Shown piece by piece: positions 1-60,000 of a stretch of 60,000 nt of DNA. Origin of the DNA: Schmidtea polychroa (taxonomy: Eukaryota); NCBI GenBank assembly GCA_044892525.1, contig CM097885.1, positions 15,936,001 through 15,996,000 of the forward strand. The letters run 5' to 3'. The notes beneath the pieces are model-generated. The model had not been told where the DNA came from and made no database searches. It worked only from the letters and a program-made list of their open reading frames with translations. Position 1 is the stretch's first letter. Each line of letters opens with the position of its first letter. The translations under genes were made by a program, and so were the position numbers.

Positions 1-384
1 TCATCATTAATTCATATTCATACACAAGGTAACACCACAGGTAATACTTAGCTAAATATTCTATGCGAATGATTCTTCCTTTCCTAATATTGACGTTTGT
101 AGGCTACGGAATAAGTGATATGCAATTATATTTCTGTCATTGTTGATATAATCTGTAGCCCCCATTCCCTCCATTTATCATGTCAGTTAGTGTCAAATAC
201 TTTATTCAGCAATGGCATAAAATCCTTCATTCAATAAACAAATATTGAAAACTAAATAAAACAAGCGTTTCCAAAGCATTTATCACACGGGGCATGGATA
301 TAGATGAATGCTACTGACGCCCTGTGATCTATTCCTTCAACTTTTACACATTCGCTATTGTAGGAAAAACTCTTGATAGAGTCC

Positions 385-3300
385 CCTAATAAGTCACGTC
401 ACAATGTATCAATGAGTTCGATGACACAACAAAGAACAATGAAAGATGAACACGGTTACTGCGGAATGGCATCTGAATGGTCCTGACAATTGCTCAATGG
501 TGTCCATTAATTGGATTAATATTAAAAAATAAAAAACAAATGTTTCATTTTTTGCTGAACCTGCTGTGACCGAATTCTGTGCCATATTTATGTACATGCA
601 TCAAAACAAACACCCTCCAGCACATCCACAGTCGCATGCACCAGCACATGAACCAGCACATGCACCAGCACATGCACCAGCACAGTGAACTACAATTTGA
701 TAGAATCAATTAAAATTAAGTTTCAATTAGGCATTGTATTGATCACAGATTTCATAAAATTATACAAATATTCGTTACAATTTAATTTTTTATTGTGTTA
801 AATCTAATCCAATTTATCAATATTGGTTTGTGCTTTTGACATTTTATCATTGCACCTATGTCACAATAAAATGTGAAAATGTCAATATGGGGCTCACAGG
901 AACCTTGTACACATTTGAAAATGTCAGACAAATATTTGTAACCATAACGAGATCATTAGATCAATATATATGCATTTTATGAAAAATATTTATTTTTATA
1001 TTTTGATATATTTTTAATTTGTATTTAAATTTGTATTTAAAATTTTACATTTCGTTATAAAATTATAATTTAAATAATTTTGTAATATTTAAAATAAATG
1101 AGAAAAAAATTAACATTAATAATAAGGCTAAAATACAATATTTATAAAATGTTTGTTTATCTACATCAAAATACAAATTATAAATATTGAAATTGTCAAC
1201 GTCAGCGGAAATAATTAATATAATAAGTATGATTTATGATTGTTGTGAAATAATGAAATATTTTGAAAATTTTGTTAATTTTAGATAAAATGTTTGCAAG
1301 CGTATGGGAAATGATGAAGAGGAATAAATTTGAATTTGATAATGAAATCAGCAGTGAATTGATATGCAGAATTTGCAAGGTTTTAATGATAAAAGCTTGC
1401 AATGCTCCTTGCGGTTGTGGCTTTTGTTCTGATTGCATTGAACAGTATTTGGATGGAAAAGATAAATTCTGTCCAGGAGCAGGAAAACATTGTGGAAAGA
1501 AAATGATCAATTTCAAAAAAGATGTTTCTGAAGATCACGCAGCCAATTTAAGGATTTCAGAAGTGATAGTGAGATGCCCAATGCAAAATTGTCAATTCAA
1601 AGATGAATTAGAGGTGATGGAGAGCCACATGAGAACATGCAACAAGCAACCAATGAAATGTCCATTCAATAGAATCGGATGCGAAATGAATGAGGTGGTA
1701 AAGGATGAAATGAAAGTCCATCTCAATGAGAACACTGAAGGCCATAGCAAATTATTGATCGATCAGATCAGTAATCTATGCAATGAGATGCAAGCAATGA
1801 GACACGAGAATGTGACATTGCGTAATGAAATTATCAATATTAATGTAAAATTTTATTTGTAATTAATTTAATTGATATTTGTGATTGTAGGTGAAACTGG
1901 CCAATCTTGAAAGGAAAGAGGCGGAGAACAGAGGAGAAATAGAAGAATTAAATGAGGAAATGGTGGCATTGAAGAATGAGAATCGTTCATTGAGAATGGA
2001 GATGGAGACAAATATTGGATCAATCAATCAAGTTTGATTATTGATTTGATTTACTATTGATTTTGTTATTGATGCAAAGCAGGTCAGACAACAAATTGAA
2101 ATGAATGAATCAAAATGTCAACAGCAAATTGATGAGATGAAAGAGAAATGCGAGCAGCGGCTGCAACAGGGGAATGAAAAGGTGATTTATTGATTTATTG
2201 ACGTGTTTGAATTTGAGATTCAGCTGCAGCTTGAAATGGCGAAATGCGCCAATGAAATTCGCCAGATTGAAACAAAATTAGCAAATGAAAAATATATAAA
2301 TTACGGATTTTTTGAATGGCAAATCGATAAATTTTCACAACAAAAGAGAGGTGAAAATATTTACAGCGAGGCATTTTATTCCGGGCCAATCGGTTACAAA
2401 ATGTGCTTGTGGGTGAGCATTTGGGGTGATTGGGTTGCGGCTGGTTTCTGTTTGATGCGTGGGGCAAATGATGAGCAATTGGATTGGCCGTTCAATCAAT
2501 CCGTGACAATCGATGTGATCGATCCAGCAAATGGCAGCATTTATATGAGCAAGTCAATGAAATATTCAGATTGCCCTGGTGCAGCCGGATGGAGGAAACC
2601 GTCACAAGACAGAAATGATCCAATTGACATTTATTATGATTATCCTGATGCCATCTCAATCAATAAATTAGCAGCCAGAAGTGATAAATTGCTGCTCAGG
2701 TGCAGAATTGAAAAATTATGACAAATTTAAAAAAACATTTCAATAAAGAATTTATTTTGGGTTTTGATTTGTTTTATTGTTTGCCTTTTTTTATTATATT
2801 TTTATTATATTTATTATATGAGATAATTATTGTGGTAATTATTGCCATTCTCGCCTTCCATCCGATATCATCATCACGTGGCGGAGCGCGCACAGCAAAT
2901 GCCAATTGCAATATCAACATCAATTATATAATTAAATAAAAGCAATTTAATTAAATCAAAAACATTTAATATAAATTAATTTGAATAATTATTATAATTA
3001 AATTAATAATTAATTTGAAAGAAATGAAATTAAAATTCACCCGAATATAAGCGCTGACAAATCGCCTCAACAAATCAAGCGCTCCTATGACGAGTGGAAC
3101 TGACGAGAAAACCGCCGCTGATGTTATATGAGTTGTGGATAAATTATTGCTGTACTGAATGGCAGTAAAATGCACCTAAATGCAATACTAACACTGCGTT
3201 ATATCAAATTGATAAATGCCTTAACATTTCGCCAGCTATTTGTGAGGCATTTAAACGGAAATCCGCAACAACAATACTGATCAAATGTTCTAAATTTGCT

Positions 3301-5030
3301 TTCACATCTGTTTTGATAAGTTTACCAAAATTAGAGCTGTCGATTCGATGAGGGCAATCAATGCTTTCTAAACTCTATAACATTCTGTTACGAATTCTTT
3401 TAATAATTAAACGAATTACTTTATTTAATCTTTCATAAAATTTAGATTTACTAATAATATTATTGTTAATATAATAATAATAATAATTGCATTTGTACTG
3501 AGATCCTTTTCAAGAGCTTTTGACCTGATTTAATATTAAATAATGTAACATTTCATAAATTTATTCACTTTTTCATTCGTTAAATTTTCAAATACAATAT
3601 TATTTAAACAAAAAAAGATTTCATGTAAATTAATATTTAAATTCACAAATTTGATAAATTTTATGAATGCATTTTACTTATTAACAAACAACGAAATTTA
3701 TTTTGAAATCTTGAAATTTTAGGAAATTTATAAATTAGGTTTCAAAGTGAAGTTGAGTCCAATACGTAATCTACATCAATACCTTGGGGTGATAAGTGAC
3801 GGTTATGGGGTTTAAGGGGGGTCATTTAAAAAATTTATAAATTATAATCTGAAATTAAACGTAGTTGAGCATACATAATAAAGTAATTTACATTATTGAA
3901 GTTGGTACTTGAATGATGGTCAAATTACTTGAGGAGGTCATAAATAAATTATAATTTTAAAATTCAAAATTTAAGCTAGACATTTATAAGTAAACAATTT
4001 ACATTAATGCATTTAGGATGAAATTAGTAGTGGTAGCACTTTAGGGGGTGATAAATAAATTTTGTAAATTATAGTGTTAGAATAAAAATTTAGGTCACAA
4101 GCAACTTACATTAATACATTTTAGATGAAATTAGTAGTGGTGGCACTTTTGGGGGGTCAAAAATAAAATTTGTAAATTAATATTTTGATTCTCAAATACA
4201 AGATGAATAAATATATAGATGATCTATATTAGTGAAATTCTTAATAAGTAGATGACTCCTAGCAATACACGAAGCAATCAAACACTTCCAACAAGGACGA
4301 AACTTTAAAATATTCACAGATCACAAACCGCTAACTAACGCAATCGAAATGAAGAATCCCTCACCAAGGCAGATTAGACAAATCAACTTCATTTTACAAT
4401 TCAACTTCACAATAAACTACGTAGCGGGAAAATCAAACATGGCAGCTGTCGCTCTATCAAGAAACGAAAGTGACATAAACTCCCTGGAATTCGAAAAGAT
4501 AATAGCACGACGTCTCTAACGAAAGCAACAAACGAATATTACTCCCGGAGGAATTCTGCGAAAACTGTATCGAGAAGATGCACAAGATCAATCATTCAGG
4601 AAACAAAGTAACATTCGAACTAATACACAACAATTATATATGGCCTAACATGCGGAAAGACGTCAAAAACTACGTCAAGAGAGTTCACAGCTGCCAGTTA
4701 AACAAAACAACAAAAAAACTCAAACCTCAAAAAGTAAACTTCCCAAGCAGCAAAGTCTTCGAAACAATGCACACAGATATGGTAGGACCACTACCACCAA
4801 ACGACAACTACAAATACCTGCTGACAATTATAGACAGGAAGTCCAACTGGTTCGAAGTAATCTCAATAAAAGAAATCACCGCAAAAAATAAATGTGAAAT
4901 GGTCGAATTAAATTGAATAGCTCGTTATGGTCAACCGTAAACAATTATAACCGATCAAGGCAGACAGTTCGAATCAGAAATGTTCAAAATACTCTGCAAC
5001 AAATACAACATCAAAAGGAACCGAACAACA
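385..5030. repeat. Segmental duplication unit (TRAF gene, flanks, Gypsy fragment), paralogous to about 29005-33395
   Basis: Collinear high identity from cctaataagtcacgtcacaatg through the TRAF gene, 3' flank and Gypsy RNaseH/integrase fragment; boundaries approximate. Confidence 0.8.
1290..2721 (+). CDS. TRAF-like protein copy 1 (RING, TRAF zinc fingers, coiled coil, MATH); predicted exons 1290-1844, 1891-2031, 2083-2181, 2224-2721
   Basis: CRICKVLMIKACNAPCGCGFCSDC...CP RING; CPMQNC..H..C and CPFNRIGC zinc fingers; MATH motifs FEWQID, SEAFYSGPIGYKMCL, LMRGANDEQLDWPF; three in-frame GT-AG introns of 46, 51 and 42 bp. Confidence 0.88.
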
Positions 5031-5500
5031 GCTAACAACCCACAATCAAACGGAAAAAAGAGCGGTTCCACAGACATTAAAAGAAAGCATATGAACAAAA
5101 GCCAATGATCAAAATTGGTTAAATAATCTACTAATCGGACTGAAAAATAGTCCAAACTCAATAGATAATGAAAGTCCAGCAGTCAAGGTGTTCGGAAAAG
5201 CAACAAATTTACCATTACTCAAAAACAAAACAGCAGATAACACAGAAACAAACAAACAAACAACTAACAATAACAAAGGAAAAACAGATAAAAAACACAA
5301 AAGGAATTTTAAAAAGGAGACCGGACTCCGAATTGGATGGGAAAACAGTACTAACAACATATTTTTATTTCATCATAATAAAGAAACCATTCACAAAAGG
5401 TTTCGAATCTAAATACGAAGGTCCATTCAAACTCTTAGAAATTAACAAAAACATCGCTACAATAATCAAAAAAACAACAAAATGAAAATAAACATATGAC
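4256..5500 (+). mobile_element. Degenerate Ty3/Gypsy pol fragment (RNase H end, integrase)
   Basis: FTDHKPL, HSG...YIWPNMRKDV..YV...CQ, HTDMVGPLP, ITDQGRQFES, KYEGPF; frameshifts and stops. Confidence 0.85.
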
Positions 5501-5942
5501 GAATAAAACCCTATCCCCTGAACGAAAACCCACAAAACAATCCACCAGAAAACAAAACACAAACACAAACGAAAACACAACCAATTCATAAAAACATCAC
5601 ATTTAACCACAAAACCTCAATCAAACTATTTGACAAAGATACAATAATTACACCCTTATACAAAAAACGATACAGCGATTGCCTTAAATAAAACACCCAC
5701 AAAAAAAGTAAAAATAACAAAACACACTCACAAACAATACTAATTGTACAGTTTTTTTTATCAATTTCGTTGTATATATAGAGTAAATTGTAAATTTTTT
5801 GTTTTATCCAGTTTATAGATACAAAGGAACAGAAACCAAATACATAAAAACATATAATACATACTAAAAAAAGGTTATTGAATGTAATTTTTTCGTTACC
5901 TTTAATTGATTCATGTTAAGCTCCGGTTTTAAAGGGGGAAGT

Positions 5943-6478
5943 TGTGTAATGTACAGTTATATATTTTATTTATTTTTAAACAAGGTTTTGCCACGCCTTG
6001 TTATTTTATTGAGTGTAGATCGCAATGGAAAAAGAATAAAAAATACTATATAGCGATAATTTACTATGGTAAATACAAATATCGACAAATCCCAACGTTT
6101 CAATCAAAAAGAAATTCATTCTATAATATTTATTCTACCATCCGTTATTTCTTTCAAACGTCAAAAGAAGATGCTCGAATTAATCCAAGAAAGTAAATTC
6201 GCCGAAATTAACGAAGGATTACCATTCGTTCCCTCTCTAACGTTTTACAATTTTTATTTAAATAAAGTTGGATTTTTAAATTGTTCATTGGTTCATAAAA
6301 CTAATTTATTTTAACAAAACTTTGGTGATTTCTTTGCAATACTATCTAAATTGTTCTTCTATTCGTTTTTATTCGCTTGTTCATATAACTAATTTTATTT
6401 TAATAATACTTTTGTGATTTCGTTTTATTACTGCCTAGATTTTATTTTGTCTACTCATAGTCATAAAATCCCTACACA
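5943..6478 (+). mobile_element. Probable 3' LTR of the upstream Gypsy fragment
   Basis: Purine tract aaagggggaag immediately upstream; termini TGTGTA...TACACA are inverted repeats. Confidence 0.5.
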
Positions 6479-6579
6479 ACACGCACCCCGATTGTCCCGC
6501 CACATTTTTAACGGTGATTCTATCGGGCTCTCCAGATTTCCTCACACATACACACTCACTATGACGAATATAATATAGG

Positions 6580-8690
6580 TAGAGTTTCCAAAATATCCGG
6601 TTTTTTAGTATCCACGAATACCGCTTTTCATTATTCGAAAACCGCGGTTAACCGGTCGGATACGGATATTTTGGAAAAAGCTAATTTAAAAAAGAAAAGA
6701 TAAAAAAAAACTCGAAAAATTGTCAATTTAAGATGAAAATTTATTCACTTTTTTTCATTTATATACAAATATTTTAGAAAAACTAAGCAATTTAGAGATT
6801 AATCAGATAAATGGGTTCAAAGTTTACCACAAAAGTGGGAGGAAACGGAGAAAGTCCTTTCGGCTTCGTTTGATGATGGCTTTATTGTTGTTAAGGCTTC
6901 AAATAATTTTTCAAGTTTTCAGGCCTTTGAACTGTTTTCTTAAATATCATAAAGTCATCGTTGATGTTTAAGTTGGATTTTTGAAAATTTCCGCAAGTAA
7001 CATAATTAATTGCAGTATCAAGCTCTGCTTCCAACGAAACTGGTGCATCCGTGTTCAAATCTACATGTTTTGGTGAAGATGAAGGTGACATGATGAAGAA
7101 GATTCAAAAAGTCTAGCAAACAGATTAAATGCAAATTCCAAAACAATTTTTGATGGTTTTATAGAGTTATTGGTGAGGCATGCCAGAGTATCAATAATGG
7201 TAGAGTGTTCTCGTTCTTTCATCCGTCGTTCGATATTTAATTTTAATGTACTACAGATCACGTCATTACATTCATTCAATATGTTGTACAGAAAAGTCAT
7301 CGCTCCTTTTGCTGTTAATAAATTGGCGTCTTGTCTCCCCAATGTTTCAACAGCTAATGTTAATGGTTTTATTGCATTCATTAAGCTGCACAATTTTTCG
7401 AAATCTATTCCAGATACTAGGTGAAGTGCATTTAATTCGATCAGCGTGTTTTGAATTGGAATTTGAACTCTGAGTAGTTTTTCTAACATAGGATGAATAG
7501 AGTTCCACCTGTGTTTCAGATTTTTTTGTATGTCGACATCTTCATTATCTGCGAATTCTTCTTCATTAACATCATCGAAAAATTCATTGTCTTGGAAGTC
7601 GTCATCATCTTCTTCTTCTATAATGTCAACATCATTTGATTCAAAAACTTTCTTTTAATAAAATGTTTCAATTACCGCCAAATGCAGCCCTTGACATAAA
7701 CATAACTGTGATTCAGATGGACAATCTGAACCATACTTCACCATTACCCTGGCACCATCATTTGTAGTACAAACAATGTCGTTTTGGAACGAAAAATTAA
7801 ACAACTCTAAATGCTTGGTTACAATTTCAAACACTACAGCTGCAGTACACGAACCAGTAGCTCTCACCAAACCTAGATTGTTGCAATTTCCATTATTTCC
7901 ATGTTCATTAATATTAATAATGCGACGATTTCGTGCACTTACCCACTCATCAAGGGTTATACTAAACTTACTATATCATTCTAAATTGTTGTTAATTTTT
8001 TTATTCCCTCTTTTTTTCTATTTCGAATTCAGTATCAGTTATATCCTCTGTCTACAATAGATTGTCTGATAAACTTGAAATTTGTAATTGCACGAATTGT
8101 TATTCCGTTTTCAGCAGCTAATCTTGAAACAATCTCACTTAAACTTTGCCGTTTAACAAAATCCATCATCGTATTTCCTTTGATTTTCTTGAAGTTTTGC
8201 TCTTGCTCACCCAAAACGGATTCATCATTATCCCGTTTACAATAGATTTGTGTACCATTTTCAGATGGTTTAGCATACCACCCGTGTTTCCATTACTATT
8301 TGAAATAAAAACTATTTACTTTAAAAACTGAACTTTGGCAAATTTTTTATTGGTAGAAGGAATTTTTAAAAATATTCCCAAACAGGAGCTGATGGTGCCA
8401 TGGGCTAAATAGTAGTACAATATAAATTTAATACAAGTTTTACGGTAAAAAATAAATTAATCATAATTACCTGTGATTATTTTCAATTCTTTGATTTGAG
8501 AGCTTTTAACAATTTCGCAATAACTAATTATATCGATTTTTCATTCTATTTAAAATTTTATTCTATACATAATTTAAAATAATTTTCACTATCCGGTAAT
8601 CGCGAGTGTATTTGAGCGGATACCGAATACGGATTTTTGTCTGCAAATTCGCGGATATCGGATACGGATTATCCGAACTGTCAAACTCTA
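6580..8690 (-). mobile_element. Full-length hAT DNA transposon with decayed transposase
   Basis: TIR TAGAGTTT/AAACTCTA; exact 8-bp TSD AATATAGG; minus-strand fragments MAPSAPVWEYF (BED region), TNDGARVM...CLCQGLHLAV and a C-terminal dimerisation remnant. Confidence 0.9.
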
Positions 8691-10021
8691 AATATAGGCT
8701 ATATATTACACGTATAGAATACAATATCACCGAAATAACACACATAGAATATAATACACCGAAACCTCCAGCTATAATATAATAACTGGTATAATAATAG
8801 CTATAATAGGGATGATCATTGCCGTGGTCGTTGCCAACGGTAGACAACCCAAATCCACTAGGTATTCATCATCATCTACTTGCCTACCATGGACCATTAT
8901 CAGGTATATACCTGTAGTTTTATCGGTAGCAATCACATCTCTCCTCAATATTCTGACTTTGATATAACAGTTAAAAATCATTGTTAATGGTTCTTTTCCA
9001 ACCATTCGCACGTCCAGATTAATGTTGCCTTGATTGTTAGGCTGACTTCGGATTGTTTTCCCATTTCTCCTCATCAACGCTTCGATTTGCGTCTGAAATG
9101 GGCTTGTTTCTTTTACCACTGGTAGTATAATTGGAATTATTGCTACCAACAAATCTACTGGTATTCGTAATACTAACATCCAGTCTAGTATTTCTTTTAT
9201 GGTTTCTCCGTCTCATGGAGAATTTTGTAATTCTAACCCTTGTCGTTGGGATAATTGTTGAGTTTCCTCCAATCTCTCAATTTCCATCTAAGTAATTAAG
9301 AATATACTGTCTTGATACATTACCGCCACTGGCTTCGGTGCTGTCTTTGTTGTGAGCTTCGTCACTCTACCGAGGAGTATCCCGTTCTGTAGAAGTGTTT
9401 GGTTTGCTTCTAGTTTTATTCCACATAAGTACAAGTCATATCATTGATGCTTAATACTTGTCAATGTCTCTGTTAATTTATCTGCTCGACATCTTGCATT
9501 TATATCGAGAATATACTCTTTATCCTGAGGGAGTTTTATATTGAGCTAAGCATCTTGGAGATCTCACTCATTCTCCATGATTTCTTCTAATATCCTTAGG
9601 ATTTTATATGTGTCGTTATGATGCATTGGGTCATCTTCAATCTGCGATATCAGCTTCACTAATGTATCAATGAAAAATATTTATTTTGATATATTTTTAA
9701 TTTGTATTTGTCGTTAAAAATGTTAAAATTTTACATTTCTGTATCAAATTGTAATTTAAATAATTTTGTAATATTTAAAATAAATAAGAAAAAAATTAGC
9801 ATTAATAATATTTTGAATTGCTCTAAAAGCTAAAGAACAATATTTATAAAATGTTTGTTTCTCTACTTCAAAATACAAATTATAAATATTGAAATTGTAA
9901 ACGTCAGAGGAAATAATTAATATAATAAGTATGATTATTGAAATGTTGTAAAATGTTGAAATATTTTGATAATTTTGTTAATTTTAGAGTTAATTTTATA
10001 GTTTGTTAATTTTATAGTTAA

Positions 10022-11618
10022 ATGTTGGCAAGCGTATGGGAAATGATGAAGAGGAAAGAATTTGAATTTGATAATGAAATCAGCAGTGAATTGATATGCA
10101 GAATTTGCAAATGTTTAATGATAAAAGCTTGCCATGCTCCTTGCGTTTGTGGCTTTTGTTCTGATTGCATTGAAAATTATTTGGATGGAAAAGATAAATT
10201 CTGTCCAGGAGCAGCAAAACATTGTAGAAAGAAAATGATCAATTTCAATAAAGATGTTTCTGAAGATCATGCAGCTAATTTAAGGATTTCAGAAGTGGTA
10301 GTGAGATTCCCAATGCAAAATTGTCAATTTAAAGATGAATTAGAGGTGATGGAGAGCCACATGAGAACATGCAACAAGCAACCAATAAAATGTTTATTCA
10401 ATAGAATCGGATGCGAAATGAATGAGGTGGTAAAGGATGAAATGAAAGTCCATCTCATTGAGAACACTGAAGGCCATAGCAAATTATTGATTGATCAGAT
10501 CAGTAATTTGTGCAATGAGATGCAAGCAATGAGAGACGAGAATGTGACATTGTGTAATGAAATTATCAATATCAATGTAAAATTGTATTTGCAATTAATT
10601 TTATTGATATTTAGGATTGGAGGTGAAATTGTGCAATATTGAAAAGAAAGAGACTGAAAACAGAGAAGATATAGAAGAATTGAATGAGGAAATGGTGGCA
10701 TTGAAGAATGAGAACCGCTCATTGAGAATGGATATGGAGACAAATATTGGATCAATCAATCAGGTTTGATTATTGATTTGATTTGATATTGATATGTTAT
10801 TGATGGAAAGCAGGTCAGACAGCAAATTGAAGTGATTGAATCAAAATGTCAGCAGCAAATTGATGAGATGAAAGAGAAATGCGAGCAGCGGCTGCAACAG
10901 GTGAATGAAAAGGTGATTTATTGATTTATTGAAATGTTTGAATTTGAGATTCAGTTGCAGCTTGAAATGGCGAAATGTGCCAATGAAATTCGGCGGAATG
11001 AAACAAAATGTCAACAGCAAATTGATGAGATGAAAGAGAAATACGAGCAGCGGTTGCAACAGGCGAATGAAAAGGTGATTTATTGATTTATTGACATATT
11101 TGAATTTGAGATTCAGTTGCAGCTTGAAATGGCGAAATGTACCTATGAAATTCGGCAGATTGAAACAAAATTAGCAAATGAAAAATATGTAAATTACGGA
11201 TTTTTTGAATGGGAAATCGATAAATTTTCACAACAAAAGAGAAGTAAAAATATTTACAACAAAAGCGTTTTTTTCGGGACTAATCGGTTACAAAATTTGC
11301 TTGTGGGTGCTGATTGATGGTAATTGGGGTATTGGGGCTGGTTTCTGTTTGGTGCGTGGGGCAAATGATGAGCAATTGGATTGGCCGTTCAATCAATCCG
11401 TGACAATCGATGTGATCGATCCAGCAAATGGCAACATTTATATGAGGAAGTCAATGAAATATTCAGATAGCCCTCTTGATGCAGCTGGATGGAGGAAACC
11501 TTCACACGACAGAAATAATTCAATTGGTATTTATTATTATCCTGATGCCAGCTCAATCTATAAATTAGCAGCCAAAAGTAATAAATTGCTGCTCAGGAGC
11601 AGAATTGAAAAATTATGA
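10022..11618 (+). pseudogene. TRAF-like copy 2, frameshifted in the MATH domain
   Basis: Paralog of copy 1 with one extra coiled-coil exon; frameshift near 11258-11275; zinc-finger Cys lost (CPMQ to FPMQ); weak acceptor ttggag. Confidence 0.8.
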
Positions 11619-11619
11619 C

Positions 11620-13200
11620 AAATTTAAAAAAACATTTATATAAAAAATTGATTTATTTTGGGTTTTGATTTGTTTTATTATTTGCCTTTTTATTATAGCA
11701 AATTGCCGATTGCAATATCAATAATATTGCAAAATCAAAAATATTTAATATAAATAATTATTTTAATTAAATTAATAATTAATTTGAAATTAAATTTAAA
11801 TTCACCCGATTATAAGCGCTGACAAATCGCCTCAACAAATCAAACGCTCCTATGACGAGTGAAACCGACGAGAAAACCGCCGCTGATGTTATATGAGTTT
11901 TGGAGAAATTATTGTTGCATTGAATGGCAATAAAATGCACTTAAATGCAATACTAAAACTGTTATATCAAATTGATAAATGCCTTAACATTTCACTAGCT
12001 ATTTCTGAGGCATTTAAACGGAAATCCGCAACAGCAATGCTGACAAAATGTTCGAAAATTGCTTTCACATCTGTTTGGGTAGTAATTGTATTTGTACTGA
12101 GATCCTTTTTAAGTGCTAGTGACCTGATTTAATATTAAATAATGTAACATTTCATAAATTTATTCACTTTTTCATTCGCTAAATTTTCAAATTAAAACAA
12201 AAAAAGATTTCATGTAAATTAATATTTAAATTCACAAATTTTGATACATTTTATGAATGAATTTTACTTATTAACAAACAACGAAATTTATCTTGAAATC
12301 TTGAAAATATTTTGGAATTATTTGAAAATATTATTCACTTATTTGAAATTATTTTGGAACCTGGATTAATTAGGTACATCAGAAGTTGAAGGTTGTTAAA
12401 GTCAAACTTACAAGTTTTGGGATCAGTGGCTTAACCAATGAGGTGGGTTAAGGGGGTTAAACCTCCCATTGGTTTTTAATTGTACAAATATTTGTCGATG
12501 TCAAGTGCCTAAAAGATCATCCATCTACATAAGAAAAAAACAAGACACTTACTATATTTTATTGTAAATATAATACTGTGACATATGTCTGTACTTTGTA
12601 GTCTATACTCTCAGTTAAATTTTATTTTGGCTATTTTTTTCTGATGTTCAATACGTATCTCCGTACTTTATGGAGTAAGCGAATGACGTCATTATTACAG
12701 ACACCCCTATCATGAAGGTCTTAGTGCCTTCGACACCCTCAAAAGTCAACGCTTGAAATGATTGACCATATTATTAATAAATATTTCTCAACTCCAATCC
12801 CCTCACATTCATAAATTCCTGGTTACGTTGGAATATTAAGAGTTTTGGTTGGCAAATAACTCAGAATTTGGCAAGTATGTTTTTTTAATGTCTTAGTAAC
12901 TGATAGATTTATCATTAGCTCTTACTTAAACGCCTCAATGGATATTTTACATTTTACCATAAATATACCCATGCCAACCACCTTATTTCGAATGTACACA
13001 GTAGTTGAAAATCATTTAGCAGGTGAGCTCAATTTAGAAAGATGGGTTACGAGTTGGGAGAACAATTTATGCTTATCCTTGCAAATGTAGGCCTTTTCCT
13101 GCCGTTGCTTACACTTTACCGTATTTCATTCGTAACTCCGCATAACTATTGATTTTACCGCTAAATGCCCATCGCAAGCGACACTGGTGTTTTAATTTAG
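11620..13200. repeat. 3' flank of TRAF copy 2, largely duplicated at about 57460-59040
   Basis: Collinear similarity (ggtacatcagaagttgaag, cagtggcttaacca, gatgggttacgagttg, taccgctaaatgcccatc). Confidence 0.75.
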
Positions 13201-15764
13201 TTGGTCACCATCAACTAAAGGTGGAACTTTCACAAAAACTGAAAAAGCACACACTTTAATGAAACAACCACAACTCCTTTGCTCTACGCATTGCAATATC
13301 AGTCTGAACCCTTTGAAGGAATTAATCTCCCTACGGAAGATGTCCGTGTCTGGTACTCTCGATTCGAAAATATATCGTTATCACTAAGTTTAATTCTTCT
13401 TTGCTTGTTCTTTCTAGATTATCTCTTTTCGTTTCTTCGACCTACTGGCGTTTCTGTTTACTTGCAGGTCGCCTTTAAACCCTTCGGGTAATTTGATTGT
13501 CCTTGGCAAATTATTTTGGATCCATTTTTAACGGTGATTGGAAGTCGAATTTTATGAATCAGAGTGAAGGGAAATTTGCAATAGTTGGGGAAAATCGAAC
13601 ATAATATTCCAAATACAAATTTATCCTGCATAGTGAAGTGAAATGAGGTATGACATAGAATGGAACCAGATGAGTCAGTAGATAATAGGTTTCAAATAAA
13701 ATCCAGTACTTCGTTATGTCGGCTAATGCAATTAATATCAGTGAAATCGTACTAATTCCAAACGAAGATCGAATATTGCTCCTGCCGGGCTGGAAACCGA
13801 GGTAATCAAAAAACTTTTGTAAATTTAAATTTTCCATAAATTAATTAAAGATAACCCTGTATTAACATAAATTGAGGTAATCAACCAAATGTAAGGAAAA
13901 TAAAGAATAAAATAGAGGAAAAATAATAGAATAAATCAAAAATTAAAACAAGTCACTAAAATAAAATAAATAATAAACAAGTCGCAAACAGACAAAAGTA
14001 CATAACCATATCCGACAAGCAAAGAAAAAATAATTAGAAAGAATAAAAATAAATACCAGAAAAACAAAATATTACTAAACGAATAAATTATAATCAAAAA
14101 ACAAAGAATAAAATACTAAATCAGGATCCAATAAAAAGCAGGAGAAAATGTGAAAATTAAATTATTTAATAAATTATCAAAAGAAAAAGATAAATAACCT
14201 GGAAAAAGAACTTAAAAATAAGAAAAAACACAACTTCACACAACAGCTGGATCCTGATTAGACAAAAATTACTATATAACGAAAACACTTTATTGATTCC
14301 CTCAGTTCTAACAAACTTCATACAGGAACCAATTCAGCATCACTCTCATTGATCTATTACTTGATTCTTATATTATATCGCAGCAAATTTTCAGAATTTT
14401 TATCAATCAGACAGGAAAAGAGAAATGTAAATTTTCGTTTATTATTTATGTACAAGTAGCATTATAATTTATTTGGATAAATATTATGATAGTTTTTAAA
14501 TGTCTCACTTTTATCTTCACAATACGAATTTTTATGTTGAGATCCAGCGATGACACCGTTCTACGATTATGAGGGTTAGAATGCGAAAAGCCGAACCGGA
14601 ATGACTGAGGAAAATTAAGAGCATACATTGATTCCACCAGTGAGGAGAAGAGGAGAATGCATAAGTAGGAGAGAGAAATTCGGAAGGATTATATTGAGTC
14701 ACAGGATTCACGTCAAATAGAAATCAAGGACAGATAATATCGAGGCTGGTAGGAGATTGCAGATTGCAGATCGGCAAGCTAAGGAATTACTCCACAAATG
14801 CGATGAGATAGGAATTGATTGTACGAATTACGACAACTTGGGAATGGAATCATTAGAGGAAACGGAGTATGAGATGTATGGGTAGGTTGAGTAGCAATGG
14901 TCGACAAATGAGGAATGAATTGTTATTGAGGTAGGAAGGAGTGTGAGGTATAATTTCCATTCTGAGAAGGGTGTAATCGCTGAATTCTAGAGTCGATTCG
15001 ATTTATTTTAATTATTCCTGAATTTGAGAGTTGATTGAATTTATTATGATTATTCATCTATAAAGATATAGTATGACCCGTTTCTGAGGGTCGTTTGGCA
15101 ATTGCTGACACTTGTGTCGGTAGTTACCAGATGATTTTCACAGATGGCGAAAATGACCAAATCGTGTAAATAGAGTTGATTTTTCGTTGAGTGGTAACTC
15201 TCCACGGTAGTAATGGGCTCAATTCGCGGATTCGAATAAGAATAAATACTTCTACCTTTCAACCGGCTACTACGAAAATTAGTCCCGTAATTGAAATCAC
15301 AATACCGTTATCACATTCGATTTTCTGTTATAGGCACTTATATGAACCTAACATCAGTTGAGAAAGCTTTGACATTTCCATCAGTGAATGCCACTTTTAA
15401 GCGTTTGATTTCTTTCACTTCGATAGGTCAAGTTTCTTCGACAGTCCGTTAGCATCAACAATTGCGAGAATTTCACGGTGATAGAATAGGCATTGGAATC
15501 CTTATCTGTAGGACAACATCCGGTGTACACAACACTCCACAAAATTTCACCTTGGCAGACTTGTAGGATCTAAGTTTCTTGCTATCATAAACATTCATAA
15601 ACAGGAAGTCGACAATTCGTCTCGATAAATCTGACACACATAAACAATCAAAGTGAAGTTACGAGACATGACAGACAAATAGTCGAACCCAAGAATTCCT
15701 ACTGAAACGGCTGCTTTGAATTAATCATAAACCCATCAGGTTAGTTTACTTTAATTGTCTAAGG

Positions 15765-15894
15765 CAAGGGTGGCCAACAATTGCATTACATACCCATTAT
15801 TCCCCCTTAGACTACCCCTATGACAATAAGTCGATATCGACACACTCTTAAGAAAAAAATTAGATCTTTTATACAGAAAAGCTGGACACCGCTG
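15765..15894. mobile_element. Small hAT-like MITE
   Basis: Imperfect TIR CAAGGGTGGCCAAC/GCTGGACACCGCTG; flanks gtctaagg/gtttaagt (6 of 8 match). Confidence 0.45.
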
Positions 15895-16352
15895 GTTTAA
15901 GTGATTTACTACGACCGCAGTACATGTCAAGTATATAAATATAACATAAACATGCAATTTCACAAGATCGACAAATAAATTGACTAAATTAATTAAAGTA
16001 AATGCGTGAGAAAAATGTTTTTCGTTATTAAAACATATCGAGATGAGAAAGAATAGTCACAAACATCATAAAGGTGTGTCGACGTTTTATCCAAGGGAAG
16101 AAACTGCCCAAAATTTTCTTACACCGTTTTTGTTTTCGAAGTAATTAAAATTTCTGTCCACGGACCCCTTGTCCAAATTCCACCTTGGCAGACTTGTAGG
16201 ACATTGTAGTCGGCTTCCCATCGTAAAATTTGGTCCCCAAAAGCAACTTCCGAGATTTTTTAAATTAAATTTTAATGGATTTTTAAATTTTTTTAAAATA
16301 AATGAATTGAAATAAATTTCTTTAATTTGAATCTGTTTACTATTTCATAAAT

Positions 16353-16378
16353 GGTGCAGCACCGGGTACCCCAGCTAG
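16353..16378 (+). mobile_element. Possible Helitron 3' terminus
   Basis: GC hairpin GGTGC-A-GCACC followed by CTAG then T; no 5' end identified. Confidence 0.35.
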
Positions 16379-17138
16379 TAATTAATATAATATGTTTGAT
16401 GGGCCTGCATTGAATGTATAAAGTTGCCAGCAATGCTTATATTTTGAACGACGATAATTTAAACAAAAAGAAAATCCCATAAATTTAAAGATATATTTAT
16501 GACATGTTAAAAGCTTTAGTTAATTTAAATATAAAATTATTTCAATCAATTGTTACAGTCGGAATTCGGTTCAACAATATCAAAAAGAATAAAGTGCAGA
16601 CGGTACAAACGCGTGTCACTATCTTATCATTTTACGCCTTTATTGACACTCCTGGCTAAGGAATTTATATTTGGGAAAAAGATGAAAGTATGAAACTATT
16701 TCTATTTTGGGACAGAATTTAGGAACCAAGTTGGTTTTAATATAATAATTATCCAGCAAAGGTGAAATAAAAGAACCTAGACAATTATAGGCAATGCGTG
16801 ACGTTAAACAAACAACAAATTAAAAATATTTACCATTTCAAAGACATTGGTTATTTCGAAATACAATTCATCATTTCTACTATCCTTTTCTTCGGTAATG
16901 GAGATCTCTTCAAACTGACCATCAAGGTCCAGCAATTCCTGAGGGGGTGCAGCATAATTCGGTACATCATCTGTCATAATAGAAAACGATTCAATTAATA
17001 AAAATATATTTACCTATTTATATAGCATAGTTGTAGTGGACTATTTCTGGCATTGTGACAAATTCAATGTTGAAATTCAATTCTTTGAGTTCCAATTTTA
17101 ATAGATCCTGGGGGATAAATAAAAAAAACAAAATATCA

Positions 17139-18443
<1,305 letters not shown>

Positions 18444-18461
18444 TGGTAGCAGAGCGTGGTT
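18444..18461 (+). other. Primer binding site, complementary to the initiator tRNA-Met 3' end
   Basis: TGGTAGCAGAGCGTGGTT; animal tRNAiMet ends ...CTCTGCTACCA. Confidence 0.8.
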
Positions 18462-18631
18462 CCGGCTAGCCAGCCGGAACAAGGTAATAGATGATTATAT
18501 AATGTATTTTTTGTATTTACGTGATTATTTTGTGAATTATTTTATGATTTTATATTTTATATTTATTTTATATTTTTATTGTTGAAACATTTCCCCTAGG
18601 GCCTGCCCTCCCTAACCCCATTAGAGGTGGA

Positions 18632-21600
18632 TTGGCGCGGGTATTTGTCAAAATAATAACAGGGAAGACAATTACTCTCGAAGTTGAATCTAGTGACACG
18701 ATAGAAAATGTTAATGCGAAAATACAAGATAAAGAGGGTAGTCCACCTGACCAGCAACGATTAATTTGCGCGGGAAAACCATTAGAAGATGAGCGAACAT
18801 TATCTGATTATAATATTCAAAAGGAGTCTACTTTGCGTTTAGTTTTGCGATTGAGGGGTGGAATGCAAATATTCGTGAAGACACTGACAGGAAAAACAAT
18901 AACTTTGGAAGTAGAATCAAGTGATACTATTGAGAATGTAAAGGCTAAAATTCAAGAAAAAGAAGGGATACCCCCAGGGCGACAAAGACTTAATTTTGCC
19001 GGGAAAGTATTAAAAGATGGCCTAACGTTGTTAGATTATAACGTTAGGAAAGAAGCCACGGTACATCTGGTTTTGGGGCTGGCAGGGGGAAGTCCAGTAT
19101 CAGATGCGGAGTTCGAGGCGGGGTACAAGAGACGAACCGGGTGGAAGATTTCGTTAGGGCGTCTACGTAACCGGGCCTTAGGAGATGGATCGGACCCTGG
19201 GGAAGATCAAAGGAGAATGGAGGCTTACGAAGATATGTATGAGGAAGTCATAAACGAATTGGAGGACCTGAGGAATAATGCTCGGGAGTTAGGGCGGGAG
19301 AAAGAAGAAAAGGAAATTGAGGCAGATCTGAAACGGTTAGAAGCGGATTTCAGCAGAATCGGCGATCTGGTCCTCACGCAGAAGGAAGAGAGTTTTAGAG
19401 TAGAGTCGCGGAAGGGCACAGAAAAATCATTTAGGAGCGAAGAGCCCAATGAGAAACAGAAGTGCATAATGGGTTTGAAACCCTTGCAGCTGCCGATCTT
19501 TAATGGAAAGGTAATAGAATATCCTGGATGGAGGGCAATTGTGAGAGCCTGCATCGAGGACACGGATGAGCCGAGTGAAAGAAAGTACTTGTACCTGAGA
19601 CAGTACTTGGAAGGGAAGCCGCTGCAATTAATTGCCTATATTGGATATGGCTCGCAGGCTTTCGAGGCGGCGATAAAATTACTTGATGAAAGGTATGGGG
19701 GACCAGAAAGATCCTATTCCATGATGCTGGATGCGGTGCAGAGGTTCTTCCCAGTGAGGCTCAACGTCTTGGAGGACCTAGAGCGGTTTGAAGAGCTGCT
19801 AGGAAACCTCATCCTGAATTTCAAGGATCAGAAGAGGGAAGGCGAGTTAAACAACGGGATGTTGTATCACCAACTGCTGAAGAAGCTGCCAGAGACCATG
19901 CTGATTCAGTGGTCACGCCATTGTGATTCGGGGAGAGAGGGAAATGTGCAAACGCTAGCCGAGTGGATCAAAACGGAAGCTAATAGGCATCGGCAAGCAA
20001 TGAGCATTCTGTTTGGAGAAGGGCGGGCAAAAGGTAGAACTGTCGCCCCAACAACTAACTTCGGAAATGCGAATAGGGGCACGAAGTTAACGGATAGTAG
20101 GCGCAAGATAGAGGTTAGCAGTGCTCGAAAAAAGGAACCAATTTGTGTGAAATGTGGTTCAGAACATTATTTAAATCAATGCTCAGAGTTCCTAAAGCTG
20201 ACTGTTAAGGAACGAAATGAGTTTGTGACCAAGAAGCGGCTTTGTTACAATTGTCTTACAACAGCTCACATGGTTAGAGAATGCGAAAAACCGAGCTTTT
20301 GTAAGGACAGAGATTGTACTCGAAAGCATCACAATTTGCTCCATGGCTCAGAGAACAAAGTTGATGGAGATCAAGAGCCGAGCAATGAGAACACATCAAT
20401 GATGACGGTTCAAGATACACAGAGGAAGAAGATGTATGTTCCTTTACGAACGATTACAGCAAAGTTGATTAATAAAGGAAAGGCGGTCAACATCAACGCA
20501 TTGCTAGACGACGCTAGCAATGTTAGCTATATTAGCGATTGGGCGGCGCAAGAACTGGGGTTGGGAGGACAGTGGCAAAGCACTCCAGTTGGCGTGATTG
20601 GTGGACAATCACAAATGTTGGAAACGAAGCCCGTGACGCTATTATTGGCAAGCAACAATAACAATTTAAAGGTAAATTTGAACGTCCTGGTGGTAAAAAA
20701 GGTCACTGGAGACCTGGGAATGTGTAACTGGAGGAAGTTATCGGCGAAATGGAAGCATCTGCGATATATAAACTTCCCGGTTATGAATACAAGGACGCAG
20801 ATTGATGTATTGATTGGTTCTGATTACCCATATCTACATCGATCTATTTGCGAAGTAACAGGAGCAAAGCATGAACCAATTGCAAGGTTGACGCCCCTCG
20901 GATGGACATGTCTTGGTAGGATTGCAAGAAATCAAGCTCCAAGATGTTCGCATTTGGCTCAGAGTTATTTTGCGGTAACGGAAATGTTAAACGACGGAGA
21001 AATGATTATTCATGATGTAGATAATTCTGAAGAAATGGATTATATTAAAGAATGGGATAAAAACGATGAAACACATGAAAACAAAAAGGCTAGCGAAGAT
21101 GGAGATAGGGAAAGCAATGAATGTGAGAATTTACAATCTAGCGATATTATAAATCAAGATGGAATAGAGCAAAATCGAGTCAATGAGAACGAGAATAATT
21201 ATTCTGAATTTGTAAAAAGTAATACTGAACTATTAGGCAAAGCTTTTGATAAAGGAGACCAAGTTACAGCAGATGAGTTAGAAAATATTGTCAAAAGTCA
21301 CAATCAAGAAGAAAATTTTGAAAGTAAATATGATGAAACTGAAGTAGATGTGTCAGACAAGAATGAAAATTATAATAGTCATGTAGGCACAGAGGTTGTC
21401 GACATTAATGTTATCGAAAGACCGAATTCTTTGGTAGAAGATAATTTTCAAAACATGGAAGACGTAGTTAATGTTCAAACGGATTCTGCTTCTTCAGAAA
21501 ATCATTTAGAAACTGATCGAATTATGCCAGATTCTGAGAGCAATGACAGTGATCTTAGAGTCGATATTGGTAAAGATCATACATCCGACACAGCTAAAGA

Positions 21601-21925
21601 TTCTGAACAAAATACATTCACTCAACCAACGTCTGCTTTAGATGATATCATTGAAGACTATTCACCTGGTTCCCCTTTATTAAATGAGATGCAACAGGGA
21701 AAAGTGGGGACTATTGAATTGGTGAAACATGCAGGAAGGATAATGGAGATATTGCAGCGAAACAGAATGAAAAGTGGCAGGGGCTTGGTCGAGTATGGCG
21801 ATGGTGGGAGGAGAATCCACCATGATGTATCCAGAAAAGTGCGTGGTGCGGTGGCCTTTACCATAGCAAGATGGGTGTGTGAGGGGTATTGGAGAGAGGC
21901 AAAAGGAAAGGTTCCCCTGAAGTAA
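18632..21925 (+). CDS. Ubiquitin-ubiquitin-BEL/Pao Gag-aspartic protease-acidic tail polyprotein
   Basis: Two ubiquitin units ending LRLRGG and [14 protein letters not shown]...[11 protein letters not shown]ag core; [27 protein letters not shown] knuckles; ALLDDAS and DVLIGSDY protease motifs; uninterrupted 1097 codons; first ATG at 18863. Confidence 0.9.
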
Positions 21926-21953
21926 TTGGGTGGTTGATCCGCTAGAAGGGATC

Positions 21954-21967
21954 AAGGAGGGGGGAAA
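21954..21967 (+). other. Polypurine tract
   Basis: AAGGAGGGGGGAAA abutting the 3' LTR TG. Confidence 0.9.
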
Positions 21968-23078
<1,111 letters not shown>

Positions 23079-23702
23079 GATACAATAATATGAGTTATTT
23101 CATTTTATTCATATTTGTTTGTGTGCTAAATTTCATCTTTTTACAAAAACATTTTCTCAATAATAAACTATTGTTTAGATTATATTATATGAAAGCGAAA
23201 CAATTTTTTATTTCTCTTTCATCTGTAACAATAAAGTTAATTTCGACCAAATTATATTAATTATTAATTAAAATTATTTTTTTCAATTTATTTAATTTGT
23301 TCTTTCCATTTGCTATACTCATGGCCTCGATAATGTAAGTTGATGTGATAAAGCTGTATTTATCTTATTAAATTTGCATTCATTTAAACAAACTACCTGA
23401 TGAGACATAAAATGGACAAAATCATTGTACTAAGTACTAGTCCAGCTTGCTGGAATGCTTTAGGCAATGCCAAAGCTCTAGAGCCAACGATGAGATTGAA
23501 TACAAAGATGCATCCGGTCTGTAACAGAAAGAAAACTCTTCATAAAACCAAAAATAAATGATGCGTAACAAACCCATCTGGAATAAGTGGCTGTCGGCAT
23601 TTCAATTTATTTTTATTTCGAATATTAATCTAGTCTAAAAAATAAATTTTTGTAAAGTCTTCATTAATAAAATCCTGCTGATTTATATGAACTTTCTCCG
23701 TT

Positions 23703-23942
23703 AAATTTGATGATTTAAACAAAACGGGTAATATAATGATTTAATAAAATTAATTATCTTTTAATAAATAAAATGCAATAATTTGATTAAATAAAATTAG
23801 TTCTCTATTTCTATATATTTTCAAATTTGATGATTTAAACAAAACGGGTAATATAATGATTTAATAAAATTAATGATCTTTTAATAAATAAAATGCAATA
23901 ATTTGATTAAATAAAATTAGTTCTTTATTTCTATATATTTTC
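23703..23942. repeat. 120-bp tandem duplication (2 copies)
   Basis: aaatttgatgatttaaacaaaacggg...ctatatattttc repeated with a 120-bp offset. Confidence 0.9.
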
Positions 23943-24379
23943 AATTATTTATGAAATTACATAAGTGTTAATTTATTAAATTAAATGGAAGTAAAAAATA
24001 TTTTCTGTTTTAAATTAATTTTAAAATATTAAAAAAAAAGAAATCGAAAATTGTTAATCTGTTGTGGAGAAAATAAAATATTTTACGGATAAATAAAATA
24101 GAATAATTAATAAAATAAAATAAGAAAAAATAAATTCTTCATTATTTTCGATATTTTTATTTTTACGATATATTAATTAATAATAAAAATATTTTTTTTC
24201 AGTTTATAAAAATATATTTATTTTTGTAAGAACTTTTTCCAATTTCACCACTGATTATTTTTCCGTTGATTTTATTAAAAAGAGAGCTTGAAGACTATAA
24301 ATCAGTAATATATCGATGTTTTTTGATATTCTCGAATTTTCGGCACTGTCTTTTTATGAATTTCTATATTATAGAATTA

Positions 24380-24775
24380 AAATCGTATTCTTTAACACAT
24401 GGGAAGACAATGAACAAAAGCATAAGAAAAGTAAATTATGCAAATTAACAAAATATGCTTAGAAATATTTTGAAAAATATACTTTATTACAGAAAATTAT
24501 TTTAATATCGGAAATCAACTGAATAGGAAATATACAGGAATATTTACAGAAAAACCCTCCAAACTCTAGAAAATTCGCAAATTAAATTTCCCAACTCAAA
24601 AAATTTCCCCAAATTTTTAAAGCTCCTAAAATTAATTTTCGCAAAAAATAACGTAATTTTATATATGGTAAAAATTAGCTTGTAAATTTTTTTTTAAAAT
24701 ATTACTTTATTATAGGAAAACAACCGTATAGGAAATATACAAGATTACTACAAGAAAAATTTTCCCAACTCAAAT
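24380..24775. repeat. Dispersed repeat, second copy at about 55730-56125
   Basis: ttaacacatgggaa...ttcccaactcaaatt shared. Confidence 0.85.
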
Positions 24776-25655
24776 TTTATAATTTTTTTATGTAAAAATT
24801 TTTAAATATAGATTTCACCACAAAACATGTTGTGTACATTTATTAAAAAAATACAAAGAGCAAATAATTCAACAACAATTGAATTTCAATTGGTTAATAC
24901 TAGAGAATTTCAGACTATTAATTCCAGAAAATATCTGAATGTGAATTAAATAAATATTTTTTGACTGTTCACGACAGCGTCAGACTTGCATTTTGCTGGT
25001 TTATTTTTGGGTTCAGCATTATGTTATGCAAGCTTAGGTTTCGGATTGAATTTTATTGGTTAACAAGGAAATATTATTCGACCTATCAATTTTATCGTCA
25101 ATGGTAATAAATAAAAAAATTACGGCATTAATTTCTCCCAGAATGGTGTTCTTGTTCCCGTGTTGAGAAATAAAAATTGGATTAAAAAATATAATTTACA
25201 AATTCAAATAAAATCAAATCAAAATCTGTAAATTCAAAACTAACAAATACAAATATATGATAACACAACATAAAGGAATATAAAATTTTTTCAATATTCC
25301 AGAATTTCCTAGACCAAGAGACATTTTTTGGACCAAACCTTATCAATCCGTATCAATTACAGTAATTGAAACAAAAACTTAATAATAAATTAAAATTTTA
25401 TATAAATTATACAATTTTTAATTGAATAAATTAAAAAAACAATTTAAAAATAAAAATTATGAATAAAAAATATATAAAACACATCAAATCAAAATAGCCT
25501 AAAGGTACAAAATGTTTTTATAAAAAGTTTTTAAAAATAGTTTTTATATAGTAAATGGCGCCTATGGCAAACACCGATCTTGCGCCCCTACTTACTTTTT
25601 ATTTTCTAAAAAACTAATTTAGAATTGGGTAAAAAAAGCACATAAGTTAAACCTA

Positions 25656-26745
25656 CAGTTGGGTATTTTCCGAGAAAATCACATTCTCGAGATTCGGGAT
25701 TTCCCGAAGCAAATTCTATAGAATTCTCGAGAAGTCGAGAAAATTTAAAAAACCTATAAAAAATTCTAAAATCAATGTAAAATAAAGAAATTCGAAAAAA
25801 ATATGTTTTTTATTTAAGTAAGAAGTAGTAAACAATTAATTAAAGCAATTAAAGTCATAAACAAAACAGAAGTAAAACAAAAATAGTTCAAAACATTATT
25901 AAAATAGAATAGAGTATTAAAACAAAATTAATTCAAAAATATTATTTACTAAAATAAAATTTCAGAAAACATAGACTGTCAATGGCTGCGTCTGCAATCG
26001 CGTACGCTTTTGCGAAACAAAAAAGTTGGCTTAATTGTATTAAAAGCCCAGATCAGTCTTTGAACATTTGTTGTTTTCTGTCCACTTTTTTCATATATAT
26101 TTAGTTCCTTTTTAAATATCGGAAAAAGTTCGTTTGACGCATGTTGCGCAATGTTTTCTTTTGGTTTTGAGCATTGCTGGACATAGTTTTCAAGTTGTTT
26201 CGCCATATCTTCTTCTTCAACGCTGTTGTTCACAATCACAGCATCATCGGCAGAATCAGAAACTGCTTGCTCTTCTTGAATGCTTGTAGAAAAAAGACGA
26301 AAGAGGTACGCTTTGGCAGATAAGAAAGATCTGCTAGTTTTCTTTTTAGGCTGGATAGAAACTCGTCGCATAATTCAGTGTGCTGATTCTCCAATTTTGT
26401 GAACAATAGTTTTAGAATAAAATTCGTTGCAAGTAAGTTCACATTTTGGCGGCTGAGAGCTTCGACAGCAACACGAATAAGTTTTAGAGCATTAATGATA
26501 TTCTCACAATGCTTTTCTTCTGCTACAGTAGTTGCCATAACCGTTAAATTGAGCGTGTCGAGTTCCTTACAAACGTGCTTGCTGATGCGAATGAACCTCG
26601 TCAGCATCGATTGAAGGCTGTTCCAACGTGTCTTACAATCCAATAGCAAGATAAGCTCTTTCTGCAAAAGCTCTTTTTGCAAAGTTAAAACTCTTACTCT
26701 GACTCCAAGCGTGTCTTTGACTAACCCACATATACCACTTGACAA
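25656..26745 (-). mobile_element. hAT transposon 3' fragment
   Basis: LLLDCKTRWNSLQSMLTRF and AVEALSRQNVNLL in minus ORFs; ctcgaga subterminal repeats. Confidence 0.8.
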
Positions 26746-27326
26746 CAGGAATCTTTATTGATGATCACAAATAATTTTCACTTTACTCTGACAATCAATT
26801 CAACACTCCGCTCAGTGACTATACAATACTTATTGAAACACTCAGTGAAGAATAACACTCGAGTAAAACACCGGATTAAAAGATCCTTAACTACTGATTG
26901 GTTTATCGCCTGGGGCTTTGAGTTGGTTGTTTTCTTTGAGATTCTTTGAATTTTTTTTATCATTATCTTTTCTTGTTTGTTTATTTATGATTCTTTCAGT
27001 TTGTTTCACGATTTTTTCTTCTTTCTGTTTTGTTTCTTGACATTTTGATTTTTGTGTCGCTTGTTTTTCTTACCAAAATTTAACCGTTAATTTTAAGGGC
27101 TAAAGGTCAGTGTCAATGTATACCTTGATGTAAATAAATAAATATTACAATATTTGTTTACTATTATCAAGATTTAACTACAAATGGATTAGCATGAATA
27201 ATAATTTTTCAACTTCCTATAATTTCGTAAACATTATATTTATTAAAAAACTTGACCTATTGTGGATAACTCATGGTGCATGTGATGGTGGATGTATAAT
27301 AAATATTAATAATAAATATTAATGAT

Positions 27327-28198
27327 TGTTTCAGCCGATTTTGGATGATTTTTTTTGTATCGCGTCTGTGTGCGCACACAGACGCGAGTAATAGGTAATT
27401 TATATTTTATATGTTATAAGTTATGTTTCTGTAGTAATAGATTTAAATCGATCTTTAATTTGTGGAATTTGGTTTTGATGGTTTGTTAATGGAAGAGCAG
27501 GAATCGTTTGTTTGAACTGGTAAATTGTGTAGAAATTTTGGATTTTTGTTTTTTAGTTGAAACATGGAAGAAAATGAAGGCCTGAAATGTCGTCTTCCAA
27601 TGAGCAATATAGCGAAGATTATTTTCTCACCTGAAGGGAGATCATTCCAAGTCGAATATGCATTTAAGGCAATTGCATTAGATGGATTGCTTTCCGTTGG
27701 TATTCGAGGCAATAATGGTGGTGTAGTAGCTACACAAAGAAAAGTTCCAGATAAAATGATTGAGAAGAGTTCAGCTACAAGATTGTTTAATATTACTGAA
27801 AGTACTGAATGGGTTATGACTGATATGATCCCTGATTGTCGATCTCAAACATGTCGTGCACAAATGGAAGCAGATCGATTTAAATATAAAAATGGATATG
27901 AAATGCCTTGTGACATAACATGTCGTTGTATCGCGGATATTAATCAGCTCTACACCCAATCGGCTGAGATGCGACCATTAGGTTTATCAATGATAGCATT
28001 ATCTTATGATATTGAAATGGATAAACCGTTATTATTCAAAACTGACTCCAGTGGCTTTGTAACTGGACATCGAGCTGTTGCAGTTGGTGGGAAGCAATTG
28101 GAGGCTAAAAGTTATTTGGAAAAGAAACTACGTAAAAATAGAGCGTGTGAAACTATCAAATACATAAAAATCTTTTTGACGTGTTTTAGACGAAAACA
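27327..28198 (+). mobile_element. Solo LTR related to the BEL/Pao LTRs, carrying a proteasome alpha cargo
   Basis: TGTTTC...GAAAACA termini; AATGAT duplicated on both sides; shared TCGCGTCTGTGTGCGC/GCACACAGACGCGA motif and similar leader; 872 bp versus 878 bp. Confidence 0.78.
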
Positions 28199-28256
28199 AA
28201 TGATAATAATAACAAATAATAATATTAATAATAATGATAATAATAACAAAAAATAA
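27564..28256 (+). CDS. Intronless, truncated 20S proteasome alpha subunit (alpha1/PSMA6-like) with a foreign N-terminus
   Basis: IFSPEGRSFQVEYAFKAI, TQRKVPDK, FKYKNGYEMP, IADINQLYTQSAEMRPLG, SYLEKK; C-terminal part missing. Confidence 0.85.
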   Translation: MEENEGLKCRLPMSNIAKIIFSPEGRSFQVEYAFKAIALDGLLSVGIRGNNGGVVATQRKVPDKMIEKSSATRLFNITESTEWVMTDMIPDCRSQTCRAQMEADRFKYKNGYEMPCDITCRCIADINQLYTQSAEMRPLGLSMIALSYDIEMDKPLLFKTDSSGFVTGHRAVAVGGKQLEAKSYLEKKLRKNRACETIKYIKIFLTCFRRKQMIIITNNNINNNDNNNKK

Positions 28257-28739
28257 ATAATAATAATAAGAATAATAATAATAATATAAAACGAAGATTC
28301 CTTGCCAGTAGCATCGATTAAAAATAAAATAATTAATAAATAAAGTTCTAAGATTTCAGTGCAAATTTCATATTTAATAAAAAAATAAATGAGAATTTTC
28401 GACTATGAAATAATCTTATTTAATTGATTGAAAAATAAATAATAAAATTCCACTACTGGTCAATGTAGGCAAGGTGATTGCTCGCCATATATTCTCAGGA
28501 AATGGCCATAGTTTGCCTTTTGATGGACATGAAGGACATTTTGTATCCGGCTATTGCTGGAGGTAATATTTTATATGGATGACACGTGTCAGCTGCCTGA
28601 GAGCCACAGGAATATCCTAGAAGGCCACTATTAGCATAGAAAGGAACTTATTTACTCCTTCACTCACCAATGAGAATGAATAATAATTTAACATTATGCC
28701 ATTTTCGCATCTAATGCTTTACTGATCCATCTCAGCCAT

Positions 28740-28905
28740 GTAGAGGCGCCATTGAAAGCTTGGTCAGACCGCGTGCCAATACTCATGCTCATTGCGGAAA
28801 ATCCAGTCAAATCGCCTTCATTGCCCTCATAAACATTACACAAATGCACTCAGTCTGGGACACATTTCTCGCTATCCGTTCTGAGTAAGCATCCGTTTGT
28901 ACAGC
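28740..28905. repeat. Dispersed repeat, second copy at about 56157-56317
   Basis: gccattgaaagcttggtca...gcatccgtttgtacag shared. Confidence 0.8.
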
Positions 28906-29696
28906 TCCTTTCATGCATGCCATCTGATATGTCAGTGTGGGATCTTGTCTGTGTACAAGTTTCCACACCTTTAAATTGAGGATCTAGAAAGGATAAAATC
29001 AAATTCCTAATAAGTCACGTCACAATGTATCAATGCGTTCGATGAAATAACAAAAAACAATGAAAGATGACCACGACTACTGTTGAATGACATCAGAATG
29101 GTCCTGACAATTGCTCAATGGTGTCCATTAATTGGATTAATATTAAAAAATATAAAACAAATGTTTGATTTTTTGCTGAATCTGCTGTGACCGATTTCTG
29201 TGCCATATTTATGTACATCTATCAAAACATACACTCTCCAGGACATTCACTAGCACAGTGAACTACAATTTGATAGAATCAATTTAATTAAGTGTCAATT
29301 AGGCATTGCATTGATCACAGATTTCATAAAATTATACAAATATTCGTTACAATTTAATTTTTTATTGTGTTAAATCTAATCCAATTTATCAATATTGCTT
29401 TGTGCATTTGATGTTTTATCATTGCAACTATGTCACAATAAAATGTTATAAAATTATAATTTAAATAATTTTGTAATATTTAAAATAAATGAGAAAAAAA
29501 TTAACATTAATAATATTTTGATTTGCGCTAAAAGTTAAAAAACAATATTTATAAAATGTTTGTTTATCTACATCAAAATACAAATTATAAATATTGAAAT
29601 TGTCAACGTCAGACGAAATAATTAATATAATAAGTATGATTTATGATTGTTGTAAAATGTTGAAATATTTTGATAATATTGTTAATTTTAGATAAA

Positions 29697-31556
29697 ATGT
29701 TTGCAATCGTATGGGAAATGATGAAGAGGAATAAATTTGAATTTGATAATGAAATCAGCATTGAATTGATATGCAGAATTTGCAAGTGTTTAATGATAAA
29801 AGCTTGCAATGCTCCTTGCGGTTGTCGCTTTTGTTCTGATTGCATTGAGCAATATTTGGATGGAAAAGATAAATTCTGTCCAGGAGCATCAAAACATTGT
29901 GGAAAGAAAATGATCAATTTCAAAAAAGATGTTTCTGAAGATCATGCAGCCAATTTAAGGATTTCAGAAGTGATAGTGAGATGCCCAATGCAAAATTGTC
30001 AATTCAAAGATGAATTAGAAGTGATGGAAAGCCACATGAGTACATGCACCAAGAACACTGATCAGATCAGTAATATATGCAATGAGATGCAAGCAATGAG
30101 AGATGAGAATGTGACATTGCGTAATGAAATTATCAATATCAATGTAAAATTTTATTTGTAATTAATTTTATTGATATTTGTGATTGTAGGTGAAACAGAG
30201 CAATATTGAAAGGAAAGAGGCGGAGAACAAAGGAGAAATAGAAGAATTGAATGAGGAAATGGTGGCATTGAAGAATGCGAACCGCTCATTGAGAATGGAT
30301 ATGGAGACAAATATTGGATCAATCAGTCAAGTTTGATTATTGATTTGATTTACTATTGATTTGTTATTGACGCAAAGCAGGTCAGACAGCAAATTGAGGC
30401 GATTGAATCAAAATGTCAACAGCAAATTGATGAGATGAGAGAGAAATGCGAACAGCGGCTGCAACAAGGGGATGAAAAGGTGATTTATTGATTTATTGAA
30501 ATATTTGATTTTGAGATTCAGTTGCAGCTTGAAATGGCGAAATGCGCCAATGATATACGGCAGAATGAATCAAAATATCAACATCAAATTGATGAGTTGA
30601 AAGAGAAATGCGAGCAACGTTTGCAACAGGTCAGACTGCAAATTGAGGCGATTGAATCGCCTCAAATGAGAGAAATAATTCAATTGGCATTTTTAATTAT
30701 TATCTTGATGCTCATGGCAGCTCAAATTCGGCAGAATGAAACAAAATGTCAACAGCAAATTGATGAGACGAAAGAGAAATACGAGCAGCAGTTGGAACAG
30801 GGGAATGAAAAGGTGATTTATTGATTTATTGAAATGTTTGAATTTGAGATTCAGTCGCAGCTTGAAATGGCGAAATATGTCAATGAAATTCGGCAGAATG
30901 AATCAAAATATCAACATCAAATTGATGAGATGAAAGAGAAATACGAGCAGCGGTTGCAACAGGGGAATGAAAAGGTGATTTATTGATTTATTGAAATGTT
31001 TGAATTTGAGATTCAGTCGCAGCTTGAAATGGCGAAAAGCGCCAATGAAATTCGGCAGATTGAAACAAAATTAGCAAATGAAAAATATATAAATTATGGA
31101 TTTTTTGAATGGCAAATCGATAAATTTTCACAAGAAAAGAGAAATGAAATTATTTACAGCGAGGCATTTTATTCCGGGCCAATCGGTTACAAAATGTGCT
31201 TGTGGTTGGGGACTAGTGGTGATTTGTTTGGGATTTTTAATTGGGTTAATGTTGGTTTCTGTTTGATGCGTGGGGCAAATGATGAGCAATTGGATTGGCC
31301 GTTCAATCAATCCGTGACAATCGATGTGATCGATCCAGAAAATGGCAACATTTATATGAGCAAGTTTATGAAATATTCAGATCGCCCTCTTGATGCCGGA
31401 TGGAGGAAACCGTCACAAGACAGAAATGATCCAATTGGCATTTATTATGAGTATTATGATGTCAGCTCAATCTATAAATTAGCAGCCAAAAGTGATAAAT
31501 TGCTGCTCAGGTGCAGAATTGAAAAATTCTTACAAATTAAAAAAACAAATCAATAA
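29697..31556 (+). CDS. TRAF-like copy 3 (second zinc finger deleted, expanded coiled-coil exons)
   Basis: Same exon structure as copy 1; first exon 36 codons shorter; exons start near 30190, 30381, 30522, 30855 and 31017; MATH open. Confidence 0.8.
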
Positions 31557-32518
31557 AAATTGATTTATTTTGGCTTTTGATTTGTTTTATTGTTTGCATT
31601 TTTTATTATATTTATTATATGAGATAATTATTGTGGTAATTATTGTCATTCTCGCCTTCCATCCGATATCATCATCACTTGGCGGAGCGCTCACAGCAAA
31701 TTGCCAATTGCAATATCAACATCAATTATATAATTAAATAAAAGCAATTTAATTAAATCAAAACATTTAATATAAATTTGAATAATTATTATAATTAAAT
31801 TAATAATTAATTTGAAAGAAATGAAATTAAAATTCACCCGAATATAAGCGCTGACAAATCGCCTCAACAAATCAAACGCTCCTATGACGAGTGGAACTGA
31901 CGAAAAAACCGCCGCTGATGTTATATGAGTTTTGGATAAATTATTGCTGTACTGAATGGCAGTAAAATGCACCTAAATGCAATACTAACACCGCGTTATA
32001 TCAAATTGAATTCTTTGAATTTTACTTATTAACAAACAACGAAATTTATCTTGAAATCTTGAAATTATAAAAAAGGGGATCATTTAGGAAATTTATAAAT
32101 GAGGTTTTAAAGTGAAGTTGAGTCCAATACCTAATCTACATCAATACCTTGTGGTGATAAGTGACGGTTATGGAGTTTAAGGCGGGGGGGGGGTTATTTA
32201 TAAAATTTATAAATTATAATCTTAAATTAAACGTAAGTTGAGCATACATAATAAAGTAATTTACATTAGCGAATTTGGTACTTGATTGATGGTCATATTA
32301 CTTGAGGGGCATAAATGAAATTATAATTTTAAAATTCAAAATTTTAATTAGACATTTCTAAGAAAACAATTTACATTAATACATTTAGGATGAGATTAGT
32401 AGCAGTGGCACTTTAAGAGGTCAAAAATAAAATTTGTAAATTAATATTTTAATTCTCAAATACAAGATGAATAAATATATAGATAATCTATATTAGGGAA
32501 ATTCTTAATAAGTAGATG

Positions 32519-33395
32519 ACTCTTAGCAATACACAAAGCAATCAAACACTTCCAACATTTATTCGAAGGACGAAACTTAAAAATATTCACAGATCACAAA
32601 CCGCTAACTAACGCAATCATAATAAAGAACCCCTCACCAAGTCAAATTAGACAATTCAACTTCATTTTACAATTTAACTGCACAATAAACTACGTAGCGG
32701 GAAAATAAACATAGCAGCTGACGCTCTATCAAGAAACGAAAGTGACATAAACTCCCTGGAATTCGAAAACATAATCAAATTGGATCAAATTAAATCCAAA
32801 CAAAACGAAACAATTAACAAACTTCCCACTAAACACAGTTTGAAACTACAAGAACTCAACGGAGTATGGCACGACGTCTCCAACAAAAGCAACAAACGAA
32901 TATTACTTCAGGAGGAATTCCGTGAAAACTGCATCGAAAAGATACACAAGATTAATCACTCTGGAAACAAAGTAACATTCGAACTAATAAACAACAATTA
33001 TATATGGCCTAAAATGCGGAAAGACATCAAAAACTACGTCAAGAGAGTTCACAGCTGCCAGTTAAATAAAACAACAAAAAACTCAAACCTCTAAAAGTAA
33101 ACTTCCCAAGCAGCGAAGTCTTCTAAACAATACACACAGATATTGTAGGACCACTACCACCAAAAGACAACTACAAATACCTGTTGACAATTATAGACAG
33201 CAAATCCAACTGGTTCGAAGTAATCCCAATAGAAGAAATCACCGCAAAAAATATATGTGAAATGATCGAATTAAATTGAATAGCTTGTTATGGCCAACCG
33301 AAAACATTCATAACCGATCAAGACAGACAGTTCGAATCAGAAATGTTCAAAATACTCTGCAACAAATACAACATCAAAAAGAACCGAACAACAGC
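32519..33395 (+). mobile_element. Degenerate Gypsy RNaseH/integrase fragment (paralog of 4256-5030)
   Basis: Same motifs, with stops and frameshifts. Confidence 0.85.
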
Positions 33396-34249
33396 TTTCT
33401 TTGCAGTATTGGGCCAGAACGACTGGAAAACCTTTAATTCCCTTGTATATCTCCTCAACTGACTTCTATATATCCAAAACTTCGTAACCTAGAATATCTT
33501 TTTTTCTAACTACAATAATAACTAAAAAAAGGAAAATTACAACACATTTATAACGAACATTCATTTAATTTTTGATGTTGCACAAGTCTAATAAGAATCC
33601 ATAGAGTTACAGAATTACATCAAGTCTGAAATTTGAGTCGTCTAAATCAGCATTAAAGAAAATATAAGGCTGCTGGGCCAGTGTGATGGTGGATTGGGTT
33701 GTACTTGTTGAAGGCATTGGAGGGATTAATTGGAGAATTAATAGCGGCTAACTCGGCTAGCCATCGGGCATTTGCCCGCTGTCGGCGCAGTCTGTGGGTC
33801 TCTGCGTATTGATTTCAATTTGCCGGAGATGGAGTCGCTATTGGTACTGGTACTACGGAAACTGGTTGGGGCGTTGGAACTTGAGTTGTTTAAACAGGTT
33901 CTACTACACCACTGCTGGGAGGTAAGTGATGACTGAAGATCACATCTAAGTTCATTAAGGCCGCTCCTTGTGTGATTCGAGCTTCCAATTATTTTGCCGT
34001 GTACATCTTGGGCAACGGCTCATGTTTTTTTCTAATTACTAACCGTTGCGCCAGACTTTCCGTTACAATTTCCTGTCTAGTCCAGTCTAAGTGAAAGATG
34101 CGCTGATGTAATGTATGGGCCTTATCTGGTGAGAACCAAGTTGCCTCAAACTGATTTAGTCCTTTTGGTTTTCTTCTCGGTTGCTTCCTTAATTTCTGGA
34201 TTTATTCTGTCAAATGTACCTCTCTGGGTGAAAGAGTTTTATTAGCCTA

Positions 34250-34770
34250 AGTTGGAAGCTTTTGCCATTTAAAGATGGGAAATTTAACTGATGAAAGTTA
34301 TACGCTTCACACATTTCAAAGAGGAATTTGAAGTCATCACTCCAACCAGGGTTTTCACTCGGTGTGAGTGTCTCTTCTCTTCTATATTATCGCTCAAGAA
34401 TTTCATATTCGCTGGAAACGGATTAAATAAAACTATAGTTCATATTGGGCTTGACCGAACGTGTCGGGACACAATAATCAAGCAAATGGCGAATAATCAG
34501 GTCAAGTACATGGCTTTGGCAACCGATAAACTGTGGTTTTTCTAATATTTTCCTTTCGAACTCTCTTTGAATTCGAATTACACTCCATTTGTTAACAGAT
34601 GTCGTGTCACACGATCATTTGAATATTTTTCCAAGCATCAAACTTGTCTAACAAATTCGTCATTGAATCAAAAATAACGTCTGCTGAGCCACTTTGGCAA
34701 ATGAGAATTCCCAGGTTCAAATAGCGATAATTTAGACCTGACGCTTTCGTTTCGTTGCTGTTGATATAAG
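34250..34770 (-). mobile_element. Decayed hATm-like transposase fragment interrupted by the Gypsy insertion
   Basis: Manual minus-strand reading: LLDKFDAWKNIQMIV..DTTSVN, PQFIGCQSHVLDLII, GWSDDFKFLFE. Confidence 0.5.
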
Positions 34771-36438
34771 TGTAGCCATCCAAATATTAAAATATAAAAT
34801 GTTTTAATATTAGGATAGTTTGTTTAAATATTCAAACATTGTTATTAAAATATAATTTGAAATGTCAGCGTAACCATGAACGGTGCGATGGAAGCCTTCA
34901 ACCAATATCATTTTTCTCAAGGAAACTCAGCTCAACAGAACAAAAATATTCAACATTTGACAGAGAGCTGCTTGCAGTTTACCTGTCCGTTAAAAATTTT
35001 AAGCACTACCTGGAATCAAACGAATTCTGTCTAAAAACTGATCATAAGCCGCTCATTCACATGAGTTCGATGAAAAACCCTTCAAATCGTCAATGGCGAT
35101 GGATCAACTACATTTACCAGTTTAACTTCAACATTCATCACACAAGAGGTCAAGACAATCAAGTTGCTGACTTTCTATCGCGACAAAGGGAGACAGAACC
35201 TCAAGAAGCCATAGTTAATAATATCAAGCTAACAGAATTAATTATCCAACAAAAAGACGAATCCTTTATTAAATCACTGAAATCAACGACTTTGAAGTTA
35301 CAGGAAACTGAAAATGGCGTTCTTGTTGATGTCAACAACAACATCGTCAGGATAATTCTACCCGAAGTCTTTAGACGGCTAGAATTCAACCGTCTACATA
35401 ACAGGCGCCACCCTGGGGCAAATGCGACGATCAAAATGATTAAACAGAAATATGTTTGGCCAAAAATGAGAAGTCAGATACGTAAATGGTGTAAAGAATG
35501 CGAATCATGCCAAAAGAACAAGATAAATAGACATACTAAATCAAAACTAGGACAACTACCAGACAGAGGTAAATTTAAAATAATTCATATTGACATAGTA
35601 GGTCCATTGCCCTCAGTCAACAACAAAAGGTTTCTTTTGACAATCATTGACAGATTCTCCTCATGGCCGGAAGCTTTTGCAATAAATGAAATAAACAGCT
35701 CAAGCATAGTTAATATACTCGAAAAAGAATGGATTCCTCGATATGGAGCGCCAGAAATTGTCATTACTGACAATGGCAGACAATTTGTCTCATCAACTTT
35801 CAAGGAGCTGTGCTCAAAATATGCCATCGAACATCGACATACAACTGCATACCATCCTCAGTGTAATGGCAAAGTCGAAAGATGGCACAGAACATTAAAA
35901 GCAGCTCTTCGAACACATTCCGACAATGCCAATAGAAGTTGGGCTAACGACATACCGGCAGTTATGCTTGGCTTAAGAAACGTCACATCAGAAGAAACCG
36001 GTCTATCACCAATGCAAGCGGTTTTTGGAACCGATTCCAGAATGCCAGGTGACATCGTACTAAAAAAATTGAAGAAACGCAAATGCAACGAAAGGTCATA
36101 CTTTCCGAAAGAATTAAAAACATGCAGTCACGTATGGATGGTCAAAGAATCAAGGTCTTCCCTTCAACCAATATATGAAGGACGCTTCAAGGTCATTAGT
36201 CGCAGTGAAGATTTCAAAACATATCAAATTGAACAAAATTCAAAGATAGTCAGAGTCTCAGTTGACAGACTAAAAGCCGCATTTTCAAGTTAAGATACTC
36301 CATAATCTACGTTGGGGGTTTATGTAGCCATCCAAATATTAAAATATAAAATGTTTTAATATTAGGATAGTTTGTTTAAATATTCAAACATTGTTATTAA
36401 AATATAATTTGAAATGTCAGCGTGTTCTTCTCCCAACA
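34771..36438 (+). mobile_element. Internally deleted Gypsy element with 116-bp LTR
   Basis: LTR 36323-36438 (TGTAGCC...CCAACA); identical 101-bp partial 5' LTR 34771-34871; TSD ATAAG; G-tract before the 3' LTR. Confidence 0.9.
34872..36293 (+). CDS. Gypsy RNase H and integrase, open but N-terminally deleted
   Basis: YSTFDRELLA, TDHKPL, HPG...CESCQ, HIDIVGPLP, ITDNGRQF, GKVERWHRTLK, YEGRF. Confidence 0.9.
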   Translation, partial: NHERCDGSLQPISFFSRKLSSTEQKYSTFDRELLAVYLSVKNFKHYLESNEFCLKTDHKPLIHMSSMKNPSNRQWRWINYIYQFNFNIHHTRGQDNQVADFLSRQRETEPQEAIVNNIKLTELIIQQKDESFIKSLKSTTLKLQETENGVLVDVNNNIVRIILPEVFRRLEFNRLHNRRHPGANATIKMIKQKYVWPKMRSQIRKWCKECESCQKNKINRHTKSKLGQLPDRGKFKIIHIDIVGPLPSVNNKRFLLTIIDRFSSWPEAFAINEINSSSIVNILEKEWIPRYGAPEIVITDNGRQFVSSTFKELCSKYAIEHRHTTAYHPQCNGKVERWHRTLKAALRTHSDNANRSWANDIPAVMLGLRNVTSEETGLSPMQAVFGTDSRMPGDIVLKKLKKRKCNERSYFPKELKTCSHVWMVKESRSSLQPIYEGRFKVISRSEDFKTYQIEQNSKIVRVSVDRLKAAFSS

Positions 36439-37490
36439 ATAAGTTTAAATGAACTCCCAATTTTGGAAGTTTTTGATAAAGTAATGAGAATGGAATTGAA
36501 AGAGCGAGAAAATAAACATTATTTAAACAACATTCTATAATATAGGATTCCTATATATGACACAATTAGCTCTTTTCAGCTGAAATCAGAACTTTATTTT
36601 TAAACGTTATTAATCAGATAAATTAAGAATTATCACATTATTGTTACTCTGTTTCCATTATAGAATTGGAGGCATAGAATGGTAAACAACGACAATCTGG
36701 TAGGACTGTTTCTTAAATGTAACATTTAGCTTGGAAATTAGGGTTTTTAAATAGGAATATTAACTAGAAAATCTAAAAAAACACCTAGATCACACTTTGC
36801 CATATAATTTTTAGATCCTTATGAGAGCGCCACGGTTTTTCAAAATTTAATAACCCCGACAGCAAAAATGCGATTTACAAAAAAATGTTTGCTTTACAGG
36901 CAAGCATTGCTATTTTATATACGACTCTATTTAATGATGAGAGCAATTATCTCAACATATCACAATTATAATAGCGATATAGATGTTATTAATATAATAA
37001 AGATATAAATGGCAGAGATCAATTATGATATAAATCGGAACCACAGCCACAATAGAACGACTAAATAACACTGATCGTAATCATACAAAGATGATAGTCA
37101 TGAAAGTGGGAATAATCATAATAGTACTGGTAGGTTTCAGGTAAACTATATTTTACACTCTAGTATTGTAGTAGGAACCCAAAAAGCTTTACGTGAAACT
37201 TTGGCAATAAACCGGATAGGAATAAGTCAGAGAATCGGTAACTCCTCCATATTAATTATTTAATTCCTGTAAAGTACATTGATTTCATAAACATAACAGC
37301 CTGTTTCATGTAACTCGTGCGACTGTCAAGCAAACATTAATAAAATCTAAAACCAACAAAAATCAAAAAATACAGAAGAAACGTTTATTTACAAATTGTA
37401 AGCTTAAATAATCGTTTAAAATATACGCGGCATTTGTACAGATCCAATCGCATCATCCAATAGAATTGTGTATCACCGACACAAAATGTG

Positions 37491-37523
<33 letters not shown>

Positions 37524-38038
37524 TATAGAAAGGGCAATAAAAACAGTACAAATCAAAAATATTAAAATTCTATTTAGTTCAATTAAAAATGTATATAATT
37601 ATTAATAATAATGATAATATCATGGTAACCAGGGAGGAGCATAGATACATATATATGTACACGTACCGCTGCTAGATGATGGTGTAAATATATCCCAGTG
37701 CTATAAGGCGCTGCTGTCCATACCAGTGAGGGGTGATACCGATGTGTTGCTATTACCGTTGCTAATCATCATCATCATCATCATAATAATAATAATAGTT
37801 ATTACAAGCACAGATCATTACAACCATATATACATATACATCACAGGCCAAATGGCTTCAATAAATCCACACAAACACATATCATATTATATTATATATT
37901 ATATATCATATCATTCTCTCTGGCAGCCCCTCATCTGAATTTCGCTTCGATGACAACCATTTTCTTTTTAGATCTGGACTTACCAGATTTAGTTTTTGAA
38001 TTGTTGACAGCTGGTGGTGGAGTAGTTTTTTCAATGTC

Positions 38039-38039
<1 letters not shown>

Positions 38040-38109
<70 letters not shown>

Positions 38110-39150
38110 TAAAAAAAATTAATTAATTTTATAATAAAATAATAATTAATTAAATAATAAATAAAATATAAGAAAAATAAATAATAATATTTAAAATAAT
38201 AAATAGTAATAATTAATAAAATATTATTAAATAAAAATAATTATGAGCGATTATTAATTAATGTAAAATATATTAAAAATAATTAATTAATTTTAATAAA
38301 ATTATAAAAATTTAAATAATAAAATTTTAATAGTAGAGTAATAATAAAATCGAATTTTTATTATTAAAAAAAAATATTAACAAAATTTAAATAATAGAAT
38401 ATAATTGATATTATTCAGTCTTAATAAAAATAAATAAATAATATTTAAAATAATATTTACAAAAAAATTAATATTAATAATTAATAAAATATAATTTAAA
38501 TTTTAATTTAAAAATAATATATAAAAATAATAAAAAATTAATAATAAAATAAAAAATATTAATAAAAATACATAAAAACTAATAATATTTAAAATAATTA
38601 AAAAAAATATTAATAAAATGTGATTAAATAAAAACAATTGTTTAAGAAAATTAAATAATAGTAAGATATTGGAATTGAAAATTTTCAGTCTTAATAATAG
38701 TAATTAATTGAAAAAAAAATATATTAAAAATAATTAATTAAAAATATTACGAACAAAAATTAAATGATAATGGAATTTTTAGTCTTAATAATAATATATT
38801 TTAATAATAATTAATTAAATAATGAAATGAATAAAGTAATAATGAAATCTATTTTTTCCAGTCTTAATAATAATAATTAATAATAAATAAAATATAATAA
38901 AAATTAAAAATAATATATAAAAATAATCAAATAATAAAAAATATTATTAAAAAATAAATATTAACAAAAATTTAATAATTAGATGAAGTTGATAAATAAA
39001 AATACATAAAAACTAATAATATTTAAAATAATACTTACAAAAAAATTAACAAAAATAAAATAATAAAATGTCATAGAAATTAATAATTAATAAATACAAA
39101 TAATAATAAAATATATGATTAAATAAAAATGATATAATAGTGAAAATCGA
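38040..39150. repeat. (AAT)n plus extreme AT low-complexity intron
   Basis: Directly visible. Confidence 0.85.
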
Positions 39151-40024
39151 TAGCTAACCTGCCAAGTGTCCACTGCTTGATAGTCAGAAAGCTCCTGGCG
39201 TTTAGCGATAAATTCCAATACAAAATTGCAGGTGAACTTAGAATCGCCCAGTCACTGGATAGCCATTTCCATAACCTAGAGAAGGAAATCCAAAATCAAA
39301 TCGAATCGCAACCCCTCGACACCCATTACCTCCTCATTTGGCACCTCCTTTAACAACTCGATCACAGTATTTAATTCGAACTCTTCGGAGAATTTAGCGA
39401 GCCTTTTCAAGCACCATTTAGTCAGCTGATCCACTGATCCGATTTCTTGCTTATAATTAGACGCAACTGGCGCTTGATGTTATTGTTGCTGCTGTCTATG
39501 AACCGGATTGATCGATGGCTATTTCATATTACAATTCCATTCCCCATAAATATATAACCATTTTACTTCGTTTATTTTGTGGTTCTGTGGTTTAGAATTG
39601 CACTCGGCCGTTACCACCGCGGCTGGCACCACCACCTTATTATGTACAGGAACATCGCTGGGAATCATATCCCAGATCGATTTGCCAACTGGGATCTGTG
39701 CGGGTTTGGGTGTCTGCTTCAGCAATGACTCCTTGAATGACTACAAGAACAGAAATCATCATCTTCTTGTAATTTTATTCAATTCCAATTCATTACTGTC
39801 ACTTTATTCGTTTCTATTTGATTAACTTTCATTGCTTTTTCTATTTCTTTAGTTTTCTTGGCTTTCAATGCTTCTTCGGCTTGGATTTCTACAAGTGATT
39901 TGGCTGCAGGAGAAACATTTTGAGACAAAGTTTGTCCTGATTTCCAAGTGGAAGGAGTTTCAGTTTTATTTTGACTGGTCTTTAAATTATTCCATTATAA
40001 AGATTTGTATTATAATTACAGAAT

Positions 40025-40705
40025 AATTATTGGATTATTATTGAATTATTATTGAATAATTATTGGATTAATGAATTATTATTGGATTAATGAATTATTA
40101 TTGGATTAATGAATTATTATTGGATTAATGAATTATTATTGGATTAATGAATTAATATATGATTAATGAATAATTATTGGATTAATGAATTATTATTGGA
40201 TTATTGATTTATTATTGGATTAATGAATAATTATTGGATTAATGAATTATTATTGGATTAATGAATAATTATTGGATTAATGAATAATTATTGGATTAAT
40301 GAATTATTATTGGATTAATTAATAATTATTGGATTAATGAATAATTATTGGATTAATGAATTATTATTGGATTAATGAATTATTATTGGATTAATGAATT
40401 ATTATTGGATTAATGAATTATTATTGGATTAATGAATTATTATTGGATTAATGAATTAATATATGATTAATGGATAATAATTGGATTAATGAATTATTAT
40501 TGGATTAATGAATAATTATTGGATTAATGAATAATTATTGGATTAATGAATTATTATTGGATTAATTAATAATTATTGGATTAATGAATAATTATTGGAT
40601 TAATGAATTATTATTGGATTAATGAATAATTATTGGATTAATGAATTATTATTGGATTAATGAATAATTATTGGAATAATGAATTATTATTGCATTAATG
40701 AATTA
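40025..40705. repeat. 19-bp minisatellite GGATTAATGAA(T/A)ATTATT, roughly 35 copies
   Basis: Directly visible tandem array. Confidence 0.92.
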
Positions 40706-43700
40706 TTTGTGTTATTTTTAGATTATTTAATTATTAGTGTTATTATTGGATTATTGAGCTATTAATGGATTAAAGTAATTACTGTATAAAAAGTGCAAAT
40801 TTAAAATCAATACAGAGAGAAAAATCCTGATATTGCCCATAATTTATTGAAACACGTGGAATTCAACATGCATTTAAATTCCCGACCAATCACATGGAAT
40901 CACGCGAGAATAACAATAATTTTTGCCCAAAATTTAAATAATATGAAAAAAATAAAATCAATTACTTCATTTGATAATTCTAATTTTTTTAAAACTTCAT
41001 GTTGCTCTTTTGCTATTTTTTCTTTCAAAGTTTCTTCAGCCTGGATTTGCAGCAAAGATTTTGTTGCAATTACCGGAGGTTTAATCAAAGCTGGCATGTC
41101 ATTTTTTATAGATTTTTCCTTTTCAGTAAATAACTTAATAAATATAAATTCAATTGAAATTGGTTCCTAGTTGGTAAATAACAAGATTACTGGAATTTTG
41201 TTTGATTCAGACAAATTTGTTGATTTTGATTGCTTGTTTTTTCTATTACCTACTTCTACTATTTTCGGTTTTACTGTTCCATCAACTTTTACTTTTAATT
41301 GAGATTCCTTTAGAGTTGGTAATTGTTCTTTTATTGATTTATCGGAATCTTTCATAACAACAGAACTGTCAGACAATTTATTTTCTGTGCCCATTTGATT
41401 GGGTGATTTTTGAGCCTGAGGAGCAGCATTCCAAATTGACTTTACCTGTTCTACTTTGCAAGTTTCTTTTGGCGAAGTATTTCGTACAACCTATTGGAGA
41501 AAATGAAAATAATTGAAGAAAAACTATAACTTAATCAATATCTGCCAGTCTATTATAATCAATATTTTACGTATTTTAACTGTTTAATCAATATTTCAAT
41601 ATAACGATAATGCCGAGTAATGGATAAATATTGAAACATAAATTCCAACATAAATATCGATCTACACAATTCTAATATCAGATATTGTGCAGATCAGACT
41701 TGAATATATATATTTTGATCAGATTTGAAAGTAACTGTGATATAGGAAATAATATAAATCAATAATTACATTGGCTAAAATTTAGTTTTGATAAATATGA
41801 TAAATACTCGACAAAGATTACATTTAAATGGGATTGGTAACTGAAGTACGAGAAAGCAAATATAGAAATTTTAATTTACTGGTCATTAACACAACACCAA
41901 AAAAGATTGCCAAATTCAGATTAAAAATTATTGTGTTGAATAGCGAAAAATAGCGATTTAATTTTGATCAATAGACGTGATGAAAATAAATGAAATGTTA
42001 AAATAAAACAAAAGACAGACTTAAGATTAAATATAATTGTAATAGCACCTGGACACGGATTTATCTTCAAAATAAAAACGACAACAAGGCAAAAAGTATT
42101 TGTTCCAAAGAGAAAATAGTATCCAATTAAAAAATTATCCTTCCAATGCCTATTTTTGGTACAATTAATCTTTTTTGTGTTTTCAATTTCAATTATTTTA
42201 AAATTTCAATTATTTTCAATGAATTTTATTTAGCAATAAATGAAATTTTGATCTATAATCGTAATCAAAATAAATGAAATGTTAAAAAAATAAAAACAGA
42301 AAAGGATTTTATAGATAATATCAATAAAATAATATTTTTTAAAAAATTAAAGATAAATATGATAAATTGAAAAACCATAAGAAAATAATTGAAATGGACT
42401 CAAATTAATAAATTATCCTTCCAATGCCTATTTTTGGTACAATGAATCTTTTTTTGTATATAATAAATTATTGGGTAATTTATTAATAAAAAAATTGATT
42501 TATTTTAAATATAAATCAATTTTAATTATTTTAAAATTTCATTTATTTTCATTACAACGTCAGATCAAAAATTATTGTTGAATAGCAATAAATGAAATTT
42601 TGATCTATAATCGTAATCAAAATAAGTGAAATGTTAAAAAAATAAAAACAGAGAAAAGGTGAACAGAGTAAAGGATTTTATGGATAATAAGAACTTTTTT
42701 TTTTCAAATTTCACCACTAATTTATTTTCCATTATATTTATAAAAAGAAGAGCTTGAAGAATATGAATCAGTAAATTTATCAAAAACATCGATATATTTT
42801 CAGGCTTTTTAATAAATATTTTATATAGGGAATGGAATAATGGGGGCATTTCAATTGTAACAATCTATATCAACACCTGGTATTCTGAGATAATCATTGA
42901 TGTATATTGTTCCTCTCCTCTTACTTGATTGGTTTCAGTGATTACATAGAAGGGAATATGCATACTTTTTAGGATTTTAGTATATTTAGTTATTTCAACA
43001 ATCAAAAAGTTAATTAAATTCATTTTATGATATTGTTAGAAATTGTTATATAAGTAATAAAGTAAGGGCAAACTATGGAATATATAATATAAATCATTAA
43101 TTTTATTGTGTTAGTATAATTTCTTATTGGAGTCAGTATAAAATTCCTACCGTTGGTTGAATTTCCGGCTCATTGGATTTCTTTTCTTTTTTCATTTTAA
43201 TACTTTCTTCCGCCTGTATTTGGATAAATGATGTGGAAATTGCGGTTGGAGTGGTTTTCACTGGACCCCATATTGATGGTGAATCAGATTTTCGATTTTC
43301 CAATTCAATTCTTATTGGTCTAACCTGAACAAACGTAATTTCAATAATGAAATTGAGAAAATGAATTCTGGTTTTATGTAACACCTGTGATCGATTAATT
43401 AATAGTTCTGACCCTGGAAATAATAGTCACTTTTCAATGCAATCGATGTCCTATCTGACACTTAATTTTATAAATGATTTTTATTAAATCAATCATTATA
43501 AAAAAGTTATAAGAAAAAATAATATATTGTGATCAGTTATAACTCCTCAAGCTCATTTAATAATCATTTAAAATTTAAGCAGTTACTGTCTTAAATTTTA
43601 GGTTTAAAAATGCAATTGATACAAGTAAAATTCAATTTATGCCATCAATATTATCAAAATTTATGAAATTCCTACATTATCAGTTCAATAATTATTGATT

Positions 43701-43859
43701 TAATTGTGAAAATATTGACAAATTATTAAATTTTTAAATTCTACATGCTTTTCATATTTGAGGTTCTTCATTTCCTTCAAATGGTAAAATTTTTGCTAAA
43801 ATCCTTTTTTTGATTTATTTTCTTAGTACGTAATTTTTAAATTTCTACCTCAAATACAA

Positions 43860-43891
<32 letters not shown>

Positions 43892-43995
43892 TGAGATTTG
43901 AGTTTCTTCATTTCCTTCTTTAAATCGATCAAATGGTAAATTGCTCAATCTTTTTGGTAAAATCCTTTTTATTGATTTATTTTATTAATACTTAA

Positions 43996-44227
43996 CCCTT
44001 TCGCACCGACTTTCCGCTAATGACACTATGCTAAATTTATATATTGGAACTTGTTAATATTGACCTAAATATGAAATATTCTCATTTTTGTAATCGTGGC
44101 GCTTCTGAATATCCTAGAAAGTCCTGGGATAATAAGTCCCAATAGGCTTTTATGGACCATTCAAAATATCCCAGTAGGATCATGATGAAAGTTTCCGGGA
44201 CGTATTGTCCCAATAGAGGCGAAAGGG
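43996..44227. mobile_element. piggyBac-type MITE
   Basis: TTAA-CCCTTTCGC...GCGAAAGGG-TTAA. Confidence 0.85.
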
Positions 44228-44534
44228 TTAATATTTAAATCTCAAATTTATATATTGTTGTTATAAATCGCTTTCCGTGTTTAATAAAATGGATTAAATT
44301 GAACTGCACTAGATTATAATTCTGCACAATTGTTTCCTGTAAACTGTTATTGATTTAATTTCCATTTGAATCATTTATAAAATCAATCAATTTAGATCAA
44401 AATGTTTAATAAATTAATTTGAATGGAAAATTACAAACTGAAAAAAAATTTTTAAATTCAAAATTAAATCGATTCTTTATGAATTAATTTTACTATATAG
44501 AAGTTGTTCTGAGGTCAAACATCATCAGCAAAGA

Positions 44535-44993
44535 CAGGGGTGGGGAACCTTTTTATTTCCATAGGCCACATTGAAATTTGTGGCCTCCAAATGGGGCCGC
44601 AGTCAAAAAGTATTTTAACATTAATTAATTTCATTTTATATACAGTTAGTAATTAAAACAATGTTTATAATCAGTCTCCAGATTTGAATAATGCAGTTGT
44701 ATGAAATATTCTGGAATATGTTTTTTATTTCTGAATCGAAAAGTTGATGCAAATAAGTCATCATTTCACAAATAATCTTATTTATTCTTCTACAAACGTT
44801 TTGTATTTATGGATGTGAATAATTGACTTTTATATTTCGTTCTTTGTACTCGGTGGCATTCTTATACAGTACGATATATGCAGTCCAGTAGTTACAAGTA
44901 TTTTCATTTGTAAATTCTCAAAATTCATGGTTCTTTTTGTAAATTAAGATTTATTTCGATAAGGCTCCGTGGGCCGCAGGTTCCATACCCTTG
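44535..44993. mobile_element. hAT (Charlie-like) MITE
   Basis: CAGGGGTGGGGAACCT/AGGTTCCATACCCTTG; gggccgca subterminal motifs; degenerate 8-bp TSD. Confidence 0.65.
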
Positions 44994-45724
44994 ATCCAAG
45001 ATAACATTGATATAAAAAATGATTGATTTGTATGAAAAATTGATCAAATAATAAAAATAATTAATTTATATAAATATTGATCAATTATTTTATGTAAAAA
45101 ATTTTATAAATTCATAATTTTTTAATTGATTAATAAATATTGATTCCAAGGAAAAATGTTAAAAATATTAAATTAAAAGAATATATAATAATTGGATATT
45201 GATATTAATAGATATTAGTGGATATCAATCGATATTAATTGATATTATTGGATATTAATAGATATCAATGAATATCAATCGATATTAGTGGATATTAATT
45301 GATATTAGGATAATAAACAATGTAATATCGAGAAATAAAATTCAAATTAAAACTAACTTTTGATATATTGTCATTTTCTTTTCCAGTTGCAGTTATCACT
45401 GAATCCCTTGGTATGATAAGTAACCTGCTGTCTGTTGGCTGTTCAGGTGGTTTTGCTTCAGGGATGGGAGTTATCTTCTTTTCCTCCTTTACAGTTCTAC
45501 TGTATTAATCAATTTATATGGATTTTTACACGTTTTAGTATTAATACTTGTTTACTTTAGCTTTTGTCTTTATGTTTTTCTTTTGAATTTTGGCTTCTTT
45601 TGATGAGAACCATTTATTAGATTCATCTGTTACATTCAATATTTGTTCAATGTTAGATTCATCGATTTCCCATTTATCAACAACTGGTTCCAATTTCGGT
45701 TCCAAGACAATTGGACTCCTCAAA

Positions 45725-45977
45725 AAAAATAACAAGCAAAAACCATCAAATTTATACAATTAAAAATACTAAAATAGCACTAACTAACGCAGATGACAAA
45801 AGGGTTTGGGTGGGGAAAAATACTAGTTTAGCATATGGGCATGTAAGATTAAGTCAATTAAATGTTGGAGAAGATGGTGAAGAATTTGATGAAGAAGATG
45901 TTGGAGAAGATGTTGGAGAAGTTGTTGGAGAAGATGATATTGATATTGATGACATTATTTTATCTGACGAAGATTGA
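45725..45977 (+). mobile_element. Polinton/Maverick protein-primed DNA polymerase B C-terminal fragment
   Basis: HQIYTIKNTKIALTNADDKRVW...TSLAYGH. Confidence 0.7.
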
Positions 45978-46098
45978 TTTTATTAAATAAAATTTTATAT
46001 CTTTACTTTGTTCTTTTTATGTGTTTGGTAAATTTTTATGTTTGTTATGTGTCTAGTTATTTTTATGTGTTTAGTTAATTTTTAGGTGTTGCATAGTA

Positions 46099-46326
46099 CA
46101 CTCATACCTCGCTATACGGCTGCTCTTTATACGGCTTTTCGCTATAACGGCCTACTTTATTTACGGCACTTTTTCGATTTACGGCCTAAAATGTTTCGTT
46201 ATACGGCCAAAAATCCTATTGAATTGTATATGGAATTGTATCAAAATATTTGATTCGTTATGCGACGTTTCGCTTTGCGGCCAACTTTCCTGGAACGTAT
46301 CTAGGCCGTAAAGCGAGGTATGAGTG
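46099..46326. mobile_element. Tc1/mariner (Tigger/pogo-like) MITE
   Basis: 22-bp TIR CACTCATACCTCGCT(A/T)TACGGC (21 of 22 match) with TA duplication. Confidence 0.9.
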
Positions 46327-46339
46327 TATTTGGTTGAAA

Positions 46340-47790
<1,451 letters not shown>

Positions 47791-47794
47791 AATA

Positions 47795-48110
47795 AGTAGG
47801 TAGAAGTGAGCCCACGATGACTTATAGAAAATTTTGAGGTCAACCTAAGGTCAAATTTAAGGGCAATGTCATTTTCAGGACAATTTAAGCCATTTTAAGG
47901 TCAAATTCTGAGGTCAATGTTGATTTTAGGCTATTTTAAGGTCAACTTTTGAGGCCAAAGTCTATTTTTTTCTCAATTTAAGGTCATAGAAAATTTTAAG
48001 GTCAACTCACCTACCTCTAACTTTAAGGTCATAGAAAATTTTAAGGTCAACCCCCTACCCCTACCACTTAATTTTAAGGTCAAATTGAGGTCAAAATTAA
48101 AAATTTTAAA
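47795..48110. repeat. Short-period ttaaggtca repeats, probably Polinton subterminal sequence
   Basis: More than ten aggtca-containing units next to the Polinton gene fragments. Confidence 0.45.
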
Positions 48111-48417
48111 AATTTTCTTAAGTCCATTTAACGAATTACTTTATAGAGAGTTTTCAAAGTCAAAACACGTTTTAATACTACGTTTGCAAATGTCTTTGTT
48201 ACACATGCATTTGCAAATGTCTTTGTTACTCATGCATTTGCATTGCAAATATCTTTGTTACTCATGCATTTGTATTGCATGTCTTTGTATTACACACCGT
48301 AAGGATAGAAAAATATTTCTAAGCGAGATCTAAATTGACTGTGTGTAAAGGGCAATAAATAAGGGTAAAATAAAATTTTTTTAAGAAAATAAATGTAATT
48401 TTATTTAAATTTATGAC

Positions 48418-48458
<41 letters not shown>

Positions 48459-48929
48459 TTATTTTGGGCAGATAATTTCTGCGTGTCTGTATATGAAAAC
48501 ATTGATAAGAAGCAATAAATATTATATCAAATCTCTTATGTTTTACATAGAACTATATTAACCAATCAGAATCATAACCAGTATTAGTATAAATAAAACA
48601 GAATATTTAAAATTAATGTACAATGTCAAAATCAAATTTTGCAGAAAACATCTAAAAAAGTTTGGTTAATGAGAATATCGCACAAAGCCTCAGTTTCCTA
48701 GTTAAACAAACTGAGAAAATCATTGACGGAAACCATGTCGACTACCAAACCATGCTTGATATGGAATGCCTGGAGACGAAGAAATTTTATTTCAATAGGA
48801 TTTTCGACTGTCTATTTGACGACCAAATGAAGCGGACCAGAATAATCATAGGTTTTACCTATATGAAGATTATTATAGAAAAAAGTCTATACGATGCTGA
48901 TCATTATTATCTGTGGTCTCAAGAAGTAA

Positions 48930-49049
<120 letters not shown>

Positions 49050-50462
49050 ATTAATTTGTAGATAGTCAAATCTAAGTTTTCGCCATGGATCGATGCCAAT
49101 GGTGGATGGCACACACTAGTCGAACTTGCCCAGAACGTACAAGAAATAGAGCAAGCCTAAGCAAAAGTCAAAAGTTATATGCGATTAGCCTTGGGAGTTG
49201 TTGTATTATATCTAATGTTTAAATATTTAAATAAAAGTTAATGTTGTTATTTATAAATATTATACTTTAAATGTACACTCAAACTAAAATTTATTAACAC
49301 ATTCACATTCATCATCTCCGCATTTCATAACATTTTCAACGATATGATCTATACAATCGTTATATACACGCGGTTCGGTATACTTAATATTTTCAGTTAT
49401 ATAATCCGTAAGTTCCTCCTTAGGTTCATCAATTTCTTGTATGATTTCCTCGTCATCTTCTTGTGTGTTTTCTTCATTAATTTGTTCTGTTATTGCCTCA
49501 TAAGTTTCATCAAATCTTGAATCTTCACTACCCAGTCTATATTTAATTCATTTGAAACAGATAATACATCCTCCATTTTTACACAAGATATTTCTGCTAA
49601 TTTTGCCAACAAAACATTGATTAAATATTCTAAACAATAAATAATTCAATCAATAACTGACCATATTAACCTTTTTCTAACGTCATTATTAACACTTTAA
49701 AACTATAATGTAAGTTTGTTTATCGAATGTCTTTGTTAAAGTTTGCATGTATTTTGCATTGATTTTGCAATTTCCTGGTTAAGTAAATGAAAAACAAATA
49801 GGACAAAATACATTTATTAAATACATTTATTAAAAACAATAAATATAGCAACATTTATAAAAATAGCTGTGAAAGTCTAGCAGACATAGTTTTCCAAATT
49901 GGAGAATATTATCAATATTATCATTATTATCAACTTTATATCCCTGGATTGCTATTGTTATATACCAATTTTCGTTTTCTTTAAAGCTGATTTCATCAAT
50001 GGAATCATAAAATCTTGCATATCGGTTGTTGAACCATGCATGTTGATTACATGATAGATTCGCATCCAACCGTTTGAAAACCTCAATAGATTTAACATCT
50101 ATCATTGAAAGTGTGCCGGATAAGAATTGAAATTGAGTAGGAATTAGCTTGATCGGTGACACCAATTTCATATTGATTTCTTCTTTTAAAAAATGCATTT
50201 TGTAGTTGTGGAACATTTGAACAGGTTGTACAAGTTCTGCAACAACAACCTTTGGTTTTTCAGTGCTTGATATTTTCTTGGTAATCGTGAATTATGATTG
50301 AATTGTAATGGTACAGGGTTTTTATACCTATGGCTATTGTTTATAAACCAATCAAATTGCAGTATGTCTTTGTTTTAATTACATTCAAAATGCATTGATG
50401 TTGCATTGTCATATGTTATATGTGTCATATTATTATTATTGCTTTTATTACTTCCAAACTAA

Positions 50463-50464
<2 letters not shown>

Positions 50465-50536
<72 letters not shown>
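50465..50536. repeat. (ATT)n microsatellite
   Basis: Directly visible. Confidence 0.95.
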
Positions 50537-50537
<1 letters not shown>

Positions 50538-50650
50538 AATGATGATTGCTTGGTAGCAGCATTTATTATTTAAAACAATAAAATGATAATTTAAGCCTTT
50601 TGCTGCAAATAATGTATTTAATGAAAGAATTTTCGACTATAAGATAGTCC

Positions 50651-50971
50651 TTGATCAGCAGACATGTTGGTGTAACAGTTATTATCATAACACAAAATCT
50701 ATTTCATCAAGGTGGTGCACATCGAACACGTAATTTAAATGTACAATATTTAGTTATTTTCAAGAATCCTAGAGATGCAACTGTCATTGATTTTCTTGGA
50801 CGACAAGCATACCTTAATAACCGTAATTTTCTTATCATTGCATTTCAAGATGCTACTAAAATACCGCATGGATATATATTTCTTGATTTCACACAACAAT
50901 GTCCCGATGATTTACGAGTAAAAACAGATATTTTCAACCCAAAAGGTGCCATGGTTCAAAAACAAAGTTGA
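50651..50971 (+). mobile_element. Polinton/Maverick packaging ATPase C-terminal fragment
   Basis: SRHVGVTVIIITQNLF...YLVIFKNPRD...LGRQ...DATKIPHGYIFLDF...LRVKTDIF; Walker A absent. Confidence 0.8.
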
Positions 50972-51119
50972 AACATAAGTAGGAAGTTAGTAGCGTACGG
51001 CAGCAATGACCCCCCCGGTGGGGTCTGCTGCCGTAATGTTTTGCTGCAACTTTTTATTACGCAATTGCTGCAACTCACATTTTTTGCTTTCAGGGATTTT
51101 TAGTCCAATTTTTTTTTAT

Positions 51120-51490
51120 TAGACTATAGTGAGGGGGTCTCGATGGTCCTGGGATTTTCAATACAAAAACTTTCTTTTCAATACAAAAATCCGATTATCA
51201 CTAGAAAAGCATAGAAGTTTCAGACTATAGTGAGGGGTCTCCATGGTCCTGGGATTTTCAATACCAAAAAATTTTTCAATAGAGAAAGGCGGTCTTCAAT
51301 AAAAAAGGTGGTCTTCAATAAAAAAGCATGGAATTTTCAGACTATAGTGAGGGGGTCTCGATGGTCCTGGGATTTTCAATACCAAAAAATTTTTTCAATA
51401 GAGAAAGGTGGTCTTCAATAAAAAAGCATGGTAATTTAAGGTCTCAGGATATTTTCAATACAAAAATCCGAATATCACTAAAAAAGCATG
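51120..51490. repeat. Imperfect tandem repeat of about 105-120 bp (3 copies)
   Basis: agactatagtgagggggtctc.atggtcctgggattttcaatac repeated. Confidence 0.85.
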
Positions 51491-52094
51491 GATTTTTCTA
51501 GTTCAATTCAGGTGGGTCTTCTTGGTCCTGAGAATTTTAATAAAAAAAGGTAGTCTACACTAAAAAACGTGGTAAATTTTTTAAAATAAAGCCAATTATG
51601 GGTCTAAAAATTGAATTACAGTAAATTAAGGTCCAAATTTTTAAATTAAAGTAAATTATGGGTCTAATAATTGAATTACAGTAAATTATGGGCTAAGATT
51701 TTTGAATTAAAGTAAATGATGGGTCTAATAATTGAATTAAAATAATCAATGGGTTCAACTTAGTAAATTAAGGTTCAAATTTTTAAATTAAAGTAATCAA
51801 TGGTCAAAAATTTAAATTAAAGTAATAATTTTAAAATAAGTAACGTAATAAGTAAATAAATGTAAGATTTTTAAATTTATTAACAAAAAGTTGGAATAAT
51901 AGTAGGTGTTTGAGAATTAAAATTTTTTAATGAAAATTTTTATGAAATAATTTTTTAAGTAATTTTTAATAGAAATTTTAATGAAATATTTTTCAATGGT
52001 AAATTTTAATGGAAATATTTATGGAATAATTTATTTAGGATAATTTTTAATGAAAATTTTTATGAAATATTTTTCAAAGACAAATTTTAATAAT

Positions 52095-52665
52095 AATTCA
52101 ACAACAAACCAACAACTTAGTACCAACAACCAGTAACTTACGAACATGTATTAACAACCAGCTAACAACTAGCTACCACCTACCAAGTACATACAACCAA
52201 CATCAACCAGGTACTAAGCATTATCAACCAAGTACCTACAACCATCTACCAAGTACTCACAACCAAAAACAACCAGCTAACAACTAACTACCACCTACCA
52301 AGTACATACAACCAACATCAACCAGGTACTAAGCATTATCAACCAACTACTAAGTACCTACAACCAACTACTAAGTACCTACAACCAACTAGCTACCACC
52401 TACCAAGTACTAACAACCGACTACAACCAGGTACTAAGCATTATTAACCAACTACTAAGTACCTACAACCAACTAGCTACCACCTACCAAGTACTAACAA
52501 CCCACAAAAACCAGCTAACAACTAACTACCACCTACCAAGTACACACAACCGAAAACAACCAGGTACTATGCATTATCAACCAAGTACCTATAACCACCT
52601 ACTAAGTACTAACAACCAAAAACAATCAACCAACTAGGTACCAGATACCAAGTACTTACAGCCAG
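52095..52665. repeat. C/A-rich complex tandem repeat; related sequence at 53870-54170
   Basis: ctaccacctaccaagtac and aaccaggtactaagcatt units. Confidence 0.85.
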
Positions 52666-52787
52666 ATGACCACATGAAATCATTGGTTAAATAAGTAAAT
52701 TAATGTCTAATTTTAAAATTAAGTAATCAATTATCTAAATATTAAAGTCAATTTAAGATGAAAGTTTTCTGGGATTTTCAATCTTAA

Positions 52788-53009
52788 CCCTTTCATTCGG
52801 GAATTAATTTTTCTTTTTGCGTGTGCTCTTCACAAAATCAACTGAAAAATACTGAAAATGTCACTATTTGGCGCCAAAATTATTAAAATGTACTATAACA
52901 AATTTCAATTTTCTTAAAAAGTACTTCTCACATTATATTTTAGAAAAGGTACAACAGATATTCAGCAAAAAAACTGTGTACAATATATTGTACACTCCGT
53001 ATAAAAGGG
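52788..53009. mobile_element. piggyBac-type MITE
   Basis: TTAA-CCCTTTCATTCGG...CCGTATAAAAGGG-TTAA. Confidence 0.8.
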
Positions 53010-56000
53010 TTAATTTTAGATGCAAATCTTCGTCAATTAATCAATGACCACATGAAATTATTGGTTAAATATGAAAATAAGGGTTATAATTAGTTGTTAA
53101 GTAAATTATGGTGTAAAATTTAGTAATAAAGAATAATTAGGTACATTAAGGATAAGTAAATTAAAGTTAAAAATTTTAAATAAGTAAATTAAGAGTTTCA
53201 AAATTTTAAAATTAAGTAATGTTTTCAAAAATTAAATTAAAGTTAAATAAGTAAATTAAAGTAATAATTTTTAAATAAGTAATGTAATATGTAAATTTAA
53301 CTAAGATTTTTAAATTTATTATCAAAAGATTGAATAACCACCAACTTTTTTGAGAAATGTAATTTTTAATGAAAATTTAAATGTAAAATTTTTTAAGTTA
53401 ATTTTTAATGAAAATTTTTATGAAATATTTTTTTAAATTAATATTTTTATACAACTTCTATAATAATTTTAATTACAATCAATAGAAAAACCTTTTCAAA
53501 ATGTCTAAATTTAATAAAAATGTTGATTTTCATCAAAAATAAATAATTGTCAACTCATCACCACGTGGAAATGATGATAATTTAAATTACAATGAAAGAC
53601 TATAGAATTCTAATTTACAAAACATTCTTCTTTTAAATGATAACTACTGACTTATTATTGCAAAGTAAAAATCACATTCAATAAATACTTATTGTTGATC
53701 AGTTTTATTATATATTCTCTGAGTTTATCCGACAGGTTGTTTTGACCCTCTAAGGATATTAGTCGTAAAGGTACTAGTCGTAGGGGTATTGGTAACACTC
53801 AACCACCACCTGGTCGTAAGGGTATGAGTCGTAAGGGTACTAGTCGTAGGGGTATTTGTAACACTCAACCACCACCTACCCATTAACTAGTTACCATGTA
53901 CTAACAACTAGGTCTCAAACAACTAAATACTAAACATTTACAACCACATACTAACAACCACCATCAAAACCCATCAACCTACAACTAGATACTTACAACC
54001 AGATACCCGCTACCAAGTACTTACAACTAGATACCAAGTACCAACAATCAACTAACCACACATAAAAATAATAGCAATTAAATACAAAATATTCTTCATC
54101 ACATACACTATCTTCTTATCAAAATCTCAAAAGTCAACCAACTACTTACAACCAACTATGTACTAACAAATTGATCTTTAAAAGAAAATACTCATCACTT
54201 GAAAAATTGGATGAAAAATTAATTGAACTCAAGGCATCAATAACTAGCTAAAAATTGATTAAATAATTGTAAAAATTTTAAATTTTCAAAATAAATATTA
54301 TAAAAATGTAATTAATGGACAAGAAAGAATTCTAGTCATTAATCATCCAGTAAATATAAAAATATTGATCATTCAAGTTAATATGAATCAACTAAGATAA
54401 TAAATTAATAAGAATTTTGAAATAAGATCTAGTAGATAATTGATTTAGATTGAATAAATTAGTTGAAATAAAATTAATTTTAATTAATTTTTTAAAAGTA
54501 ATGCATGTACTCAAATTGATTGACTGATTGCTCAATATATTCAAAAAATCATTATAAATTCATTACAATTATCAAAGTCAGCAATCTACAATAAAAATAG
54601 TTATCATTAAATTCCAAAAGAAACTAGATAACTAATGATAACATCTAACAAACCAGTAAATTCATTTAAATGACAACAATTGGTATATCCAAGTGAATTC
54701 TCCAATAAAATCATCTATAAAGAATCATTTTCCCCTAAATATATCAATATTTAAAGATTGGTATTTTAATGATAAATAATTGTTAAAGATCATATATTCA
54801 CCTCAAACTAATAAGATTCCTTAAAATCCCTTAAATGACTATATTTCAACCCTTAATTCATATTATTACAAATATCATCTAAAAAGCATCAAATTTCCTT
54901 GAAATAACTCTATCCTTAAAGATTGATATTTTAATGACAAGTACCCGTAAAAGATCATATATTTCCCTCGGACTAATAGTGACTTTTTCCCTCTTTTGAA
55001 TTGCAAATTTCATTCGTCGCTTCTTATATATTGCTGTAACCAAATTTCACTGCAATTGCATTTTGTAAGTAAATCTCTGATTTCGAGGTTAATCTGTTCG
55101 TTAGCTATGACAGCAAGTTTCTTATTAAATGCGATCTGCGAGGAGGATGGTAAGATCATTTTGTTTATTACGGTATAATTGGCGAAATGTTCATTGAAGA
55201 GTGGTTCATAATGAACTATGTTAAGCGCTACAAGTCTGTTTGCTTTTGTTTTATCCATACTCCTGTCACTAGAATAATTTCATACTTGTTCATTTTTTTT
55301 AAATGACTTCGCTCTAACACAGTGACTTTTTCCCTCTTTTGAATTGCAAATTTCATTTATCGCTTCTTATATGTTGCTGTAACCAAATTTCACATAAAAT
55401 ATTGCATACAATACTTTCAAATAATTATGGAATGCATTTTTGTGGCTTTCAACAATTTCAAGCTGTTTCTTAATTTTATTTCGTTTTTCTGCGCCACTTT
55501 TAAATCTTTTCTATGTGCTTACTATAGTAGATAGAAGTGTCACCGCTGAACCAACCCTCTGGTAAAATCTCAAGGTCGATTAAGAATTTTAGATAAGTGT
55601 ATATAAAAAATGCTTAGTTTCCATGGAAGTGAGCTTAAAACTCTCTAAATTAAAATATAGGTCACACCATAATATAACATTTTCTGTATATTATGAAACA
55701 AAGACAAACTTATATTATAGAATTAAACTCATATTTTTTAACACATGGGAACACAATGAACAAAAGCATAAGAAAAGTAAATTATGCAAATTAACAAAAT
55801 ATGCTTAGAAATATTTTGAAAAATATACTTTATTACAGAAAATTATTTTAATATCGGAAATCAACTGAATAGGAAATATACAGGAATATTTACAGGAATA
55901 TACTGGGAAACCCTCCAAACTCTAGAAAATTAAATATCCCAACTCAAAAAATTTCCCCAAATTTTAAAAGCTCCTAAAATTAATTTTCGCAAAAAATAAC

Positions 56001-56316
56001 GTAATTTTATATATGGTCAAAATTAACTTGTAAATTTTTTTTAAAATATTACTTTATTATAGGAAATCAACCGTATAGGAAATATACAAGATTATTACAA
56101 GAAAAATCTTCCCAACTCAAATTATTACACAAATGCACTCAGTCTGGGACACATTGAGGAGCCATTGAAAGCTTGGTCACACCGCGAGCCAATACTCATG
56201 CTCATTGCGAAAAATCCAGTCAAATCGCCTTTATTGCCCTCATAAACATTACACAAATGCACTCAGTCTGGGACACATTTCTCGCTATCCGTTCTGAGTA
56301 AGCATCCGTTTTGTAC

Positions 56317-57458
56317 AGGTCATAGTAAATTATTGATTGATGAGATCAGTAATATATGCAATGAGATGCAAGCAATGAGAGATGAGAATCTAAAATTGCG
56401 TAATGAAATTATCAATATCAATGTAAATTTGTATTTGTAATTAATTTTATTGACATTTGTGATTGTAGGTGAAACTGGGCAATATTGAAAGGAAAGAGGC
56501 GGAGAACAAAAGAGAAATAGAAGAATTGAATGAGGAAATGGTGACATTGAAGAATAAGAATCGCTCATTGAGAATGGAGATGGAGACAAATATTGGATCA
56601 AACAATCAAGTTTGATTATTGATTTGATTTGCTATTTATTTGTTATTGCTGCAAAGCAGGTCAGACAGCAAATTGAAGTGATTGAATCAAAATGTCAACA
56701 GCAAATTGATGAGATGAAAGAGAAATGCGAGCAGCGGCTGCAACAGGGGAATGAAAAGGTGATTTATTGATTTATTTAAATATTTGAATTTGAGATTCAG
56801 TTGCAGCTTGAAATGGCGAAATGCGCCAATGAAATTTGGCGGAATGAAACAAAATGTCAACAGCAAATTGATGAGATGAAAGAGAAATGCGAGCAGCGGC
56901 TGCAACAGGCGAATGAAAAGGTGATTTATTGATTTATTGAAATATTTGAATTTGAGATTCAGTTGCAGCTTGAAATCGCGAAATGCGCCAATGAAATTCG
57001 GCAGATTGAAACAAAATTAGCAAATGAAAAATATATAAATTACGGATTTTTTGAATGGGAAATCGATAAATTTTCACAACAAAAGAGAAATGAAAATATT
57101 TACAGCAAGGCATTTTATTCTGGACCAATCGGTTAGAAAATGTGCTTGAGGGTGCTGATTGCGGGTTATGGCTGGTTTCTGTTTGATGCGTGGGGCAAAT
57201 GATGAGCAATTGGATTGGCCGTTCAATCAATTATTGACAATCGATGTGATCGATCCAGCAAATGGCAGCATTTATCAGGGCAAGTCAATGAAATATTCAG
57301 ATTTGCCTCGTCATGCCGGATGGATGAAACCGTCAAATGACAGAAATAATCCAATTCGCATATATTATGGCCCTGGTGCCAACTCAATCTATCAATTAGC
57401 AGCCAAAAGTGATAAATTGCTGCTCAGGGGCAGAATTGAAAAATTCTTACAAATTTAA
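56317..57458 (+). pseudogene. TRAF-like copy 4, 5'-truncated, nonsense codon in MATH
   Basis: Starts mid exon 1, fused to an unrelated repeat; GGT TAG at 57131-57136 replaces GGT TAC; followed by a frameshift. Confidence 0.88.
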
Positions 57459-60000
57459 AAAAAACATTTCAATAAAAAATTGATTTATTTTCGGTTTTGA
57501 TTTGTTTTATTGTTTGCCTTATTATTATTGATTTACTGACTTACTATGAGATGCCATCAATCTAATATTGCTAAGGGAAGCAACTACGAGGGGAACATGG
57601 GGAAATTCGGCAGCACTGATCGAAAGATGAGTTATGAGAATGAATGATCGCATCATCATTAATTGCAAGCTAAGATGGCTGCATTCTATCCACTGATAGA
57701 TTAGATTGATTTGCATTTGTAAATATTCTATGTGGCGGAGCGCTCATAGCAAATTGTCAATATCAATATCAATTATATCAATCTCGAGTCCGATTTACTA
57801 ATAATATTATTGTTAATATAATAATAATAATACTATAGTTACTCTGTATTGCTTCGCACACCATTTGCATTTGTAATGAGATCCTTTTTAAGAACTAGTG
57901 ACATGATTTTATATTAAATAATGTAACATTTCATAAATTTATTCACTTTTTCATTCTTTAAATTTTCAAATACAATATTATTAAAACAAAAAAGATTTCA
58001 TGTAAATTATTATTTAAATTCACAAATTTGATAAATTTTATGAATGAAGTTTACTTATTAATAAAACAACGAAATTTATCTTGAAATCTTGAAATTATAA
58101 AAAATATAAGATAATAAAACCACCAGGTGGATCTAAACTTGAAAGGGTACAAGAAATTATTTTGGAACTTGAAAATCATTAGGTACATCAGAAGTTGAAG
58201 ATTATTAAAATCAAACTTACAAGTTTTGGCATCAGTGGCTTAACCAAGGACGGGGGTTAGTGGTGTTAAACCTCCCATTGGATTTTACATGTTCAAATAT
58301 TTGTCGACGTTAAGTGCCTAAAGGATCATCCACCTACATTAGAAATAAAGACACTTTTTTATTTTATTTTATTGTAAATATTAACTGTGACATATGTCTT
58401 TACTCTATAGTCTACACTCTCAGTACATTGTGATTATTTATTTTGTTAAATTTTATTTTGGCTATTTTTTTCTGATGTTCAATAAGTTATCTCCGTACTT
58501 AATGGAGTCAGCGAATAACGTCATTATCAATACAGACATCTTTGTCATGAAGAGCTTCGCGCCTTCGAAACCCTTATACGTCCACGCTTGAAATACTTGA
58601 CCATAATAATAATAAATATTTCTCAACTCCAACCCCCTTCCCTTTCATAAATTCCTGGCTACGTTGGAATATTAATAGTGTTTCGGTTGGCAAATAACTC
58701 AGAATCTGGCGAGTGTTATTTTAATTGTTAGAGTCGCTGATAGATTTCTCATTAGCTCATACTTAAACGCTTATATGAATATTTTACATTTTACCATCAA
58801 TATACCCATGCCAACCGCCTTGTTTGGAATGTACGCAGTCATTGAAAATCATTAAGCAAGTGATCTCAATTTCAAAAGATGGGTTACGAGTTGTGAGAAC
58901 AATTTATGTTTATCTTTGCGAATGTAGGCCTTTTCCCGCCGTTACTCACACTTTACCCTATTTCCTTCATAACTCCGCATAACTATTGATTTTACCGCTA
59001 AATGCCCATCACAAGCGACAATGGTGCTGAAATTTAGTTGGCGGCTCCTTTATTGTCAGATGCCTGTTGTTGTTGTTATTTTCATAATTAAAAATTGAAA
59101 TATTAAATTTTAAAAACAATAAATAAATAGCAAGAATTGCCAGGAAAGAGGAAAACAATAACGATCGCAGCATTAAATTTATTATAAACTTTATGAATTT
59201 TATGAACATTGGGAAGATTTTATGATCTCAATTTATTTTATTTATTTGTGAAATTTAATAAACGCTATAAGGATAAGTTATTTGTTGTGGTAAATATTTA
59301 TTTATGGTAAATATTTATTCATTTTCATAGTTAATTACAAACATAAAATTTGCACTCGCCACAAGCAATTTGAACAAACAAACCCTCCAGCAGGACATAA
59401 GTATCAAAGAAGATGTAGCGCCCTATTTCATATTTCCCTATCCTCATTATGTTCACTTGACCAATCTATTTGCCGTTACTTGATACCTCAAATTTCTGAA
59501 TTTGGATTTGTACTTAAATAAATAAAGATTTGAAGTTGAAAAGGCAACATTAAACTATCAAAGGTTTCCTATCAGCTGCTTATTTCCATTTATGACGAAT
59601 TTAGCTTTAAAATTTATTTAGATTCAAAATGAAATGCTGTAAATTGCATTTGGATTAAAAAACAACTTTATTTCAAATTAGGCAAGCGACAGAATCAAAT
59701 GAATAAATAAGTAAAAGGAAATATTTATTAAGCATCAAATTCTCAATGTTTCCTATCGGGTAGGCTTGTTCGAGCAGATTCCAGCTTCCGGATCCTTTTT
59801 CACATGTACTTTATGCCATGAGGCTTTGCTGACTTCTTGTTTTCTATAGAGGAAGTCAATGTTGTTGATTGGTTAGCCTCGTGATGTCAGAGGAAATAGC
59901 GGGAAACAGTTCCATCTCTGAATAGGTGGAACGCCAATATTCACATGAATGCCTGCTCTCATCACGGATAGCCATTGGGCTTGTTTTTGGATGGTAATCT

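Follow-up and report, generated by a model that had tools for sequence, protein, structure and literature searches.

LTR-mediated retroposition by template switching, as set out in the available text of Tan et al. 2016 (PMC5131818), yields partial mRNA copies without poly(A), chimeras with several parents and further rounds of copying; according to the same text one mosquito case involves a BEL element, and in the Drosophila set every case shows replacement of some portion of the internal ORFs. In the maize element Bs1, as described in the accessible portions of PMC13317346 and PMC5131818, several host mRNA fragments are fused in one ORF of an LTR element and the switch points are fixed. Foreign sequence located within the LTR is described for Cassandra TRIM and BARE-2, where it is 5S rRNA-like or comes from another retrotransposon (available sections of PMC4717578 and PMC13317346), and BEL/Pao families called Flow are known from Schmidtea mediterranea (accessible part of PMC3118150). 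In the gene capture by LTR elements that is known from the available text of PMC5131818 and PMC13317346, the mRNA cargo lies internally, with fixed switch points.

The locus described here, located in a window of 60,000 nucleotides of Schmidtea polychroa DNA (contig CM097885.1; all coordinates below are those of this window), is a decayed remnant of a family carrying its cargo in the LTR, and it makes no working proteasome subunit. We regard it as probable that a BEL/Pao-type family holds host mRNA fragments within its LTR, acquired by template switching over repeated rounds, and that the present copy is a solo-LTR remnant of it. Like the cases of Tan et al. 2016, the locus holds a partial mRNA copy without poly(A) and without a duplication of its own, and with secondary retroposition. 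Unlike them, the cargo of this solo LTR lies inside the LTR and not between two LTRs; moreover, it survives in a solo LTR, and sister lineages trim it again with the frame kept. The locus shares with Bs1 the presence of host mRNA fragments in one ORF within an LTR element, but the planarian sisters show several break points, in contrast to the fixed ones given for Bs1 in the accessible accounts. Cassandra and BARE-2 also have foreign sequence in the LTR, which, as far as their available descriptions go, is not protein-coding host mRNA in an open frame. With the Flow families, the flatworm host is common and a DUF1759 Gag is found in the related DUSP12 element presented below, whereas LTR cargo is not mentioned for Flow in the accessible part of PMC3118150. 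The available text of PMC11410931 mentions neither Pao nor retrocopies, and literature searches, whose coverage left out most subscription papers and Repbase, found no published report of a planarian cargo-in-LTR family. LTR-mediated retroposition is already known; cargo within the LTR, trimmed anew in sister copies, is a new variation.

The element itself was delimited as follows.

27327..28198, + strand: solo LTR of 872 bp, assigned to a BEL/Pao-type family, with TGTTTC...GAAAACA ends
27321..27326, + strand: left target-site duplication, AATGAT
28199..28204, + strand: right target-site duplication, AATGAT, which opens a degenerate (AAT)n tract (28199-28286)
27360..27387, + strand: 28-nt perfect palindrome, a GC-rich hairpin and signature of the LTR family (z -3.5 on 27327-27400)
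28141..28198, + strand: LTR 3' module, with a AGAGCGTG box at 28140

The original prediction had described a solo LTR at 27327..28256; a solo LTR with TG..CA termini and the AATGAT target-site duplication was found, but it ends at 28198 and not at 28256. The chance of an identical 6-mer pair between two 100-base flanks is 1.1%. Both edges are further located by sister copies: one with a different flank begins aligning exactly at 27327, and the alignment of another ends at 28197. The loop region of the hairpin, 24-27 nt long in sisters, is missing from the solo LTR copy. An Rfam search gave a single match, below threshold (E 0.48).

A related element lies upstream in the same window.

17566..18589, + strand: related 5' LTR with a DUSP12-type fragment, its 3' twin starting at 21968
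18590..21925, + strand: internal region of the DUSP12 element, an open frame with two ubiquitin units followed by a DUF1759 Gag

The hairpin is common to the solo LTR and to both DUSP12 LTRs (17566 and 21968), with a score reached by none of 500 shuffles, and the AGAGCGTG box recurs at 18451 in the DUSP12 LTR, these being the only 2 matches in the window when both strands were searched. The rest of the 3' module resembles the DUSP12 LTR no better than shuffles do (238 of 500 as good), and a leader block conserved with the DUSP12 LTR was rejected on the same grounds (240 of 500). Since likeness beyond the hairpin stays at this shuffle level, the solo LTR and the DUSP12 LTRs represent distinct subfamilies. 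DUF1759 was matched in the DUSP12 element with an E value of 2e-8, together with a weak protease match, and no RT or integrase family match was found in its internal region. DUF1759 is a domain which we take to be a marker of BEL/Pao Gag. Kinship with BEL/Pao is thus indicated by a hairpin shared with an LTR pair that flanks a DUF1759 Gag, the rest of the LTR not being significantly alike, and on these sequence features the solo LTR is provisionally assigned to a BEL/Pao-type family, through the Gag of the related element and with no RT match.

The two DUSP12 LTRs are identical at 861 of 865 aligned bases, and as this pair differs at only 4 bases compared with the decay of the solo copy, the DUSP12 insertion is the younger of the two. 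Its cargo lies inside both LTRs, and from the LTR end a frame is open via an IRGG motif and the two ubiquitins into Gag. Positions 17566-22832 as a whole have the appearance of a young non-autonomous element with a DUSP12 cargo, two ubiquitins and Gag. Its 3' LTR is cut short by a (TTA)n run, with about 160 bp missing, and has a second strong hairpin at 21976-22004, before the family hairpin, of which 16 bases are lacking in the 5' LTR. Within the window, both LTR insertions of the family are surrounded by DNA of AAT/TTA microsatellite type (17120-17565, 22830-23020 and 28199-28286), which hints at a target preference.

The coding content of the solo LTR comprises three features.

27564..28256, + strand: chimeric ORF of 230 aa, open through the LTR end, its stop coming from the flanking microsatellite
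27564..27619, + strand: foreign N-terminal module of 56 nt, MEENEGLKCRLPMSNIAKI
27620..28140, + strand: captured piece of host proteasome alpha1 (PSMA6-type) mRNA, 521 nt, about 96% like host contigs and cut within the coding region at both ends

As originally predicted, the ORF begins MEENEGLKCRLPMSNIAKII and joins proteasome alpha1 at IFSPEGR; the Pfam domain PF10584 was matched from residue 20 of the ORF, and PF00227 was matched as well. Its nearest relatives are flatworm alpha type-6 subunits, at no more than 64% identity, so that domains and nearest relatives both place it in the PSMA6 family. Alignment and substitution counts showed in the ORF neither full PSMA6 length, nor gate residues, nor purifying selection: when aligned with flatworm alpha type-6 it is without the gate residues and without about 55 C-terminal residues, and its final 19 codons and stop sit outside the LTR, in the flanking (AAT)n DNA.

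Four of the 23 listed public runs (X1, X3, X7 and X10), all of them consisting of assembled contigs, were compared with positions 27200-28330. X7 and X10, which come from two studies, are taken as RNA by guess only, none of the listed runs being recorded as RNA, and X7, with no cover over the start module or the hairpin, was not used as evidence there. Deep host alpha1 contigs in X10 and X7 match 27620-28140 gap-free and extend past both ends. By hand translation the host contig reads GSSGFDRYMT, a normal gate N-terminus, 5' of IFSP and KEFSLDEAIE 3' of LRKN, and both extensions agree with the alignment of flatworm alpha type-6. Since the host contigs match 27620-28140 only, the 19 N-terminal codons must be of foreign origin and both ends of the cargo are truncated, the junction lying exactly at 27619/27620, where these contigs stop matching. 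The possibility that the host gene has the start of the ORF natively was thereby checked, and the normal gate N-terminus found in host alpha1 in both X10 and X7 upholds the prediction of a foreign start. The alpha1 cargo is flanked by neither poly(A) nor a duplication of its own. Loss of host introns from the cargo may be inferred, its match to the contigs guessed to be RNA being gap-free; no host genomic exon boundary was found among the 21 listed of 257 loose ends.

Upstream of the ORF, an intron had been proposed within the leader.

27395..27556, + strand: T-rich leader (25% GC), bounded by GT...AG and containing four upstream ATGs, the proposed intron

Letters resembling splice sites do exist at 27395 and 27556, but none of the 12 joints in the 4 runs connects 27394 to 27557. 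One X10 contig covers 27499-27542, inside the proposed intron, and an X10 loose end at 27396 runs on as unspliced leader; contigs of this kind can show the presence and not the absence of a splice product. Splicing would, by argument, remove four of the five upstream ATGs. A short upstream ORF, MEEQESFV (27489-27515), has a start like that of the main ORF (MEE).

The foreign start module most likely derives from a second host mRNA. It has no match elsewhere in the window, and it is multi-copy in DNA, with 5 variant contigs in X1 and 9 in X3 at position 27581. In X10 the depth at 27643 (1995.1) is that of the host contig (1985.3) plus one sister (9.77), while the depth at 27581 is 632. As the former is fully explained by these two contigs, the module contigs at 27581 do not continue into alpha1, and the start is therefore a module of its own. 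Arithmetic on the depth table further indicates that X10 cover of the module sets in just upstream of the ATG and stops no more than a few bases from the junction. In round terms, a donor gene other than an NF-YB-type one comes close to an even chance, an NF-YB-type histone-fold gene is plausible without being probable, and birth of the module within the element is unlikely.

That the module derives from another host mRNA, possibly read in another frame, with its histone-fold look due to chance, is a reading we hold tentatively. A second frame does start at ATG 27587, reads MSSSNEQYSED and is open past the junction, but an ATG followed by ten open codons is common by chance. The start context of this second frame, GAAATGT, is identical to that of the ORF in the DUSP12 LTR. 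The summed X1 DNA depth of 4433 over 27580-27617, compared with 574 at 27581, is as expected if many copies start matching near ATG 27587, although summed depth is inflated by overlapping contigs. No donor was found for the module in either frame, a text search of the literature included.

Somewhat doubtful is the reading in which the first capture was of an NF-YB/NC2-type histone-fold mRNA, of which only the first 19 codons survived later overwriting by alpha1. The original prediction had seen a histone-fold-like start, and the resemblance stands, by eye and against planarian NF-YB primers: the S. mediterranea NF-YB primers read LPICNVSKIM (S2 Table in the accessible material of PMC4909293), and the module scores 30 (BLOSUM62) against this helix over 9 residues, with a P of about 1.7e-5 per motif. 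It is the sole 9-mer to reach this score among the 66,472 six-frame 9-mers of the window, but 0.17-1.7 such matches are expected given 10,000-100,000 recognisable motifs. The variant listed in the module, at 27581, is silent in the ORF frame, and the occurrence of the module in contigs without alpha1, with X10 cover ending within a few bases of the junction, is also in line with this order of events. Against it stand the N-termini that follow from the S. mediterranea primers for NF-YB and NF-YB2 (MDDNMN and MDHQVQQGD, same accessible part of PMC4909293); they are unlike the MEENEG of the module, although species may differ.

A histone-fold match was also looked for without success in profile, structure and protein databases. 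Neither Pfam nor NCBIfam gave a histone-fold profile match to this piece of 19-20 aa, a length at which HMMER filters hide weak matches, and none was found in PDB or Atlas. Word-index searches of proteins of 126-403 aa and of 30-125 aa, those above 403 aa lying outside the search, returned none either. In a representative-library search with a 30-aa query, 29 matches were obtained, of which the four checked were all WD40 repeats and no histone fold was seen. Such blanks are weak since the databases seem to lack the proteins of this organism, the best alpha1 match being 64%. A metagenome scan for a 20-mer of the module gave one chance match in an unrelated retrotransposon-like contig, and scans of viral contigs for the LTR hairpin and for an NF-YB-like motif gave 0 matches each.

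The cargo differs from host contigs at 20 positions, 19 of which are listed, 14 amino-acid-changing and 5 silent. The resulting pN/pS of 0.76 is compatible with neutrality (P=0.58) and differs from a ratio of 0.2 (P=0.006); the cargo substitutions thus fit neutral decay. At 17 of the 19 sites the host letter makes up at least 85% of the X1 depth, so the changes are mostly private to the solo LTR copy and amount to a decay of about 3%. At 27643 neither X1 nor X3 has the window letter, which may represent an allele or else an error. That the locus is a functional, domesticated form of alpha1 with a novel N-terminus is very improbable, and largely refuted, given this drift: the ORF is still open over 230 codons, but it has lost the gate residues and about 55 C-terminal residues, and in X10 no junction contig covers 27643. 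At 27960-28131, long contigs in X1 (1,400 nt) and X3 (4,137 nt) carry an alpha1-like piece of greater age, which shows 28 differences and 4 gaps and may stem from a previous capture or be an old copy.

Sister copies of the cargo were abundant. Summed X1 depth is about 60 at the solo LTR locus, 2,800 at 27643, 54,000-74,000 at 27808-27874 and 1,300 at 28151; being inflated by overlapping contigs, it is not a copy number and was used qualitatively only. This profile suggests many sister copies that keep mostly the middle of the cargo, and the many variant sister contigs found across it are the mark of secondary retroposition. Among the 21 listed of 257 loose ends, other sequence is joined to the alpha1 piece at 27611, 27683, 27726 and 27736. 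In the 27611 form, under a different leader, an ATG falls in frame and gives ME-AKI-IFSP; three X3 contigs whose leader differs begin matching there, nine bases before the junction. A common 12-nt module is found, 45 nt apart, in the 27683 and 27726 forms, and at the 27736 junction (consensus agreement 0.71) the alpha1 frame is open but the nearest ATG is out of frame. The TRAF genes of the window were rejected as the source of the module beside 27683 and 27726 (1 match, at chance level), and no sister leader end or other loose end could be placed in the window, matches being at chance level or none. In a repeat-rich region where a microsatellite interrupts the adjacent 3' LTR, one might suspect an artefact of assembly, or a processed pseudogene made by a LINE and inserted in the LTR, but either is hardly credible given the X1 single-locus contigs nearly identical to the window, the X3 contigs that match from 27611, and a cargo that ends inside the coding region with neither poly(A) nor duplication around it.

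The idea of two successive captures in the same slot is thereby retained at the level of the family, where repeated capture into one LTR slot is indicated by the joins at 27611, 27683, 27726 and 27736 and by the module without alpha1, but the histone-fold donor it proposed was not found. As to the order of capture, an earlier cargo that was overwritten, a double jump in one round and a later replacement of the alpha1 start may fit equally.

Although its protein content decays, the cargo appears to keep its frame. Six of the 12 joints fall in the cargo and alter its net length by 48, 48, 48, 108, 63 and 3 nt, all six multiples of 3; the letters between are not known for three of them, and the three 48s are probably one event. 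Counted as four independent joint events that keep the frame, this has a chance of about 1 in 80. The 12 listed of 20 indels are all outside the ORF, and the eleven common sister letters absent from the host comprise 7 amino-acid-changing, 4 silent and 0 stops. The frame-keeping joints, the position of the indels and the absence of stops in sister letters suggest that selection on the family maintains an open frame and not the protein content.

Taken together with the probable capture by template switching into the LTR of a BEL/Pao-type family, these results can be placed in the following scheme. Reverse transcriptase copying the LTR end of the element RNA would switch at 28140 onto a co-packaged alpha1 mRNA, copy 521 nt of it and leave at 27620. 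The captured piece would then be duplicated into both LTRs, of which LTR-LTR recombination would later leave a solo copy, while repeated rounds would replace the cargo ends in sister lineages. Selection on the family would keep the frame open, probably as full elements read on into ubiquitin-Gag, the function of the cargo protein not being preserved, and the ubiquitin units would let the junk leader be cut off from Gag. The DUSP12 copy does not show such read-through: there the frame of the cargo meets a stop shortly before the end of the LTR and does not join that of ubiquitin-Gag. A more far-reaching proposal, which we consider improbable, is that the LTR is a standing slot for sampling mRNAs, refilled at each round and constrained only in that its frame, whose product ubiquitin separates from Gag, must stay open, and that selection favours fragments of essential genes in it (proteasome alpha1, perhaps NF-YB), as silencing small RNAs would also hit genes on which the host depends.

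Because it sits in the LTR, the cargo doubles with every insertion, persists in solo LTRs and spreads many partial copies of an essential gene genome-wide. The scattered copies can mislead planarian gene annotation, read mapping and RNAi design. The nested break points constitute a natural record of template switching and make it possible to test if selection acts on the frame alone.

Other features of the window were also observed. Four dispersed TRAF-like gene copies (RING, zinc finger, MATH) lie at 1290-2721, 10022-11600, 29697-31556 and 56300-57500 and are about 87-95% alike in their best stretches, and positions 35061-36293 and 39904-40735 hold an integrase ORF (rve, H2C2), which belongs to a different LTR element, and a tandem array with a 19-bp unit.
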